Source: a virus. From it: a stretch of 64,000 nt of DNA. Below are positions 1 to 64,000 of the stretch, piece by piece. How positions within the stretch are numbered: position 1 is the stretch's first letter; the number at the start of each line of letters is the position of its first letter. A program made the translations under genes and the position numbers. Where the stretch lies: the UHGV virus genome UHGV-0277313. The stretch is one strand, 5' to 3'. Below the pieces are notes generated by a model. The model worked only from the letters and a program-made list of their open reading frames with translations. It did no database searches and had not been told where the DNA came from.

Positions 1-15
1 GTTCCATAAAACAAC

Positions 16-44
16 TTGACAAACAAAGTCAAAATAATTATATT
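16..44 (+). promoter_or_regulatory. sigma70-type promoter (TTGACA-N17-TATATT) upstream of first ORF
   Basis: The sequence reads caacTTGACAaacaaagtcaaaataatTATATTgac; the gene at 81 follows. Confidence 0.5.
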
Positions 45-80
45 GACTCTTATCAAACAGTCTAACTGAAAGGTTTCTCA

Positions 81-665
81 ATGAACAAACAAAAGCAAAA
101 ATGGTTCATAAAAAACTTTATTCAAGAATATGTTCCAGGCACAGATAAAATTAATTGTGGAAATGTTCTAATTTTCCATAAATGCAAAGTAAAGATTTTA
201 AACACATGGTTTTATAATGTTGATTTATGTTTATCTTCAAACGAACTTGTTGAGTATGTCATTGTCAACTACAAAGATGAAATAAACAAAAAAGAAATCA
301 GCATTGAAATTAAATGCATTAATGGCACATACACAAAAACAACAGAAATGAGAGAATCAATTCCTTCTGGAAATATTCATCATGTTTTTATTGACACAAC
401 GAAAGATTTATCTGCAGTTGCCAATGAAACTGTTAAACTTTTAAAAGACTATAAATGTGACCATAACGATCCAACGTTTGGCAAAACATATCACTTAATT
501 GCAGACACTAGCCTTAATAAACTTTCTGGCAAATTTTTAATCATGAAACGAAACGGTGATGCACCTAAAATATATCATGATACTCGTGAATCAGTGTTTG
601 CTGAATACAAACGTTTAAAAGAAAAATATCCAAACGATAAATTTATAATTTCTCAAATCATTTAA
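81..665 (+). CDS. hypothetical early protein
   Basis: The ORF encodes 194 aa and has an ATG preceded by aaagg. A terminator follows directly downstream. Confidence 0.55.
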   Translation: MNKQKQKWFIKNFIQEYVPGTDKINCGNVLIFHKCKVKILNTWFYNVDLCLSSNELVEYVIVNYKDEINKKEISIEIKCINGTYTKTTEMRESIPSGNIHHVFIDTTKDLSAVANETVKLLKDYKCDHNDPTFGKTYHLIADTSLNKLSGKFLIMKRNGDAPKIYHDTRESVFAEYKRLKEKYPNDKFIISQII

Positions 666-671
666 ACACAA

Positions 672-707
672 CAGACCGCTTAAAATTAAGCGGTCTGTTT
701 TTTTACC
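672..707 (+). terminator. rho-independent terminator
   Basis: The stem cagaccgc/gcggtctg encloses the loop ttaaaattaa and is followed by a T7 run. Confidence 0.7.
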
Positions 708-709
708 TA

Positions 710-738
710 TTGACAAACGAGATAATTGATGATATTGT
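710..738 (+). promoter_or_regulatory. sigma70-type promoter (TTGACA-N17-TATTGT)
   Basis: The sequence reads cctaTTGACAaacgagataattgatgaTATTGT. The track's TTG start at 710 is the -35 element itself. Confidence 0.55.
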
Positions 739-769
739 TTTTTACATCTTAAATTTTAGGAGACAGAAA

Positions 770-1546
770 ATGTATGATTCTCAACTTTTCAGATTAAACA
801 TCAAAGGTATCAAAACTGAATTTGACGAAAAAAATAAACTGTTGAAACTAACAATTGTACCATTTGTCGATTATAAATCTGAAAAGAAACTTCCTTTTGA
901 AGTCAGCAAACTTTTAGAAAAGAAAGCTGAAACAGTAATCACTTTAGATTTTTCTAAATCTTTTGATTCTGATTCACACAAAAACATTTATAGCTTGCTA
1001 CATGATTTATCCAGAATTCAATGGTTTAAAACAAAAAACGTTATCATTGAACATTCATGGGATGACGAAGCAGGTTATGAAACAATTGCAATCTTATCTA
1101 ATTCAGAGGATTCAATTGAACTGCAAGACAAACTTGTTTGCGGATATGATACGACTAAAGGGAAACAAGTGTATTTTTGTACAGTTGATACAAATTACTT
1201 TTTAGGTATTCAAGACTGTCCGTATGTTCGTAATACGTTTGTCAATCTTAATGAAACAAATGTCAAAACAATTCATAATGATGATTTTGATGAAGAACAA
1301 ACTGCTATTGAAACTGTCATTGATGAAGCAACAGATTTAGTTGAAGAAATTATCGAAACTCAACCTGTTGTAAAAGACGCTTTACCTAGCAAATATTATT
1401 CCACTAAACGAGAAGCTTTGAAGGAAATCCCAATGGAATCTCGTAAAGTTGGAATGGTTGTTTGGGTGAAGTTATCTAAAAGCAAACCTAAAGCTTATGC
1501 ATGGGTTGGTGGCATTTCTGATAAAGAATTGTTACCCGTTGTTTAA
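770..1546 (+). CDS. hypothetical protein (true start at ATG 770 after aggaga SD; track start 710 is a TTG inside the promoter)
   Basis: The sequence aggagacagaaaATG gives MYDSQLF..., and the ORF runs to 1546. Confidence 0.55.
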   Translation: MYDSQLFRLNIKGIKTEFDEKNKLLKLTIVPFVDYKSEKKLPFEVSKLLEKKAETVITLDFSKSFDSDSHKNIYSLLHDLSRIQWFKTKNVIIEHSWDDEAGYETIAILSNSEDSIELQDKLVCGYDTTKGKQVYFCTVDTNYFLGIQDCPYVRNTFVNLNETNVKTIHNDDFDEEQTAIETVIDEATDLVEEIIETQPVVKDALPSKYYSTKREALKEIPMESRKVGMVVWVKLSKSKPKAYAWVGGISDKELLPVV

Positions 1547-1567
1547 CTCTAATTGAAGGAAACTAAA

Positions 1568-1828
1568 ATGTCTGAAGAAGAAACGAAAAGTGTTAACGGT
1601 GTTGATGGCGCTCGTTTGTTAAGCTATATTGAACGTTACGAAAACATTGAAGGTGAACGTAAAAGTTTAGGGCAAGATCTTAAAGAATTGCTGGAAGAAG
1701 CTGATAGCAATGGTTTCGATAAAAAGGCAATTAAAGAAATCGTTAAACGTCGTAAAAAAGACAAAAATGCACAGCAGGAAGAAGATTTTATTTTAGATAC
1801 ATATCTTAATGCGCTGAATATGCAATAA
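1568..1828 (+). CDS. GapR/DUF2312-like DNA-binding (nucleoid-associated) protein
   Basis: The segment ARLLSYIERYENIEGERKSLGQDLKELLEEADSNGFDKKAIKEIVKRRKKD...ILDTYLNALNM matches the GapR/UPF0335 pattern (IERIERLEEEK...EAKxxGFDxKAxRxIVxLRKxD). The true ATG lies after the SD aaggaaa; the track start at 1553 is a TTG. Confidence 0.6.
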   Translation: MSEEETKSVNGVDGARLLSYIERYENIEGERKSLGQDLKELLEEADSNGFDKKAIKEIVKRRKKDKNAQQEEDFILDTYLNALNMQ

Positions 1829-1835
1829 ATTTGAT

Positions 1836-1868
1836 AAAGGGAAGGTTTAGTCTTCCCTTTATTTTTTA
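1836..1868 (+). terminator. rho-independent terminator
   Basis: The stem aaagggaag/cttcccttt with loop gtttagt is followed by attttttat. Confidence 0.7.
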
Positions 1869-1877
1869 TATTATATG

Positions 1878-1906
1878 TTGACAAATGTCTTAATTCTTGA
1901 TAATAT
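1878..1906 (+). promoter_or_regulatory. sigma70-type promoter (TTGACA-N17-TAATAT)
   Basis: The sequence reads tatgTTGACAaatgtcttaattcttgaTAATAT. Confidence 0.6.
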
Positions 1907-1932
1907 AAAATTATAAAGAGTGGAGAAAAACA

Positions 1933-2562
1933 ATGCTTATTTGTAATAGAGACGACTTTGAAGAAATGAAATCAAAAATCAAGGATGGCGTTTTAGCCGA
2001 TTCCTTATTTTTTGATACTGATATCTATGAAGATCTTTCAGATGTGCTTGTGACTGGATTTGTTTATATCAAAAGCAAAATCTCGAATGTAAATTACATC
2101 CCCTCTAAAATTGAAGGTTCATTTACTATTGAACCGGAAATTTCATTTGCTGAATTGGAACACGACATTTATTTTGATAACATCAAAGTTGACAATTTGC
2201 TGACAACAAAAGGGATGAGTCATTTGCATTTGATTTATGAAATCATACCCGAACTGAAACCTATTGCTGTTGCGTCAGTTAGGTTTTATTTAAGTGATAA
2301 TTTTGATGATGATACTATAGAATATTTACCCTTGTCTGTTATTAATGCTACGAGAGTAAATGAAAAGATTCTTATACCTTCATCGGAAACGGTTTTAAAA
2401 TTGCGCAAACTTCTTCCTGAAAGTGCATTGTCAGAATATTTAAAATCTGAAAACTTTAATCCGATTACTTATATTTTCGCAACTGATATAGGTTTAGAGG
2501 AACACTACGCTTATGTATACGCTGCTAATAATATCAACGACGCACTTTTGGAAACGATTTGA
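1933..2562 (+). CDS. hypothetical protein
   Basis: The ORF encodes 209 aa with the SD ggagaaaaac. Its stop overlaps the next gene by ATGA. Confidence 0.55.
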   Translation: MLICNRDDFEEMKSKIKDGVLADSLFFDTDIYEDLSDVLVTGFVYIKSKISNVNYIPSKIEGSFTIEPEISFAELEHDIYFDNIKVDNLLTTKGMSHLHLIYEIIPELKPIAVASVRFYLSDNFDDDTIEYLPLSVINATRVNEKILIPSSETVLKLRKLLPESALSEYLKSENFNPITYIFATDIGLEEHYAYVYAANNINDALLETI

Positions 2563-3110
2563 TGACAAAATTTTTTACCGACCCAAACAGTTTAATAGAA
2601 TATGTTAATTCCGACGAATATTTGAAAGAAAAAGAATGCATTTACTATTCAGGTATGTTGTCATCAAAGATGTCTGAATTACATATTCTAGGACACTTTC
2701 AATGGGATAATTTATTTTCATTTGCTTCTAGTGCTAAAGGTTTGCCAAAAACAATTGATGGTACTTTAACCATTTCAGGAGTCGAGCTTTTCAATTGTGA
2801 AGGATTTCCAGAAACTGTTGGTAATCTTGTTATGACAACAACATGTAATGTATTAAGATGGAAAGGTTTAGAAAACACTACAATAGAATGTGTTAGTACA
2901 ACCAATGTATTAAACTTGCCTGTTGAGTGCGATTATAAGTATCATCCGCGTATTTTTAAAACAAACTCAAGAGTTCAAGTATGGTTTCCGAAAAACAAAA
3001 CAAGATATGTATGCACAGATTTGTTTAAGTTAAAACCAGCTGTTTTAAACAGAAAAATAAAAGAGTTATTAACGGAAGATTTATCGCAAAATCTTCTTGA
3101 CATAATTTAA
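2559..3110 (+). CDS. hypothetical protein (weak leucine-rich-repeat-like periodicity)
   Basis: The ORF encodes 183 aa and is translationally coupled to the upstream ORF. Confidence 0.5.
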   Translation: MMTKFFTDPNSLIEYVNSDEYLKEKECIYYSGMLSSKMSELHILGHFQWDNLFSFASSAKGLPKTIDGTLTISGVELFNCEGFPETVGNLVMTTTCNVLRWKGLENTTIECVSTTNVLNLPVECDYKYHPRIFKTNSRVQVWFPKNKTRYVCTDLFKLKPAVLNRKIKELLTEDLSQNLLDII

Positions 3111-3161
3111 CTATTTTGATAACTTAAACAAATAAACAAGCTAGTTTAAGGAAAAAGAATC

Positions 3162-3521
3162 GTGACATATATTCATCCATTCTACAAAAAAGAATATGAT
3201 GTTGTGATAGGTGAAACTTTATTTTTTAATTATATAACGTTCAAAATTTCGGATGCACAATATGAAACTTTTGTTTTTGATGACGATACGGGGAAGATGT
3301 TTCCGATTACTAAAATAATTGAAAATGTAATCTTAACTGATAACCAACAAGCCGCATTAACAACAAATAAAAGACAGACTGAAGAATTATGGAAGACTTT
3401 AAAAATAATTGGAGATAAAGAATTAACACAAAAATTTGCCAGTTTTGTAAATGGTGATAATGGTAAAGACAAATCAGTTTTAGATTGGTTGAAACTATTT
3501 AGGAAGAAAAATGAATCTTGA
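3162..3521 (+). CDS. hypothetical protein (GTG start)
   Basis: The ORF encodes 119 aa; the SD aaggaaaaag lies before the GTG start. Confidence 0.45.
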   Translation: MTYIHPFYKKEYDVVIGETLFFNYITFKISDAQYETFVFDDDTGKMFPITKIIENVILTDNQQAALTTNKRQTEELWKTLKIIGDKELTQKFASFVNGDNGKDKSVLDWLKLFRKKNES

Positions 3522-3666
3522 TTCTTTTTTTCAACAAAATTTAAATATACAAACTGTTGAGATTTGTTTTGCGATTCTAGTTTTGTTTTTATTTATAAAA
3601 AGAATTTATAAGAAATCAAAACGGAAAAATTTGTTTAAACGTACACGATTGATGTAAGGAAAAATC

Positions 3667-4281
3667 ATGAAAGTTAAATTAATTCAATGCACTGGTTTTG
3701 AACCTGCTATGCTAGGATCTATGTTAAGTTATGGTAAAACGTCTTTAAAAGACCTTGAACTGTTTGCCGATACAAAAACAGTCCGTCCTGAAATTCAGAA
3801 ACGTTTTGAACCGCTATCTAAAACATTGGTTTCATCAGGTGCAGGCCATGATAAATTTTTAGAACAGATTCAATATTGGATTGCTGTTCGTGCGCCTTTG
3901 CGATTTCATAAACAATTAGATACGTATCGTCATACATCTAAAAGTTCTGAATCAACAATGCATTTGGCATGGAAAGGTGGCGTTGATGAAACCGACTTTG
4001 AAAATTTTGAATGCATCTATCCTGAAACTTTGGAACGTCTTAATGCTGATATTAAACGTTATTGTGAAGAAAAAGATACAAAAAAGAAAAAAGAATTGTT
4101 TGATATCATCACGATGAACCTGCCTGATGGCTATTTACAGACACGTATGTTGAATACAAGTGCCAAAAGTTTACGTAACATGTATTTTCAACGTCGTGAT
4201 CATAAATTAGGCGAATGGCACGACTTCTGTGATGCTATCAAAACATTTCCGTATGCTGATTTAATTACTTTAGAAAAATAA
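3667..4281 (+). CDS. thyX: ThyX (Thy1) family protein, flavin-dependent thymidylate synthase-like with non-canonical RHR motif
   Basis: The segment GHDKFLEQIQYWIAVRAPLRFHKQLDTYRHTSKSSES aligns to T. maritima ThyX [36 protein letters not shown]. The segment NTSAKSLRNMYFQRRDHKLGEW aligns to [20 protein letters not shown]. Confidence 0.6.
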   Translation: MKVKLIQCTGFEPAMLGSMLSYGKTSLKDLELFADTKTVRPEIQKRFEPLSKTLVSSGAGHDKFLEQIQYWIAVRAPLRFHKQLDTYRHTSKSSESTMHLAWKGGVDETDFENFECIYPETLERLNADIKRYCEEKDTKKKKELFDIITMNLPDGYLQTRMLNTSAKSLRNMYFQRRDHKLGEWHDFCDAIKTFPYADLITLEK

Positions 4282-4283
4282 AA

Positions 4284-4460
4284 ATGTTTAAGCAATACAC
4301 GTTTTACTTGATCCGTTGGCAATTATCGACACCAATTTTAGCCGCTGTGATTTATGCATTAAAAAATTGCAGCACTTTAACCAGTACGATAATTGCCAAT
4401 TTAATCGGAGGCTTAATCTTCTTTTGGGTTGATCGTTTAATTTTCAAAAAAAGAAAATAA
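4284..4460 (+). CDS. small hydrophobic (membrane) protein, 58 aa, absent from the >=60-aa track
   Basis: An ATG lies 3 nt after the thyX stop. The product MFKQYTFYLIRWQLSTPILAAVIYALKNCSTLTSTIIANLIGGLIFFWVDRLIFKKRK has two hydrophobic segments. Confidence 0.35.
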   Translation: MFKQYTFYLIRWQLSTPILAAVIYALKNCSTLTSTIIANLIGGLIFFWVDRLIFKKRK

Positions 4461-4461
4461 T

Positions 4462-4837
4462 ATGATGGAAAACGAATTAAATGATTTAAAAAGGATGAAA
4501 TCAGAAAAAACAAAAACTCTTAATCAGTTGAAAGCTGATAAAGAGATGTATGAAACAATTCTGAAAGACATAAATAAAAAAAATTGAAGCCACAGAAAAA
4601 GAAGTTGAACGGTTAAATAATGTTTACACTGGTTTAACTAAATATGAATACTTAACAGATCATGCTTTAGTACGTTACCTTGAACGTTCAGGTGCTGTTG
4701 ATGTTAAAGCTATTCGTAAAAATCTTCTTAATGAGAGTGTGGCTTTAGGATTAATAAACGGTGCCAATAAAGTTATGATTGGTAACTTTGAGTTTATTGT
4801 TAAAAATGGTAAAATAGTAACATCGATTGATAAATAA
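4462..4837 (+). other. two short coiled-coil ORFs separated by a +1 shift at an A8 run (candidate frameshift/slippage site or homopolymer error)
   Basis: The ORF starting at 4462 (MMENELNDLKRMK...KDINKKN) stops just after A8 at about 4576-4583. The +1 frame continues IEATEKEVERLNNVYTGL...SIDK to 4837 with no start codon of its own until about 4775. Confidence 0.3.
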
Positions 4838-4839
4838 AC

Positions 4840-5253
4840 ATGACAAAAATTTCAGATCTAAAATTTAAGACAAAAGTTTTATCAGACGAAGAAAAATACA
4901 GTTTTAATGAATTGGATTCTGTTTGTACAGCTGTAATTAAAAAAGGTTTTCCGTTTGAAATTATTGTTGTACGTATGGATGAAAGAGATTTTCATGAAGA
5001 GCAATATGTTATTATCTTTATCGAAAAGATTCATAGGGAACCTATAAGAATTGATACTGTTATTCCTAAAGAAAAATTAAAGGAGCTTTGCCCTGATAAT
5101 GATTCTGAAATCTCTATTGATAAAATAAATGAAGAAACAGCAAATAAAATTATTGAAATTGCTGAAGAATTTGGGAAAAATGTCGCTACGTATTTGGACA
5201 CAATTAAAACGTACAGTGATAGGATTTTCTTTATATCTACAACAATTCAATAA
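4840..5253 (+). CDS. hypothetical protein
   Basis: The ORF encodes 137 aa. Confidence 0.5.
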   Translation: MTKISDLKFKTKVLSDEEKYSFNELDSVCTAVIKKGFPFEIIVVRMDERDFHEEQYVIIFIEKIHREPIRIDTVIPKEKLKELCPDNDSEISIDKINEETANKIIEIAEEFGKNVATYLDTIKTYSDRIFFISTTIQ

Positions 5254-5260
5254 CTAATTG

Positions 5261-5289
5261 TTGACAAACTATAATTTTCGTTGTACTAT
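5261..5289 (+). promoter_or_regulatory. sigma70-type promoter (TTGACA-N17-TACTAT)
   Basis: The sequence reads aattgTTGACAaactataattttcgttgTACTAT. Confidence 0.55.
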
Positions 5290-5348
5290 TTTACTTAAAA
5301 GATGAAATGTTCTAAAAAGAACGCTAAACAACATTAGGTGATTTCTAA

Positions 5349-5951
5349 ATGCTAGACTATTTTGATATTAGTGATACTTCAGATATTCCAGAATATACAA
5401 ACAACAGTTTTAAAGGTGGACGTAACCTTCGCTATGCACTGTTGTATTTAATGGAAATTGCCAAGAAGCCAGTTACAGCGAAACACCTTCGAGTGGCTTT
5501 TTATAGAAAATATCATGATTGCAAAAACTTTCAAGATTTAAGTGTAACTCAAGTTTCTTTACTGTTACGTAATCTAATAACACAAAAAGATATTTTGACA
5601 ATTGAACGGGGACTATACACTGTAAATAAAGATAAAAAAAGGCGAGAAATAGTACCTAAACAAAATAAGAATACATCAATTGAAAACGGGCCTTTGGTTT
5701 CAAAAATTCTTTCAATTCTTGCTGAAAAACCTTTGATTGATAAAATTGAATTGTGCAATATCATTAATGAACGTACGCCAAATCTTCAACTATCTGAAAG
5801 TGGTTTAGTTAACATATTAAGTCATTTAAAAAAAGGTAAGAAGATTACATGTACTAAAGGTTTATATAAAATAAACAACGAACAAGAAAAAACACAACGT
5901 AAAAAACGGACAATTAAAAATAACACTAAATCAGGGAATTCAGAATGCTAA
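5349..5951 (+). CDS. putative DNA-binding protein with two winged-helix-like repeats (paralogue of next gene)
   Basis: The segment HLRVAFYRKYHDCKNFQDLSVTQVSLLLRNL is paralogous to ELRVAYYRKFGNEPNFVNLSLAQVKYLVNIL in the next ORF. The second repeat is ILSILAEKPLIDKIELCNIINERT. Confidence 0.5.
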   Translation: MLDYFDISDTSDIPEYTNNSFKGGRNLRYALLYLMEIAKKPVTAKHLRVAFYRKYHDCKNFQDLSVTQVSLLLRNLITQKDILTIERGLYTVNKDKKRREIVPKQNKNTSIENGPLVSKILSILAEKPLIDKIELCNIINERTPNLQLSESGLVNILSHLKKGKKITCTKGLYKINNEQEKTQRKKRTIKNNTKSGNSEC

Positions 5952-6781
5952 ATGATTTGAATGAAAAACTGTTTGATTCTAAACATACTGAAGATATCGA
6001 AGGGTTTTCTTTTGATAGCAAGGACAGACCTGTATATAAATTAAATATGAGCCGTCTGTTGTCAATTTTTAAAGAAACAGACGAATATATTAATGCTGAA
6101 GAATTGAGAGTTGCCTACTATAGAAAATTTGGTAACGAACCTAATTTCGTCAACTTAAGTCTAGCACAAGTTAAATATTTAGTTAATATTTTGAATCATC
6201 AGCACGATTTTAAACGTCGTGGAAATAAATACAAATATAATACAAATGAACGCTCAAAAATTGATTATTATGAAGTGGCAATGTTGTTTAAAGACAAAAC
6301 AATGTCAACTGATGAAGCGTACACACTGTATAAAGAAAAAATTAAATCGAACAATCTACCAAAAAACGCATTCATTAATACGTTAAGATATTTATATAAT
6401 AAAAATTGTTTATCACGAACACTAGAGAAAAAACGTTGTACATACAGTTTAAATGACATTTCAGTATTGAGCAGCCGTCTAGAACAGACCGTTGAGCATG
6501 GTTTGTTAGACAACACTGTACATGACAAACATTTAAACTTTAATGAAGTTTGTTCATCTTTAGGAACAACACGTGGGAAGCTTTTAGGTTCATTAAAACG
6601 TACAGGAATTAAATGGGAATCCCGCCGTAAAAAGAAAGTTCGTGATACGAGAACAGGCAAAGTTTGGGAATCTTTATCAAGCTGTGCTAAAGACCTAAAA
6701 GTTTCTAGACAACATGTAAATCAAAGCATGAAAAGAAATTCACCAGTTAAAGGTGTTTATCTTGAATTCTTTGAAGATTGA
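5945..6781 (+). CDS. putative DNA-binding protein: winged-helix-like N-domain plus C-terminal NUMOD1-type HTH
   Basis: The C-terminus TGKVWESLSSCAKDLKVSRQHVNQSMKRNSPVKGVYLEF matches the NUMOD1 HTH pattern of homing-endonuclease and regulator DNA-binding domains. Confidence 0.55.
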   Translation: MLNDLNEKLFDSKHTEDIEGFSFDSKDRPVYKLNMSRLLSIFKETDEYINAEELRVAYYRKFGNEPNFVNLSLAQVKYLVNILNHQHDFKRRGNKYKYNTNERSKIDYYEVAMLFKDKTMSTDEAYTLYKEKIKSNNLPKNAFINTLRYLYNKNCLSRTLEKKRCTYSLNDISVLSSRLEQTVEHGLLDNTVHDKHLNFNEVCSSLGTTRGKLLGSLKRTGIKWESRRKKKVRDTRTGKVWESLSSCAKDLKVSRQHVNQSMKRNSPVKGVYLEFFED

Positions 6782-6783
6782 TT

Positions 6784-7509
6784 CTAAACAAATGTCGGAA
6801 AGAATCTCAATGTCGGAGTGTACCAAAAATCTTTTGGTAATAACAATGTAACGACATCATAAGCATTTGAAATCCTCTGAACATTGATTCTGTTGTATTT
6901 CCAGTATGAATCTATAGATGGGGTATAAAGAGTTTGCTTTAATATCTTTAATTCTTTATATCCTCTTTTTTTACCGTATGAAGTTTTTAATAATTTAAAA
7001 CTTTTCATCTGTTTAAACATACTAAAATCAACATCTGTATCAACATCACAATCTTGTGTGAATACAATAATATCAGAAGGTTCAAATAACACACCATCTA
7101 TTGTAAAATTTTGATCGCCAGTAATATAAAAATAATCACCCTTTTTTAATGGTCTGTAAGTATTCATATATTTCAAACCAGTGGCTGCTAAAGTATTAAT
7201 TAACAACTTGCTTTGATATGTTGTCTTAAAAGGTGAATTTGTATTAGCAGGTATTTGATCAACTAAAAAGAAACCTGATGTCGTACTTTTATAGGTTAAG
7301 GAATCATACACAGCCATTTGTGCATATGTTTTATTCAAACAAGGTTTAACAAATGTAATTTTGCCATCCGTATTTTCGAAAGGATAAACTTTTGGCAGCA
7401 CTGAATTAGGTAAAGGCACATCGCGTAACAATTCATCATATGTAAATTCTTTTACATTCATAGGTTCGATAAAATTATCTTCATACGATACACTATACAT
7501 TTTGTTCAC
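6784..7509 (-). CDS. hypothetical protein, lone minus-strand gene inside the plus-strand early block
   Basis: The ORF encodes 241 aa. No motif was recognised. Confidence 0.5.
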   Translation of the reverse strand: MNKMYSVSYEDNFIEPMNVKEFTYDELLRDVPLPNSVLPKVYPFENTDGKITFVKPCLNKTYAQMAVYDSLTYKSTTSGFFLVDQIPANTNSPFKTTYQSKLLINTLAATGLKYMNTYRPLKKGDYFYITGDQNFTIDGVLFEPSDIIVFTQDCDVDTDVDFSMFKQMKSFKLLKTSYGKKRGYKELKILKQTLYTPSIDSYWKYNRINVQRISNAYDVVTLLLPKDFWYTPTLRFFPTFV

Positions 7510-7554
7510 CTAAATAAAACTGTAACAAATAAAGAACTTTCTAGAAATTAGTGG

Positions 7555-7583
7555 TTGACTATTCGTGCATGATTTGATAACAT
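7555..7583 (+). promoter_or_regulatory. sigma70-type promoter (TTGACT-N17-TAACAT)
   Basis: The sequence reads gtggTTGACTattcgtgcatgatttgaTAACAT; the ATG at 7612 follows. Confidence 0.5.
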
Positions 7584-7611
7584 TTAATAAACTAAATTAA
7601 AGGATTTTTTA

Positions 7612-8436
7612 ATGTCAGTATTTGTTGTTTATAAAAGAAATTCAGGCAATCAATCTGATTCTATGGTTTCATATTCATCTTCACGTGAAACAGCTGAACA
7701 ATTGATTCCACCTGATAGTAAAGATTTTTATATTCAAGAATTGCCAAAACTTGAATTAGATAAACCTAAATATACAGGAGGACTTTGGACCAGAACTGAT
7801 GCTGCTATAGCAAAAGAGCAAGAGAAATATATTAAAAAATCTGTTGTTACTGATCCAATGGCACATCGAACTGATTACCCAATGGAACTACCTGAAGCTG
7901 TTGTGAATTATATTAAAGCTTTTAAAGATCCGTCAAGACAAGAAAAGAGAGAAATTGAACTGTTCAATTCTTTTGATGAATTATCTTGCAAAAAAATTAA
8001 TGTAAATATTGCAAAAAATAAACAGCAAGGAACGTCTAAAACATCACGTGAACCTAACCGTCACAATGTTTTTAAAAAACGTACAATTGATCGTATTGTT
8101 ATTCCAAAACTAAACAATAGCGTCAATACTGAACAATCTAAATCTTCAACATTCTATAAACCAAAACCAAAAAGACCTATTATAGATGTTGTTGATGGAA
8201 AAAGAGTTTTTCGATGGAGCTTTAGTTTCAGCTACCCTAATCTTAAGCCAGTTGTTTGTAAAATATTTATTGAAAATCAAAGAGAATCATCCAGCGTTAA
8301 CTTCGTTGCAGGACCAATCTTTCATGACCGTGATTTCAAATTAATTGTTTATACAACTACTCAAGAAAAAGCTGAAAACATGATTAATAAAGAATTAAAA
8401 AAATTAATTGCTATTGGAAAGATTCGCGCATGCTAA
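7612..8436 (+). CDS. hypothetical protein
   Basis: The ORF encodes 274 aa. Confidence 0.5.
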   Translation: MSVFVVYKRNSGNQSDSMVSYSSSRETAEQLIPPDSKDFYIQELPKLELDKPKYTGGLWTRTDAAIAKEQEKYIKKSVVTDPMAHRTDYPMELPEAVVNYIKAFKDPSRQEKREIELFNSFDELSCKKINVNIAKNKQQGTSKTSREPNRHNVFKKRTIDRIVIPKLNNSVNTEQSKSSTFYKPKPKRPIIDVVDGKRVFRWSFSFSYPNLKPVVCKIFIENQRESSSVNFVAGPIFHDRDFKLIVYTTTQEKAENMINKELKKLIAIGKIRAC

Positions 8437-8780
8437 TATCTAAAATGTCACAATATCAGATTGATAATCTGAAAAGGGTTTATATCACAGTTCCTATCCT
8501 GAATGATGAAAAAACTAGAATTATTGATTTCACCACAAAAGAAGTCAAACGCGGAAAATTTATGAGACCACTTTCTATTATTCGTGCAAACCCACATATT
8601 TATCAATATGAACACTGGTTTGATAATAAAGAAGAAAACCGTGCATATATTTATAGACGTAAACAACATTTATATAGATTTAATGACGACATTCTAGTTT
8701 ATATCGCACTTAAGTATAATTTAAAATTAGAAGTCGCAGGTTTAAATCTACAAATGTTAAGAAAAATTGAACATATCTAA
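8430..8780 (+). CDS. hypothetical protein
   Basis: The ORF encodes 116 aa and overlaps the upstream gene by 7 nt. Confidence 0.45.
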   Translation: MLISKMSQYQIDNLKRVYITVPILNDEKTRIIDFTTKEVKRGKFMRPLSIIRANPHIYQYEHWFDNKEENRAYIYRRKQHLYRFNDDILVYIALKYNLKLEVAGLNLQMLRKIEHI

Positions 8781-8789
8781 AATTTCCTA

Positions 8790-8817
8790 TTGACAAATTT
8801 CTTGATTGTGTTATAGT
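8790..8817 (+). promoter_or_regulatory. sigma70-type promoter (TTGACA-N16-TATAGT)
   Basis: The sequence reads cctaTTGACAaatttcttgattgtgtTATAGT. Confidence 0.55.
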
Positions 8818-8858
8818 AAAATTATCAAGTGATGAAATTCTAATTGAAAGGAAATGTT

Positions 8859-9446
8859 ATGAATAAAACTATTGCTACTGCCATTATGTGTATGGCGATG
8901 TCTGCTTGTTCAACAATGAGTGATAAAGTCATTCAACGTTCTGATGATTTGTCTTCTCGTCCAGATTGGGCTTCTGAAACAGTTGCTTATTTTGAAGAAG
9001 GCAATAAAACATATTTTGTCGGAAATATGGTTGTTGACGGTGGTGCAAGTCCTGCATGGTTGTGTCTAGCTGCTTCTAATGTAACTAAAAAAGATGTTGC
9101 CGATCAGATTCAGCAGAAACTTGACTATATTATTCAGGCTTCAAATGAAGATATAGAATTTGGTTTGGGTCAGTTGAAATACGTTGGTACTGAAGCTTCG
9201 AACTTGACTGTTTCTAGTTTGAGACGTGAAGGGTGCTATTGGGAAAAAGTATTGACACAAGTTGATGAATCTTCAAAAGGCATTGTCTATCGTGCTTTCG
9301 CAAAAATGTCAATCCCGACAGCTGATTTGAAAAAAGCTATCAAAAATGCAGCTTCTAAAAAGGGATTGAGCAAAGATTTTCAGAAACAAGTTGACGAACG
9401 ATGGAATGTTGTAACAGCTTTCGAACGTGAACCTAATGCTGAATAA
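8859..9446 (+). CDS. lipoprotein (signal peptide with lipobox)
   Basis: The N-terminus is MNKTIATAIMCMAMSAC|STMSD. The ATG follows the SD aaggaa; the track start at 8844 is a TTG. Confidence 0.55.
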   Translation: MNKTIATAIMCMAMSACSTMSDKVIQRSDDLSSRPDWASETVAYFEEGNKTYFVGNMVVDGGASPAWLCLAASNVTKKDVADQIQQKLDYIIQASNEDIEFGLGQLKYVGTEASNLTVSSLRREGCYWEKVLTQVDESSKGIVYRAFAKMSIPTADLKKAIKNAASKKGLSKDFQKQVDERWNVVTAFEREPNAE

Positions 9447-9453
9447 CACAATG

Positions 9454-9486
9454 GAAGGGTGTAATTGTACACCCTTCCAATTTAAC
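9454..9486 (+). terminator. hairpin terminator (weak U-tract)
   Basis: The stem ggaagggtgta/tacacccttcc has the loop attg. Confidence 0.45.
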
Positions 9487-9505
9487 TAAAAACATGGAGA
9501 ATTAA

Positions 9506-9736
9506 ATGTTTAAATTAATTGGTATGCCTAACTGTCCTAAATGTAAACAGGTTAAAAAACTTCTTGACGGAATTGGTTATCAGATTGAAGAAATTAATGG
9601 TATCGAACATGCTGATATCCTTGACAAATATAAAATTCAAGCAGCACCTGTCATTATTAACACAGATACCGAAACAGCAACATATGTTGGTGATTGGGGA
9701 TCGAAAAAACTAAAAGAATTACTCGGAATTCAATAA
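9506..9736 (+). CDS. glutaredoxin/NrdH-like redoxin
   Basis: The 76-aa product has a CPKC active-site motif close to its N-terminus, after a beta strand (MFKLIGMPNCPKCKQVKKLL). Confidence 0.65.
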   Translation: MFKLIGMPNCPKCKQVKKLLDGIGYQIEEINGIEHADILDKYKIQAAPVIINTDTETATYVGDWGSKKLKELLGIQ

Positions 9737-10077
9737 TGGCATTATACACTTTTCGCTATCAAGGAATTGATATTTCGACAGATAAATTAATTGAATTTCC
9801 TGAAACATCTTCATTTGCTTTCTCTTTACCAAAAGAATCTAATGAAGCTAAACAATTGATCGAATTGCAAGATAAAATCTTTAATTCTTTTGTTTCACAC
9901 AACTGTCCAAATGAATTTCAAGAATTCTGTCAGAGTATCTTAATTTCTAAAGATTCGGAACAATATGCATGGTGTACTAATAGCTATATTTGCAAACGTG
10001 TTTATGATGCAGATAATTGGTTATTTTATTTTAATTACCAATATTACTTTTCTAAAACATGTTGTAAGTTTAGATGA
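9737..10077 (+). CDS. hypothetical Cys-rich protein
   Basis: An ATG overlaps the redoxin stop. The product MALYTFRYQG... is about 113 aa. Confidence 0.4.
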
Positions 10078-10081
10078 TAAT

Positions 10082-10114
10082 AAAGGCCGGTATTTGAACC
10101 GGCCTTTATTTTAT
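10082..10114. terminator. bidirectional rho-independent terminator
   Basis: The stem aaaggccgg/ccggccttt is flanked by A/T runs. It lies between convergent genes. Confidence 0.7.
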
Positions 10115-10632
10115 CACACTCTTGATTTCCAATCTTTTAATTCATAATGAGGTTTATCTACAATTGATTTCCAATCACCACCCCATGTTAATTCAATATT
10201 ATTTTCGTTTGCAATATCAAAAATTAAATCATGAAGTTTGTCCCACTCTTCTGAATTACTATCCCATTCACCATTTTTCATAGGAATAGGATATGGAATC
10301 ACATCAATAGCAAAGCTAGGTTTATAGTTATGTGCTGATTGACCACCGTGAGCTTTCGAAACTTTCTTTTGATACATTTCTTCTTGTTCTGCATTTGATC
10401 TATAACCACATAATATAGTTATATCACGATACTGCAAAACCTCTTTGATAATTGTTTGCAATTCACTACAACATTGTTTCAAACGTTCTTCACCGGAAGG
10501 TGCAAGTCTGCAAGGTTCAGAAAGCTTTTCGTAACAACCCATCTTTTTCATTTCAACATCACTTTCACTACAATTGAACATATCTAAATATTGATCCAAA
10601 AATTTAAAAAACCAATCAAAAAGAAATTTCAT
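10114..10632 (-). CDS. endolysin, peptidase M15 (L-Ala-D-Glu / D-Ala-D-Ala peptidase fold, VanY-like)
   Basis: The segment SAHNYKPSFAIDVIPYP matches the H..G.A.D pattern. The segment WGGDWKSIVDKPHYEL matches the WGG.W...D.pHfE pattern. There is no cell-wall-binding domain. Confidence 0.7.
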   Translation of the reverse strand: MKFLFDWFFKFLDQYLDMFNCSESDVEMKKMGCYEKLSEPCRLAPSGEERLKQCCSELQTIIKEVLQYRDITILCGYRSNAEQEEMYQKKVSKAHGGQSAHNYKPSFAIDVIPYPIPMKNGEWDSNSEEWDKLHDLIFDIANENNIELTWGGDWKSIVDKPHYELKDWKSRV

Positions 10633-10746
10633 GATAGCACCAAAAAAATAATTACTTTAAAATAAAGAACAGTCACTTCAGAAAGATCTTTAAGAATAAA
10701 CGTTCTTTTAAATAAAATGTACTAAACAAACGTTAAGAGAATCTCA

Positions 10747-13248
10747 ATGGCTGAAAACGATTTGACTAAAAATTTTACAATTAACGTACGGAACGTTCCA
10801 AATGCCAAAATTTTCATTGAATGCAAAGAACGGTCTTTTATCGAGGTCGAACAAGGTACTGTTTGCCATTGGAAAGTTTCCGCACCAGGTTATAAAGATC
10901 AAATCGGTGAAATTAAAATTGTTTCAGATATTAACTTAACGTTAACTCTACAAAAAGTTCCACCAAAACCAACACCTAGCAACTCATACATGAAAGTTCG
11001 TCCTAAAAAGGGTGCATATGTTGTTGATTATAAAGAACTTTTTAAAGACACTATACCACCTACTGAAGAACATGATGATGAATATTTGTGGTGCTCACAT
11101 GGGTATTTATGGTGGAAAAAACTTACAATTCCAACACCTGAAACATTGTTTGTTAATGAATTAGGTACTTCAGTTACTACAACATTAACGCAAGATGCGA
11201 TTACTAAATACTTAAATGAAAAAGCAAATGTTGTTGACGTATATAATAAAGCATTTATTGATGAAGCTTTATCTAAAAAATTAGATATTGCTGATTCGTT
11301 AAAAGGTGCTGTTCTCGACAAAACAATTTGTGTATTTAAAGATAATGGAAGTTTTTCAGCTGGTGAAAAATTCTTATTCAATGGTTATATGTTTGAATAT
11401 GGTGTTACAGCTTTTGGTACTATTTCAGAAGCTTTAAAAATTGATACAGCTGAAACCATTTATATTGGAACAGGGACATTCGAAGAAGACTTACTTATTA
11501 ACAACAATAATCTTAACATCATTGGTACTGGTGACGTTGTAATTCGTGGTAAAATTACACTCAATGCAACGAACGGTTTCTCAATGAAAGGTGTTAATGT
11601 TGTCTATAATGCAACAGAAGAAAATACTGCAGCAATTGAAATAACAAAGTCTTTAAATAACTTCTCATTGAAAAATGTTGATGTTATCGTTCACGGACCT
11701 GCACATGCTATTAATTCACGTAAAAATTTAATTGATTCAAGTATTGTTGATTGTCATTTTATTTCTGGACTTGATGAATCAAATAATTTGATTGATGGCA
11801 TTATTATTAACAATGCTAAAAAGTTCCGTTTCTCAAGAAACTGTATCTTCGGTAACATTAAATTGAAGACAGCAATCAATGATGTCGAAATTTCTACAAA
11901 CAATTTCACTTCATCTGAAGGGACTTTAATTTCATTTGAAGACGGAATGTTATCAAATAAAATTAACATCTTCGGAAACCTTGCCTTTGGTGATTCAATC
12001 GACAATATTGTCACAACAAAAAATATAGATTTCTCAAACATTGAACAATTTAATATTGTTGGAAACCATGTCTGTTACAATCATGCATTCTTATGGTTGC
12101 AAGAAGGTTGTGTTGGAATAAATAATGATAAAATTCAACTATCATTTAATACAGCTAATAATGCTAAAGATTCAAAATTTATTCTCGACGATGAACCTGT
12201 TGATGGTGAAGCACGGGTATTGATTGATGACGGAAACATAATTACAGACGATCAAGCAATAACAGTTGAACAATTAAACAGTGCTGTTAAGACTGAACGT
12301 GAACGTGCAATTGCAGCAGAAAACGTCATTAACGATCTAATTAAAGATCATATAGAAAATAAAAACAACCCTCATAATGTAACAAAAGAACAAATTGGTT
12401 TAGGAAATGTTGATAATACTTCCGACTTGATGAAACCAATTTCTAATGCAACTCAAGAAGCTTTAGATAAAAAATTAGATTCTGCGAATCTTCCTACAAG
12501 ACTACCAAACCCTACAAAATTAGAAATTTTAATGAATGGAATGTTTGTTGCAGAATATTATGGTGGCGAAGATGCTGAACAAGTAACAGCAGATTTACAT
12601 TTTGATCGAACGACATCTGCGCAATTATCATGGGTTGATGTTCGTGGAATTATGTCAGCAGATCAGATGGTTAACATCACTTCAGAAAATTTATTCGAAA
12701 AAGGTGAAGTCGTTAATTACAATTTAACATGGAATCCTGTTGATGTAAATTTAATGGAAATTAAAAGACAATGGATCAATGATACAGAAGTTTCTGATTC
12801 AGCACGCTCATATATTTTTGATAATGTGCAAGATAATATAAACGCAACGGTTTTAATTTTGTACGGGAACAAAGAAGGTTCAACCGAAAACTATACAGCT
12901 AAAGTAAGCTCTACTATCTCAATTGAATTTTTAAATAAAATCTATTGGGGCACTAGTGAAGCTGAAGAACTTGACAATGACGCTATTCTTCAATTGAATA
13001 GCAAATTATCTGATAAATTAGAAAACACATTGTCATTTAATTGTGAAGGTGGTAAATATATGTTTTTTGCCGTACCTAAAGAATTAATCAATAATGACGT
13101 TCTAATAACATGCGGTGGTTTGATTTATTCAGACTGGACTCAATCTGTAATCAGTCTAAAAAATGAACATAACTATACAACTGATTACGTTGTCTTTCGG
13201 TCTAATAATATACAATCAGCTAAACATATTGAGATCAGCTTGAAGTGA
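10747..13248 (+). CDS. tail fibre/tailspike with right-handed beta-helix (pectate-lyase-like) domain and T4-type fibre repeat
   Basis: Periodic N/I/V-rich repeats (NIIGTGDVVIRGKITLNATNGFSMKGVNVVYN...) suggest a beta-helix. The motif NPHNVTKEQIGLGNVDNTSDLMKPIS is the classic phage tail-fibre repeat. Confidence 0.7.
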   Translation: MAENDLTKNFTINVRNVPNAKIFIECKERSFIEVEQGTVCHWKVSAPGYKDQIGEIKIVSDINLTLTLQKVPPKPTPSNSYMKVRPKKGAYVVDYKELFKDTIPPTEEHDDEYLWCSHGYLWWKKLTIPTPETLFVNELGTSVTTTLTQDAITKYLNEKANVVDVYNKAFIDEALSKKLDIADSLKGAVLDKTICVFKDNGSFSAGEKFLFNGYMFEYGVTAFGTISEALKIDTAETIYIGTGTFEEDLLINNNNLNIIGTGDVVIRGKITLNATNGFSMKGVNVVYNATEENTAAIEITKSLNNFSLKNVDVIVHGPAHAINSRKNLIDSSIVDCHFISGLDESNNLIDGIIINNAKKFRFSRNCIFGNIKLKTAINDVEISTNNFTSSEGTLISFEDGMLSNKINIFGNLAFGDSIDNIVTTKNIDFSNIEQFNIVGNHVCYNHAFLWLQEGCVGINNDKIQLSFNTANNAKDSKFILDDEPVDGEARVLIDDGNIITDDQAITVEQLNSAVKTERERAIAAENVINDLIKDHIENKNNPHNVTKEQIGLGNVDNTSDLMKPISNATQEALDKKLDSANLPTRLPNPTKLEILMNGMFVAEYYGGEDAEQVTADLHFDRTTSAQLSWVDVRGIMSADQMVNITSENLFEKGEVVNYNLTWNPVDVNLMEIKRQWINDTEVSDSARSYIFDNVQDNINATVLILYGNKEGSTENYTAKVSSTISIEFLNKIYWGTSEAEELDNDAILQLNSKLSDKLENTLSFNCEGGKYMFFAVPKELINNDVLITCGGLIYSDWTQSVISLKNEHNYTTDYVVFRSNNIQSAKHIEISLK

Positions 13249-13258
13249 AGGAAAAATT

Positions 13259-13714
13259 ATGACAGAAAATTTAAAAGGTCTTAATATTCCGTCTTCAATA
13301 GTTCCATTTACTGATCAAGACGTTTATGCTACTCATGATAGCAAATTTGGTAAAGGTGGGTGGCAAAGCGTTGAAACAGTAACTGAAATGAATGCTATTT
13401 CAATGCAACGCAGATCAATAGGTATGGCTGTATATGTTGCATCAGAAAAACAAACGTACATCTTAAACGGTCGTTTAGATAATTTAGGGTGGGTGACATA
13501 TTCAGACCAAATTGATAAACATTTTACTTATAGTGATCATAGGTACACACCTTCAGATCATTGGGTAATTCACCATGGTTTGAATAAAAAACCTTCTGTT
13601 CAAATTTTTGATGCAGACGGCGTTGAAACAGAGGGAGGTATTACAATCGTTGATGATAACAATATCACAATCGATTTTAACATACCTTTCTGTGGTACTG
13701 CTGAATTAAACTAA
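13259..13714 (+). CDS. hypothetical tail-fibre-associated protein
   Basis: The 151-aa ORF lies between two fibre genes. Confidence 0.4.
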   Translation: MTENLKGLNIPSSIVPFTDQDVYATHDSKFGKGGWQSVETVTEMNAISMQRRSIGMAVYVASEKQTYILNGRLDNLGWVTYSDQIDKHFTYSDHRYTPSDHWVIHHGLNKKPSVQIFDADGVETEGGITIVDDNNITIDFNIPFCGTAELN

Positions 13715-13746
13715 TTGTTACTGATTTACTTTAAAGGAAATTGAAC

Positions 13747-15750
13747 ATGGTTGATTTTACAAAGTCAATTAGAATTAATCTTAATTTGAATCAAAACGAA
13801 CTTCAAGACGTTGTGATTCAAAGTCTTGCTACAGCGCCTGCAGCCAAAAAAGTTGGTTATATTTACTTTGATTCTGGTCTAAAGAAATTCGGTGTCTGCG
13901 TTGATGCTACTACTGGTGCCCAAAAATGGGAATATATGGCTTCAACAGAAGCTCTTGAAACAAAGCTTGCTGAAATTAATAAAGCGTTAGATACCATTAA
14001 AACAGATTTGACTGTTTCTAAAGTTGAAAATGCTACTGGCATTAAACAAGGTGCTACAACCATCTTTTTTGATGGTCTTGTCACATCTATTGAACCTGCT
14101 GAAGTAAATGCTGAAGGTACAAAAGGTCACTTCTTAAAGTTGACAAAAACAGGGACTGCTGAAACACCTTCTGAAGTTTCATACGTTGCTATGCCTGAAA
14201 CTGTTACAGGAGGCTCTTTAGACAATGATAATAAAAAGATTGTCTTAACTTATTCAGATGACAGCACAAAAGATATTGATTTAGCTGATATTTACAAAGC
14301 TATTGCTTCTAAAGCGGTTGATATTAAAGACACCCAAACTGTCGATCTTGTCTCCGACACAGATCCTAATACACAAGCTCAAACACTATCTGCCAATGTT
14401 AAACTGTCAGCTAATGAAAACAATGCTATTAAAACTGTTGAAGGTGAAGACGGCCTATTAGTTGAAAAGGTTGCAGACCTTGCTGCTGAAGGTGCTGCGC
14501 TTAACAATTTAGCTACAGGTACCGCTGTTGTCAACGCCTTAAGTAATGGTAAATTCGCTGCAACATCTGAACAATTTGGTGTTATCAAATTAGCTACATC
14601 AGATCAAGCCGTTGCAGGAGAGGACTCAACTTGTGCTGTCACACCACAAGCGTTGCATTATGCCATTAAGAAAAATATTCAAGGTGGTGTAACATACGTT
14701 GGTGTTCTGCCAGCCGAAAGTGCTTTTACAGGCGCTGAAAAAGGCGACTTATTCCTTGTTAATAGCTCTGTTACTTTTGCTGAAACAGCATTACAGAATG
14801 GCGATTATGTTTTATTCCATACTGATGCAGCTGATGTTGCAAGTGCAAAAGGTGCCTTTGATGTCATCAATTCAGAATTATCTGAAGATGTCGTCCGTTT
14901 AGGTGCAACACAGACTTTAACAAACAAAACGATTGACGCTGCTTCTAATACAATCAGCAGCTTAAAGATGACGAATCTAGATACTAATAACGCGTCATTT
15001 GCTGAAAATGAAGTCAAAGATAATGCTAAAATCGCTTCCGAAGCTAGAGTTCAGGAATTGGTTGATAAAGGTGTTGCTAGTGTTGTTGCCGATGATGTGA
15101 CAATCGGGAAAAATGCTGAAGGCAAATTTGCTGTAAAAGAAGGCGGTCTTGAAGTCAAACATATGAAAGAAGGCGCTGTTGCTGGTACAATTGCTGCTGC
15201 AGACACTGCTGTTGATACCAAACTAGCAACAGAAAAAGCTGTTCGTGATTTACATGATGACATTCCTGCTGAAACAATGACATTGACAAACAAAACGTTT
15301 GATGCCAATGGCACTGGAAACGCTTTGTCAAATATTGAAGTTGAAGATTTTGCTTCTGGTGTTATCGTTAAAGCTAAAGGCGAAGGTACAACAGGCGGTA
15401 TTGCTGCTGATGTCACTGCTGCTGATGACGCGAAACTAGCTACTGAAAAGGCGATTGCAGAAGCTCTAGCCGCTATCAAAGCTTCCGCTACCGTTGTCAA
15501 ATCTGCGTCATTAACCTTTACAATGGAATCAGTTGAGGCTCCTGCTGTTGCTGAATCCGCCACTGCAACCGTCTCATTGGATTCTTTAGGGGTTGATGCT
15601 TCACACAAAGTCAGCATGGCAAAAATGCTTGATGACAAAAAGAATGAAGTTGAAGGCCTGATTACTTATAATCAAGAAAATGGAAGTATTGTCTTCCAAA
15701 TCAACTGTGATTCAGCTCCTACTGGTTGGACAGCATTAATCGTTTGTTAA
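13747..15750 (+). CDS. tail fibre protein with internal repeats
   Basis: The product is rich in A/T/G/V. It has repeated TLTNKT(I/F)DA and KLATEKA(V/I) units. The track start at 13741 is a TTG; the ATG is at 13747. Confidence 0.6.
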   Translation: MVDFTKSIRINLNLNQNELQDVVIQSLATAPAAKKVGYIYFDSGLKKFGVCVDATTGAQKWEYMASTEALETKLAEINKALDTIKTDLTVSKVENATGIKQGATTIFFDGLVTSIEPAEVNAEGTKGHFLKLTKTGTAETPSEVSYVAMPETVTGGSLDNDNKKIVLTYSDDSTKDIDLADIYKAIASKAVDIKDTQTVDLVSDTDPNTQAQTLSANVKLSANENNAIKTVEGEDGLLVEKVADLAAEGAALNNLATGTAVVNALSNGKFAATSEQFGVIKLATSDQAVAGEDSTCAVTPQALHYAIKKNIQGGVTYVGVLPAESAFTGAEKGDLFLVNSSVTFAETALQNGDYVLFHTDAADVASAKGAFDVINSELSEDVVRLGATQTLTNKTIDAASNTISSLKMTNLDTNNASFAENEVKDNAKIASEARVQELVDKGVASVVADDVTIGKNAEGKFAVKEGGLEVKHMKEGAVAGTIAAADTAVDTKLATEKAVRDLHDDIPAETMTLTNKTFDANGTGNALSNIEVEDFASGVIVKAKGEGTTGGIAADVTAADDAKLATEKAIAEALAAIKASATVVKSASLTFTMESVEAPAVAESATATVSLDSLGVDASHKVSMAKMLDDKKNEVEGLITYNQENGSIVFQINCDSAPTGWTALIVC

Positions 15751-15761
15751 TGCAACTCATC

Positions 15762-15804
15762 GAACTGATCGGGCGTTTACTATACACCCGATCAGTTCTT
15801 ATTC
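15762..15804 (+). terminator. rho-independent terminator
   Basis: The stem gaactgatcggg/cccgatcagttc is followed by ttattc. Confidence 0.6.
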
Positions 15805-15833
15805 AAGATAATAGTTTTTATTAGGTAATCACA

Positions 15834-16598
15834 ATGTCAACATTCGTTAAAGAATACCGAGCACTTGACCAAGACATTGAGCTGTCAGCAAACAGTGATT
15901 ATCGTGTAGCATCACAGAAAGCTATTAAGACATATGTTGATAAAGAAGTTGATCATGTAAAGGGTGCTATAGATTGGCGGCTTCAAAATTTTACAGTTAC
16001 AGAAGAATCTAATACATTAACAATACCTCTCGAAAAACCATGTTACTTTAAAGAAGGTATGTTCGCCCTGTATCAAGGGAAAACAGTAATCCCTACTGAA
16101 CTATTAACAGTTTCTTCAGATAAGAAAACGTTAACAATTACAAGTAGCAGTAATTTCGAAATAGGTGATATCATTCAATTACGTTGGGCATATCTCAACA
16201 CACAAATTACTGTTGATGGTTATGTTCAATTACCGCAAGGTGTTACAAACGACTCTGCAGATATTGTTGTAGAGCACGGTACATTAAACGGCGTATGGTA
16301 TCGATTGTATAAATCTGGTTGGCTAGAACAAGGAGGTACTCAAACAGGTACTGGTGCATACGGCCTTTCTGAAATCACTTTAGCAAAAGAATATTTAAAC
16401 GCTGAATATTCTGTAAATGCTCAAATACAATGGAATTCAGAAAACAACATGGATTGGTATACAAATGATTCTTCTATCACTTCAGGCGCTGGCGTTTCAG
16501 ATGTAACTGGAATACCTTGTGATAAGACAACAACTGGATTTAAACTGCAAAGTTTTAGCACACATGTATGGACTACAAAAGGTCAAGTAAAAGTGTAA
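15834..16598 (+). CDS. putative distal tail-fibre/receptor-binding protein
   Basis: The 254-aa product has a fibre-like N-terminus (YRVASQKAIKTYVDKEV) and a Gly/Trp-rich C-terminus. Confidence 0.4.
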   Translation: MSTFVKEYRALDQDIELSANSDYRVASQKAIKTYVDKEVDHVKGAIDWRLQNFTVTEESNTLTIPLEKPCYFKEGMFALYQGKTVIPTELLTVSSDKKTLTITSSSNFEIGDIIQLRWAYLNTQITVDGYVQLPQGVTNDSADIVVEHGTLNGVWYRLYKSGWLEQGGTQTGTGAYGLSEITLAKEYLNAEYSVNAQIQWNSENNMDWYTNDSSITSGAGVSDVTGIPCDKTTTGFKLQSFSTHVWTTKGQVKV

Positions 16599-16604
16599 AA
16601 CATG

Positions 16605-16636
16605 AAAGGTCTGGTAAAACAGACCTTTCTTTTTGT
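16605..16636 (+). terminator. rho-independent terminator
   Basis: The stem aaaggtctg/cagaccttt is followed by ctttttgt. Confidence 0.7.
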
Positions 16637-16697
16637 CTACTTTTCTGTCGAACTGTTCTATATTCTAGAATAGAAAAAGTCAAAAAGTAGGTATGTC

Positions 16698-16967
16698 ATG
16701 TTAAAAGAAGAAGAAATTTTTGAGCGAAAAGTTGCTATTGTCGAACATTCTTTAGAAGTTCTAAAACAATTTAACTATGACACATCTCTAATTAAAATAT
16801 CTGATATTGATAATACTGAAAAAATACATATTGATTGTGATGATTATAGATTAGGTTCCTTATTTAAAAATATCATTACAACAACCAATAAACGTATAAT
16901 TAATTTAACTGATGAAGACCTTGATTTCGAAGTAGTTAGTGGTTGTCAATCTTTTATGACACATTAA
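16698..16967 (+). CDS. hypothetical protein
   Basis: The ORF encodes 89 aa. It is preceded by the 12-bp palindrome tattctagaata. Confidence 0.4.
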   Translation: MLKEEEIFERKVAIVEHSLEVLKQFNYDTSLIKISDIDNTEKIHIDCDDYRLGSLFKNIITTTNKRIINLTDEDLDFEVVSGCQSFMTH

Positions 16968-16974
16968 AAACTTA

Positions 16975-17003
16975 TTGACATAGTTTTCCTTTTATTATAA
17001 TAT
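16975..17003 (+). promoter_or_regulatory. sigma70-type promoter (TTGACA-N17-TAATAT)
   Basis: The sequence reads cttaTTGACAtagttttccttttattaTAATAT. Confidence 0.6.
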
Positions 17004-17031
17004 AAAAATATACAGTGAAAGGAAAACGATC

Positions 17032-18324
17032 ATGAATACTCGTCTTATTGCTTTGATTTCTTGTTTGAGTCTTGTTGGTTGCAGAACATACATTCCGACT
17101 GACGAATACGGTTATAGCGTTGCGACAGACAAGTTTGCTTCTGAATATTCGGATCCAATTAATGTCGAAGAATCAGGTAATTTGAAAACAATTAATAGCA
17201 ATACAGTTTTGGCTTGTAATTATTCTTCAATCGAAGCTGCAAGACAAGATGCATATGCATACGCTTTGGATTCTAATTCCGTCCAAAATATTAAAGGAAC
17301 TACAAAAACATATTGTCAAAACAATATGTCAAATAAAGGCTGCTTGCATGAATTTAACATTAACAGCACTATGAAAGATAAAAAACTTGTAAATACTGTT
17401 AAAACAGGTGATTGCTACAAATTCACTTTTAAGAAATTAAAAGGATTTAAGAATATTGACTCTTCAGAAAGTTATTCGTCTTTTGACAGACCTGCTGTTA
17501 ACATGTCTCTTGTTCGTATTAATTTTGTTAATGTTGACACTGAAGTCCGTGCAAAAATGAACGGCAAGCCTATTATTTTGAGTCAGGATAAACCTTTTAG
17601 TATCAAAGGAAAGAAACTGCTGACATTCGAAATTATCGACTCCAGATTCAAATATAAAAAATTTACAATTAATGTACCTAAAGAAAGCAAATACATTACA
17701 AAAAATGTTGCACTTGTTCAGGTTTACAAAAAACGTAAAAAGAATAAAGAAGTTGGAGCTGGTTTCGAACGTCAAGACTATAAAATTAAAGATTCCAAAA
17801 TAAACGAACGTGTTATTGTCTTGAAAAATCGACATGATGTTGATCCGTCAAACAATCACTTGACGAATCTTCATTCTGAAGTTGAATTCAGAATTACAAC
17901 TGAATATCGCAGTAATATTGTTGACGGTATAGAAATGGGTGGTTCAGATATCAATGTCTTTACAAATCTCCACAATAGTCATTATAGTTATTATGGATTT
18001 AAACCTAAAGAACAAAATGCTGGGCGTGATTATGGTCGTGTTACTTTGCAAATCACAGTTTATCTGGAAAACATGTTTAAATATGCAAAATATAACCTGT
18101 ACTATGAAGTAATTAAAGAAAAAGGAATTGCATACATTAAGCCTGCATACCCTGGTCCTAGGTCAAGTTGGTTTTTTGATGGCGGCTATAATACTGGTTT
18201 TTCAGGTTTTCATACATCTTATAGTCAAACATACGATGGAAAACTTATTAGACTTAGTGGCAGCACGAAACCTATTGCAAAACTTGATGTTAAATTCTAT
18301 AAAGGATGGATTGGTTGGTACTAA
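17032..18324 (+). CDS. large lipoprotein (430 aa) encoded directly after the fibre genes
   Basis: The N-terminus is MNTRLIALISCLSLVGC|RTY (lipobox LVGC). It has its own promoter. Confidence 0.6.
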   Translation: MNTRLIALISCLSLVGCRTYIPTDEYGYSVATDKFASEYSDPINVEESGNLKTINSNTVLACNYSSIEAARQDAYAYALDSNSVQNIKGTTKTYCQNNMSNKGCLHEFNINSTMKDKKLVNTVKTGDCYKFTFKKLKGFKNIDSSESYSSFDRPAVNMSLVRINFVNVDTEVRAKMNGKPIILSQDKPFSIKGKKLLTFEIIDSRFKYKKFTINVPKESKYITKNVALVQVYKKRKKNKEVGAGFERQDYKIKDSKINERVIVLKNRHDVDPSNNHLTNLHSEVEFRITTEYRSNIVDGIEMGGSDINVFTNLHNSHYSYYGFKPKEQNAGRDYGRVTLQITVYLENMFKYAKYNLYYEVIKEKGIAYIKPAYPGPRSSWFFDGGYNTGFSGFHTSYSQTYDGKLIRLSGSTKPIAKLDVKFYKGWIGWY

Positions 18325-18326
18325 AT

Positions 18327-18710
18327 TTAATTCAATGAAACAGTCTTATTTGACGAAGTAGCTGTAGCAGATTCTGTTGCACGAGTACCCAAACTAATAA
18401 CATATTCAATCACTGCTGAAAAATCAGGAATGAATATCTTTTTACCTAAAGGTAACTCTGTAAAAGGATCTGCTATTCTGTTTGCTAAACAAATAATCCA
18501 AAATAACGTTTCGTCACCATAATATGCATATGCAATCAAATCAGGTGTATTTTGTTCCATATCGTTAACATAAGTTACAGTACAATTTTTGTTCAACACC
18601 CAATCCGGAAAATCATTAAATTGAAATGAATACATATCAAAATGATATCCATCAATAGCACCATCAATAACATCATAAAAATTTGTTAAATCAAAACTTG
18701 TTCCTGACAT
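18327..18710 (-). CDS. LysM-domain baseplate protein (gp53 / gpX-like)
   Basis: The segment IAYAYYGDETLFWIICLANRIADPFTELPLGKKIFIP fits the LysM consensus. Confidence 0.5.
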   Translation of the reverse strand: MSGTSFDLTNFYDVIDGAIDGYHFDMYSFQFNDFPDWVLNKNCTVTYVNDMEQNTPDLIAYAYYGDETLFWIICLANRIADPFTELPLGKKIFIPDFSAVIEYVISLGTRATESATATSSNKTVSLN

Positions 18711-19810
18711 TATTTTTTATCCTTTGTTTTACTTGGCGCTTGAACTACTTCAATATTAGAAGCGTCAACATAATCACTGCCTAATGCAAGTACCCCATTT
18801 AAAACATTCTTTAACAAACCGTCATCCATTTTTGTTAAATCAATTTCTGCCGGATTTGGTTGGTCCTGATTATTGAGCATTTTTTTAAAAGTTTCTTGAT
18901 CAACCATTGTCTTTGTTTCTATTGTCATTGTAACAGTAGCCATTACAGGCTTGGCTCTTTCAGTATTATCAACTTTCATAATATTTGTACTTGGCCCTAC
19001 GTACCTATTACTTCTAGCCATAATATATGGAATATCAACTTTTACATCTTTAACAATAACGTGTGACATTGTAAAGAAGTCGCCAAATTTCACATCAACA
19101 CGGGTACCTACACGTGTCCTTTGTTTTCCTTTTGCCAAATTTCCTTTGCTGTCTTTTTTAATTGTAACGTTTTTTACTTTTCCCGATTCATCTTTTTCAA
19201 CTTTAAATACATGACCATTAAAGCTAGTTACTAAAGGAGACGGGCCTGGTGGTATCAAACGTCCAGACTTTTCATCTATTCGTGGCTGTGCTAAAGAAGT
19301 TAACACTTCAATAATATAAAGTAAATCATTTGATGACAAACCACCACTTGTTAGTCTTGTTTCACCTGTCCTAATATTGTTCGGAGTATTTGAACGCGAT
19401 GCATACAACTCAAGTTTGACAGTCAATGATAAAGGTTTTGAACCTTGCCATACTTGAATATTATTGATCCTATGTGTTGTTGATGTACCTGAAAATAACT
19501 GAACAACCCCATTAACAAATTTACTTGACGCCAAATCCATAGGATTTATTGTTCCGAACTCATTACTGAAATGCAATGATAAAATTTCAGGACAATATGC
19601 ACGTATAATTGTCATTCCGTTATACGGCCTATTTTTAAACGTTGGTGCTTTAAATCCTGAACCTAAACCGTTTTCACCTGAAATATGAAGCTCTAAAATA
19701 TATGCAGGATCTATGTTAATTGAATCACCTTCTGGTAATGCATCATATTGATTAACAGTACCTAAAACGGCAGTCTTAAGATTTTTCAAAAAATCAACCA
19801 TGACAATCAC
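18710..19810 (-). CDS. putative baseplate hub / tail protein following the tape measure
   Basis: The ORF encodes 366 aa. Its position matches the gpD/gp27-like slot. No strong motif was found. Confidence 0.35.
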   Translation of the reverse strand: MIVMVDFLKNLKTAVLGTVNQYDALPEGDSINIDPAYILELHISGENGLGSGFKAPTFKNRPYNGMTIIRAYCPEILSLHFSNEFGTINPMDLASSKFVNGVVQLFSGTSTTHRINNIQVWQGSKPLSLTVKLELYASRSNTPNNIRTGETRLTSGGLSSNDLLYIIEVLTSLAQPRIDEKSGRLIPPGPSPLVTSFNGHVFKVEKDESGKVKNVTIKKDSKGNLAKGKQRTRVGTRVDVKFGDFFTMSHVIVKDVKVDIPYIMARSNRYVGPSTNIMKVDNTERAKPVMATVTMTIETKTMVDQETFKKMLNNQDQPNPAEIDLTKMDDGLLKNVLNGVLALGSDYVDASNIEVVQAPSKTKDKK

Positions 19811-22158
19811 CTACCCGTTGCTGCAATAGTTGTACTTGATGAAGGTATACCTCCAACAGCAGTGCTTTTCTTTGTTTGTATACTATTGTTAACGACATTA
19901 ATACTATTATTCAATTCTACTAGTAAATTCTCAATAACACAAAACTTATCATTAATAACTTTAGTGTTTTCAGGTACTGTTTTAACCATTTCTGCTGTTA
20001 ACGCTGCTGTTGGAACTTGAACTTGAGGTACATAGTTTGTTACCTGTCCTGTTAAATTGTTAACTAAATCTTGTGGAGTTTGATTAGTGTTTAATGCTGA
20101 AGTTTGATTTATATACTCTGCTGACGCCACCTTTCCAAAATAGCTAGCAACATCAAGACCAGACTCCTTTATCTTATTTGTGATTTTTATATAATCCTTT
20201 ATTTTTTTAACCTGTTCAGAAGATAATAAAATATTACTTTCTACATCTTCTTCCAAATTTTCACCAAGAATCCCTTCATTTCGTATTTGTTGAATATCAC
20301 CTTGCAACAATCTATAATTTCTTACACGACTGTTTATTTCTACTTCCAAATCTGTTAAAGTTCTTTTAGATTTATCTTTCTTTAAAATTTCAACGATATC
20401 CTCGTCTGATAAACCTCGTTTAAAATAATCTGCAGCATCATCAATCGTAATCTCTTTTTTTGATAATTTTTGAATATTCTCCATTCGTTCAGCATTTGAT
20501 TTAACTTTTTTAAGGGACTCTTCATTACTACGATCAATCGCTAAAGCTTTTTCCTTATCTCTCTTAGCCTTATCATAAAAATATTGAAACGCATTCTCAA
20601 GTAATATTGATGCAGCATACACTGCTCTAAATTGAGGTGATACTAACCCAGCAGCAGCTAAAATTCCATTAAAACCTTCTTTTAACATTCCTGATACATT
20701 ACCAATATCCAATGCTTTCTTAAATTGGTATGCATGATATGCAGTTAATCCAGCAAAAAGGCCACCGCCAAGCGAACTCAATCCTTTAGATGCAAGCTTG
20801 ACAATACCAGACAATGTTGAGAAATTCCCTAAAATTCCTTTAACACCAACAAAAGCTATTCCAATTGCTTTAGCCAAATCTTTCCAATTATTCTCAAAAG
20901 AGAATGCACCTGTCTTTATACTTGTTGCTAAATTTTTAAAAGGTGTTGTTATAAAGTCTTTTAGCCAAGCTTTGAATTGATCACCAGAAAAATATATTGC
21001 TATTAACCCTAAAGTCGAAACTAAACCTTTTTTAAATAATTCAAAAATCTCTTTCCATGAATTTGATTTCACAACATTTCCTGTTGTATTTGTAGAAACT
21101 TTTCTAGCGAACATGTCTGACATTGTTTTGTCATGAGCTTCTTCAGCGCCAATCTTTTTAGACGGCATAAAAGACCTAAACATGTTACTCATTGAGTTAG
21201 TAAATCTTGTAATAAAATTTTGCTGTTGAACTTGTGTAGTTAAATTATCCGAAGCTACTGTCTGTTCAGCAAACATGCTTTTTGTTTTAGGTTCATTACC
21301 TTTAACTAAACTTTTAACATCAATATTTTTTAGATCTTTTGTCTTCTTTAACAACTCTTCAACATTAATTGCCGAGTTACGCAATGCTATAGTAACACGA
21401 TCTTCAAGCTCTAAATTTTTCAATGTTTTACTTGCTTCTTTCTTTGCAAAAGAGAACATTGAGTTAAACATACTTTTTATATACGGACCAACACCATCAT
21501 TACTCAAAAACATTTGAGTTAATGAACCTAATGCTGGATTTATGGCCCCTAATGCTAACGTTGCTGAAGCTTTGCTTAAACCACCTATATGTGAAGCTTC
21601 ATAAGCTGACGACACTCCAGCACGCGCAGCATCAGAAAATACACTAGTTCTATTCTTGAAGTTTTCATCATAAGCTCTTAATGCACTGATTGCTTCATTA
21701 GTAGCAGCGTTCTTTTCTTTCTCTAATTCGTTTAAAAGCTCTTTTCTTTTTTCTTCTTCTTCTTTTCTTTTATCTTCAGAAGCTTTTTTCTCTGCATTTT
21801 CTACATCACTTTTTATTTTATTTAAAGCTTTATCAAAACTATCATCTATTTTTTCTGCAGATTTTTGTATATCGTCATAAACAGGATCGAGCTTTTCTTT
21901 CAACATTTCACTCATTTGTGACAATATTGATTTTGCAGATTTTGAAAAGTCTGATACGTCTTTTCCAGAAAATCTATCCGCACCTGTATCAACTTTTTGT
22001 GGTTGACTTGATTTGGACGAAGTGGCTGATTCATTTGCAAAAGAGTTCTTTGTTGATGCTTTTTTCTGTGTAACATCTTTTTCTACAGTTTTGTTATTAA
22101 CATTAACTGTAACTGAACCTTTAGTTGTAACATTAACGCTTTTATTTGAATCAGCCAT
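19807..22158 (-). CDS. putative tail tape-measure protein
   Basis: The 783-aa product has a K/E-rich coiled-coil N-half and Gly/Ala/Ser-rich hydrophobic stretches. It lies after tube and sheath on the minus strand. Confidence 0.5.
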   Translation of the reverse strand: MADSNKSVNVTTKGSVTVNVNNKTVEKDVTQKKASTKNSFANESATSSKSSQPQKVDTGADRFSGKDVSDFSKSAKSILSQMSEMLKEKLDPVYDDIQKSAEKIDDSFDKALNKIKSDVENAEKKASEDKRKEEEEKRKELLNELEKEKNAATNEAISALRAYDENFKNRTSVFSDAARAGVSSAYEASHIGGLSKASATLALGAINPALGSLTQMFLSNDGVGPYIKSMFNSMFSFAKKEASKTLKNLELEDRVTIALRNSAINVEELLKKTKDLKNIDVKSLVKGNEPKTKSMFAEQTVASDNLTTQVQQQNFITRFTNSMSNMFRSFMPSKKIGAEEAHDKTMSDMFARKVSTNTTGNVVKSNSWKEIFELFKKGLVSTLGLIAIYFSGDQFKAWLKDFITTPFKNLATSIKTGAFSFENNWKDLAKAIGIAFVGVKGILGNFSTLSGIVKLASKGLSSLGGGLFAGLTAYHAYQFKKALDIGNVSGMLKEGFNGILAAAGLVSPQFRAVYAASILLENAFQYFYDKAKRDKEKALAIDRSNEESLKKVKSNAERMENIQKLSKKEITIDDAADYFKRGLSDEDIVEILKKDKSKRTLTDLEVEINSRVRNYRLLQGDIQQIRNEGILGENLEEDVESNILLSSEQVKKIKDYIKITNKIKESGLDVASYFGKVASAEYINQTSALNTNQTPQDLVNNLTGQVTNYVPQVQVPTAALTAEMVKTVPENTKVINDKFCVIENLLVELNNSINVVNNSIQTKKSTAVGGIPSSSTTIAATGR

Positions 22159-22167
22159 TTCGCACCT

Positions 22168-22365
22168 TTAAATAAATGACTCTGTTTGGAACCGCTGACC
22201 ACCTTCAGCCTGCTCTTGCTGTTGTTCCAAAGTCTTTAGAGTTTTTTCATGTCGTTTATAGAACCACCAAAGTTCACGAAGTGGTATGTTTTCTAATTCA
22301 AACAGTTGTTGCTTCAGATGGTACGACAGGAAGTATTCTATCTCTAATAAATCGCTTGGATTCAC
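22168..22365 (-). CDS. small ORF overlapping the 3' end of the upstream gene in the +1 frame
   Basis: The ORF encodes 65 aa. Its stop lies 9 nt before the tape-measure start. Confidence 0.3.
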   Translation of the reverse strand: MNPSDLLEIEYFLSYHLKQQLFELENIPLRELWWFYKRHEKTLKTLEQQQEQAEGGQRFQTESFI

Positions 22366-23152
22366 TAGGTTGAAAGAATGATGTGATGTCGAGGGGTTCC
22401 TCTACTATCACTTCCTCCTTACAGTGTGTGCAAACAAACTTATAAGTATCTTTTACACCCCATGTAAATTCTTTTCTGAATGCAGAAATAATCATCAAGT
22501 CACTCGGTGTAAATTTACCTTCTTTGTATGCTTTAAATAATTCTTCTATTTCAATACCATTAACCTTGTTTCTAAACAAGTTTAAATCTAATAATATTGA
22601 TCGTGTATCAATATCATCTGTCGGAACATTATGTTTTTTTAGCATTGCTTCAGTGATAAATTCATCACCAATTTTTGGTGCTCTAATATACAAACCTTTT
22701 GGGTAGTTGTCAAAAGGAAGAAGAATGCCACCCTCTTCTGTTAATTCAGAAGGTACGTCTTCAATCATTAAATTTTTCGACAGTACAGGTTGTTCATTAT
22801 GCTGATTACAATTATAACAAGTAAAACCAACTTGATGTGGGAAATCAGCAAACGATTTTAAACGATACCAGTGAATCAAATATTTAAAATCATCAAAATA
22901 CATTTGATTAATATCAATATTTATATTTTCACCTAATAGCTTAATAATACCGCGAATATCAGCTGTAACTGATAAACGTTGTAAAGTTTTTGCTTGTAAT
23001 GTTGTTAAATCTTTAGCGTAAATTTCAGACTCATACAAACGTTCACCAGGAACATGTACAATTTCTGCATTACTTAAACTCGTCAGCATAGAAAAACCTC
23101 TCAAATAGCTTAAAAACAAACTAAATGAAAGAACTTTTGTTTTAAATCTCAA
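22298..23152 (-). CDS. hypothetical tail-assembly protein with two CxxC pairs
   Basis: The pairs FTCYNCNQHN and FVCTHCKEEV form a putative zinc ribbon. The start overlaps the upstream stop (ATGA). Confidence 0.35.
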   Translation of the reverse strand: MRFKTKVLSFSLFLSYLRGFSMLTSLSNAEIVHVPGERLYESEIYAKDLTTLQAKTLQRLSVTADIRGIIKLLGENINIDINQMYFDDFKYLIHWYRLKSFADFPHQVGFTCYNCNQHNEQPVLSKNLMIEDVPSELTEEGGILLPFDNYPKGLYIRAPKIGDEFITEAMLKKHNVPTDDIDTRSILLDLNLFRNKVNGIEIEELFKAYKEGKFTPSDLMIISAFRKEFTWGVKDTYKFVCTHCKEEVIVEEPLDITSFFQPSESKRFIRDRILPVVPSEATTV

Positions 23153-23952
23153 CCAGCAAAGCGACTGACGATTGAACTAATTGAACCGTATTGAGAAAAA
23201 ACATTACCTGTAAAATTATTTGTAATTAAGTCTAAAGCTTGACCAGTAACTAAAGGTTCTGCTGTAATACAATCACACATAAAAGTAATAGTTACTTTTA
23301 TACGCTCTTCTTTTGGATCCCCTTTAAAAGTCAATTTACTTATGTCTTTTGGATAGACACCTTTGAACTTAATCAAATAGACAGGAATAACTGATTTCAA
23401 ACCTAATAGATATAAATACACTGGCTTTTTATAATCACTTTGATAACCAACTATCTGTGTATCTTGAACAACCTGCTTACTCCATGTCTGATAATAAGAA
23501 ATTATTGTTGCTGAATTATCACAATAAAAATCAGCGGAAAAAGAAGTCGCAGTTGTTACGCTTTTAGGTAAATTGATTTTTGAAGGGCCTAAATTTAGTA
23601 CAGTACTTTCTATACTAGGTAATGTAAAAGAGATATTTTCACATACTGGATTGTATGAAAACCATTTAGCATTTCCTCCTCTTTTATTATCACCAGTTGT
23701 CCTTTCAAAAATTTCATTGCTTTCATGAAGACCACCTGTTGAAACACTAATAGAAGGAAATATAACTTCCCATTGTGCACTTTTTAAAGGATCAGGTAGA
23801 TTAGCAATATCTTGTGGTGTCGGGAACCTTCTCAACACTTGAGAAACACCACCAAAAGCTTTAGTAAAAGCTTTTGACGTAGTTACTTTGCCAACAGCTT
23901 CATTAACTTTTTTGGTAATGTTATTTAATGATTTGAAGGACCCGACACTCAT
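23149..23952 (-). CDS. tail-tube-like protein (possible baseplate tube initiator/cap)
   Basis: The 267-aa ORF lies immediately after the tube gene. Confidence 0.3.
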   Translation of the reverse strand: MSVGSFKSLNNITKKVNEAVGKVTTSKAFTKAFGGVSQVLRRFPTPQDIANLPDPLKSAQWEVIFPSISVSTGGLHESNEIFERTTGDNKRGGNAKWFSYNPVCENISFTLPSIESTVLNLGPSKINLPKSVTTATSFSADFYCDNSATIISYYQTWSKQVVQDTQIVGYQSDYKKPVYLYLLGLKSVIPVYLIKFKGVYPKDISKLTFKGDPKEERIKVTITFMCDCITAEPLVTGQALDLITNNFTGNVFSQYGSISSIVSRFAG

Positions 23953-23957
23953 CTAAA

Positions 23958-24464
23958 TTAATCCCACCAGTCAAATCGCCACTGAACTGATAACTTCAAA
24001 GCTTCTTTTGACATTGGGTTGAAGCTTAAATTATCAGTGCTAACAGGCCATGCACGACGTAATTTACGTGTTTTTACAGGTTCCAGTTTTGCATTTAACA
24101 AGCGAACTGTAATATCAACTTTATATTCTGTTGAGTAACCTGTAATACCAGTATCAAGATCATGCATCAAGTTTAACCAGCTTTGAAAACGATTCAGCAT
24201 GTCTGCATCCTGCGTTTCAATAACTTCAGTTTTCCATGTGCCTTCACGATGCTTTAATCCAGCATCAGTACGGGTGTTGCCACTAATACCCATGCTAATT
24301 TCATCGATTTTTTCACCAGGATATGTATATGACTGAACACGCAATTCAAACTGCTGACCATCGATTCCTTTATCACCTAAAAGGTTTTCGAAAACGAGAT
24401 CAAACAAGTAACCTTTGGCAGGATCAGTCATCTGTAATGTTTCTTCTATAGGATGAACTCCCAT
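23958..24464 (-). CDS. tail tube protein (T4 gp19-like)
   Basis: The ORF encodes 168 aa. The C-terminus LSVQWRFDWWD resembles the T4 gp19 ending TLALDYWE. It lies directly downstream of the sheath gene. Confidence 0.65.
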   Translation of the reverse strand: MGVHPIEETLQMTDPAKGYLFDLVFENLLGDKGIDGQQFELRVQSYTYPGEKIDEISMGISGNTRTDAGLKHREGTWKTEVIETQDADMLNRFQSWLNLMHDLDTGITGYSTEYKVDITVRLLNAKLEPVKTRKLRRAWPVSTDNLSFNPMSKEALKLSVQWRFDWWD

Positions 24465-24469
24465 AATAA

Positions 24470-24515
24470 ACCTCCATTTTGTTGTGTGATGCTTTGATGT
24501 TATCGCAGCATCACA
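24470..24515 (-). promoter_or_regulatory. stable hairpin in the sheath-tube intergenic region
   Basis: On the minus strand the sequence gtgtgatgct-gcgataacatcaa-agcatcacac forms a 10-bp stem with no U-tract. The SD ggagg and the tube ATG follow. Confidence 0.35.
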
Positions 24516-24522
24516 CTTTTAA

Positions 24523-27441
24523 TTAACCAACAATGCCAATAGTAGCATCCGCACGTTGAACAATTGTATTAAGTTTAATAAATTCAGCAGCGTATTCTGG
24601 CTGAATATAAATATCAATAAACATTTGATTGTTCATACGAACTTCAGGTGTATTGTTTGTTTCGTCACAAACAACCTTAAAGTCATACAAACCACCTGCA
24701 GCTTTGATTGGCGCTAACCAAGCTTCAAACTGCATTGTAATTTGTGCACGACGATAAGCTGTATTCTGTTCGAACAAGTGCCATTTAGCAGCTTCACGCA
24801 AAGAAGTTTCAATATAAATCACCATACGTGTAACATTGATACGATCTAATGCAGAAGGCTTAAATTGCAATGTCTTCTGACCCCAAATCAAATACATACC
24901 GTTTGTTTTACGAATGTAGTTGACTCCGGATGAATAAACGCTTCCTTGTTCTTCTGTGGCATATTCATAAGTTAAACCAACAGGCGTCAAAGCAGCGCAA
25001 GCGACAACACCGTTATTCATACCAGCAGGGGCAATCCAAACACCACGATTCTGATCTGTTCTTGCGATAACACCACAAGCAAAACCTGAAGGTGGTAGAG
25101 GAACTTCATTAACACCAGTAAAGGAATCGTAAACCTTTACCCAAGGAGTATAAAGTGCCGCACGATATGAATCAATACCTAACGTATTCTTACGGTAATT
25201 TTCAACATCTTGATTTGCGCCAGATTTAACACAATCAATTGGAGTATCAAATACACAGAAGCAGTCACGACGAACGTTTGCGATTTCCAACATTTTCTGT
25301 TTAACAACAGAAATGTTTTCAGAACTGTAAGCACATTCCATCAACAAGTTGACAGTAACTTGATCACGTTCCCGGAACAATTCCCAACCGTTAGCAACTG
25401 TTGATAAATCAACAGCTTCTTCAGTACTACCACCAGTCAATTTACCAGTTGTAACAGAAGTCATACGAGGGAAAGGACATTTTCCATCAGACAACAATTC
25501 ATCATTAACAACAACAGAAATGTTTTCTGATTTACCGTTAATTTTTGAAGTAATCTGTGTCTGAACACCATAACCATCGACATTGCTATACATTGTACAA
25601 TCGTTAAAGCTTTCAAGTAATGTATAATCACCATCTTCAACACGATAAACAAAAACGTCAAATTTACGTTCATCGTTTGCAGGAGCTTTAACCCAGCGCA
25701 ATTTCATACCTGAAATTGTATCTTCAGAAGTATCTGAAGGCTTTTCGTTGAGTACATAACTAAAGGCATTTGTTTCATTAACAATTGGACTTGTGTCTTT
25801 TGTATAAATGAACTCACCCATGCCAGCAATTACATACGGTTGCAGTAACAATGGATCGTGATATAATTTGGTTTCTGTACTAACAAACTGTTTCAAGATA
25901 AGATTTTCTTCGCTATCTAAAACGCAAGTGTACTTTCCTGACAACGCTTTACCATCTTCAGCAAAACTGTCATCTTCAACCAAATCTTTCAATTCGGGAT
26001 CAGTGTAAACTTTGGAACCAGCTTCAACAAACTTATATTTACCAGTATAAATAAAGAATGTTGACATTTCGTCTTCGTAATTAGAAGTTCCACCCCAGAT
26101 ACCAGTTGTTGGTACCCATTGCTTTTCTTCTTCTAAATACTTAAATTCAGCGTTTGATCCATATGCAACATTACTGACCATGAAGCGTCGAGAGCCGATT
26201 TGTCCTAAATCTTCCCATTCACTTGATGTGTATGTAGATTCAATAGGTTCAGCACTGACAGGGGTACGATAAATCGCATTACCTTCACAATCTTCCAATG
26301 TTGATTTTGAATCAGCAGCTTTAACGAAAAAGATTCCAGGAACTGTTGAATCGCGCGAAATGACAGGAATAAACCACCCATCACTTACAGATGTAATTGT
26401 TTGTTCTTCCGAACGATCTGCATGAACATAAACAGATTCACCTAAATCATCTTTAGTTGAACGAGTTGATAGTTTAGCAAATCTATAATCGTAATTTACA
26501 ACAGGTTCTTCGACATAACGTGTTGCTTCGCCATCTGAACGTAAAACTTCAGATACTTTTTTATCGGCAGGTTTTGCTACATAATATTTTGTAACATCAT
26601 TGTCTTTGTATCCGTTGTTTTCACGAACAGCGTAACAAGTTGAACCATTCACTGAAACTGCAGACACTTTAAACGTACCGTTGAAAGCATCTAAATTCGC
26701 TTTAGAAATGATAACTTTATCACCAGCTGACAAACCGTGTTCAAACGTGCCTGTGTTAACAGTTGCTGTGTATTTATGTTTCGTAACGTTCTCTGAATCT
26801 AAAACAGCTTCATCTAACAAAGAAACTGAAACAGCCTGTCTGTTTGCAGGAATGATTGTTGTTTCTGACATTTGAACACGAATATCTTCTTCGTTTGGAT
26901 TTTCACCAACAAACGCTAAAGCTGTATTCGTATCAATGACAGGATTACCATCATCGTCTAAAATTTGAATACGTTTTTTCTTCGATGGATCTGTCGGATC
27001 AACTTCATATTGATAATGTCCGTCAATAATCGAATATTTATAGAAAAACGTTTGAGCAGCACCTGTGTCGCTATCCTGTTCAACAGCTTTCTTAACTTCA
27101 TTCAAAGAATAACCGTCAAGAAACTTTTCAAAATCTCCACCTTCAACAGGAACTTTTAACCCACTGTGACGTGAATCTTCTGAACAAACACGAACAACAT
27201 ACGCTTCACCAGCATCAGACATGGCACAAGTCATACAATGACCTAAATAACCATATTTTAAATCAGGTGTACCATAAATGTTTTGGAATGAAGCAGCTGA
27301 CGTAATATACTTTCGTTTAAAGACTGAACCTCTACGAGCTTCACCAACAGCACCAATAATAGATGTGGATGCATTCTCTGTAATTTGTGATAAATCAGTA
27401 ATTTCAGGAAATACTCCAGGATACTTGCCAATAACTGACAT
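24523..27441 (-). CDS. contractile tail sheath protein (T4 gp18-like)
   Basis: The C-terminus SALDRINVTRMV...YDFKVVCDETNNTPEVRMNNQMFIDIYIQP matches T4 gp18 FDRINVRRLF...YEYRVVCDTTNNTPSVIDRNEFVATFYIQP. Confidence 0.85.
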   Translation of the reverse strand: MSVIGKYPGVFPEITDLSQITENASTSIIGAVGEARRGSVFKRKYITSAASFQNIYGTPDLKYGYLGHCMTCAMSDAGEAYVVRVCSEDSRHSGLKVPVEGGDFEKFLDGYSLNEVKKAVEQDSDTGAAQTFFYKYSIIDGHYQYEVDPTDPSKKKRIQILDDDGNPVIDTNTALAFVGENPNEEDIRVQMSETTIIPANRQAVSVSLLDEAVLDSENVTKHKYTATVNTGTFEHGLSAGDKVIISKANLDAFNGTFKVSAVSVNGSTCYAVRENNGYKDNDVTKYYVAKPADKKVSEVLRSDGEATRYVEEPVVNYDYRFAKLSTRSTKDDLGESVYVHADRSEEQTITSVSDGWFIPVISRDSTVPGIFFVKAADSKSTLEDCEGNAIYRTPVSAEPIESTYTSSEWEDLGQIGSRRFMVSNVAYGSNAEFKYLEEEKQWVPTTGIWGGTSNYEDEMSTFFIYTGKYKFVEAGSKVYTDPELKDLVEDDSFAEDGKALSGKYTCVLDSEENLILKQFVSTETKLYHDPLLLQPYVIAGMGEFIYTKDTSPIVNETNAFSYVLNEKPSDTSEDTISGMKLRWVKAPANDERKFDVFVYRVEDGDYTLLESFNDCTMYSNVDGYGVQTQITSKINGKSENISVVVNDELLSDGKCPFPRMTSVTTGKLTGGSTEEAVDLSTVANGWELFRERDQVTVNLLMECAYSSENISVVKQKMLEIANVRRDCFCVFDTPIDCVKSGANQDVENYRKNTLGIDSYRAALYTPWVKVYDSFTGVNEVPLPPSGFACGVIARTDQNRGVWIAPAGMNNGVVACAALTPVGLTYEYATEEQGSVYSSGVNYIRKTNGMYLIWGQKTLQFKPSALDRINVTRMVIYIETSLREAAKWHLFEQNTAYRRAQITMQFEAWLAPIKAAGGLYDFKVVCDETNNTPEVRMNNQMFIDIYIQPEYAAEFIKLNTIVQRADATIGIVG

Positions 27442-27620
27442 TGTATATTTCTCCTATTACTTCTTTTTGCCATTAGTTTCTTTAACAACACGAACGCCTT
27501 CAGGAAGATGTTTTAATTCTTCAGGAATAACGACTGTTGCTTTGGCAGGAATTGCATAAATCCGATCAGGATTTTTGGAAGAGGCAACAAAAACTTGTAC
27601 TTTGTTTGAATTGTAGTATT

Positions 27621-28340
27621 TCATTTGATCTCTCCTGTTTCAGACACTGAATAATTTTTAACGCCAGAGTATTGTGTATTAACCTGTACGACGAGCGGAT
27701 AATCTTTTGGTTCATCCAAAAGGTGACCCCAAACATCAACAGAAAAACCTAAACAATAAATGTAACCACTTCCACCTACTTTTTCTGATACTGACGGTAC
27801 AGTATTAATTACCGGCATATTAATAAAATAAGTAAAGTTACATTCAACCCCGTCAACAAGTTTAGATTGCCATGTATGACAAAATTCGCGATGTAAACAT
27901 CTCAAAGAAATTTTATCTTGATAATATCTAATCGCTTTAAAAGTTTCGTCCCAAATTGAAACAGTATACTTTGTTTGAAAAGATTTCATTAAAGATACTG
28001 TTTGCGATGGATCAAAACCTGTTTTGTCAATATTAATGACAAGACCTGCTTCGTTAACACGGTTACCCATAGCATGGTCAACAGATTCAAAAGATTTGTC
28101 AGGTGAAAAAGCAATGAAAGGGAATGATAATACTGATTTGTCTGATTGTAATTGCACAGACATTTTAATGTCATCTAAAGAATCTGAAGTCGTCATAAAA
28201 ATGCGATCCAAACCCCATATTGAATTACCACCATTATCAACCCTTTTATCAGCGACATTGATCATATCTAACAAGACATTTTTAATCTCGTTATCTACTT
28301 CATTCAGAGATGAACTAAAATCATAAAAGTCGCGTGCCAT
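27621..28340 (-). CDS. hypothetical protein upstream of sheath (possible tail completion protein)
   Basis: The ORF encodes 239 aa. The call rests on position only. Confidence 0.3.
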   Translation of the reverse strand: MARDFYDFSSSLNEVDNEIKNVLLDMINVADKRVDNGGNSIWGLDRIFMTTSDSLDDIKMSVQLQSDKSVLSFPFIAFSPDKSFESVDHAMGNRVNEAGLVINIDKTGFDPSQTVSLMKSFQTKYTVSIWDETFKAIRYYQDKISLRCLHREFCHTWQSKLVDGVECNFTYFINMPVINTVPSVSEKVGGSGYIYCLGFSVDVWGHLLDEPKDYPLVVQVNTQYSGVKNYSVSETGEIK

Positions 28341-28343
28341 TGC

Positions 28344-28604
28344 TTAATCAACCAAAACCTGAATCTTTTTATCTCTACCTTTTGTGTATCGAGCTGTCGG
28401 TGACTTACCACCTTTTAACCATTCTTTAACAACCAAAATATGAAAATGTACATACTGATTATGAGTCTTTTTAAAAGCTTCACAAGAACATTTGTACCCT
28501 GTCACATCACGAGTTACTAAATAGGTTCCTAATTCATGTCCGTCTCTGTCTTTCGCATCAACGAAAAATCCACTAGGCGTTTCTCTTACACGATAAATAA
28601 TCAT
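28344..28604 (-). CDS. small CxC...HxH protein (SWIM-like zinc finger?)
   Basis: The motif is GYKCSCEAFKKTHNQYVHFHIL. Confidence 0.35.
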   Translation of the reverse strand: MIIYRVRETPSGFFVDAKDRDGHELGTYLVTRDVTGYKCSCEAFKKTHNQYVHFHILVVKEWLKGGKSPTARYTKGRDKKIQVLVD

Positions 28605-28627
28605 TTAGTCTGAACCTTTTCTGATTA

Positions 28628-29644
28628 TTACTTGAAGCAACCGATAACGCTTTCGGCAACGTCTTCAGACATACCGCAATCGACCAGAACTTTCTTACAC
28701 TTCTTGCAACTTTCTTCCTGTTTATCTGAATTAATGAATTCATCAACAGCAGATTCGACTTCTTCCTGTTTGTCGTCAGCAACCAATTTTTCCAGATCAA
28801 CCGTGCTTTTCAGATTAATTCCAGAATCTTCTAAAGCCGCTAACAATTCTTTAGCATCTTTAAATGCACCAGCTTTAAAGATAACACCGACGTTTGTTTT
28901 TGGATCAAATACACCAACAACATTTTCGCCCTTTTTAGCAACAGCTAATTTGTCTTCACCTTCACCTTCGAAATCAACTTCAGCTTCAGCAGCTTTAGCA
29001 TTATTCATAAAGGTATCGATTGAATCCATTTCGTCTTTTTCACCTTTAGCAGCTTCAGACATAACTTTCAATGTATCAAGCATCAAAATGTCTTTTGCAT
29101 ATTCAGGGTTATCACGAATTTCAATGGCTTCAACCAATTGAGCATTTTTTGTTGTAATCTTATTTTCGAAGATTTTCTGCATTTTGACAGATTCTTCAAC
29201 CTTGTGTTCGTTTTTAACAACAGGCAGTTCAACACCGCTTGACTTCATTTCGAACAAAGATTCTTTACGTTTCTTCACATCTTTCAAAGCGGAACGAATT
29301 TCATTTGTATCAGAAACCGCTTTAATCAAATCAGATGTGACAATACGCATGTTTTTGGCTTCAACGAAAGTAAATTTCTGATAATCAACATCAGACAATT
29401 CTTCCTTGCAAGCAACGTTATTAATCAGTTCACGAGCAATATCACAATCTTCAACCAAATATGAATTGCGACCGTCTTGAACGACTAAATTTTCGCCTTC
29501 AGCACCTAAAATGACTTCTTCACCCATTAGGAATTTAGCATCCCCTTTACGGGTTTCCAATGTCATATCTTCCATGACAATGAACTTGTCGTTTGTTAAG
29601 CCGTTAAGGGCTAATTTATTTTGAGCTTCAACTAAATGACGCAT
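28628..29644 (-). CDS. acidic hypothetical protein, C-terminal CxxC...C
   Basis: The 338-aa product is E/D/K-rich and ends SCKKCKKVLVDCG. Confidence 0.5.
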   Translation of the reverse strand: MRHLVEAQNKLALNGLTNDKFIVMEDMTLETRKGDAKFLMGEEVILGAEGENLVVQDGRNSYLVEDCDIARELINNVACKEELSDVDYQKFTFVEAKNMRIVTSDLIKAVSDTNEIRSALKDVKKRKESLFEMKSSGVELPVVKNEHKVEESVKMQKIFENKITTKNAQLVEAIEIRDNPEYAKDILMLDTLKVMSEAAKGEKDEMDSIDTFMNNAKAAEAEVDFEGEGEDKLAVAKKGENVVGVFDPKTNVGVIFKAGAFKDAKELLAALEDSGINLKSTVDLEKLVADDKQEEVESAVDEFINSDKQEESCKKCKKVLVDCGMSEDVAESVIGCFK

Positions 29645-29828
29645 AATAAAAAAACTCCGGTTATTATGTTATTAACTACGCAATCTCGGCTAACTGAACG
29701 AATAAGTTCATCAACTAGGTGCCTTCATAAGGAATCTTATGGATTGCATGTCAACTAGATGGGTAATTACGAAGAACACCCATTGCTATTAAGACCGTTA
29801 AAACATCTTGTTAAATAACAATTTATTT

Positions 29829-32258
29829 TTAACTGAAGTATTTTTCAAAATTGTCAATTATAAAAGATTTTACTTTATCGATTTTCTGACCTGTACGTTT
29901 TTGCACGGATTCACAAACGTTTCTCAAATAAACTAAATTATTTTTAATAGCTTTTGAGATATCTAAAGTTTTGCCATCTTTTTTATTCTCTAAATACTTT
30001 TTAGATAATGAAGATGATAATTTCTCTATAGGATCGTTTTTGTTTAAGAAATCATAACTATTGCTAACAGCTACTTTACCAATATCGTTAGAAACATTAT
30101 CAACAATACGAACAAGGTCATTAAAAATTTCCTTTTTCTTCTTATTGATTGTTGCCTTGTTTTCAGCGTTGTTAACGGTATTTGATTTCTTATCAACTTT
30201 CTTCTTCTCAATGTTCTTAAATAAATTCTTTTTGACATCTACTTTTCTCGCTGTTTTTACAGTTTTAGCAGAAGTTGCAATTGATTTTTTATTTTTTTGT
30301 TGAGTATACTTTTTAATTGCGTCTTTTACTAACGCCTTTACATCAGGCCTACTAGCAAAAGTCTTTAGCTTTTCTTCAGCACCTTCAACTTGATTTTTTA
30401 CATCAGAATAATAATTCAACAAATCATTAAATATATTAGCATTCGAACGTAACACATTAAATTGCATAATATATTCACGCAACTTCTTTTCAGTTGTTCT
30501 GTTAATACTATCTACAAAAGAAGATTTACTGTCATTATCCTTGAAGAAATCAGCTTCTTCTACAGATTTTAGCAATTCTTCACGTGATTTTCGAATTGAT
30601 TTAATTTTATTTTCAAAATTATCTTGAATCTTTTTGATGTCAAACTTTTTCAAATTCAATTCTTTTTTATCATTTAAAATTTTACTGAATTCAAAAATTT
30701 GTTTATCAATAACATCTTTTGATTTTGAAATAGCATCTGAAACAGATGTTACTTCATTACTGATACCTTTTGCTCTTTTCTTTAAATCATTTCGCTTTCT
30801 ACCGTTTTCTCTTTCTTTTTTATGAATATCAGCTTGTAATACTCTTTGTTCTGCACGGTCATCACGAATCTTTTGCCATGTTTTTAATAAATCTACTTTT
30901 TTAGATTTAAATTGATTTGCTTTATCTCTAAAAACCTTAATTTCATCTTTGCTATAATTTTGATTGTTTAAAATGTCATCACTTAATACATAATCATACC
31001 AACGTAAATCTTTTCTTAAATTATAAAGAAACTTATCAATATTGTTAACATTTGCATCTTCACTAGGAATTTTTCTTACATCAACAGCTTGATTTTCTGC
31101 ATTATCAAACCAATGGTATGCATTCTTTAAATTATTTAAACGTATTTGTTCTCCACGTTTTTTTAAACGTTTCACTTCATATTCTAATTTAGAAACAGAA
31201 TCACTCTGTGCTTTTAAACTATTAATATTCTTTTGTAAATTGTTTATCTCTTTGCGATCGCTATAAACAGAATTAATTTGTGAACGAATACGTTTTATTT
31301 CATTTGCATTTTTATCTTTAGGTATATTGACACTAACTTTACCATTAACAATCTTTATGACACCTTGTCTTTGCAAGTCATTTTCTTTATTCTTAACACG
31401 TGACTTTAAAACTCTTAACTTTTGTTCTTTTGTTTTAATTTCTTTATTAACTTCAGCATTCGCTTTTTTTGCAGAAGTTAGCGCAGCAATAGCATTTTGA
31501 TAGTCTTGTTTTGAATATTTAAAGCGACGATCTGCCCAATATTTTTTACGTTGCTCTGAATTACCTGCATATAAAGGAAGTTTAACATTATATGCATCAA
31601 GTTTACTTAACAAACTGCCATCATCTACAAGTAACGTACTGTCTGGATCAGAACCTACTCTCAACTTTTCATCACTGTTATCATCAGACGTACCTAATAA
31701 ATAATAGATCACATTAACAATATGTTTACAAACACCTATTGCATGTTCAGGATTTTTGGATGCTTTATGACTGCCAGTTTTCGTTGAACTATTCCATTGC
31801 AACGGATCTATTGCTGTCCATGATTTAACACCCAATTGCGATAATTTTGTCTGTGGAATTATTATTTTCTTTGCTGTATCAGCTGCTAAATAATAATAAA
31901 AGAAATGAGGACAGTTACAATATACAAAACAATCATAGTTTGTTGTATTTGGATATTCTTCTTCTATTTCACTTCCATTATTATCTGCTCTACGTCTTGA
32001 AGACTCCACAAACATCAACGCCACTGTAAAACTTTCAACAAAATCCGTTGTTGCTTCTGTTTCCATTCCATTGTAAAGAATATGTTTAGATTCTACATCA
32101 CAAACGAAAGTAAATGACTTTTTGCCTTTTAAGGTCTCTTTTTTCAATTGTTTCAATGTAACACTATCATTAAAATCAAATTGTAAATGTCCTTTAGCAA
32201 GTGAATTTAAATCACTACCATCTTTTATCATTTCGTTTATGATGTTGTACAAATTCAT
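29829..32258 (-). CDS. 809-aa Lys-rich coiled-coil protein with N-terminal CxC...CxH (SWIM-like) motif
   Basis: The motif is YCNCPHFFYYY...GVCKHIVNV. The central 400 aa are extremely K/N/E-rich heptad-like sequence. Confidence 0.5.
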   Translation of the reverse strand: MNLYNIINEMIKDGSDLNSLAKGHLQFDFNDSVTLKQLKKETLKGKKSFTFVCDVESKHILYNGMETEATTDFVESFTVALMFVESSRRRADNNGSEIEEEYPNTTNYDCFVYCNCPHFFYYYLAADTAKKIIIPQTKLSQLGVKSWTAIDPLQWNSSTKTGSHKASKNPEHAIGVCKHIVNVIYYLLGTSDDNSDEKLRVGSDPDSTLLVDDGSLLSKLDAYNVKLPLYAGNSEQRKKYWADRRFKYSKQDYQNAIAALTSAKKANAEVNKEIKTKEQKLRVLKSRVKNKENDLQRQGVIKIVNGKVSVNIPKDKNANEIKRIRSQINSVYSDRKEINNLQKNINSLKAQSDSVSKLEYEVKRLKKRGEQIRLNNLKNAYHWFDNAENQAVDVRKIPSEDANVNNIDKFLYNLRKDLRWYDYVLSDDILNNQNYSKDEIKVFRDKANQFKSKKVDLLKTWQKIRDDRAEQRVLQADIHKKERENGRKRNDLKKRAKGISNEVTSVSDAISKSKDVIDKQIFEFSKILNDKKELNLKKFDIKKIQDNFENKIKSIRKSREELLKSVEEADFFKDNDSKSSFVDSINRTTEKKLREYIMQFNVLRSNANIFNDLLNYYSDVKNQVEGAEEKLKTFASRPDVKALVKDAIKKYTQQKNKKSIATSAKTVKTARKVDVKKNLFKNIEKKKVDKKSNTVNNAENKATINKKKKEIFNDLVRIVDNVSNDIGKVAVSNSYDFLNKNDPIEKLSSSLSKKYLENKKDGKTLDISKAIKNNLVYLRNVCESVQKRTGQKIDKVKSFIIDNFEKYFS

Positions 32259-32273
32259 TGTAATCTCAACTTA

Positions 32274-35200
32274 TTAATTACTTTTCTTCGGAAGGCGTTT
32301 TATCCGATATTTAGGAGCTTCAGATTTATTATCAAAAACTGCCAATGAATACATATTTGCATTACTCTTAATTACTTCTTTAGATTTACCCTGATTTGCT
32401 TTAAAGTAATTCAAAAGAGTATTTTCAATTTTGTCAACATTCAAATTTAATAACAAATCTTTTTGACTGCCAACACGATTAAGAACAGCATTAACAAAAA
32501 GTTTGAGCTGATATTTTTTATCATCATCTAAATTCTCTTTAACAAACTGTTCCCAAAATTCCATAGTTTCGACTTTATTTACCTTTAATCCTTTAACAAA
32601 ATCATCAGAATATGTTGCTCTTCCGGAATTTGATGACAGATTATCTGTTTTATGTATTGAAGATAAACTATAAAGATTTTGTGATTCAGCTGTTTTATTC
32701 AAACCGTCAACATTTATAATGTATTCAATAGATTTTGAAAACGTTTCACGATCATCTTTCATAATGATATTAATCAAGTTTTCAATCTGATCTTTTTTGA
32801 AACTTGTTAAGACATTTAAAATCTCTTTTTTATCTGTCTTTTTGCATTTCTCAATGAAATTAACAATAATTTCTTTTTGTCCATCTATTAAATCAAAATT
32901 TCTCACCCAAGCGTTAATGTTTTCAGGACTGTTCTGATTTGTATCAAAGACAAAAGGATTGCTTTCTTTTTTCAAATTATCAGGTTGTTCTTTTTTGAAA
33001 GCATCAAACATTGATAATTTCCATGTTGAATAAATATTCTTCAAGAACATATTCGTAATCTCATCAAGACCTTCGTCTTTGAGTACTTCACTATCTGCAT
33101 CAACCGCTTCTAAATCTTTTTTGGAAGGGTTGATTCTCTTGATTTCATCATTGATATATTCTTTTAACTTCTTTTGTATTGTCTTGTAATTATCATACAG
33201 GTTTGTCATTTCATCGAATTTAGCAAGCAACCAAATATATTTATCACCAAGAAGATCACTACTATCAATGATGTTTTTCATCGCGTTAATTTTTTCTTCT
33301 TTTGTGCCAGAAATTTTACCTGAAACAATTTTAATATCGTTAACAAGTTTTTCTCCTAATTTACTGTTTTTATTTTTCACTAACTTGCTTAAGTCATCAG
33401 TGAAGACATCTAGACTCCCAACGATATCAGACATTCTTGATTTATAGTATGTGCTCAAATCACGCAAACTATAATTTTCAGTACTTATTCTATTATACAA
33501 CGAAGCTATTTTTGTTGTTTTATAACCAGAATAATTCAATATTAGCTGTTTTATTGCTTTTACAAAACATTCTTTAAACTTTTCATTTGAATCAGATCCT
33601 TCAAAACTTTCGCGCTCTTTTTCTAAATCAAAGCCAAAACCTTTGGCAATCGTGTCTCGCATTTGCCAAATTTCATCATCTGACAACTCTTTATAAAGCA
33701 AAGTGTTTAAGAATGAATAATTATAGGAATCTTTTAATTTATCGAACTGTTTCAAAAATGAATCCACAGAATCTCTAGTTGACGCTGCTGCCTTAAAGGC
33801 TGATGAAGTTTTTATCATTCCTTTATTATCTTCATAGCTTAATTGATTATAATCAGCATAAACATCTTTCATATCACTAAACGTATTTGATTCTGTATCA
33901 TTTTTAATGTCTGTAAATATTTCAGAAAATGCATTAGCAACGCCTCTTGCGCTCCCAGAATATTTTAATGCAGAAAACAGAATTGATTTTGTTGTAAAGT
34001 CAAAAGGAATATCAGCAACCTTTGTTGCAAACTCTTTTAATCTAACAGTAAGTTTTACACCTTGAGTCAATCGCTGTTGACTTTTAGCCAACTCTCTTAA
34101 TTCTTTATATTCATCCTCCATAATCTTTGGATAAATATCAAAATTAATATATTGACACAATCTATTCCATTTTTCTTCTTGTTCGAAATTAACGTTCGAC
34201 TCATCAGAATGGCCAGAATACAACTTCACGTATTCATTGATATTCTTTGTCTTGAACTCATTTTGACCTGTTTCTTCATCTTGCGTTTTTTGATTTAAAT
34301 GGTATCTCGAATCTTTAAATTTTTCATGCATTTCTTGAAGGATTTCCTGACAATCTTCTAACTTATCCTTCAAAATTAATAAATCATAAAGATCCGCTGT
34401 TGCTGGTAATAAAGATTCTGGTAATTTGAAATATGTATTCAAACGATTTAAAATGCTATTATACTTCATTACACCAAAAGCATAAGGTGCCAAATTATTA
34501 ACGATACTATTACCATTAACCTTTTCCCAGAAACCACCAACATAACACCCATTTTCTAAACCAAAACGAACAACGTTTGCAATGTCTAGATATAGACAAT
34601 GATCACCTTGTTCATAGCTTTTTTTGATTGATTCTAATTCTACCTTTTTATCATCACAGAATTCATCAACAGGTTTAAAATCAATATTGTCATTATCATC
34701 ATATGAACAAACAACCAATTCTTCGCCAGAATCAGTTTCTTTATAAAACACTTCATTAATAAAGTTCACATGTTTTTTAGCAATAACTTTTTGACCATTG
34801 AATTTGGTATAAAACCTTATTGAACCATTTTCAGTCTTTTCTACATACAATTTTGCTGCTGGATTAATTGACTTGTTTTTATCAATTTCATCAACAATTT
34901 TGTCAATAACTGAAGGAACATCAGCCTGTATTCTTTCAAGTATTTCACTTCTTGATGTTAACACGCTTGTCAATTGTGATCTGACAATGCTATCACCTTC
35001 GGGAATATTATTTAAGACTGAATCTGACACTGTTTTTGCAATAAAGTTATCCAAGAATTTAAATTCAACAGTATCACCAATATCAACACCATTATTAACA
35101 ACAATGCCTTGATAGCCTTGAGTTGTTACTATTTTTTCACCAGCGTTTTCAATGATTTGAAGTCTATCTAAATAATATTTTAACTTCACATTTAAAGGAA

Positions 35201-37820
35201 TAGCATAATGAACAAAGAATTCGTTTAATGCAAAACCTTCAGCATTTGTTTTCTTAACAGAAGCCCAATTGACACCGTCATTGCACAAAACCTTTTTTAT
35301 CCATTCTTTGTGACTTTCAATCGACAATTTACTTTCATCAATATCATTTTCGATATCCGTTTTAATAAACGAAAATGCAGGAATTGCACGCTCAATTTCA
35401 AGATAACCACGTCTCATATGTGTTTGTTCATCATAATCTGAACGTATACTGTTAATCTTATATTCACGTTCCAACCACTGATAAATTTTCAATGCAGCCT
35501 TATTCTGACGATATTCAGATTCTTTAGGCATACCTGGATATTCTGTTTTCATAGTAATTGCAAAAAGTTGAAACAGATAATAATCTTCATCTATTTTAAC
35601 TTCTGACAAAGCTCCATTTTCAATCAAATAATTAGGTGCTGACACAATCCACTTATAAATGTTCTCTTCTTGATCTTCCCCACCGTGAACTGTATACAAA
35701 CAAAACTTATCAGACAAAGTTAAAGGTTCTTTATCTAAACCTACAGTATCCGAGTTTTTATTTTCATCAACGAAAGTAAAATCACCAAAATAATTATTTG
35801 GTAATTGCCCTTTATTTGTCGCCAGATAGAAACCTTCAAGATCCAAAGTCTTTACATCAAAATCTTTATAATCTTTTGCATTGGCAATATAAACTTTACA
35901 ATTTGCAGGTTCTTTCTTTTCCACTAAATCTTTAAAGTTACAAGAAACATTATTGTTTGTAAATTCCGCTACAACGAATGTGACATTTTCTTTGTTTTCT
36001 AAACCATTAAAATATTCATTACATTTTTCAATATAACTTTTAACATCGTCTGATTTTTTGAATACATAGAAATATGACAAATTATTAATATTGCCAGATT
36101 CAAGAATACCACTTGAGCTATTCTTAACAAAATCAACAGATGTATCATCACAAACAACATAAACAACAGAAAACTTCTGCGCATGCTCATTTGTTGCTAC
36201 AGGAATTTTATACATATTCTCTGTTGATTGTATTCTACCATCATCACCAACTTTAACAGGTTTGTTAAAAATTGATGCATTTGGTATTTGCCTTCTATAC
36301 TGGTATACAGTCTTTGGTTGAGCCAGTGATAAAGTTCTCACCATACTGTATTTCTTATTTTTTAAATTACCAGCTGATAACATTTTTTCATCAAGTTTAA
36401 CGACATCACCGTTTTCATCAACAAAACTAAAAAAGTAAGTCAAGTAAAAAGGTATGTTATCTTCAAACCCAGCAGCACTTTTGGATCGTGATGTCTTTTC
36501 ACCTTGCCCAAACGGATAGTATGTTTTCGCTGCTGAATCAAGCGTTCCAATACCTTTTACATTAAATACTGTTGTTGTATTTAAAATTTTATCGGCATTA
36601 TCTACACCTTTTATAAACGTATCTTTAACAAGATTTCCATAATTGTTAATTTGATCATTTATAAAATCTGTGCGAAGTGTTGGAATTATAACACCAAGAT
36701 CACTTATCTTACCAGCAGATGTTGAACCAATCGATGATTTCGTATCAAAATCTGTTAAGCCAATATCTGCAATCTCGTTTCTTTTAAAAATGTGACCAGA
36801 CTTTGTTTTTATAAATTCAAATTTTGATGTTTCTTTAATATAGTCGTCAATTTTTTCTTCTAATTCTTCATCACTAGGAATTCTGTTTTCATTATCAGAA
36901 TCACCTATCATTAAATCATCAATGTTGCCTTCAGGGATCTGATCTAATTTAACAGTTCCGTCAATGTAATCTTCTACAACAGCTACAGATTCTGAAATGG
37001 AAGATGTTCCTTTTTCATTTCTCACATCAACAATACCTGAATCATTACGATCAGAAGGTTGTTCAATTTGGGCAACATCTTCAATATTTACCAACTCACC
37101 ACGTTCATTACGAACTTCTACTTTTATAACATCAATATTATCTGATGATACAATATCTTTAGTGTTTATTGATTCAACTTCAATGCCAACAAATTTAAAA
37201 AACTCATGACTTTCTTTTGCAGCACGAATTTGTTCTTTTGTCCAATCTGCAAAATCAGCGACCCACCAATCTTTTGGATTGTTATAAAAATATTTGAAAG
37301 ACTTCCAAATTTCTTCTGGAACAACTTTATAAAAATAGTGAAAATCTTCATTGACACCTAAAGTTGGATCAAAGATGTCTCCGTCTTTATCAACAAAGAA
37401 GCCGTGAGGAATTAAATCAATATAAACAGGGGCAAAATCATTTTCGATATCTTTATTGACTTTATCTAAATCATCTTTATGAACAATAAAGCCAACAGCT
37501 AATTGCAAATTTTTTGGTTCATACTTTTTTGCATAATCAATAGTGTTAAGCCAACAACCATGTTTAATTGACAAATAATTAGAAATTGACGTTTGTACAA
37601 CTGAACCAAATTTATGTCCGTTCAAAATAGCAAAATCAAAGAAACCGGGCATTATATTATCTTCAAATTTATTTGCTAATTGAATATCTGATAAACCATC
37701 ATCTTTGAAAGTATCTTTATATTTAAGATACATTTCTTTAAATGTATTGATTACAAAATCTTTTTGTGTTTTATCTTCAGCTTCTTTAGATTCAAAGACT
37801 CTATTCATTTCTTTTGACAT
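32274..37820 (-). CDS. giant 1848-aa protein of unknown function (possible Cys/His peptidase-like N-terminal domain)
   Basis: The single uninterrupted ORF carries KHGCWLN...IPHGFFVDKDGDIFD near its N-terminus. There is no P-loop. Confidence 0.55.
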   Translation of the reverse strand: MSKEMNRVFESKEAEDKTQKDFVINTFKEMYLKYKDTFKDDGLSDIQLANKFEDNIMPGFFDFAILNGHKFGSVVQTSISNYLSIKHGCWLNTIDYAKKYEPKNLQLAVGFIVHKDDLDKVNKDIENDFAPVYIDLIPHGFFVDKDGDIFDPTLGVNEDFHYFYKVVPEEIWKSFKYFYNNPKDWWVADFADWTKEQIRAAKESHEFFKFVGIEVESINTKDIVSSDNIDVIKVEVRNERGELVNIEDVAQIEQPSDRNDSGIVDVRNEKGTSSISESVAVVEDYIDGTVKLDQIPEGNIDDLMIGDSDNENRIPSDEELEEKIDDYIKETSKFEFIKTKSGHIFKRNEIADIGLTDFDTKSSIGSTSAGKISDLGVIIPTLRTDFINDQINNYGNLVKDTFIKGVDNADKILNTTTVFNVKGIGTLDSAAKTYYPFGQGEKTSRSKSAAGFEDNIPFYLTYFFSFVDENGDVVKLDEKMLSAGNLKNKKYSMVRTLSLAQPKTVYQYRRQIPNASIFNKPVKVGDDGRIQSTENMYKIPVATNEHAQKFSVVYVVCDDTSVDFVKNSSSGILESGNINNLSYFYVFKKSDDVKSYIEKCNEYFNGLENKENVTFVVAEFTNNNVSCNFKDLVEKKEPANCKVYIANAKDYKDFDVKTLDLEGFYLATNKGQLPNNYFGDFTFVDENKNSDTVGLDKEPLTLSDKFCLYTVHGGEDQEENIYKWIVSAPNYLIENGALSEVKIDEDYYLFQLFAITMKTEYPGMPKESEYRQNKAALKIYQWLEREYKINSIRSDYDEQTHMRRGYLEIERAIPAFSFIKTDIENDIDESKLSIESHKEWIKKVLCNDGVNWASVKKTNAEGFALNEFFVHYAIPLNVKLKYYLDRLQIIENAGEKIVTTQGYQGIVVNNGVDIGDTVEFKFLDNFIAKTVSDSVLNNIPEGDSIVRSQLTSVLTSRSEILERIQADVPSVIDKIVDEIDKNKSINPAAKLYVEKTENGSIRFYTKFNGQKVIAKKHVNFINEVFYKETDSGEELVVCSYDDNDNIDFKPVDEFCDDKKVELESIKKSYEQGDHCLYLDIANVVRFGLENGCYVGGFWEKVNGNSIVNNLAPYAFGVMKYNSILNRLNTYFKLPESLLPATADLYDLLILKDKLEDCQEILQEMHEKFKDSRYHLNQKTQDEETGQNEFKTKNINEYVKLYSGHSDESNVNFEQEEKWNRLCQYINFDIYPKIMEDEYKELRELAKSQQRLTQGVKLTVRLKEFATKVADIPFDFTTKSILFSALKYSGSARGVANAFSEIFTDIKNDTESNTFSDMKDVYADYNQLSYEDNKGMIKTSSAFKAAASTRDSVDSFLKQFDKLKDSYNYSFLNTLLYKELSDDEIWQMRDTIAKGFGFDLEKERESFEGSDSNEKFKECFVKAIKQLILNYSGYKTTKIASLYNRISTENYSLRDLSTYYKSRMSDIVGSLDVFTDDLSKLVKNKNSKLGEKLVNDIKIVSGKISGTKEEKINAMKNIIDSSDLLGDKYIWLLAKFDEMTNLYDNYKTIQKKLKEYINDEIKRINPSKKDLEAVDADSEVLKDEGLDEITNMFLKNIYSTWKLSMFDAFKKEQPDNLKKESNPFVFDTNQNSPENINAWVRNFDLIDGQKEIIVNFIEKCKKTDKKEILNVLTSFKKDQIENLINIIMKDDRETFSKSIEYIINVDGLNKTAESQNLYSLSSIHKTDNLSSNSGRATYSDDFVKGLKVNKVETMEFWEQFVKENLDDDKKYQLKLFVNAVLNRVGSQKDLLLNLNVDKIENTLLNYFKANQGKSKEVIKSNANMYSLAVFDNKSEAPKYRIKRLPKKSN

Positions 37821-37869
37821 TACAATGCTACTTTCTTGATTTAAACTAAATTTTTAATGAAAATGTATT

Positions 37870-39588
37870 TTACATAATTTCATCTTCATCAGGTTTAACA
37901 CTGGATGCAACAACTAAATTTGTATAAGGCTCTTCAGAGGTTGAACCGTCTATATAGTTGATTTCAACTTTCATAGGTTCACCTTCGACAGTTTCACCAA
38001 CAACGCCAACTTCATAATCTATTTTGTTTTCATCTGAATCTTCATCACTGGCAACAGAATCAGAATTAGATTCATCACTAACAAGTGTGTCACCCAAAGA
38101 ATCACCGACATCATTAGACAGAGCGGAATCAAGATTAAAACTATCGGTAACAGAAGAGTCATTATCAAGTCCTTCAATACCGACATCTTCACCATCTTCT
38201 TTTAAATCTTTATTTAAACCCATAACTTTATTGTATTGATCTTCAATACCCATTTCGCGTAAGATTGCTGCCCGAAGATCGTCATTAACTTTAATAACAT
38301 CTTTTTCTTTCTTTTTGGGCTGCTTTTTCATAGGAGCTAAAACTTTACCTTCAATCCCATGAATATCTTTAGAAGTCATACCAGCTGTGAATACACAACG
38401 ACTTGCATCTAAACAACCATCGCTGACAGTGGCGGCAGGAGTAACAGCAGCAACTACATCTAAACCGCCAATACCTGCACAATCACATTCCTTGAACAAT
38501 TTTTCTGTTTTATTTAACTGAATCTGTTCAGCTACCATATTTTTAACAACTTTATTAATATCCATACCGTTCATTAAAGCAAAAACTGCTTTATCCATAG
38601 GTGTGGATTCATGTAAAGGTGTACGGTGTGTAATATAAACATTTTCTGAAAGTAACCGTCCCATAACAAAATCGTCTTTTAAGATTTCATCTGTTTTATC
38701 ACCTTGAATTTCGAAATAGAACAGGCCTTTATTTACATCTTCTTTAATTTCTGAAACTTTCCAATTTCTGGCTGTTGCTTCAGGGTGAACATGAAACATT
38801 GTATTAGACAAATCATTCAAATCGGTTGATTCAAAAACAACGATATGCGAATCAATTAAATCATCAACCGAAAAACATTCTTGAATTGTATCAATTTCTT
38901 GAACTTCATTAGGATCGCGTGAAATAACTGACATTGTTTGAGGTGTCTTTAATGCAGTCTTTAAAGATTCTAAATCTAATTCAATACCACTATTACCAAA
39001 AACTAACACAACAGAATTTGCAAAAGAATCTTCGTCTTTTGGTGAAATAACCATTGGAAAATATTTTCCATCTTCTGTTGCAAAAGCAATCTGCCGATCG
39101 TCAGACTCTTTAAATGTACGAACAACAACTTTCTTTAAAAGATGTGTTGATTCTTTCATAACTAACATCAAATTGATTAATGAAGATTTCTTCATATCTC
39201 CTAATAAACATTCACCTAAAGGAATTTTAATACCTGGTAAAAATTTAATACCTTCTTGCATGTCACGAGGGTAAATCGTTAATTCTAATTCACCATCAAT
39301 ACCTTTACGTAATCTCAAAAATTCAAGTAAACTGAAAGGTGACATGTGTGACATATCGGCATTGTTTGCGTTAACCTTTTCAAGAGGATAGTTCGCCATA
39401 AAACGAGGAGCAAAAATTCGTGCGCCATTAACTTCTAAAAATGTGCAAACATGAATTTCATCGCCTTCAATTAGTAAATCACCTTTTTCTTTACTAATAA
39501 CTTTAAAGGTTTGTGACGGATCATCATAAGAAACTAAAACATTAACGCCGGAAATTGATTCGGTTACAAGTTTATTCAATTTAATCAT
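37870..39588 (-). CDS. 572-aa protein with strongly acidic Ser/Asp-rich C-terminus (portal or internal virion protein candidate)
   Basis: The ORF is continuous. The call rests on position within the structural block only. Confidence 0.45.
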   Translation of the reverse strand: MIKLNKLVTESISGVNVLVSYDDPSQTFKVISKEKGDLLIEGDEIHVCTFLEVNGARIFAPRFMANYPLEKVNANNADMSHMSPFSLLEFLRLRKGIDGELELTIYPRDMQEGIKFLPGIKIPLGECLLGDMKKSSLINLMLVMKESTHLLKKVVVRTFKESDDRQIAFATEDGKYFPMVISPKDEDSFANSVVLVFGNSGIELDLESLKTALKTPQTMSVISRDPNEVQEIDTIQECFSVDDLIDSHIVVFESTDLNDLSNTMFHVHPEATARNWKVSEIKEDVNKGLFYFEIQGDKTDEILKDDFVMGRLLSENVYITHRTPLHESTPMDKAVFALMNGMDINKVVKNMVAEQIQLNKTEKLFKECDCAGIGGLDVVAAVTPAATVSDGCLDASRCVFTAGMTSKDIHGIEGKVLAPMKKQPKKKEKDVIKVNDDLRAAILREMGIEDQYNKVMGLNKDLKEDGEDVGIEGLDNDSSVTDSFNLDSALSNDVGDSLGDTLVSDESNSDSVASDEDSDENKIDYEVGVVGETVEGEPMKVEINYIDGSTSEEPYTNLVVASSVKPDEDEIM

Positions 39589-39644
39589 TTAAAAAGTCTT
39601 CCACGACAGCTCGAATAGATTAAAAACACACTACAAAAAAGAAC

Positions 39645-39684
39645 AACGCCGTGTGTTTTAAAAAACACACGGCGTTATTTTTAT
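39645..39684. terminator. bidirectional rho-independent terminator
   Basis: The stem aacgccgtgtgtttt/aacacacggcgtt has A-runs upstream and T-runs downstream. Confidence 0.7.
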
Positions 39685-39698
39685 ATCAACAATAAAGA

Positions 39699-40430
39699 TT
39701 ATGACCAACTATCAATCGCGTTCTTCGCTTCCTGTTTGACAGAATCATCAATCAAATCATCGTCTTCAACAGGTTGCGCTTCGGGCAGTTCACCTTCCGC
39801 TTCAGCAGAATCTTTATTTTCTTCAGGAACTGCAGGTGTCGCAACACGATCATTTGGCTGTTCTTCACGAATTTTATTCGCTAGAGCAGAACGCAAAGAG
39901 TCTTTATCATCTGCATCAACTCCAACAAATGAAGTCAAAGCTTTCAAAGGATCATGTTCTGTACCAAAATCATAGCTACGACCAACATATTCATTTACCA
40001 TTGAATTGTAAATGCTATTGAATTCCTGTAAATCATCTGATGAGAAAACATAAGAAGAATCTTCTTCTTCATTTTCCTCTTCAGGATTTTTTGTATTCGT
40101 CAGTTCAATAGCATATTCAGGAGCAACCCAAGGTTTACCATCAACTATTGAAGCTGATAAAACACAAAACGCGCCATCCTCTAACTCTTTATAAAGGATG
40201 ACATCATCACGAGTGACACCGTTATCATCAACAACAATATCACCACTCATTTCCCAACCTTCAGGTAAGGCTGGTTTAACCAAAGTGTTCATAAACGCTT
40301 CAAAATCTGCAGCATTTTTAAACACTGATTCATATAAGCTTTCAGATTCACCATAAACACTTTCAATGAAGGCTTTACGGCATTCAGCTGTCGCTTTTCT
40401 TGATTCATAAAGGATCATAATATTCTCCAA
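39699..40430 (-). CDS. acidic hypothetical protein
   Basis: The 243-aa product has a D/E-rich C-half. Confidence 0.45.
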   Translation of the reverse strand: MENIMILYESRKATAECRKAFIESVYGESESLYESVFKNAADFEAFMNTLVKPALPEGWEMSGDIVVDDNGVTRDDVILYKELEDGAFCVLSASIVDGKPWVAPEYAIELTNTKNPEEENEEEDSSYVFSSDDLQEFNSIYNSMVNEYVGRSYDFGTEHDPLKALTSFVGVDADDKDSLRSALANKIREEQPNDRVATPAVPEENKDSAEAEGELPEAQPVEDDDLIDDSVKQEAKNAIDSWS

Positions 40431-40435
40431 TTACA

Positions 40436-41200
40436 TTAAATTAAAGATTCACCATCGCAATAAGCAAATGCTGGACGATCACAACCATCAAACATCAAAC
40501 GTAAATTATTTCGAGGAGTTAAGATAATCTTAACAATCTCGCCATTTGAGCCTTCAGGTCTATTATGACGAAAATCGGAACAACACTTCTTAAAAGCTTT
40601 TTTTAAATTGGCATTGATAGGATTTGCACACAAAGCTTCACATTCAGCTAAAGTGATTTCTTTTCCATCAATGTCTGAACATTCTTCTTTTGGTTCAGGT
40701 GCAGATTCTAAAGAAACATCAACATCTTCAATAGAATTTGCTAATTGATCGGCCTGTGCAAAAGAATCTTGTGCATCTGCCATAAGATTATCCATTTCAG
40801 AAAAATCAACAGCGTTATCACTATCATCTTCCTTTAATGAACCATCAGTTTCTTGAGCGGCAACGACAGGTGCAGCAGGTTCTGGTTTCAAACCAATCTG
40901 CTGATCTGCCAATAACGCACCTTGCATATACACAAAGTTTGTTAAATCAACAACGCCATTAATAATCTCTGCTAGCGGCGTCAAATCACTAAACCCAGCT
41001 GCAGACCACGTATCACGCAAATGTTCCATATCAATTCTAATTTGCGCTAAAGAATGAATAACGCTGTCAATTTCATGAGGAATTTCAGACATCTTTGCTT
41101 CTTTTAAAGCAACAAGAGCCTGTTTGCTTTCCGCAAGCTTTTTCTTCTTTTCAGCCTTTTTAACAACTGATTCGAAGAGGGTATCAAGATAATTGACCAT
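40436..41200 (-). CDS. acidic hypothetical protein
   Basis: The ORF encodes 254 aa. Confidence 0.45.
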   Translation of the reverse strand: MVNYLDTLFESVVKKAEKKKKLAESKQALVALKEAKMSEIPHEIDSVIHSLAQIRIDMEHLRDTWSAAGFSDLTPLAEIINGVVDLTNFVYMQGALLADQQIGLKPEPAAPVVAAQETDGSLKEDDSDNAVDFSEMDNLMADAQDSFAQADQLANSIEDVDVSLESAPEPKEECSDIDGKEITLAECEALCANPINANLKKAFKKCCSDFRHNRPEGSNGEIVKIILTPRNNLRLMFDGCDRPAFAYCDGESLI

Positions 41201-41277
41201 TACTTTCTCCGCAATATTTAAAGCAGTTCAAAAAATAGAACGAAAAAATTTAAAAACCTTTTAAAAAACAGTTTAAA

Positions 41278-41670
41278 TCATTTCGTTGATAATTCTGTTG
41301 AAATTAATAAAGCAATAGGCGTTATATTTTGAATAATTCCAGTATATACATCCATTAAAGCTGCACCGCCAATATTTTCAACTTCGGATGCATTTTTAGG
41401 CATCTGTTCATAAAATGAATAAAAAGAATTTAACATACTTAAAGCTTGAGGAGATAAAACAACCACTTTATCTTCCAACGCTTTAACTAACGAATTGTTA
41501 AAACGAATTGAGGCTGTTACAGCTTCAGTCATTTTATTCATCAATTCACTTGTATAGTCGTATGGTTTACAGTTGCTTGAATATTGAAAATAATCATACA
41601 ATAATTCTAAAGCTTCTTCACTTTTAGCAAGTAATGCTTCTTCTTTTTCATTCAAAGGCATTTTCATCAT
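41278..41670 (-). CDS. hypothetical protein
   Basis: The ORF encodes 130 aa. Confidence 0.4.
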   Translation of the reverse strand: MMKMPLNEKEEALLAKSEEALELLYDYFQYSSNCKPYDYTSELMNKMTEAVTASIRFNNSLVKALEDKVVVLSPQALSMLNSFYSFYEQMPKNASEVENIGGAALMDVYTGIIQNITPIALLISTELSTK

Positions 41671-41977
41671 CCACTTCTAGTTTTTCTTTGATTTTGTTAA
41701 GGTTGCCATCATTATAAAAGTTTAATAAAATTTTGCCTAAAAAAGGAATATAATCTTTTTTAAGTAAAATATCTTCAGTCGTATAATAATTGTTTTTTCG
41801 AATAACTTTTGTAATTTTCAAACTATCACCAACTACAGACAAAATAACTTTAGATTTATTTGCATCTGTAAATGAAATTCCTTCTGGAATAGTAACCTTG
41901 TTAACAGCTTCTGTTTTGACATCTTCTTGAAGCTCAACTTGTCTTTTCAAAACATCCTTAAATATACTCATTAGCAT
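41648..41977 (-). CDS. hypothetical protein
   Basis: The ORF encodes 109 aa. Confidence 0.4.
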   Translation of the reverse strand: MLMSIFKDVLKRQVELQEDVKTEAVNKVTIPEGISFTDANKSKVILSVVGDSLKITKVIRKNNYYTTEDILLKKDYIPFLGKILLNFYNDGNLNKIKEKLEVDDENAFE

Positions 41978-42058
41978 CCTTTAGACAATTTAGGTTTAAT
42001 TTTAGAACAAAACAATAATGTTCTAAAATTAAGTTTTTGTCAACAGGAATTATATATA

Positions 42059-44392
42059 ATGTCAAAATATTCTTTAAAATTTACAACAATAAAAGAATGG
42101 AAACCTGAACTTTTATCACCTGATGAAAATCCCGACAATCCAATTTGTTTAATCATTAATGAATCGCAAGAAGCTATTGCGATGCTAGTTCCACATGTTG
42201 ACAATACTTTTAATGAAAGTTTTATATTCCATTCTGAATCGGATACAAAAACTTTTAAAACAATTGTTGAAGCTTGCAAGTATGTCGGACTATCAGAAGA
42301 AAATAAAGAATGCTCTCAGTTTTTAACAAACACTGAACATTTTATTCTTACGGAAAAAGCACGTCTAGAGCGTTTAAATCCATTTTATGACGGGATTCAC
42401 ACACCTTATAATGACGCTTTGCAATTACATGAATTAAGAAATTCTTATTCAGAAGAAAAAGAAGCTCTGTTTGAAGATTTGATTACTGGAAGAACAAACC
42501 TTTTTGAGCCATCAGAAAGTTTTGATAGTGCTGCTCCAAAAATCTTTAAAATTTGTAAAAAACATCAAGGTATTAACATTTTAATTTTTAACAATCAGGC
42601 TTACTTTGATGCTTTAATTGAAAAGAGCGACTTTGCTTTGTTGAAAGAAAATTTTCAATGCAAACTAAACTTATCAGAAATATTCGGTGTTGGTCGTAAC
42701 AACAGCGGGGAAATTGAAAAACTTTTTAATAAAGATAAAATTGAAAAAGAATATCTTCCTTTGTTTGTTGAAAATGCTGGATCTTTAGGTGTTAAAAACA
42801 GAACAGTAACAGTATTTGACAATACAACAGGGTTAACTATTGAAATCATATTAAAAAATAAAACCATTGACACTGTTTCGCCAAAAGAATTGTCAATTAA
42901 TAATTTAGAAACAGGTTACAGTTTAATATACACTAAAAACAGTGATATAAAATATAAAGACATTTACTTTAATGAATCTAATAATGAATATAACACAATT
43001 GCAAAAATTAAAAGTGTTATTTCAGAAAATTCACATTCATATACATTTTCTAAAATAGAGGATGGTGAAGGCTCTTCATGCGAACTAAACAACGGCATTA
43101 CCGCTGTTCTTTCTGAACCTCGAAACAATTCACAAGCTTTAACACTGTATAAAGGTAAAGAAATTATCAATATTGGTAATGAACCTAGTGAAGCTTCAAA
43201 ACTTATGAAAAAAGGATTGCCACCTATTTCCATGAGATTGAATGAGCCAACAATAATGAACATTCTTCATTCAGTTGAAGGCATGACTTTTAAAACAAAA
43301 CCAGAAGTGGACATAAATCAATTTTACAACGAAGAACGATTCGACAAATTATTTGACGACGAACACAATACTGCGACAATTAAATTTTCAAAGAATGACT
43401 ACATGGCTACATTTACAAGATTAGAAGATGGAAGCTTCTACATGCGTCTCTCTTCTCAAAAATCGCCAGAAGTTACCATTGAAGACCAAATGTTTTCTCA
43501 AGAAGAAAAATCAGATATGCTAGAGATTTTAAATCAATACATATCAATGAGAGCTATTGAAAATACCGTCATTAATATTAACAGTTCAAGTAATGATTTA
43601 ACAGAAAATGATGTGTTTGTTAAAAATGCGCTACCGTTAACTATTAACATTACAGGTAAAAAACCTCATAACATTACTGCTATTGTAAAGTTTATTGGAA
43701 AAGATTCAGAACATAAATCAAAATATTCGATAACAGTACGTGAACAATCAAACTTCTCAAAGAATAAAGAAGATACTTATTATGATACAAGTGTCGAAAA
43801 TATAATTGGCAGTGGAAGATATCCATCACTTGAACAATATATAACAGAGAAAAATTTTAAATTTCCTACAACAGATAAAAAACAAATTATAGACTGTTTA
43901 AACTTTATTAAAAACAATGACATTGGCACTACAAGTCGTTCAATTAATAATATTCTTAACAGTGAAGGAAATAAAGACAAAGACATAAGATACATTTACC
44001 CAACAGATGTACCGTTGACTGCTAAAGACATCTTTAATGATTTTAAAGATAAAAATGAAGGTGATTCAGTATATTATGTATTTGCAAGAAAAGTTCAACT
44101 TGCAGGAAGATTGAACCCTCAAGACATAAAATCTTCTGATATTTATGACAGCGTAATTGTTGTCACACTGACAAACAAAAAAGAAAACAAATTTAGCTAT
44201 GATTATAATCAGTATTCTGAAAAAGATGACACAGAATTAGGGTATAAACCATTTGAGCTAAAGCCCATATTTAAAACAAATAAAGAAACAGGAAAATTAG
44301 AAGTATCTTCACATTTACACACTGATCAAACAATTGATAATTTAGTGGATAAGTTTGAAAAAACACAACGTGAAGTTTTAATAAAAAGATAA
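42059..44392 (+). CDS. 777-aa hypothetical protein, only plus-strand gene in the minus-strand block
   Basis: The product is N/S/K-rich with no recognised motif. A bidirectional terminator follows it. Confidence 0.5.
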   Translation: MSKYSLKFTTIKEWKPELLSPDENPDNPICLIINESQEAIAMLVPHVDNTFNESFIFHSESDTKTFKTIVEACKYVGLSEENKECSQFLTNTEHFILTEKARLERLNPFYDGIHTPYNDALQLHELRNSYSEEKEALFEDLITGRTNLFEPSESFDSAAPKIFKICKKHQGINILIFNNQAYFDALIEKSDFALLKENFQCKLNLSEIFGVGRNNSGEIEKLFNKDKIEKEYLPLFVENAGSLGVKNRTVTVFDNTTGLTIEIILKNKTIDTVSPKELSINNLETGYSLIYTKNSDIKYKDIYFNESNNEYNTIAKIKSVISENSHSYTFSKIEDGEGSSCELNNGITAVLSEPRNNSQALTLYKGKEIINIGNEPSEASKLMKKGLPPISMRLNEPTIMNILHSVEGMTFKTKPEVDINQFYNEERFDKLFDDEHNTATIKFSKNDYMATFTRLEDGSFYMRLSSQKSPEVTIEDQMFSQEEKSDMLEILNQYISMRAIENTVININSSSNDLTENDVFVKNALPLTINITGKKPHNITAIVKFIGKDSEHKSKYSITVREQSNFSKNKEDTYYDTSVENIIGSGRYPSLEQYITEKNFKFPTTDKKQIIDCLNFIKNNDIGTTSRSINNILNSEGNKDKDIRYIYPTDVPLTAKDIFNDFKDKNEGDSVYYVFARKVQLAGRLNPQDIKSSDIYDSVIVVTLTNKKENKFSYDYNQYSEKDDTELGYKPFELKPIFKTNKETGKLEVSSHLHTDQTIDNLVDKFEKTQREVLIKR

Positions 44393-44421
44393 AAAAAAAG
44401 CGGGGGGTAACCCCGCTTTTT
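44392..44421. terminator. bidirectional rho-independent terminator
   Basis: The sequence reads aaaaaaaaagcggggggtaaccccgcttttt. Confidence 0.75.
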
Positions 44422-44812
44422 ACATGACTAACTCGTCTTTCTTTTTCATATAAATTATAGGATTAATGTTCATATTTGGAATTTTCCAAACAGCAACAAT
44501 ATAATCAACACCTTCAAATTGGCAAACATGTCCGATAAAAGAAATGTCTGACGTCTCAATTGCTCGTTCAAATTTCTCATTACTTAATAGTAAATTATAA
44601 AATTCAGAATCTTCTTTTAAGAAACCAAAACGTTTTTTCCATACATTCACGAAACTTATATCGCCAACATCAAACACATTACATAAAAAATCTTGATATT
44701 CTTGAAAACAATCTCCTAACATTTCAGAATATCGTCTTTCCATTTTCCCTGAACAAGAATGTGATTTGATCAGTTCATGTTCTGTATTCAATCCTAAATC
44801 TACAAATTCCAT
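44420..44812 (-). CDS. hypothetical protein
   Basis: The ORF encodes 130 aa. Confidence 0.4.
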   Translation of the reverse strand: MEFVDLGLNTEHELIKSHSCSGKMERRYSEMLGDCFQEYQDFLCNVFDVGDISFVNVWKKRFGFLKEDSEFYNLLLSNEKFERAIETSDISFIGHVCQFEGVDYIVAVWKIPNMNINPIIYMKKKDELVM

Positions 44813-44815
44813 AAA

Positions 44816-45538
44816 TCACCTATTCTTTAAAATGTCATTTGTTGTATTTATAGCTGTCTTTTTCCACTTTTCCAATTCAGCCTTTAATTGACAACGTTTA
44901 ATAAAATCTTGACCACAAGATTCCACTGTATAAACATATTTAAAAGCAGAAATCAACAAATGTAAAATTGTTGATATTTCTGTATTGGAATAACCTAATT
45001 GCATTAAACGTTCAACCGGAATTTTTAGAAAAGTTTCACCGTTTTCATTTACAGTTTCAAACTTTATATTAAAGTCATTAGCTAATTTCTGAACAGGTTC
45101 GATAAATAATTCTACACCCTTAAGATTGAAATTAACAAAACCATTCTTAAATAAAGCATTCTTACCAACTGATTCTTTTTCCAAATCAAGAAATGTTTTT
45201 ACTCTTTTTGCAATGCTTACAAAAAATGGAATAGATAATACAAAAGATAAAATCTCATCTTTCTGTTTATTACTATAAACAATCTTTTTACTTCTTTTGA
45301 ATTTAAAAATTGTATTTGGATATGTTTCAGGAATTTCAACAGTAAATTCATTACGTTTAGAATTTAACTTTACAATAAAACTATTAATACCAACAACGTG
45401 ATCTTTACATGGTTTATCTGATATACTGATACAATATCCTAAAATGCTAAAAAAGTTTTCTAATGTATCTTCATAAAGAGAATCATCATAATGTTTAATG
45501 TTAAATGTTAATTCTTCTGTCAAATCAATCAAGTGCAT
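44816..45538 (-). CDS. hypothetical protein
   Basis: The ORF encodes 240 aa. Confidence 0.45.
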   Translation of the reverse strand: MHLIDLTEELTFNIKHYDDSLYEDTLENFFSILGYCISISDKPCKDHVVGINSFIVKLNSKRNEFTVEIPETYPNTIFKFKRSKKIVYSNKQKDEILSFVLSIPFFVSIAKRVKTFLDLEKESVGKNALFKNGFVNFNLKGVELFIEPVQKLANDFNIKFETVNENGETFLKIPVERLMQLGYSNTEISTILHLLISAFKYVYTVESCGQDFIKRCQLKAELEKWKKTAINTTNDILKNR

Positions 45539-45800
45539 TTAAATCAACTCCATCAACAATGTTTGAAACTCTTTTTTGTTCATTTCGCAAATCATCAATA
45601 TATGTATCTTTTATAGTTAAATACTTACCTAAATCAATTAAACGATCCAGACGAACAATAAAGCTATTAACAAAATCGCTCCCTAAATTTGATGCATCAC
45701 ACAATTCGCGAACAAAACCAATTAATTCTTCACGATCTTGAATAAATCTGACCGCCTGATTTTCATCAAAAACTGTTTTATTTTCTTCAGGTGTACTCAT
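45525..45800 (-). CDS. hypothetical protein
   Basis: The ORF encodes 91 aa. Confidence 0.35.
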   Translation of the reverse strand: MSTPEENKTVFDENQAVRFIQDREELIGFVRELCDASNLGSDFVNSFIVRLDRLIDLGKYLTIKDTYIDDLRNEQKRVSNIVDGVDLNALD

Positions 45801-46147
45801 GCTTCGTAATCCAAAATTCCTAATTTAAATTCACGTTCAGTGTCTTCATTATCATACCTAATTTTTACAAAATCAAGTAAATTTTTTATCACAATAAAAT
45901 CTGCACTGAACCACTCACCACTTAAATGGTTAAATTTTAGATAGCGATGCATGATCGACTCCAGAATTTTTGCAGGAGCTTCTTCAATTTCTACACAATA
46001 TTCAAGTGACAATTTCTTTGGGTTACCTGTCTGAAGTTGTCTGACCCTTCTTTTTGGATCCTTTGACAACCCTACTTTAAAAGCTTCACCATTCGAAATC
46101 ACATAAATAAAACTACTCATTTCTAAAATATTTAAATAACATTTCAT
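45797..46147 (-). CDS. T5orf172/MUG113-type GIY-YIG superfamily nuclease domain protein
   Basis: The segment FIYVISNGEAFKVGLSKDPKRRVRQLQTGNPKKLSL matches the T5orf172 pattern. It lies directly downstream of the terminase. Confidence 0.5.
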   Translation of the reverse strand: MKCYLNILEMSSFIYVISNGEAFKVGLSKDPKRRVRQLQTGNPKKLSLEYCVEIEEAPAKILESIMHRYLKFNHLSGEWFSADFIVIKNLLDFVKIRYDNEDTEREFKLGILDYEA

Positions 46148-46173
46148 AACCTGCGATTAGAAAAATCAAATTT

Positions 46174-49100
46174 TTAGATTTCAATTACTTCCTGTTTCTT
46201 CGAGTCATAAACAAAACTATCTTCAGCTTTAACCTCTTGTGTTTTAGCCTCAATATATGGAAACTCTACAGGAGTTGCATCTAAATATGCATTATTAACA
46301 GCACCTACGCAATTGTGTACAAACACATTACAATCCAATGCAAAATTATGAATTGAATTTAATACAATATCATATACAGGTTTTGTATTTTCAATTTTTG
46401 TAATCTGTGTAACATACACATGTAAATTTTCAACTTTAGATTTCTGTTCTGCTAATTTATCACCTAAATCGTGTTTTAGCAAATATCGTCTATATCCTTC
46501 TGGATTTACTTGCTTCATTAACGCTAACCCTTCGTTAATGATTTTTGTTCTAGCCCGTTTCATAACAGTACGATCATGAAAAGCTTTAATTTCACGACCA
46601 GTCATTGCATGTAAATTTGTATGTTCAATATTTGTTAAAGGGACCAAATTTTCAGGTCTATCATCATTTTTATTATGTGACTTGTGATGAATAACTGTAA
46701 ATTTACTACCATCAATTACAGCACGTTTTTTTGCTTCTGCAATAGCGTTTGACAATAAGTCTTGAGAAACAATTTTATATAAAAATTTCGGCGTTCCTTT
46801 AAATGGATTAACAACTTTTCTATATCTATCATGATAGTTTAATTCATGATAATAATTAAAAGGCATTAACTCATCATACAGAGCAATATCTTCTGCCTGT
46901 TTATATTCACCGCTTTTCATTAGAATTAAATGATCATCAGTACATGCAAAGGTTTTTCCGTTGCTTAAAGTAAACTGCAACAAAGTTTCAGGAATATGTT
47001 TTTCTAACACACGTTCAATCTTAACAGGCTTTAACTGTTTTGATTCACAATCACATGCTAAAACCCATTCATGCTCAATATCAGAATTGTATAACTCTTC
47101 TATTGTTAAAACTTTTCCAGACAATAAAAAGATTTTTGTATCGTAAGCCAAACAACTATCAGCCATATCTTTTTTGTGCGTTGTTACTAGTTTTTTATCT
47201 GCAACACCAATATAACCTAATTGTTCACGCAAATATGGGCAATCACCAACTTTAATACGTCCTGTAATCATCCACTGTGCAAAATTTAAATATGCCGTAA
47301 TATCACGATCTACTGATTGATAACGTACGTTCTCAAATTCATGATGCTGCTGTAATGATTGTCTTACATATTCAGAATTGTGAACGAACACACCAGCCGA
47401 TAATGCGAAATTTGGAGCTTTATCTATACTAATATCATACACATCTTCATATTCGTCTAGAAATTCAATATATTTGACTTTATGATTAATTCTATGCTTT
47501 TTGAACCACTCTTCACGATATTTAGTCTTTTCTTTGTTGATAGTTTCTAACGAAACAGTTTTTTTATAATTTTTTCCAAACAATTTTATTAAATGACCTC
47601 TAGAGCCAGGATATCTCACTTTCATTTTCGCAACATATTCTGGATTTTCCCATTTTAATAAATTTGCTTTTGTTATATTCTGTAATGCAATATCTGATGT
47701 TTTACTACCTAATCTCGGTTTTCTTGTTTTATTTAAAATTTTAATTCTTTCAGATTGCTCTTTAGCTCTTTTGCAATCATCTTTTTTAAACGATTTTTTT
47801 GTACAATCAATCATCTCTTGTTTATATTTTTTTGCAACTAATTTCCCAGATTCACTTTGACACTTCCTTGCATATGCTGATTTATTTTTATCTGCATAAA
47901 ATTTTTCTTTTATTTTCTTGCATTTGATAGATCTCTTCTTTCTGGCTTCTTCTGTTTGAGATTTTTCTACAACCCTATTCCAAACAGTTGGATCTAATCT
48001 TAATAATTCTTGAAAATGCTCAACATGCACTTTCAAATGTTCATCTTTTGTTAACAATACTAAATTGTTTGGATTATTATTTAATTTATTAAAATCTTTA
48101 TGGTGTATGTGAAAGCCTTTAGTTGACCCATATAAACTATTTGCTATTTTTCCATAAGTTAACCCCCAACTATTTGTTAAAGGGTTTAATACATTTTCAT
48201 AACCTTTATCAGAATATTTCCTATATAAAGGCATCAATGAATCACCACAATTTAAATATTGTGCCTGAATAAAATCACCATTCCTTAACATAAAACGATG
48301 ATCTAATGTGCATCTTATTTCTTCATCATTATCTAACACAACTTTCATAATGCGTTTTTTGCCATTATTTTTAGCATTAATAATTCGTCCAGGAACAACT
48401 TTTTTTGTTTTCAGGTCTAACGTATATGTAAACAACTCCTCGCCACTATTGAATCTTTCTAAAATATCTTTAAAAGAAACTTCCTCACCATTTAATAATG
48501 ATACTTTTGTATCACCTGTGAAACATTGAAACTGATCATACGAAATTGTCTTAATATACACACCTGCTTTATCACGCAAATCCAATGATAATTGTTTAAT
48601 AGCATCATGATCAATTCGGTTTGGCGCTGAAATCCATGATACAAAATCAGCCACAAAAACAGTTTGATGTTCTCCTAAATCATTAACAACATACTCTTTA
48701 TGCCATAACGAATATCCTGCTTGTGACGTTGACTGTGAAGCTAGATCAACGTGAACGAACCTCGGTGCATTTGGATACCTTGCTAAACGTGGTCCTAAAG
48801 TTGTTTCTTGAAATAATTCTTTTGGCAACTTATCAAGTAAAGGTATCTGATCACCTAAAGGCGCTTCTAAATGAACCTCTGGTAATAATTGTTTACAATC
48901 ACCGATACGTGACAAATCGTCAAAAGGTCTATCAGATGTATCTGTCGTTCTACCAGCAATGTTTTGAATAGCCGCTTCAATATTATTTTCAAACTCACGT
49001 CTATACTCAATAGGAACTTCTAATAATTCACAACCTGCAGGTGGTACATAATTTAGTTTTTCTAAAGGTACATCATTATATTCTTCAGGCAACACTTTTG

Positions 49101-49521
49101 ACGGGTGTGTTTTAGTACCAATATAAATCCAAAAATGTTTACCTGATAATCCTAAAGCATCACCCTTAACTTCCCAAATAGCTGGATCTAACAATAATGT
49201 TTCTGGATCGTCAGGTTTGATTTTATGTATATATTCCCAAACCATTCCTGATTTTGATTTAGATGATGAAATCAACGCACAATAAATTAATGATGAATTT
49301 AAAAAACGTGATCTAATACGTTCGCGTAAACCTGTATAAAGTTTAAACGCTTCAGATGAATCCTTCTCTTCAGCTTCGTCAAAAATTGAGTTACATGTTA
49401 CAACTCCAGACGATAATAGATAATTGTGCAAATCATTATTTACTTCTAAATTATATACTTTTACAGGTTGTTCAAGTTTTTTAGTTTTTATGGAATTAAT
49501 CTTCATAAGTAAAACTTTCAT
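46174..49521 (-). CDS. terL: terminase large subunit, C-terminal polypeptide (split-intein C-half + Walker B/nuclease exteins + two HNH inteins)
   Basis: The exteins SIFDEAEE (Walker-B-like), RFVHVDLASQSTSQAGYSLW and KKDMADS|CVGAV match the T4 gp17 nuclease motifs YIATLDCSEGRGQDYHAL and HDDLVMSL. Confidence 0.65.
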   Translation of the reverse strand: MKVLLMKINSIKTKKLEQPVKVYNLEVNNDLHNYLLSSGVVTCNSIFDEAEEKDSSEAFKLYTGLRERIRSRFLNSSLIYCALISSSKSKSGMVWEYIHKIKPDDPETLLLDPAIWEVKGDALGLSGKHFWIYIGTKTHPSKVLPEEYNDVPLEKLNYVPPAGCELLEVPIEYRREFENNIEAAIQNIAGRTTDTSDRPFDDLSRIGDCKQLLPEVHLEAPLGDQIPLLDKLPKELFQETTLGPRLARYPNAPRFVHVDLASQSTSQAGYSLWHKEYVVNDLGEHQTVFVADFVSWISAPNRIDHDAIKQLSLDLRDKAGVYIKTISYDQFQCFTGDTKVSLLNGEEVSFKDILERFNSGEELFTYTLDLKTKKVVPGRIINAKNNGKKRIMKVVLDNDEEIRCTLDHRFMLRNGDFIQAQYLNCGDSLMPLYRKYSDKGYENVLNPLTNSWGLTYGKIANSLYGSTKGFHIHHKDFNKLNNNPNNLVLLTKDEHLKVHVEHFQELLRLDPTVWNRVVEKSQTEEARKKRSIKCKKIKEKFYADKNKSAYARKCQSESGKLVAKKYKQEMIDCTKKSFKKDDCKRAKEQSERIKILNKTRKPRLGSKTSDIALQNITKANLLKWENPEYVAKMKVRYPGSRGHLIKLFGKNYKKTVSLETINKEKTKYREEWFKKHRINHKVKYIEFLDEYEDVYDISIDKAPNFALSAGVFVHNSEYVRQSLQQHHEFENVRYQSVDRDITAYLNFAQWMITGRIKVGDCPYLREQLGYIGVADKKLVTTHKKDMADSCLAYDTKIFLLSGKVLTIEELYNSDIEHEWVLACDCESKQLKPVKIERVLEKHIPETLLQFTLSNGKTFACTDDHLILMKSGEYKQAEDIALYDELMPFNYYHELNYHDRYRKVVNPFKGTPKFLYKIVSQDLLSNAIAEAKKRAVIDGSKFTVIHHKSHNKNDDRPENLVPLTNIEHTNLHAMTGREIKAFHDRTVMKRARTKIINEGLALMKQVNPEGYRRYLLKHDLGDKLAEQKSKVENLHVYVTQITKIENTKPVYDIVLNSIHNFALDCNVFVHNCVGAVNNAYLDATPVEFPYIEAKTQEVKAEDSFVYDSKKQEVIEI
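46312..47154 (-). mobile_element. intein 5 (281 aa) with HNH homing endonuclease, inserted in the terminase nuclease motif
   Basis: The intein runs from CLAYDTKIFLLSG to HNFALDCNVFVHN|C. The HNH motif is VIHHKSHNKNDDRPENLVPLTNIEHTNLH. Confidence 0.65.
47377..48525 (-). mobile_element. intein 4 (383 aa) with HNH homing endonuclease
   Basis: The intein runs from CFTGDTKVSLLNG to NFALSAGVFVHN|S. The HNH motif is HIHHKDFNKLNNNPNNLVLLTKDEHLKVH. Confidence 0.65.
49390..49521 (-). mobile_element. split-intein C-fragment (IntC, 44 aa) at the start of the ORF
   Basis: The fragment MKVLLMKINSIKTKKLEQPVKVYNLEVNNDLHNYLLSSGVVTCN is followed by a +1 Ser. It aligns to the C-terminal blocks of the mini-intein 2 (VYDIEVPVYHNFAVVTDSGNLIILHN). 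Confidence 0.6.
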
Positions 49522-50458
49522 TGAAAATCAAATTAATTGTACTAACAAACTTAGATACTGAACCAAATTTTTTAATTAAACTATCCCACAAAGGCAAAGA
49601 TCTTTTGTTTTTATCCGAAAGATTTCTTGCTTTCTGATATGACAACTTGTTGACAACATTACCTTCAATTAATTTAACAACATTATAATATCTAGCTAAC
49701 GTAGCTAACTCTTGTTTTTCTCTTGCTCTTTCTGGATACAATTTATTAAACTCTTGCGTATTTTTTGAATGCAATTTTCGTGTAGAATCTGTAATTACCC
49801 TGTTTTTATTTGAATTAACAACTACATCGTGATGCCTTTGTGATGAATTAAATTTTCTCATCAATTCTCTTCCATGTTCTATACAATGCATCTTTCCTTC
49901 CTCTGAACGTAAATACTGTTTCATTCTTTTTGATGCACTTTCTCTACCCTCTATACTTTTGCTATAAGGTATTAAAACTTTTTTAACACGTTCTGCTCTT
50001 CTTTTTATAAACTCTTTATCGTTATTAATCTTGTTTAAATTATTTCTTGCACAAGATTTCATATATTCTGAAGACATCAGATCTTTCATTCTATTTCTAG
50101 CCCTATTCTTTGCTTCGACAGTTCTAGAATATTCAACAAGATGTTTTGCAGTATTTAGCAATTTTGCTGAATCACTTGATAAACCTTTCCCACCTTCAAC
50201 TAAATTATAACATTTATCATCATTTACAGTGTTACTATTAACAAGTACGCGTTCAAAGTTAAATGCATCTTTCTCTGAATCAAAAAAACGTAAAATTTTT
50301 AATTGAAAATTTTCTTTTCCATATTTTTTTATGGCTTTTTTTATTAAAACGCCAGAACCTAAATACCTATCATTAAGGTTATTTGTTGCATGTTTTCCAT
50401 AATAAAATTTACCGTTTATTAAATTAGTTATTTTATAAACAAAAATAAATTTACTCAT
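49496..50458 (-). mobile_element. free-standing GIY-YIG homing endonuclease gene lying between the two halves of the split intein
   Basis: The N-terminus MSKFIFVYKITNLINGKFYYGKH...RYLGSG...NFERVLV...YNLVEGG is a GIY-YIG domain. The C-half has basic NUMOD-like repeats. The ATG lies 2 nt after the upstream stop; the track start at 50470 is a GTG. Confidence 0.7.
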
Positions 50459-50459
50459 A

Positions 50460-53213
50460 TTACATAACACCTAACAATTCGTCTTGATCAGTTAAATCTT
50501 TTGCATGCTTGCACCATTGATTATTATACATTATTAAAGTTTTATCAATTCCTATCTTTGGGTTTTTTATAGGGAATTTATGATCTGGCGTGCATCTTAT
50601 GCTCTGTCCGTTTTCCAACTCTATTTCAACTAACTCATTTACTTCTTTAGTACATTCACAATTATTAATATTATTCCAAGTAAACGTCCCATCAAGTTCT
50701 CTAGTTTTTACTTTATATTGATTACAACTTTTTGCAATATCTTCTATTCTTATATTTCCACTATCTGTTACAACTTCTGTATCACCTGTTAAACAACCAA
50801 AGACACTGTAACCAATAATGTGATTAATATTTGAACCTACCGACAAGTATACATTGTTTGGAAACCTAATGCCATTGCCTTGACGACAGAATGGAACCGG
50901 ATCATTTGGCCCAAACGAATCGAAAGCCGTCATTTTACGAACTTCATGAAAACATGGCGAATTACGAATCATTTCCAATACAGGCTTTAATGCAGTATCC
51001 TGCGCTTGCTGCAATGTAACAGAAATCATCAATGCAGATAAAACAGTATCAGGTGCAATATTGAATAATTTATGAGGCGATCTTAAACAACATATACGAT
51101 AAAGTGCATAAATTAAACCTCTACGCGCAATAGTTGATTTTCCTGAATTGTGTAAAATAATTAAATTTCCTGAATCCGTTACTACAGCAAAATTGTGATA
51201 AACAGGGACTTCTATATCATAGACCGCACATTTTTTATCAAGATCCTGCACATTTTTAACAGTAACACTACCATTATTTGCACACAATATATCATTCTTT
51301 TTTAAATCTTTCGCTTCAACATAATGACCTGAACTCAATAGAAATCTATGATCGCTCGTACATTCTAACGTTGTTCCGTCAGATAAACTAACACTTAATA
51401 CCTTTCTATTCTTTCCAGTACAACGCGCATTAAAAGCTTTTGCTTTTACAAATACATTATTTTTAATGTCATACGATAAAACATTAAATTCATTATCTTC
51501 ACCTAAACTTGCTAAATTTTCAATGGACACTAGTTTGTTATCAGACAATATTTTTGTATCACCAGACAAACAACCAATACTTCCACGAAAAACACAATTA
51601 GAAGCATATACCCCACTGTTAATTGCAAAATTATGATTGCCACGAATACAAACGTTGAAAGTGGATTCGCTTTTTTCTAACAATTTTATACTAACAATTT
51701 TATGATTATATTTGATTTCAACTTTTGTGTTAATATCAAACTTATTGCACCAGGCCTTTAAAGTCTTTACTTTAATACAAGCATTACTTGCACATTCCTC
51801 TATAGTATAACCACAACTTAATATATACCTAACTTCTTCTTCAGTCACCTTTTTTAATAAATCTTTATGATTGATATTATAAAGTTTTAACTTATTGATG
51901 ATATAACATCTGGAACAATTTAATTTCCTTTCAACTTCTCTTAATGAAAAACTATTTTTTAAAGTTTCAATAAAACGCTCCTTTGATATATCTAACCTTG
52001 CTGAAGGATTATTTTTTAAGTTTTTTTCTCTTTGTTTTATTCTTAAATTTTCTTTTAATAATGCACCTTTTTCGCTATTCCAAAAAGCAACAGAAATTTT
52101 GGAAGCATAATTATCTTGCAAATTCCTCAATGACATACGTTTTGAAGCCAACTTATGTTGTTGTTCGTCTGCCCACCTGTTTGCTGAACCTTTTTTTAGT
52201 CTATTTTTTACAGAATCAACAACTTCTTTGACACCATTCTTATAAGCTTCGTTATACAATTTTAATTGTTTTCTTGCGAATTTTGTATGATAATCTAGAT
52301 GTGTCTTACTATCTAAATAAATTAAATTAGTTGGATTGTTATTGTATTTGTTACCATCTTTATGGTGTATGACTTCATAACGTACCCTTTCACCTCTATT
52401 CTTTACAGGTGCTTTATATTTTCTGCCATATTTCCACAATGCACTTAAACGATGTGTGTATTCTGAACTTGCAACAGAAATTTTTGAAGGTATGATTACT
52501 TTTTCATATGATTTCACACCTCTTGCAGTTTTGTCTTCAACAAACCTCTCAAAAGGCATTAATGAATCACCGACTTTTAAATCCTTTGTCAATACCCACT
52601 TATTATTTCTATTCAAAAATTTATGATTTTCAGTACACTTAAAAACTTTTCCATTATCTAAAGTTATTTCATAAACTCTCTTTTCACCACTATATTGAAT
52701 ACCTTCTATTTCACCGGGTTCGACAGAATGTTTTTGTTCGTTCCACGTGTATACATAACAACCTTCATAACCAAATAAACATAAATCTGCTACAGTTTTT
52801 ACAGAACCATCCATTAATGGAATTTCTACATCACCAGTAACACATTCAAAATATTGATTAGATGGATCAAATATTTTTGCTAAAATCTGTCGCCAATAAG
52901 GATAAATAATGGCATACGAATTGCCCATATATGCATCATCTTTCAAGAATTCTTGAATAGTTGGCATATGTTTTTTATAAAGCAAAACATCAAGCTGATT
53001 TAAAAACTGTTCCTGCCCTGTATAATACAAATAGAAACCCATTCTTTTTTCAAAATCAGGCAACTGTTCTAAACGTGAACCACGGGGAATTTGTTCTGAA
53101 TAAAACGAATAAATATCATTAAATTCTTTTGAATGTATCAAGTTAATAATGTTATCTTGATCTTCAACTGAATATACAGGAATTTGATAATTATTGTGTA
53201 AAATCTCAACCAT
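50460..53213 (-). CDS. terL: terminase large subunit, N-terminal polypeptide (N-extein, P-loop, inteins 1-2, split-intein N-half)
   Basis: The exteins give MVEIL...NQYFE | CVFRGSIG | SGKSTIARRGL...HIIGYSVFG, reconstituting the Walker A motif GSIGSGKST. Confidence 0.65.
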   Translation of the reverse strand: MVEILHNNYQIPVYSVEDQDNIINLIHSKEFNDIYSFYSEQIPRGSRLEQLPDFEKRMGFYLYYTGQEQFLNQLDVLLYKKHMPTIQEFLKDDAYMGNSYAIIYPYWRQILAKIFDPSNQYFECVTGDVEIPLMDGSVKTVADLCLFGYEGCYVYTWNEQKHSVEPGEIEGIQYSGEKRVYEITLDNGKVFKCTENHKFLNRNNKWVLTKDLKVGDSLMPFERFVEDKTARGVKSYEKVIIPSKISVASSEYTHRLSALWKYGRKYKAPVKNRGERVRYEVIHHKDGNKYNNNPTNLIYLDSKTHLDYHTKFARKQLKLYNEAYKNGVKEVVDSVKNRLKKGSANRWADEQQHKLASKRMSLRNLQDNYASKISVAFWNSEKGALLKENLRIKQREKNLKNNPSARLDISKERFIETLKNSFSLREVERKLNCSRCYIINKLKLYNINHKDLLKKVTEEEVRYILSCGYTIEECASNACIKVKTLKAWCNKFDINTKVEIKYNHKIVSIKLLEKSESTFNVCIRGNHNFAINSGVYASNCVFRGSIGCLSGDTKILSDNKLVSIENLASLGEDNEFNVLSYDIKNNVFVKAKAFNARCTGKNRKVLSVSLSDGTTLECTSDHRFLLSSGHYVEAKDLKKNDILCANNGSVTVKNVQDLDKKCAVYDIEVPVYHNFAVVTDSGNLIILHNSGKSTIARRGLIYALYRICCLRSPHKLFNIAPDTVLSALMISVTLQQAQDTALKPVLEMIRNSPCFHEVRKMTAFDSFGPNDPVPFCRQGNGIRFPNNVYLSVGSNINHIIGYSVFGCLTGDTEVVTDSGNIRIEDIAKSCNQYKVKTRELDGTFTWNNINNCECTKEVNELVEIELENGQSIRCTPDHKFPIKNPKIGIDKTLIMYNNQWCKHAKDLTDQDELLGVM
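50463..50795 (-). mobile_element. split-intein N-fragment (IntN, 111 aa) terminated by a stop codon
   Basis: The fragment CLTGDTEVVTDSGNIRIEDIAK...RCTPDHKF...KHAKDLTDQDELLGVM* starts directly after the extein ...YSVFG. Confidence 0.6.
51147..51572 (-). mobile_element. intein 2 (142-aa mini-intein) splitting the P-loop
   Basis: The intein runs from CLSGDTKILSDN to YHNFAVVTDSGNLIILHN|SGKST. It has no endonuclease domain. Confidence 0.65.
51597..52844 (-). mobile_element. intein 1 (416 aa) with HNH homing endonuclease
   Basis: The intein runs from CVTGDVEIPLMDG to GNHNFAINSGVYASN|C. The HNH motif is VIHHKDGNKYNNNPTNLIYLDSKTHLDYH. Confidence 0.65.
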
Positions 53214-53242
53214 TAGAAACCTATTAGAAAATTTTTAATGAA

Positions 53243-53962
53243 TTACTCTTCGTTCAATTTCTTCTTTTCTTCTGCTTTTATTTCATGAAAAGTTGCATCT
53301 AACATAGTTGCAATCTTTTCAGTTCCAGTTTGTATTTTTTCTTCTGGCTTGTATTCAACCTGACTTTGTCTTGGAACACCTATTTGACCCCAAACACCTG
53401 CCGCTTCCGCCATTTTAGTCATGCTGCTGACTGTTTTAGGTTCAAGTGATTTCATTACATTTTCATTATTACTATAAACATTTTGTTGTTGATTCAATTG
53501 ATTTTCAACATGATTATCATAAACATTATGTGTTGGACCTTGCATGTTGATATTGATACCACCGGACCGTGCGCCAAAAATTCTATCTAAATCAGCAACA
53601 CCTGCTTCATTAATAGCTCGATACATGTCAGTTAACTCTGCGGGCGTGCAAGAAACCATTACTTCATTAAAACGTGACAACAAATTTCGTTTCATATCTT
53701 CTGCAATCAACCCGTTTTGAAAACGATAATTCAAATATGTCTGCGAAATAAAATCAGTCATATTTTTTAAAGTTGATGCACTTTCTTTAGAATTGATCTC
53801 TTTTAAAGCATTTGCAAAATTTATTACTGACTTAAAAATTCCTAATGTATGTTTATTGCTTTCATCACGATTATAATCATCAGCACTAATCATACCTGAT
53901 GACCCACACCCTTTTACAGGAACCATATCTTCTTCAAAATCGTCATTGTAGTAATTGGCCAT
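53243..53962 (-). CDS. hypothetical protein upstream of terminase (small-terminase position, unsupported)
   Basis: The ORF encodes 239 aa. Confidence 0.4.
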   Translation of the reverse strand: MANYYNDDFEEDMVPVKGCGSSGMISADDYNRDESNKHTLGIFKSVINFANALKEINSKESASTLKNMTDFISQTYLNYRFQNGLIAEDMKRNLLSRFNEVMVSCTPAELTDMYRAINEAGVADLDRIFGARSGGININMQGPTHNVYDNHVENQLNQQQNVYSNNENVMKSLEPKTVSSMTKMAEAAGVWGQIGVPRQSQVEYKPEEKIQTGTEKIATMLDATFHEIKAEEKKKLNEE

Positions 53963-54363
53963 TATTTTAAATCCACAGCTTTTTGTAGCAAATACTTAAC
54001 GTTTATACCTTTTGCTTTCATTGATTTTATCCATTGTTTTGCTCTCTTTTTAATAGCCATTAAAGTCACTAAATCAACTTCATACGCTTGAATAAAATCT
54101 TTTTCAGACATTGGTTCAACATACAAATGATAAAGATACAATGAAGCCATTAACGAAGTTGACAACTCCATTGCAGTCGGAACCTTAAGACTTGCACCAC
54201 CTAAAACTGTTGCTAAACGTAGAAAATTTGCTGGGCCAATAACCGCACAAATAGCGGAAATAGAAGGGTACCCTTCTTCAGACAAAACAGATAATGCTAG
54301 ATACAAAAAACTGTTTTCACTATTCAGTACCTTTGCACACTTCTTCGTTGCTTTCGATGGCAT
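53962..54363 (-). CDS. hypothetical protein
   Basis: The ORF encodes 133 aa. Confidence 0.4.
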   Translation of the reverse strand: MPSKATKKCAKVLNSENSFLYLALSVLSEEGYPSISAICAVIGPANFLRLATVLGGASLKVPTAMELSTSLMASLYLYHLYVEPMSEKDFIQAYEVDLVTLMAIKKRAKQWIKSMKAKGINVKYLLQKAVDLK

Positions 54364-55063
54364 CTAGACGTCTCTCGATTCGTTTGACTGCATCTTTCAC
54401 GTTTGACTTTACAGCATTTAAAAGAAAATCGTTCTTTTGCATTTTGTAAAACAAACTTGAATAAATGTACTCTAAATCAAAAGAACCTAAAAACATTGAA
54501 ATAAAAACAAATATATTAAAATTTAACTTATCTTCAACAAAAAAGTTGTTCTCATACAACCTTTCCATTTCTCTGCAAACTAAATCATCAAAAATTAAAT
54601 ATTTGTTCTTATCATCTATTAAAGAATACACATAATCTAAATGTTCACTGATAGGTACTGTATATTTATCAAAGTCACATAATTTGCGACGATACTCATA
54701 AAGATTCAAATAATGTGATGCTCTTTTAACTTCATCACTCGACAATTTATCAACTAAAGTTTTATACGACTTTTTCTTCTTTTCTCTAGCTTTTAAAGAA
54801 AAACCTTGTCGTTGCCAATTTATTAGGAAATCTTCAACCATCTCTTCATCAAAACAAGGATATGGCAAACTTCCTTTTGAATAACAATACTCTTGAGTAA
54901 AGAATTCTTTCAATAAATCATGCAAGGAATTATAGTATACGTTAAAATCCTTGCTATCTTTTATATTTTCATAAATTTTATTTATTTTAACACATAAATC
55001 AGATTGTTTTAATTCTTGATTATGTTTAAAATCCCTCTTTTTTAAAGACATCTTTACTATCAA
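54320..55063 (-). CDS. hypothetical protein
   Basis: The ORF encodes 247 aa. Confidence 0.4.
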   Translation of the reverse strand: MIVKMSLKKRDFKHNQELKQSDLCVKINKIYENIKDSKDFNVYYNSLHDLLKEFFTQEYCYSKGSLPYPCFDEEMVEDFLINWQRQGFSLKAREKKKKSYKTLVDKLSSDEVKRASHYLNLYEYRRKLCDFDKYTVPISEHLDYVYSLIDDKNKYLIFDDLVCREMERLYENNFFVEDKLNFNIFVFISMFLGSFDLEYIYSSLFYKMQKNDFLLNAVKSNVKDAVKRIERRLDAIESNEEVCKGTE

Positions 55064-55338
55064 ATTTTATTTTTTCCAAATAACAAGAACCTTTTAAAAA
55101 TTTCTGGTGAAACATTGCCTGTGAAAATATCATCAATATACTGTGTATTATCAACAATTTTCAACATTTTATTCTCACGATCAATTTGCATAACGCCAAA
55201 CATTGTTTGATCATCATTATGAACAAGTATATTATTTAATGTTAACGCCATGTAGGAATCTAAAATAGATTTTACTAAATCTTCAGACAATTCAAAAGCG
55301 TTTGCTATTGTTTTTATTTTTTTCTCTTCTAACTGCAT
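55060..55338 (-). CDS. hypothetical protein
   Basis: The ORF encodes 92 aa. Confidence 0.35.
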   Translation of the reverse strand: MQLEEKKIKTIANAFELSEDLVKSILDSYMALTLNNILVHNDDQTMFGVMQIDRENKMLKIVDNTQYIDDIFTGNVSPEIFKRFLLFGKNKI

Positions 55339-57131
55339 TATGCATAATCCGAAACACTAACAACTGTACTTAAAAAATCTTTTGTGAACAAATGTTTGTA
55401 TTTACTCAACAAAAAATTAATATTATTATCAAGACAAAAAGTTGCTGCAACATCAGTTTCAGATCTAACTGAACGGCCGACACCTTGCAAAATCTGTAAA
55501 ACAGCATTATTGATATACCACTCTTCATCCAACTGTAAACGTCTAGCAACGACTTTATCAGCCAAACTCATATATGGTACTTTAATAAAGATTTGGAATT
55601 CAGACAAATCCCCCTTGAAATCGAAACCTTCAATTAAAGAAGGTGAAATCAAAACACTATTTTTTGACTTAATAAACTGTTCCAATACATGATTTTTACT
55701 TACCTGATCATGAATTAAAACTCTTTTACTGTTTTGCATATGATCACGTAAATAAATAGCGTTTTTAAATGATACTGAATGAATAATTCCCTTTTGATCT
55801 GGATACATATCCAAAATTGCATCACATGCTTCAGCAATTTTTGGCATATTTTCATCCATGTTTTTATATGACATCGAACAAATAGGCCACTTCACAAAAG
55901 GACGATTTTCAACTGGAAACGTTGCTGGAACATCAATAAATTCCACTTCGTCAAAAGGAATGCCTAAACTCTTTGCAAATCTTTCTGGATCGCCAATCGT
56001 TGCTGACATCATAACAACTTTATTTTTTGCAATCTTATTGAACAAATCAGTTGTTAACAATTCAATTGTTACAGGCTTTAATTCAAAACCTGTAATAGCA
56101 CCTCTCGCAGTTTTGTGATCCTGAACAACCCACTCCACTGAATTTCTTAAACGAATATAATCTTTAATTGTAGACAATAAATGTTTCAAGAAGTCACACT
56201 TCTTAATCATTTCCTTATATTCTTTATTTTGCAGTGCTTCGACTTCGTTCCCACCACAAAACTCACTAGTATACCTGTCTAAAGCATTTGACAAACTCAA
56301 GTAAAGGCTTCCAATATCTTTTGCAACCTTTTCAACGAATTCATTTACTTCATTGATGTTATTATAATCAATTTTTGTAATATCAATCTTTTTAAAATTA
56401 TATTTAAATCTTTTCAATGACTGCATGCAAATAGATAAAATCTCACTCTTAACCTCTTTACGCATGTTTTCTTTTAAATCATTAATAACCTGTAATGTAC
56501 TTTCCGTCATTTGAACAACAAATTCATCACGCAAAACAGATTCAATTGCCTGACATTCATCAACAATACACAAATCTTTTTGAATAAATGCATCAGTCCT
56601 CATAATCTTCAACAAATATGCAAAATTCGTTGCAGATACATTAGCACTCATCATACGACGTTTAGCTAATTGATACAAACACGTGCTATAACACGGCATT
56701 AAGGAAGGCCTTTTACTTTTCAAACATGAAGCTTCATTGCAAGGCTTATGATCCAAATTGCACAAATAATGACCACGACCTTTGCAAATTGGCATGTGTC
56801 GGTTAAAATCTCTAAAATATTGATCCAACAACAAGTTTTTTGAAGTCAATAGATATGCATCTTTAACAATATTTGAATAGTTATATTCATCTAAACAATT
56901 CATAACATGTTTTGCATAATCTGTTAGATACCTCGCAGCAACATATGCCATAATAGACTTCCCTGAACCTGTCGGAGCTTGAACAAACAAAAAACGCTTT
57001 GGTGAACTATGACAAAAATCAACAATCTGTTTAATCGTTTCTTCCTGATGTTTACGAAAACTAGGAAAAATATTATACTGTTGAAAATCGTACTGCTTCA
57101 TGATGTCGCCTTTAAAAACCTTTACAAACAT
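55338..57131 (-). CDS. XPD/DinG-family (Rad3-like) Fe-S cluster DNA helicase
   Basis: The Walker A motif is FVQAPTGSGKS and the DEAH-like motif is IVDECQAIE. The Cys cluster CKGRGHYLCNLDHKPCNEASCLKSKRPSLMPC lies between them. Confidence 0.7.
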   Translation of the reverse strand: MFVKVFKGDIMKQYDFQQYNIFPSFRKHQEETIKQIVDFCHSSPKRFLFVQAPTGSGKSIMAYVAARYLTDYAKHVMNCLDEYNYSNIVKDAYLLTSKNLLLDQYFRDFNRHMPICKGRGHYLCNLDHKPCNEASCLKSKRPSLMPCYSTCLYQLAKRRMMSANVSATNFAYLLKIMRTDAFIQKDLCIVDECQAIESVLRDEFVVQMTESTLQVINDLKENMRKEVKSEILSICMQSLKRFKYNFKKIDITKIDYNNINEVNEFVEKVAKDIGSLYLSLSNALDRYTSEFCGGNEVEALQNKEYKEMIKKCDFLKHLLSTIKDYIRLRNSVEWVVQDHKTARGAITGFELKPVTIELLTTDLFNKIAKNKVVMMSATIGDPERFAKSLGIPFDEVEFIDVPATFPVENRPFVKWPICSMSYKNMDENMPKIAEACDAILDMYPDQKGIIHSVSFKNAIYLRDHMQNSKRVLIHDQVSKNHVLEQFIKSKNSVLISPSLIEGFDFKGDLSEFQIFIKVPYMSLADKVVARRLQLDEEWYINNAVLQILQGVGRSVRSETDVAATFCLDNNINFLLSKYKHLFTKDFLSTVVSVSDYA

Positions 57132-57193
57132 TTTAAAATCTGATATAACTTATCATTAATAATAAAAGATGTCAATAGCTATTTAGGTTAACA

Positions 57194-57973
57194 ATGAAAA
57201 TTCAGATTTTTTCCGACGTACATGCGGACATAAATAAAATACAATCACCTTCAGAAATTTTAGACACATCTGAAAAGGTTGATCTTTTTATTGACGCTGG
57301 CGATACTGGTAGTTTGCTCGCAACTAAAAGTTTCTATCAAAACCAATTTTGGAAAAACAAACAATCTGTTTTCATTGGTGGAAATCATTTATGTTATGGT
57401 GTTGATAAAACATTATCACAAGTTGAAGATGAACTTCGTAACGAATTTCATATAAACAACAATGTTACATTCTTACAAAACGAAGAAAAACATTTCGATG
57501 ACATTATTGTTTTAGGAACAACATTGTGGACAGATTTTAACGTCTTTAATAATAAACAATTTCACATGAAAGTATGCAACAAATCAATTAATGATTTTCG
57601 TTCTGTTTTATACACTGAAGACTCTTATTTGACACCTAAAAATGTCATAACATTACATAACTTGTCTAAAAAATATATACATAAACGTTTAATCAAGAAC
57701 CCAAACAAAAAATTCATAATAGTAACACATCATACACCCTCTTTAAGAAGTGCTGCTACTAAATATTTAAATGATCCTATTACTGCTGGATTCTGTAATG
57801 ATATGGAATCCTTTATAAAGGAACATAACAATATTCTATTATGGATTCATGGGCATGTTCACAATAATTGTTCATATTTTATTGATAAAACACCCGTTGT
57901 TTGTAATCCGTTAGGATATGTTAGATTTGGTGAAATGTCAGGTTTCTTAAATAATGCTATTTTAGAATTCTGA
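57194..57973 (+). CDS. calcineurin-like metallophosphoesterase
   Basis: The motifs are FSDVHAD, DAGDTG, GGNHL, IVTHHTP and GHVHNN. Confidence 0.65.
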   Translation: MKIQIFSDVHADINKIQSPSEILDTSEKVDLFIDAGDTGSLLATKSFYQNQFWKNKQSVFIGGNHLCYGVDKTLSQVEDELRNEFHINNNVTFLQNEEKHFDDIIVLGTTLWTDFNVFNNKQFHMKVCNKSINDFRSVLYTEDSYLTPKNVITLHNLSKKYIHKRLIKNPNKKFIIVTHHTPSLRSAATKYLNDPITAGFCNDMESFIKEHNNILLWIHGHVHNNCSYFIDKTPVVCNPLGYVRFGEMSGFLNNAILEF

Positions 57974-58012
57974 TTGTTGTTCTAGAATTTAGACTATTTA
58001 AAGGATTTCTAC

Positions 58013-58381
58013 ATGTCTGCTAAATTTAAACTAAAACGTTTTAATGTGTATAATGAACAAATGATGAATGCTTGGAAGAAATATAATTCTCAAAGCAACC
58101 TAATTGGTGAATCATTTTTAGTTAAAAAACGTAAATGGTTTAAAACAACTCTAGAAGAAAAAATCTTAACAGACTCATGGATTGAATGTTCATACAACGT
58201 TATTGATAAAAATAATGTTGTTACAAAAGTCAGTAATAAACGAATTCGTGAATTCGAAGATTTTGATAATCTTCTTAAATCCTTGCAACGAACTGTGATG
58301 ACAAAACCTGATTCAGTTATTCAAGACTTTTCTGTAAAGTGTAATTGCAGTTATATTGTAAAACAAGTTGACGATTTATGA
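58013..58381 (+). CDS. hypothetical protein
   Basis: The ORF encodes 122 aa. Confidence 0.4.
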   Translation: MSAKFKLKRFNVYNEQMMNAWKKYNSQSNLIGESFLVKKRKWFKTTLEEKILTDSWIECSYNVIDKNNVVTKVSNKRIREFEDFDNLLKSLQRTVMTKPDSVIQDFSVKCNCSYIVKQVDDL

Positions 58382-58987
58382 TGTCAATTCATAAATTCTT
58401 TTTGCAAATTCATTCGCAGCAAAATATGCACGGCTTCCTTTACATGTTGATGATAATGTCAAGTTGACATTATCATCAACAATTACTCGATTTTTATCGA
58501 ATAAAAGGTTGAAATCTTTTCTAAACTCTTTTGAAATCAAATATTCTAAAATCATCAATGGCTTTAAATCCGTCAATATAAAATCAACATATAGGTTGAA
58601 CTCTCCGTGACCACAACAAGAACACGTTGTCGTTAAACCTTCAAGTTTGTTTAAACATTCAACAAGAAAAGACACCTCTTCATCTAATTCATCTATGTTA
58701 TTGTCACGATAAATATCAGCATCAATGATTTCGTTTGAATAGCACCAATCTACAACATTTAAATGATATTGTTCATTATTGAAAAATTTTTGTTCAACAG
58801 GTTTATTACTTTTCTCAAAAATAAAATTATCAGAATCTAGATTAAAATAGAAATTGCCATCAACACTAACATGATTGAATTTGGCTTCACATCTGGAAAT
58901 TGTTTTTCTTCCGACAACTTTACCACTTGCTAGAATATTGCCTTGCAAATCTTTTATTGTCAAAAAGTCAAAATTCAAACCAAACAT
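58376..58987 (-). CDS. hypothetical protein with CSCCGHGE cysteine cluster
   Basis: The ORF encodes 203 aa. Its start overlaps the ligase stop. Confidence 0.4.
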   Translation of the reverse strand: MFGLNFDFLTIKDLQGNILASGKVVGRKTISRCEAKFNHVSVDGNFYFNLDSDNFIFEKSNKPVEQKFFNNEQYHLNVVDWCYSNEIIDADIYRDNNIDELDEEVSFLVECLNKLEGLTTTCSCCGHGEFNLYVDFILTDLKPLMILEYLISKEFRKDFNLLFDKNRVIVDDNVNLTLSSTCKGSRAYFAANEFAKRIYELTS

Positions 58988-60930
58988 TAGAACCGCACCT
59001 TTGCTTCATCATATGAAATCACTTCAATACCTAAATCTTTTGCTTTTTTCACTTTTGATGAAGATGAATTTGGATCTTTTGCAATAACTAAATTGCATTC
59101 TTTTGAAACAGATGACAATACAACACCACCGTTTTGTTTGATATTCTGTTCCATATCTTTGTCACGAACACCAGTAAAAACCACTTTTACATCTTTGAAT
59201 TTATCAGACAATTTCTCTACAGTCTTGAATACAACAATGTTCTTTAAATGTTTTTCACAAAAAGACTTCCAATAGCGTAAATTACTCAAACCTGATTCAT
59301 ACTTTTTAATAGTCTCTTCGGCAAAACCAGGAATTGATTCAAGTTGTTCTTTTGTAACATCTAAAGTCCCAAAAACTTCAAAAACTTTTTCCAAACGTTT
59401 TTCAGCTATTAATGAACCAAAAACATCAACAGCAGCAAAGAATGCGGGTTCAGTTACATTAGACAATTTGTCACGTAATGACTGAAACAACCTCTTTCCA
59501 TTTACACCAATTGCTTTTACAAACCTTGATTCAGGTTCAATTAAAAAATTTTCTAACGTGTAATCTTTTTCTTTAATGAATGATGTATTCATCATTTTAA
59601 TAACATTTGCTAAACCAGCTTGTTCAACTTTTAAAGACGAACAAAAATATGCAATCTTTTTAGCTGATACTAATGAATACAAATCATCTAATGAACCATC
59701 ATTTACATTTCTGTCCAAACATAAATCAACACCTTCAACATGTGAATGATTTTTGATGTTTTCAGCAATCCCAAAATCACTTGAATGAGTTAAAACTTCT
59801 ACAACATTTGGAATTACTTCACCACAGCGTTTAATTACAACTTCAGATCCAATCCCAATGCCATTATCTTCAATCCATTGATAATTATTCATTGTTGCTC
59901 TTGATACTGTTACACCATTCAAATCAACAGGTGCAAGAATTGCAACAGGTTTTAGTTTATAGTCTTTAGAAGGATTCCATTCTATATCTTCTACAACTGT
60001 TTTGGCTTCTAAATTTGTTGCCCCAATTTTAAATTTTCTGGAATCTTTAGGGTTTAAAGTTCCTGTTTCATTTCCTTTATGTTTTGCATCAGGATTATTC
60101 AATGTTAAAATAATACCGTCGCATTCATACGGATCGTTTTCTTTAACGTTTTTAACGGTTTCAATCAAGAAATCTTCCGTAATTTCTGATCCTTTTAAAA
60201 CACCATGAACATTTGCAACAAGAAAACCTGCAGCCTTCAAAATATCTAAAGATTCTTTAAAAGTTGATATTTCATCAACATAATCAATTAATTTATATGT
60301 CACAAAATTTGCATATTTATAAAAAGCTTTTGTTGCTACTTTTGAATTCATTTGACCAGCAACTGCATTACGGGCGTTTTTATAACGTTTACCTGTTTCT
60401 TCTTCGACTTCATCAATAAACTTTTCAATATCAGCTTTCGGTATGATAATTTCGCCACGAACTTTTCCTTCAGGAATATACCCCTTCACCTTAAATTTAT
60501 TATAGTGACGAGTAATATCAGCTCCTTCAATACCATTTCCACGTGACTGCGCACACTTTAACTTTCCATTTTCAAAAGTTAAGCCACAAGAAATTCCATC
60601 TAATTTCGAAGTGATGACGTACTCACTATCGTCTTGTTTCCACTTTTCCCAATCACCAGATTTCAATTCATTCATTGAACCCATTGTGAATTCAAGCGGA
60701 ACTTTACTTCCACGTTCAGGTGCACCAACCTCATTAAAAAATTCATCATTAGGAAACTTTTGTTTAAAGAAGTTATACATCTGATCATATAATGCATCAG
60801 TGACTTCATCACCAACATTAGCTGAAAAGTCTTCACCTTGCAGAATCTGAACATCTTCATCTGTCAAAGTGTACACATCACCAACATTATAACTATCAGC
60901 GCATTTTCTTAAAACATCTAAAACTTGCAT
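58987..60930 (-). CDS. ligA: NAD+-dependent DNA ligase (LigA family) with C-terminal BRCT
   Basis: The adenylation motif is TSKLDGIS (KxDG). The OB/Zn/HhH regions are followed by a BRCT-like segment VVFTGVRDKDMEQNIKQNGGVV. Confidence 0.85.
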   Translation of the reverse strand: MQVLDVLRKCADSYNVGDVYTLTDEDVQILQGEDFSANVGDEVTDALYDQMYNFFKQKFPNDEFFNEVGAPERGSKVPLEFTMGSMNELKSGDWEKWKQDDSEYVITSKLDGISCGLTFENGKLKCAQSRGNGIEGADITRHYNKFKVKGYIPEGKVRGEIIIPKADIEKFIDEVEEETGKRYKNARNAVAGQMNSKVATKAFYKYANFVTYKLIDYVDEISTFKESLDILKAAGFLVANVHGVLKGSEITEDFLIETVKNVKENDPYECDGIILTLNNPDAKHKGNETGTLNPKDSRKFKIGATNLEAKTVVEDIEWNPSKDYKLKPVAILAPVDLNGVTVSRATMNNYQWIEDNGIGIGSEVVIKRCGEVIPNVVEVLTHSSDFGIAENIKNHSHVEGVDLCLDRNVNDGSLDDLYSLVSAKKIAYFCSSLKVEQAGLANVIKMMNTSFIKEKDYTLENFLIEPESRFVKAIGVNGKRLFQSLRDKLSNVTEPAFFAAVDVFGSLIAEKRLEKVFEVFGTLDVTKEQLESIPGFAEETIKKYESGLSNLRYWKSFCEKHLKNIVVFKTVEKLSDKFKDVKVVFTGVRDKDMEQNIKQNGGVVLSSVSKECNLVIAKDPNSSSSKVKKAKDLGIEVISYDEAKVRF

Positions 60931-60960
60931 GTTAAACCCCTACCCATTGAAAGTAAACTG

Positions 60961-60989
60961 ATTCTAGAACAAAATAGCTTAATTGTCAA
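60961..60989 (-). promoter_or_regulatory. sigma70-type promoter for ligase (TTGACA-N17-TAGAAT on minus strand)
   Basis: The minus-strand sequence is tgTTGACAattaagctattttgttcTAGAATcag. The start codon lies about 30 nt downstream. Confidence 0.55.
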
Positions 60990-60991
60990 CA

Positions 60992-61020
60992 TAAAAGAAA
61001 CGGGGCTTTCGCCCCGTTTC
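60992..61020 (-). terminator. rho-independent terminator after the recombinase gene
   Basis: The stem aaacggggc/gccccgttt has the loop tttc. A T-rich run follows on the minus strand. Confidence 0.6.
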
Positions 61021-61021
61021 G

Positions 61022-62272
61022 TTATACATCAATTTTGTCTAAAGCTTCATCAAGTTTACTATCAAGTTCATCAGATTTTGCTTTTGATTCGCTTGACGTT
61101 TCTTTTGCCTTGAGCAAGTCATCTAATTCAAGATACAACTTTTTTAACAAAGTTTCATATTTAATTCGCCACATTTCATGTTCAGCAGATTTATTATAAT
61201 AAGCTGCATATTCTATCAGTTTCATCAAATACGGATCTTCACGCAACTTAACAGTCAACTTTTTAGTTCCGTTGATTTTGCAATATTCATTATTATGATG
61301 ATCAATTACTGTAATCCATGCACCAGAACCAGTTATAAAAGGTTGAGCATTACCATTTTCCATCGCAAAAGTTGCAGCAGAAGCGTATTTGTCAAACCCT
61401 TCAATTAGATTCATAATAACAGGTACAGGTTTAGCAACACCTGTCACTTTGTTTTTCAACATATCCAATTCAACTTCGTACCCAATGATTGGATTTTTCA
61501 TATTGTCATCTTTATAAATAGGCGCACGTCTTTTAACAAACACTCGTGATGAACAATAATGTTTTAGAGCCTGACCACCAGTTGTTGACCACTTCATGTT
61601 TCCATACATGTCTTTACCAGCTTCACGAACCTGTTGAATGATGATAGCTGAATGACCATATTGGGCACAACGATAGTTTAATTTTCTTAATTCACGTGAA
61701 TTAATTCGAGCATTTAACATCATACCAGACCCATAAACATCGTCACTTTCCATTTCTTGACGAGGACCTGCTGCTGTCAACGTATCCCAAACAATCAGTA
61801 AAGGTACTTTGTCACCATACTTTTCGTATACTTTTGTTTGTACTTTAGCAATTTGGTCGTAACCTTCTTCCATAATTGCTGTTTCAAATACAATAACACG
61901 ACTTAAATCAATACCAATCATTTCACAACGAATTTTATCCATCGTTGATTCTGATTCAATACGTAAACACAATGCATGTTTATTTGTTTTAAGCCAACTA
62001 GCAACAACACTATCACATAAAGTTGATTTACCATGCGATTCAGGGCCTGAAATTTCATATGTACGACCTCTTGTAATGCCACCACCAAAAGCAAGATCAA
62101 GCGGAATCAAACCTGTGGAAATCATTTTACTAGGATCAACAGATTCAATGTCATTAGCACTAATTGCTTCAATTTCTTTGTCACCACATAACAAATCACT
62201 AACAAGATCAATATTGTCTAGTTCAGATTCATCTTCGATACGTTTTACTGGTTCTTCTTTCTTTTTAGCCAT
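61022..62272 (-). CDS. uvsX: RecA/UvsX-family recombinase
   Basis: The segment ISTGLIPLDLAFGGGITRGRTYEISGPESHGKSTL matches the RecA segment [35 protein letters not shown]. Confidence 0.85.
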   Translation of the reverse strand: MAKKKEEPVKRIEDESELDNIDLVSDLLCGDKEIEAISANDIESVDPSKMISTGLIPLDLAFGGGITRGRTYEISGPESHGKSTLCDSVVASWLKTNKHALCLRIESESTMDKIRCEMIGIDLSRVIVFETAIMEEGYDQIAKVQTKVYEKYGDKVPLLIVWDTLTAAGPRQEMESDDVYGSGMMLNARINSRELRKLNYRCAQYGHSAIIIQQVREAGKDMYGNMKWSTTGGQALKHYCSSRVFVKRRAPIYKDDNMKNPIIGYEVELDMLKNKVTGVAKPVPVIMNLIEGFDKYASAATFAMENGNAQPFITGSGAWITVIDHHNNEYCKINGTKKLTVKLREDPYLMKLIEYAAYYNKSAEHEMWRIKYETLLKKLYLELDDLLKAKETSSESKAKSDELDSKLDEALDKIDV

Positions 62273-62330
62273 TAGAATTCCTCATTAAAAATGAAGGGCA
62301 GACAATATTTATTGCCTACCCTTCGGCAAA

Positions 62331-63635
62331 TTAATCAACGATACCCAATTCTTTTGTATGATCAATACCTGTCAACGCCTTAATGCACAATGCACAATTT
62401 GAAGAGAAAGGATCGATTAAACAATCGTAATTATTTAAAGCATCGTATTTGTCATGACGACCAAAACACTGCATTTTACAGCCATCACGATATTTTTCAA
62501 CAATCGCCTGTTGCTGTGGTGTTAAATGATCATAGTCAATATTTACAGACGGCGCAGCTGCAACTGGCTGTTCTGGTTGAGTGACTGTTCCTGCAACCGC
62601 CTGTGTGTCAAAAGGGATTTCGTCATCCAAAATTTCTGAATTCTGCATTCCCTGATTATACGTATTAAATGTCGGCTGCTGCACATTTGGTGCTAATGAT
62701 ACATTCTGAACAGGCTGCTGCATTGGCATCTGAACAGGTTGCTGAACAAACTGCGGTTGCATATTCATTGCCGGTACTGCCTGCTGCAACGGATTCACAA
62801 TAGGAATCTGTTTAGTAACAGCAACAGGTGCAGGTGCTTCTGAAACAGATACAGCAGACATCTGGTTAACTGAATTTTCAATCAAACCTTTGGCACGCAA
62901 AATCTTTTCTTTTACTTCTTTTGCTGTCTGTTTAATTGTCATCATTTTTTCATCAGACGGAAGTTTAAAAATCTTCTTCAACTGAATTCTTTCGTTTTCA
63001 GCAAGCAATTCATCACGATTTTCAACTGAACCACCCAAAATACCACACTGTGGCATTGAAGAATCCATCAGCTTAACATTCCAATGTTTTTCTTTCTCGC
63101 CACGTGACAAAACATAGGCGACGCCAACATTAGGATCTAAAACATCAGGAGAATCAGGACTGTTATAAAGCGTTGCAATGCTCTGGAAAACAGGCAAAGG
63201 AACTTTAAAAAATGAAATCTTATTCATTGGTAAAGAATCTTCATTTGGTGCTTCCATCATTAAGACTTTCATTGCAACCATTTTTGAAGCCTTCATTTTC
63301 CAAAAACCTTTAACATCAACGCCCATATTTTCTAATTCGCGAAAAGCTTCGCAAACAGGGCAGATAGCACCTGGTGCATCAAAATTCTCTACACAGGGGA
63401 CGTATTTTGATTTCTCATCATCATTAAATTTAATCCAATGATTACCGACAAACTCACCAAAAAAATTATTCTGATCGGCCGTCATTGGCATAATACGAAA
63501 AACATAACGGCCAAATCTTTCCAAATTAAAGAATTTAGATTTTTCATATTCTCCCGATTCGTTTTTCTGACCATTAACCGTTTCAAACTTTTTATTCAAA
63601 ATTGCCAGTCTTGCTGGATCTAACGCTACTTTCAT
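62331..63635 (-). CDS. gp32-type single-stranded DNA-binding protein with extended Q/P-rich linker and extra Cys-rich C-terminal domain
   Basis: The N-terminus MKVALDPARLAILNKKFETVNGQK...RYVFRIMP and the zinc site CVENFDAPGAICPVCEAF resemble T4 gp32. An acidic EILDDEIPFD follows, then about 75 aa with 6 Cys. Confidence 0.75.
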   Translation of the reverse strand: MKVALDPARLAILNKKFETVNGQKNESGEYEKSKFFNLERFGRYVFRIMPMTADQNNFFGEFVGNHWIKFNDDEKSKYVPCVENFDAPGAICPVCEAFRELENMGVDVKGFWKMKASKMVAMKVLMMEAPNEDSLPMNKISFFKVPLPVFQSIATLYNSPDSPDVLDPNVGVAYVLSRGEKEKHWNVKLMDSSMPQCGILGGSVENRDELLAENERIQLKKIFKLPSDEKMMTIKQTAKEVKEKILRAKGLIENSVNQMSAVSVSEAPAPVAVTKQIPIVNPLQQAVPAMNMQPQFVQQPVQMPMQQPVQNVSLAPNVQQPTFNTYNQGMQNSEILDDEIPFDTQAVAGTVTQPEQPVAAAPSVNIDYDHLTPQQQAIVEKYRDGCKMQCFGRHDKYDALNNYDCLIDPFSSNCALCIKALTGIDHTKELGIVD

Positions 63636-63647
63636 GATTCACCTATA

Positions 63648-63950
63648 CTAAACATTATTTGACAAGATTTTATTTGTGGAATTCAAAACAAAATACAAAT
63701 CAGTCAGAGTCGATACCCACTTTGTACAACATCTATTCTGCTTTAACAGAGAAGCGTATTTTGAATTGGTATTCTCAAGGTCAAAGGATTCTCTAGTTGC
63801 TTTAATCAACTCCTCCGTATACTTTAACCCTTGTTGTTTGATACTATTAAAAGCGTTTAAATATGCTACAGAATCTTGCTTTCTTAATGCTGCTTCAGTT
63901 TTGATCCTCATATTTTCCAATTCATTTTTAAAAAAAACTATATCGGTCAA
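63648..63950 (-). CDS. hypothetical protein
   Basis: The ORF encodes 100 aa. Confidence 0.35.
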   Translation of the reverse strand: MTDIVFFKNELENMRIKTEAALRKQDSVAYLNAFNSIKQQGLKYTEELIKATRESFDLENTNSKYASLLKQNRCCTKWVSTLTDLYFVLNSTNKILSNNV

Positions 63951-64000
63951 TATTACTGTTCGATCATCTAAATTCTTTCGATTAAAGTTTCTTGCGCTTT

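Follow-up and report, generated by a model that had tools for sequence, protein, structure and literature searches.

Free-standing homing endonuclease genes (HEGs) and group I introns that lack an endonuclease form composite mobile units, e.g. in cyanophage psbA and in T-even phages. In this process of collaborative homing, mobility comes from the HEG and neutralisation of the cost from the splicing element.

Fractured genes were first described in 2009, and the host genes listed as fractured include "phage terminase", and GIY-YIG is one of the endonuclease types listed between the halves (Dassa et al. 2009, PMC2677866). The layout is thus already known in a terminase, and the claim of novelty made in a preliminary description of the present locus fails. 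Trans-splicing rates have been measured for the naturally split AceL-TerL and GOS-TerL inteins (PMC11766414). In addition, the authors of a study of actinobacteriophage inteins predict split inteins from most HEG invasions (bioRxiv 10.1101/2025.01.02.630785).

The locus presented here probably (at about 80%) represents a genuine fractured gene, in which an HEG is inserted in a mini-intein of the large terminase (TerL) and the halves are trans-spliced into one terminase. This reading is drawn from sequence comparison. What the locus adds is a canonical break point, a complete phage context of ~277 kb, an allelic series and the presence of five inteins in one terminase.

Three-ORF layout and host gene

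The locus is found in a 64,000-nt stretch of the virus genome UHGV-0277313 (the window, i.e. the whole stretch of DNA that was analysed). The host gene break is on the minus strand and shows the order N-ORF, HEG ORF, C-ORF, each in a different reading frame:

50460..53213, minus strand: TerL-N precursor ORF (917 aa), with extein segment 1, intein 1, an 8-aa extein segment, intein 2, extein segment 3, the intein N-fragment (IntN) and a stop codon
49496..50458, minus strand: free-standing GIY-YIG homing endonuclease gene (320 aa), ATG at 50458 and TAA at 49496, identified by Pfam and PHROG 314
46174..49521, minus strand: TerL-C precursor ORF (at most 1115 aa), with the intein C-fragment (IntC), extein segment 4, intein 4, extein segment 5, intein 5 and extein segment 6

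The spacer between the IntN stop codon and the HEG ATG is 1 nt, and the last 26 nt of the HEG overlap the start of the C-ORF. Neither a ribozyme nor a terminator was found between the ORFs of the split locus.

The host gene is the large terminase gene of a contractile-tailed phage of ~277 kb. It is identified as a large terminase gene because the spliced extein sequence matches PHROG 2 "terminase large subunit" and aligns in a single piece with the uninterrupted, annotated TerL of cultured phages (40% identity, 91% coverage, E-value = 1e-133), its Walker A, Walker B and nuclease motifs are invariant, and the top 30 PDB matches of an AlphaFold model of an intein-free homologue are exclusively phage large terminases (HK97, 5e-15). 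The gene had been correctly read as a terminase split by an intein and an HEG, but it is more complex, with four additional contiguous inteins that bring the total to five. The extein segments and contiguous inteins are:

52845..53213, minus strand: extein segment 1 (aa 1–123), ends ...NQYFE, joined to CVFRGSIG where the intein is missing (alleles P0001 and P0005)
51597..52844, minus strand: intein 1, contiguous, 416 aa, HNH, CVTGDVEI...VYASN followed by C, absent in P0001, P0003 and P0005
51573..51596, minus strand: extein segment 2, 8 aa (CVFRGSIG), first half of the Walker A P-loop
51147..51572, minus strand: intein 2, a 142-aa mini-intein that interrupts the P-loop (GSIG / SGKS)
50796..51146, minus strand: extein segment 3, 117 aa (SGKSTIARRG...HIIGYSVFG), from allele comparison and motifs
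48526..49389, minus strand: extein segment 4, 288 aa, begins Ser+1-IFDEAEE (Walker B Asp-Glu), nuclease motif HVDLAS
47377..48525, minus strand: intein 4, 383 aa, HNH, site ...SYDQFQ / SEYV
47155..47376, minus strand: extein segment 5, 74 aa
46312..47154, minus strand: intein 5, 281 aa, HNH, site ...KKDMADS / CVGAV, found in all close relatives
46177..46311, minus strand: extein segment 6, 45 aa, the C-terminus

Allele P0005 has a derivative of intein 4 in which the HNH region is deleted. Five splicing events would all be needed for one terminase, a point against trans-splicing as the best explanation.

The split intein and the endonuclease gene

The two intein fragments are:

50463..50795, minus strand: IntN, 111-aa N-fragment, from Cys1 through block B (TPDH) to its end after block N4 (AKDLTDQDELLGVM), identified by Pfam and motifs
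49390..49506, minus strand: IntC, 39-aa C-fragment (MKINSIKTKKLEQPVKVYNLEVNNDLHNYLLSSGVVTCN) with blocks F and G and a terminal Asn

IntN (CLTGDTEVV...TPDHKF...LLGVM) directly follows the extein ...HIIGYSVFG and ends at a TAA stop codon at 50460–50462, as previously described. IntC and the Ser+1 that follows it are also present, but the 44-aa length first assigned to IntC is less likely. This length results from an ATG at 49521, with which the C-ORF reads MKVLLMKINS...VVTCN and then SIFDEAEE. The second ATG (49506), which gives 39 aa, is more likely the start because a GAAAG(G) motif is located 7–8 nt upstream and the start is called there in relative L002. GAAAG(G) is a Shine-Dalgarno-like motif typical of this genome. 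The copy before IntC (GAAAG, 49515–49519) reads GAAAGT in the window, which is weaker than the GAAAGG of relatives.

The Pfam profiles Intein_splicing and PT-HINT match the N-ORF and the C-ORF alike. The alignment to Hint profiles that had been proposed as a check gives a match: fused IntN and IntC cover positions 10–153 of the 155 positions of Intein_splicing (E-value = 8.9e-9). Among PDB sequences, the fused pair best matches DnaE and NrdJ-1, which are naturally split inteins. The break is at the usual endonuclease position, as had been noted, i.e. just after block N4 in the slot where sister inteins of the same protein hold HNH domains. IntN has a net charge of -6 and the first 20 residues of IntC have a charge of +4.

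The slot is occupied by the HEG, for which two further features are recognised:

50183..50458, minus strand: HEG catalytic domain (about aa 1–92), part of the GIY-YIG ORF
50468..50472, minus strand: Shine-Dalgarno-like AGGTG within the final codons of IntN, 9 nt ahead of the ATG of the HEG

The AGGTG motif and its spacing are the same before most genes in the window; relatives have AAAGGTG. The earlier assignment of an independent GIY-YIG ORF with its own frame and ATG is confirmed by matches to Pfam GIY-YIG (24.5 bits, curated cut-off 22.6) and to PHROG 314 "homing endonuclease" (3e-33). The domain profile matches the I-TevI catalytic domain only. The C-terminal part (~230 aa) is lineage-specific and is presumed to bind DNA; this predicted DNA-binding domain has no Pfam match.

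Alleles, mobility and selection

Intein-free alleles with ~99% identical flanking DNA read exactly ...YSVFGSIFDEAEE... at the site of the split intein. The empty-site junction ...YSVFG / SIFDEAEE... is 3 residues before the Walker-B Asp-Glu and is the exact sequence that had been predicted for the spliced product. Allele L007 has a contiguous 148-aa mini-intein at the same site, and its N-terminal 225 nt and C-terminal 84 nt are 98–99% identical to IntN and IntC of the window. A diverged lineage of the split element has an HEG with 58% identity and a spacer of 11 nt as compared with 1 nt; the ATG/TAA overlap is kept and the relative frames differ.

There are two nested mobile units, the HEG cassette alone and the whole IntN-HEG-IntC element. 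The smaller unit is:

49473..50570, minus strand: exchanged HEG cassette, 1.1 kb, spanning the final 108 nt of IntN, the HEG and ~25 nt after its stop codon

The stop codon of IntN lies within the cassette, as do the two ATGs considered for the start of IntC. The window and L007 have 9 mismatches in 909 nt outside of the cassette, as compared with 43 in the 102 aligned nt of its left arm (Fisher p = 2e-38). The whole IntN-HEG-IntC element has recently passed from one diverged genome to another, and the transferred stretch is bounded by the intein ends: L002 and L003 differ at 81 of 491 positions in the flanking exteins (16.5%) and at only 27 of 1410 in IntN-HEG-IntC (1.9%; Fisher p = 3e-28), and the distance from the identity switch to the intein end is at most 21 nt on one side and 3 nt on the other.

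Substitution patterns indicate that IntN, the HEG and IntC are all under purifying selection. The dN/dS values relative to the diverged lineage are 0.12–0.14 for IntN, 0.17 for IntC, 0.30–0.32 for the HEG and 0.02–0.045 for the exteins, and these are rough because synonymous sites are near saturation between the two element lineages (pS 0.58–0.75).

It is unlikely that the HEG is an inactive relic, with the layout passively inherited and the identity breaks produced by ordinary homologous recombination and not by homing. The equivalent of I-TevI Arg27 is not confidently alignable in the HEG and phage genomes are highly mosaic anyway. However the HEG is intact at its full length of 320 aa in both lineages, with 42% amino acid divergence and pN (0.28) well under a near-saturated pS (0.58), and the catalytic Tyr, Tyr, Glu and Asn (Y8, Y19, E69 and N85) are invariant. 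The transferred segment also ends so close to the intein boundaries (within 21 and 3 nt) that it matches break repair at the insertion site.

Proposed trans-splicing of the terminase

Protein trans-splicing appears to be the best explanation because the three parts are under purifying selection, the layout is conserved and the mobile units are nested. The ancestral TerL would have contained a mini-intein, located 3 residues ahead of the Walker-B Asp-Glu. Its loop was probably invaded by a free-standing GIY-YIG HEG at the usual slot of the endonuclease domain. With the cassette would have come the stop codon that terminates the N-ORF behind IntN, a ribosome-binding site and ATG for the HEG itself, and a start codon for the C-ORF, which overlaps the 3′ end of the HEG. 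The abutting and overlapping ORFs are probably co-transcribed and translationally coupled. The acidic IntN and the basic N-terminus of IntC would then associate to form one Hint domain. Class-1 trans-splicing may proceed from a Cys1 thioester by Ser+1 attack and cyclisation of the terminal Asn, which would ligate ...YSVFG to SIFDEAEE... and rebuild the Walker-B strand of the ATPase. Cis-splicing of the four contiguous inteins would give a 655-aa terminase. The GIY-YIG enzyme is expected to cleave HEG-less alleles of co-infecting relatives; DNA comparison shows that either just the cassette or all of IntN-HEG-IntC is copied.

A two-piece terminase, in which the intein halves merely dimerise non-covalently with no peptide bond, like Aeh1 NrdA, is improbable. 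The HEG-fractured Aeh1 nrdA works without splicing, as cited in PMC2677866 (see also PMC3045599), and the split intein shows two deviations from textbook class-1 inteins that would fit such a case, i.e. Asn for the usual Asp in block F (VYNLEV) and a penultimate Cys rather than His. However the same Asn and Cys are found in the diverged lineage and in the contiguous mini-intein allele, where splicing is needed for an essential enzyme, and thus these deviations are evidently tolerated. Cys1, block B with its Thr and His (TPDH/TQDH), the terminal Asn and Ser+1 are conserved in both lineages. In addition, ~150 residues would be left in the Walker-B beta-strand of the ATPase core if splicing did not occur.

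It is very improbable that the phage is defective, with the fractured terminase gene dead and another terminase packaging the DNA. The region examined is 64 kb of the ~277-kb genome; however no other Hint-bearing or HEG-like ORF is found within this window, both extein halves appear to be under very strong purifying selection (a rough dN/dS of 0.02–0.045, two split lineages) and contigs of 175–277 kb with conserved synteny recur across many samples.

The explanation by an artefact of sequencing or assembly, the real gene being one ORF with an ordinary intein and an internal endonuclease domain, is effectively refuted: frameshifts do occur in metagenomic assemblies and one, unrelated and unconfirmed, affects another intein of relative L013, but the exact HEG protein is found on 15 contigs (among them a 276,920-bp scaffold that holds window positions 46000–53300 identically), the N-half/HEG/C-half layout is present in at least nine assemblies and four haplotypes, GIY-YIG is not known as an in-frame intein domain (Dassa et al. 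2009, PMC2677866), and to obtain a single ORF, each lineage would have to lose the stop codon and undergo two compensating frameshifts. The frameshift alternative is excluded because the three-ORF layout is conserved in the diverged lineage, which retains the stop after IntN, a separate Shine-Dalgarno sequence and ATG, and the ATG/TAA overlap.

Comparison with known systems

The fractured genes from ocean metagenomes (gp41-1, gp41-8, NrdJ-1, IMPDH-1 and NrdA-2; PMC2677866) display the same one-strand order of host-N/IntN/HEG/IntC/host-C, and their break likewise separates block N4 from block C2. Two HEG types are reported for them, of which GIY-YIG is one, and overlap of the HEG 3′ end with the downstream start, opposite charges of IntN and IntC and phage origin are also shared. 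NrdJ-1 ranks second among the PDB sequence matches of the fused intein. IntN (111 aa) is just above the range of 88–105 aa found in these genes and IntC is within that of 33–54 aa. Unlike these genes, the host protein here is a terminase, Ser is at the +1 position and Asn is in block F. The spacer upstream of the HEG is 1 nt, whereas theirs is 27–51 nt with hairpins. The present locus is also complete in a ~277-kb genome, with near-isogenic empty-site and mini-intein alleles.

The "Terminase" locus of Dassa et al. 2009 (Lake Gatun), AceL-TerL and GOS-TerL (PMC2677866; PMC11766414) are naturally split and in a phage large terminase, as here. However these atypically split inteins are broken near the N-terminus (IntN 25–37 aa, IntC 104–122 aa), and the present one at the canonical slot (111 + 39 aa). 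Their terminases are T4 gp17-like, whereas the TerL here is a distant one of the PF27249 type; at the level tested, the inteins show no sequence relationship. The IMG/VR locus L082 is a T4-like fractured terminase of the atypical architecture with a GIY-YIG HEG of related catalytic domain between the halves; the resemblance to the named inteins that is described here is one of architecture. Its intein, like that of the present locus, interrupts the Walker-B strand (...GMTIN / CLMCDEAAF compared with ...YSVFG / SIFDEAEE).

Aeh1 nrdA, split by mobE, and the gp43 DNA polymerase of Aeromonas phage 25, split by a GIY-YIG gene, are HEG-broken essential genes with two adjacent ORFs and a working enzyme, similar to the case here. 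As they are cited in PMC2677866, these have no intein and the halves assemble non-covalently, whereas splicing motifs that are complete and conserved flank the break in the present locus.

In actinobacteriophage inteins with out-of-frame or antisense endonuclease ORFs, terminase inteins included, free-standing HEGs are inferred to have invaded the intein slot, as here (bioRxiv 10.1101/2025.01.02.630785). The intein in those cases is one ORF with the endonuclease nested in another frame; here the ORF is truncated, which results in a true two-gene split. Collaborative homing of introns involves splicing at the RNA level with the HEG beside the intron, whereas here splicing would be at the protein level and the HEG splits the splicing element.

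Organization of the split terminase locus

The large terminase (TerL) gene is divided between two open reading frames, each of which carries one part of an intein, and a free-standing GIY-YIG homing endonuclease gene (HEG) is located between them. The features of the locus are as follows.

50460..53213, minus strand: TerL N-ORF, 917 aa, ends in the intein N-fragment (IntN)
50463-50795, minus strand: IntN, a 111-aa Hint N-fragment, CLTGDTEVV...RCTPDHKF...AKDLTDQDELLGVM followed by TAA, directly after the extein ...HIIGYSVFG
49496..50458, minus strand: HEG, 320 aa, ATG at 50458 and TAA at 49496
46174..49521, minus strand: TerL C-ORF, begins with MKVLLMKINSIKTKKLEQPVKVYNLEVNNDLHNYLLSSGVVTCN of the intein C-fragment (IntC), then Ser and IFDEAEE

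The N-ORF, HEG and C-ORF are in three different reading frames. The two TerL ORFs are adjacent on the same strand in the original order, and when joined they are collinear with uninterrupted TerL genes. The spacer between the IntN stop codon and the HEG ATG is 1 nt (11 nt in the relatives L002 and L003), and the 3′ end of the HEG overlaps the IntC start by 11 nt (ATG 49506) or 26 nt (ATG 49521). The second ATG, at 49506, is more probably the start of IntC (39 aa), because a GAAAG(G) motif of the kind usual before genes of this phage precedes it and the same start is called in L002. This is the sole refinement to the preliminary description, which gave the coordinates and nature of the three ORFs correctly.

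IntN is found in-frame at the end of the upstream half and a matching IntC in-frame at the start of the downstream half, and the HEG between them has its own frame and its own SD-like motif. The locus thus belongs to the “fractured gene” kind (Dassa et al. 2009, PMC2677866). The 27-51-nt upstream spacer with possible hairpins, a feature of the 2009 loci that is not strictly defining, is absent here. Pfam shows Intein_splicing and PT-HINT in both large ORFs, and when IntN and IntC are fused they span positions 10-153 of the 155 in the Intein_splicing profile, in agreement with their assignment as Hint fragments.

No terminator-like hairpin was found between the ORFs, and internal promoter-like sites are no more frequent than by chance (10, against an expected 10.7). 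A location of the HEG inside a group I intron, i.e. an explanation at the RNA level, was rejected; Rfam gives nothing at E ≤ 1 over 46000-53400, and a single-nucleotide spacer with overlapping ORFs leaves a ribozyme no space.

The GIY-YIG endonuclease

HMM searches confirm the assignment of the middle ORF. The Pfam GIY-YIG family (PF01541) scores 24.5 bits, above the curated cut-off of 22.6, and the PHROGs homing endonuclease family matches at 3e-33. Homology is wide over the N-terminal ~90 residues but not over the C-terminal part. Phage and metagenome proteins with GIY-YIG (PF01541) or SegE_GIY-YIG (PF19835) domains share 50-60% identity with the catalytic domain; there are hundreds of them, with varied C-termini, and some are named “group I intron endonuclease”. 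In the PDB, a profile of the domain matches nothing but the catalytic domain of I-TevI (1LN0, 1MK0; E 6e-4); the single HEG sequence gives chance matches only. Residues Y8, Y19, E69 and N85 are invariant and align with the GIY Tyr, YIG Tyr, Glu and Asn of I-TevI.

The C-terminal ~230 aa are basic and match no Pfam family, and full-length relatives are found only in this phage group. This region is presumably the target-specific DNA-binding part. IMG/VR has no close copy of the HEG, only relatives of the catalytic domain, and there is no paralogue in the window.

A 116-aa ORF with T5orf172/MUG113 domains (from the precomputed Pfam annotation of L001, a related contig) is found directly downstream of the terminase at 45797-46147, minus strand, and may be another free-standing nuclease gene. 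In L007 a resolvase and OrfB_IS605/TnpB pair is present in its place, and in L003-L005 a 721-aa glycosyltransferase is inserted between it and the terminase.

The host gene and its inteins

The extein was defined as the sequence left after removal of the Hint elements at Cys1 and at a terminal Asn that is preceded by H, S or C and followed by C or S (below, slashes within sequences mark break points). The spliced extein is 655 aa and matches PHROG 2, “terminase large subunit”. In tblastn it aligns in one piece, without interruption, with terminase genes from cultured phages, i.e. Pseudomonas phage QdP_Psa3 (40% identity, 91% coverage, E 1e-133, recorded there as “hypothetical protein”), Xanthomonas phiXF1 and Maribacter phages, the latter two annotated as “terminase large subunit”. 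In the family alignment with intein-free homologues GSIGSGKS (Walker A), FDE (Walker B), HVDLA, DQFQS and KDMxD are invariant, the nuclease motifs of TerL included. An AlphaFold model of P0019, an intein-free homologue (38% identical, pLDDT 77), has only phage large terminases among its top 30 PDB matches, led by HK97 (5e-15) and then D6E, T4 gp17, Sf6 and T7. A local copy of Pfam shows no significant family in the spliced extein, and a profile of the intein-free homologues finds nothing meaningful among PDB sequences. The PHROG, the tblastn alignments, the motifs and the fold of the homologue identify the host gene as a phage large terminase.

The TerL precursor (46174-53213) has five inteins, four contiguous and one split. 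The split intein, third in order, is positioned three residues upstream of the Walker-B Asp-Glu. The contiguous inteins are as follows.

51597-52844, minus strand: intein 1, contiguous, HNH domain
51147-51572, minus strand: intein 2, mini-intein in the P-loop
47377-48525, minus strand: intein 4, contiguous, HNH domain
46312-47154, minus strand: intein 5, contiguous, HNH domain

The published maximum for one protein is five inteins, in Anaeramoeba Prp8, and was earlier four (PMC10710043, 2023); TerL is equal to it. Inteins 1 and 2 are only 8 extein residues apart (CVFRGSIG), intein 2 being within the Walker A P-loop (GSIG/SGKS), and with neighbors this near mutual interference at homing sites would be expected. 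Relatives (L010-L012 and L094) have an intein at a sixth site, APRF/C...SN/CHVDLAS, where the nuclease Asp motif is located. The presence and absence of inteins is combinatorial across haplotypes, with one to five inteins per gene.

The neighboring genes (tail sheath, NAD-dependent ligase and helicase) and the 276,920-bp source scaffold show that the element belongs to a large contractile-tailed phage. The GC content of the window is 31.8% and it has no tRNA genes. Two contigs of this phage, L094 and L095 (CALBJM010000301.1, CALAFU010000275.1), are found in MAGs labeled “uncultured Erysipelotrichaceae” and “Candidatus Melainabacteria”; these contradictory labels are probably binning artefacts and no evidence of the host.

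Properties of the split intein

The intein displays the class 1 residues C1, block B TPDH, ...TCN and S+1, and these are kept in a diverged lineage of the element (CLTGE..., TQDH, ...TCN/S). Block F is VYNLEV, where Asn replaces the Asp that is usual, and Cys instead of His is found at the penultimate position. Asp in block F and a penultimate His are common in class 1 inteins but not universal. Both deviations are also present in a contiguous mini-intein allele and thus are compatible with function.

The break is at the canonical site between blocks N4 and C2, and the fragment lengths (IntN 111 aa, IntC 39 aa) are those of the type (~90-125 and ~35-50). In the sister inteins 1, 4 and 5 the HNH domains are located right after a D-x-LMPF motif that is equivalent to the IntN end AKDLTDQDELLGVM. 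Among PDB sequences, the fused fragments best match the DnaE intein, which is naturally split (7qil), and NrdJ-1 (8ubs). The net charge of IntN is −6 (−4 to −5 in the L002/L003 lineage) and that of the first 20 residues of IntC is +4 (+5 in that lineage), which fits the complementarity described for natural split inteins.

Recurrence of the layout

Fifteen contigs, eight of them over 200 kb, encode the identical HEG protein. Four haplotypes, set apart by their other inteins, have the order N-half, HEG, C-half, i.e. the window and L001; L010-L012; L002; and L003-L006. L002 and L003-L006 have a diverged form of the element, with amino acid identities of 70% (IntN), 58% (HEG) and 64-67% (IntC). 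This form keeps the stop codon after IntN and a separate HEG start, AAAGGTG-N6-ATG, and shares with the window the overlap of IntC start and HEG stop, ATGAGAATTAA. The relative frames are unlike those of the window. A search of GenBank phages with 46000-53300 shows no near-identical DNA; the phage is thus uncultured and unannotated.

A read-through or frameshift fusion of IntN, HEG and IntC was rejected, as spacer length and relative frames differ between lineages and in-frame stop codons are present.

In a comparison of the two element lineages, dN/dS comes to 0.02-0.045 in the exteins, 0.12-0.14 in IntN, ~0.17 in IntC and 0.30-0.32 in the HEG; synonymous sites are near saturation and the ratios are therefore rough, with pN far below pS throughout. 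Several alternative explanations were considered. An inactive relic HEG is unlikely, its four I-TevI-type residues being invariant. Still less probable is a terminase that works as two pieces held together non-covalently; the unusual block F and penultimate residues could be cited for it, and against it are the conserved class 1 residues. Purifying selection and the exact junction in the empty-site alleles described below are indirect evidence that the intein catalyzes splicing. A dead gene is very improbable given the very low dN/dS of the exteins. That the split is an artefact of assembly is hardly conceivable. The sequencing frameshift considered as an alternative in the preliminary description is excluded, because the layout of separate ORFs is kept in L002 and L003-L006 despite another spacer and other frames.

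Alleles at the insertion site

The insertion site is found in three states. It is empty, and reads exactly ...HIIGYSVFGSIFDEAEE..., in the terminases P0003 and P0005 (the latter from contig L008) and in L094; in P0001 it is also empty, with Val in place of Ile (...GSVFDEAEE...). A contiguous 148-aa mini-intein without an endonuclease is present at the same site in P0002 (from L007) and P0016. The third state is the split form of the window. Upstream of the site, the window and the empty L008 allele are mismatched at 5 of 351 nt, and downstream at 3 of 600 nt. Since the empty alleles nearly match the window flanks, the predicted ligation product is the germ-line sequence of near-isogenic phages; the junction ...YSVFG-SIFDEAE..., which had been predicted for the spliced product, is found there as an intact sequence at the DNA level.

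The Gly codon just upstream of the site (50793-50798) is GGT in the split and mini-intein alleles and GGA in L008, and is the sole difference between the window and L008 within 30 nt of the insertion site. It could be a co-conversion mark or a target-site change.

The intein at DQFQ/ in L008 (P0005/P0006) is intein 4 of the window with the HNH region cleanly deleted (LMPLYRK/SIKVKYIEF), and is a natural conversion of a full intein to a mini-intein within the same population. In L013 (1-2964, P0021) the HNH intein of the sixth site is broken by a frameshift (...NENRYCKYLY-stop, with the overlapping ORF MRIDIVSTY...). The endonuclease domain would have decayed here and left a second split intein; the sequence is from a single 4.9-kb contig, where an assembly error is possible.

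Nested exchange of cassette and whole element

Across the exteins on either side, the first 225 nt of IntN and the 84 nt at the end of IntC, the window and L007 have 9 mismatches in 909 aligned nt. Directly before the HEG, in the final 108 nt of IntN, there are 43 mismatches in 102 nt (Fisher p = 2e-38), and identity returns 25 nt past the HEG stop codon. The points where identity breaks off and resumes define the exchanged unit.

49473-50570, minus strand: exchanged cassette, with the stop codon of IntN, the HEG and both candidate start codons of IntC

In the model of Dassa et al. (2009, PMC2677866) an invading endonuclease gene brings the control elements of the fractured gene along, and the contents of the cassette match this prediction. 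The HEG-proximal IntN tail of the window has ~70% amino acid identity to the diverged split lineage versus ~38% to the mini-intein. The net charge of the last 30 IntN residues is −2 to −3 in split alleles versus +3 for the equivalent stretch of the contiguous mini-intein.

A larger unit is seen when L002 and L003 are compared. Their exteins have 18% mismatches upstream and 15% downstream (synonymous sites near saturation), but there are just 1.9% over the 1,410-nt IntN-HEG-IntC (p = 3e-28). On the upstream side mismatches end 21 nt short of IntN codon 1, and on the downstream side they begin 3 nt past the intein end. Because identity switches at the intein ends, the whole element appears to have moved recently between diverged genomes, with its boundaries at the insertion site. 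The sharp identity breaks at the cassette and element boundaries support a mobile HEG, as judged from sequence comparison.

We propose, with a probability of about one half, that this phage population preserves every stage from intein to split intein in near-isogenic backgrounds (~99% identical flanks), and that two nested selfish elements home on different scales. Mini-inteins would be the target of the cassette and empty sites that of the whole IntN-HEG-IntC unit, and the acidic IntN tail would be a post-fracture adaptation for fragment association. Should this be correct, the locus, with five of six intein sites occupied, would be the fullest natural record of how inteins and homing endonucleases pass through their life cycle within one gene. 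A cut in L007-type DNA near ...GATAATTTAATTGGT/TGTAAAATAAAG... would favor cassette homing, and a cut near ...GTCTTTGGA/TCAATTTTTGAC... would favor homing of the whole element. The GIY-YIG target (the mini-intein, the empty terminase site or both) and a possible charge remodeling near the break alongside the change from cis- to trans-splicing can be addressed directly at this locus.

Proposed mechanism

In the most likely mechanism, the N-ORF, HEG and C-ORF, between which no terminator or ribozyme was found, would be co-transcribed, and their translation would be coupled. IntN and IntC would then associate, and class-1 trans-splicing would rebuild the Walker-B strand; inteins 1, 2, 4 and 5 would splice in cis. 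The essential packaging motor would thus tolerate five protein-splicing events, one of them in trans. In mixed infections the predicted GIY-YIG enzyme would drive homing of the cassette or of the whole element. The architecture, its conservation, the junction in the alleles and the footprints of mobility are seen directly in the sequence data, while splicing chemistry, fragment association and the activity and target of the endonuclease are inferred.

Comparison with known split inteins

The preliminary description knew of no example of this layout in a terminase. That part does not stand: Dassa et al. (2009, PMC2677866) list a phage terminase (gp17-like, Lake Gatun) among fractured host genes and GIY-YIG among the intervening endonucleases, and note an overlap of the HEG with the downstream gene. 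The structural interpretation is otherwise supported. Trans-splicing rates have been measured for AceL-TerL and GOS-TerL, which are related to the Dassa terminase intein (PMC11766414). All three have an atypical break, with an IntN of 25-37 aa and an IntC of 104-122 aa (PMC2677866; PMC11766414), unlike the window with fragments of 111 and 39 aa. Its intein is split at the canonical endonuclease slot, as in gp41-1 and NrdJ-1. Neither this phage group nor a terminase intein with a canonical split turned up in full-text literature searches.

Two further loci were observed. L082 (1834-4702, IMGVR_UViG_3300028549_000026) is a T4-like TerL fractured by a 291-aa GIY-YIG HEG related to that of the window, with an atypical split, i.e. 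IntN ~32 aa (CAEENSLITV...RMGE-stop) and IntC ~115 aa (ending ...NINISN/CLMCDEAAF); the insertion is in the same Walker-B strand as in the window. L048 (1-1778, IMGVR_UViG_3300033068_000523) is a RecA/UvsX-like ATPase with a canonical split intein (...NHTYQ/CVTGETKV...LILAIQ-stop and MELKGIKVKS...MVTHN/TMDM). Its halves have a 207-nt spacer without an endonuclease gene, and a GIY-YIG gene is ~3 kb downstream.

A 2025 preprint on actinobacteriophage inteins predicted that invasions of inteins by free-standing HEGs lead mostly to split inteins (bioRxiv 10.1101/2025.01.02.630785). As raw material for protein-ligation tools, the locus provides a matched contiguous version and two new natural pairs of split-intein fragments, which are canonically broken, have Ser+1 at the junction and are 70% (IntN) and 64% (IntC) identical to each other. 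The 2009 model was based mostly on partial metagenomic fragments, whereas the locus of the window is a complete, replicated natural HEG-fractured gene, and it is unusually informative in that evolutionary intermediates are still segregating and footprints of ongoing mobility are present alongside.
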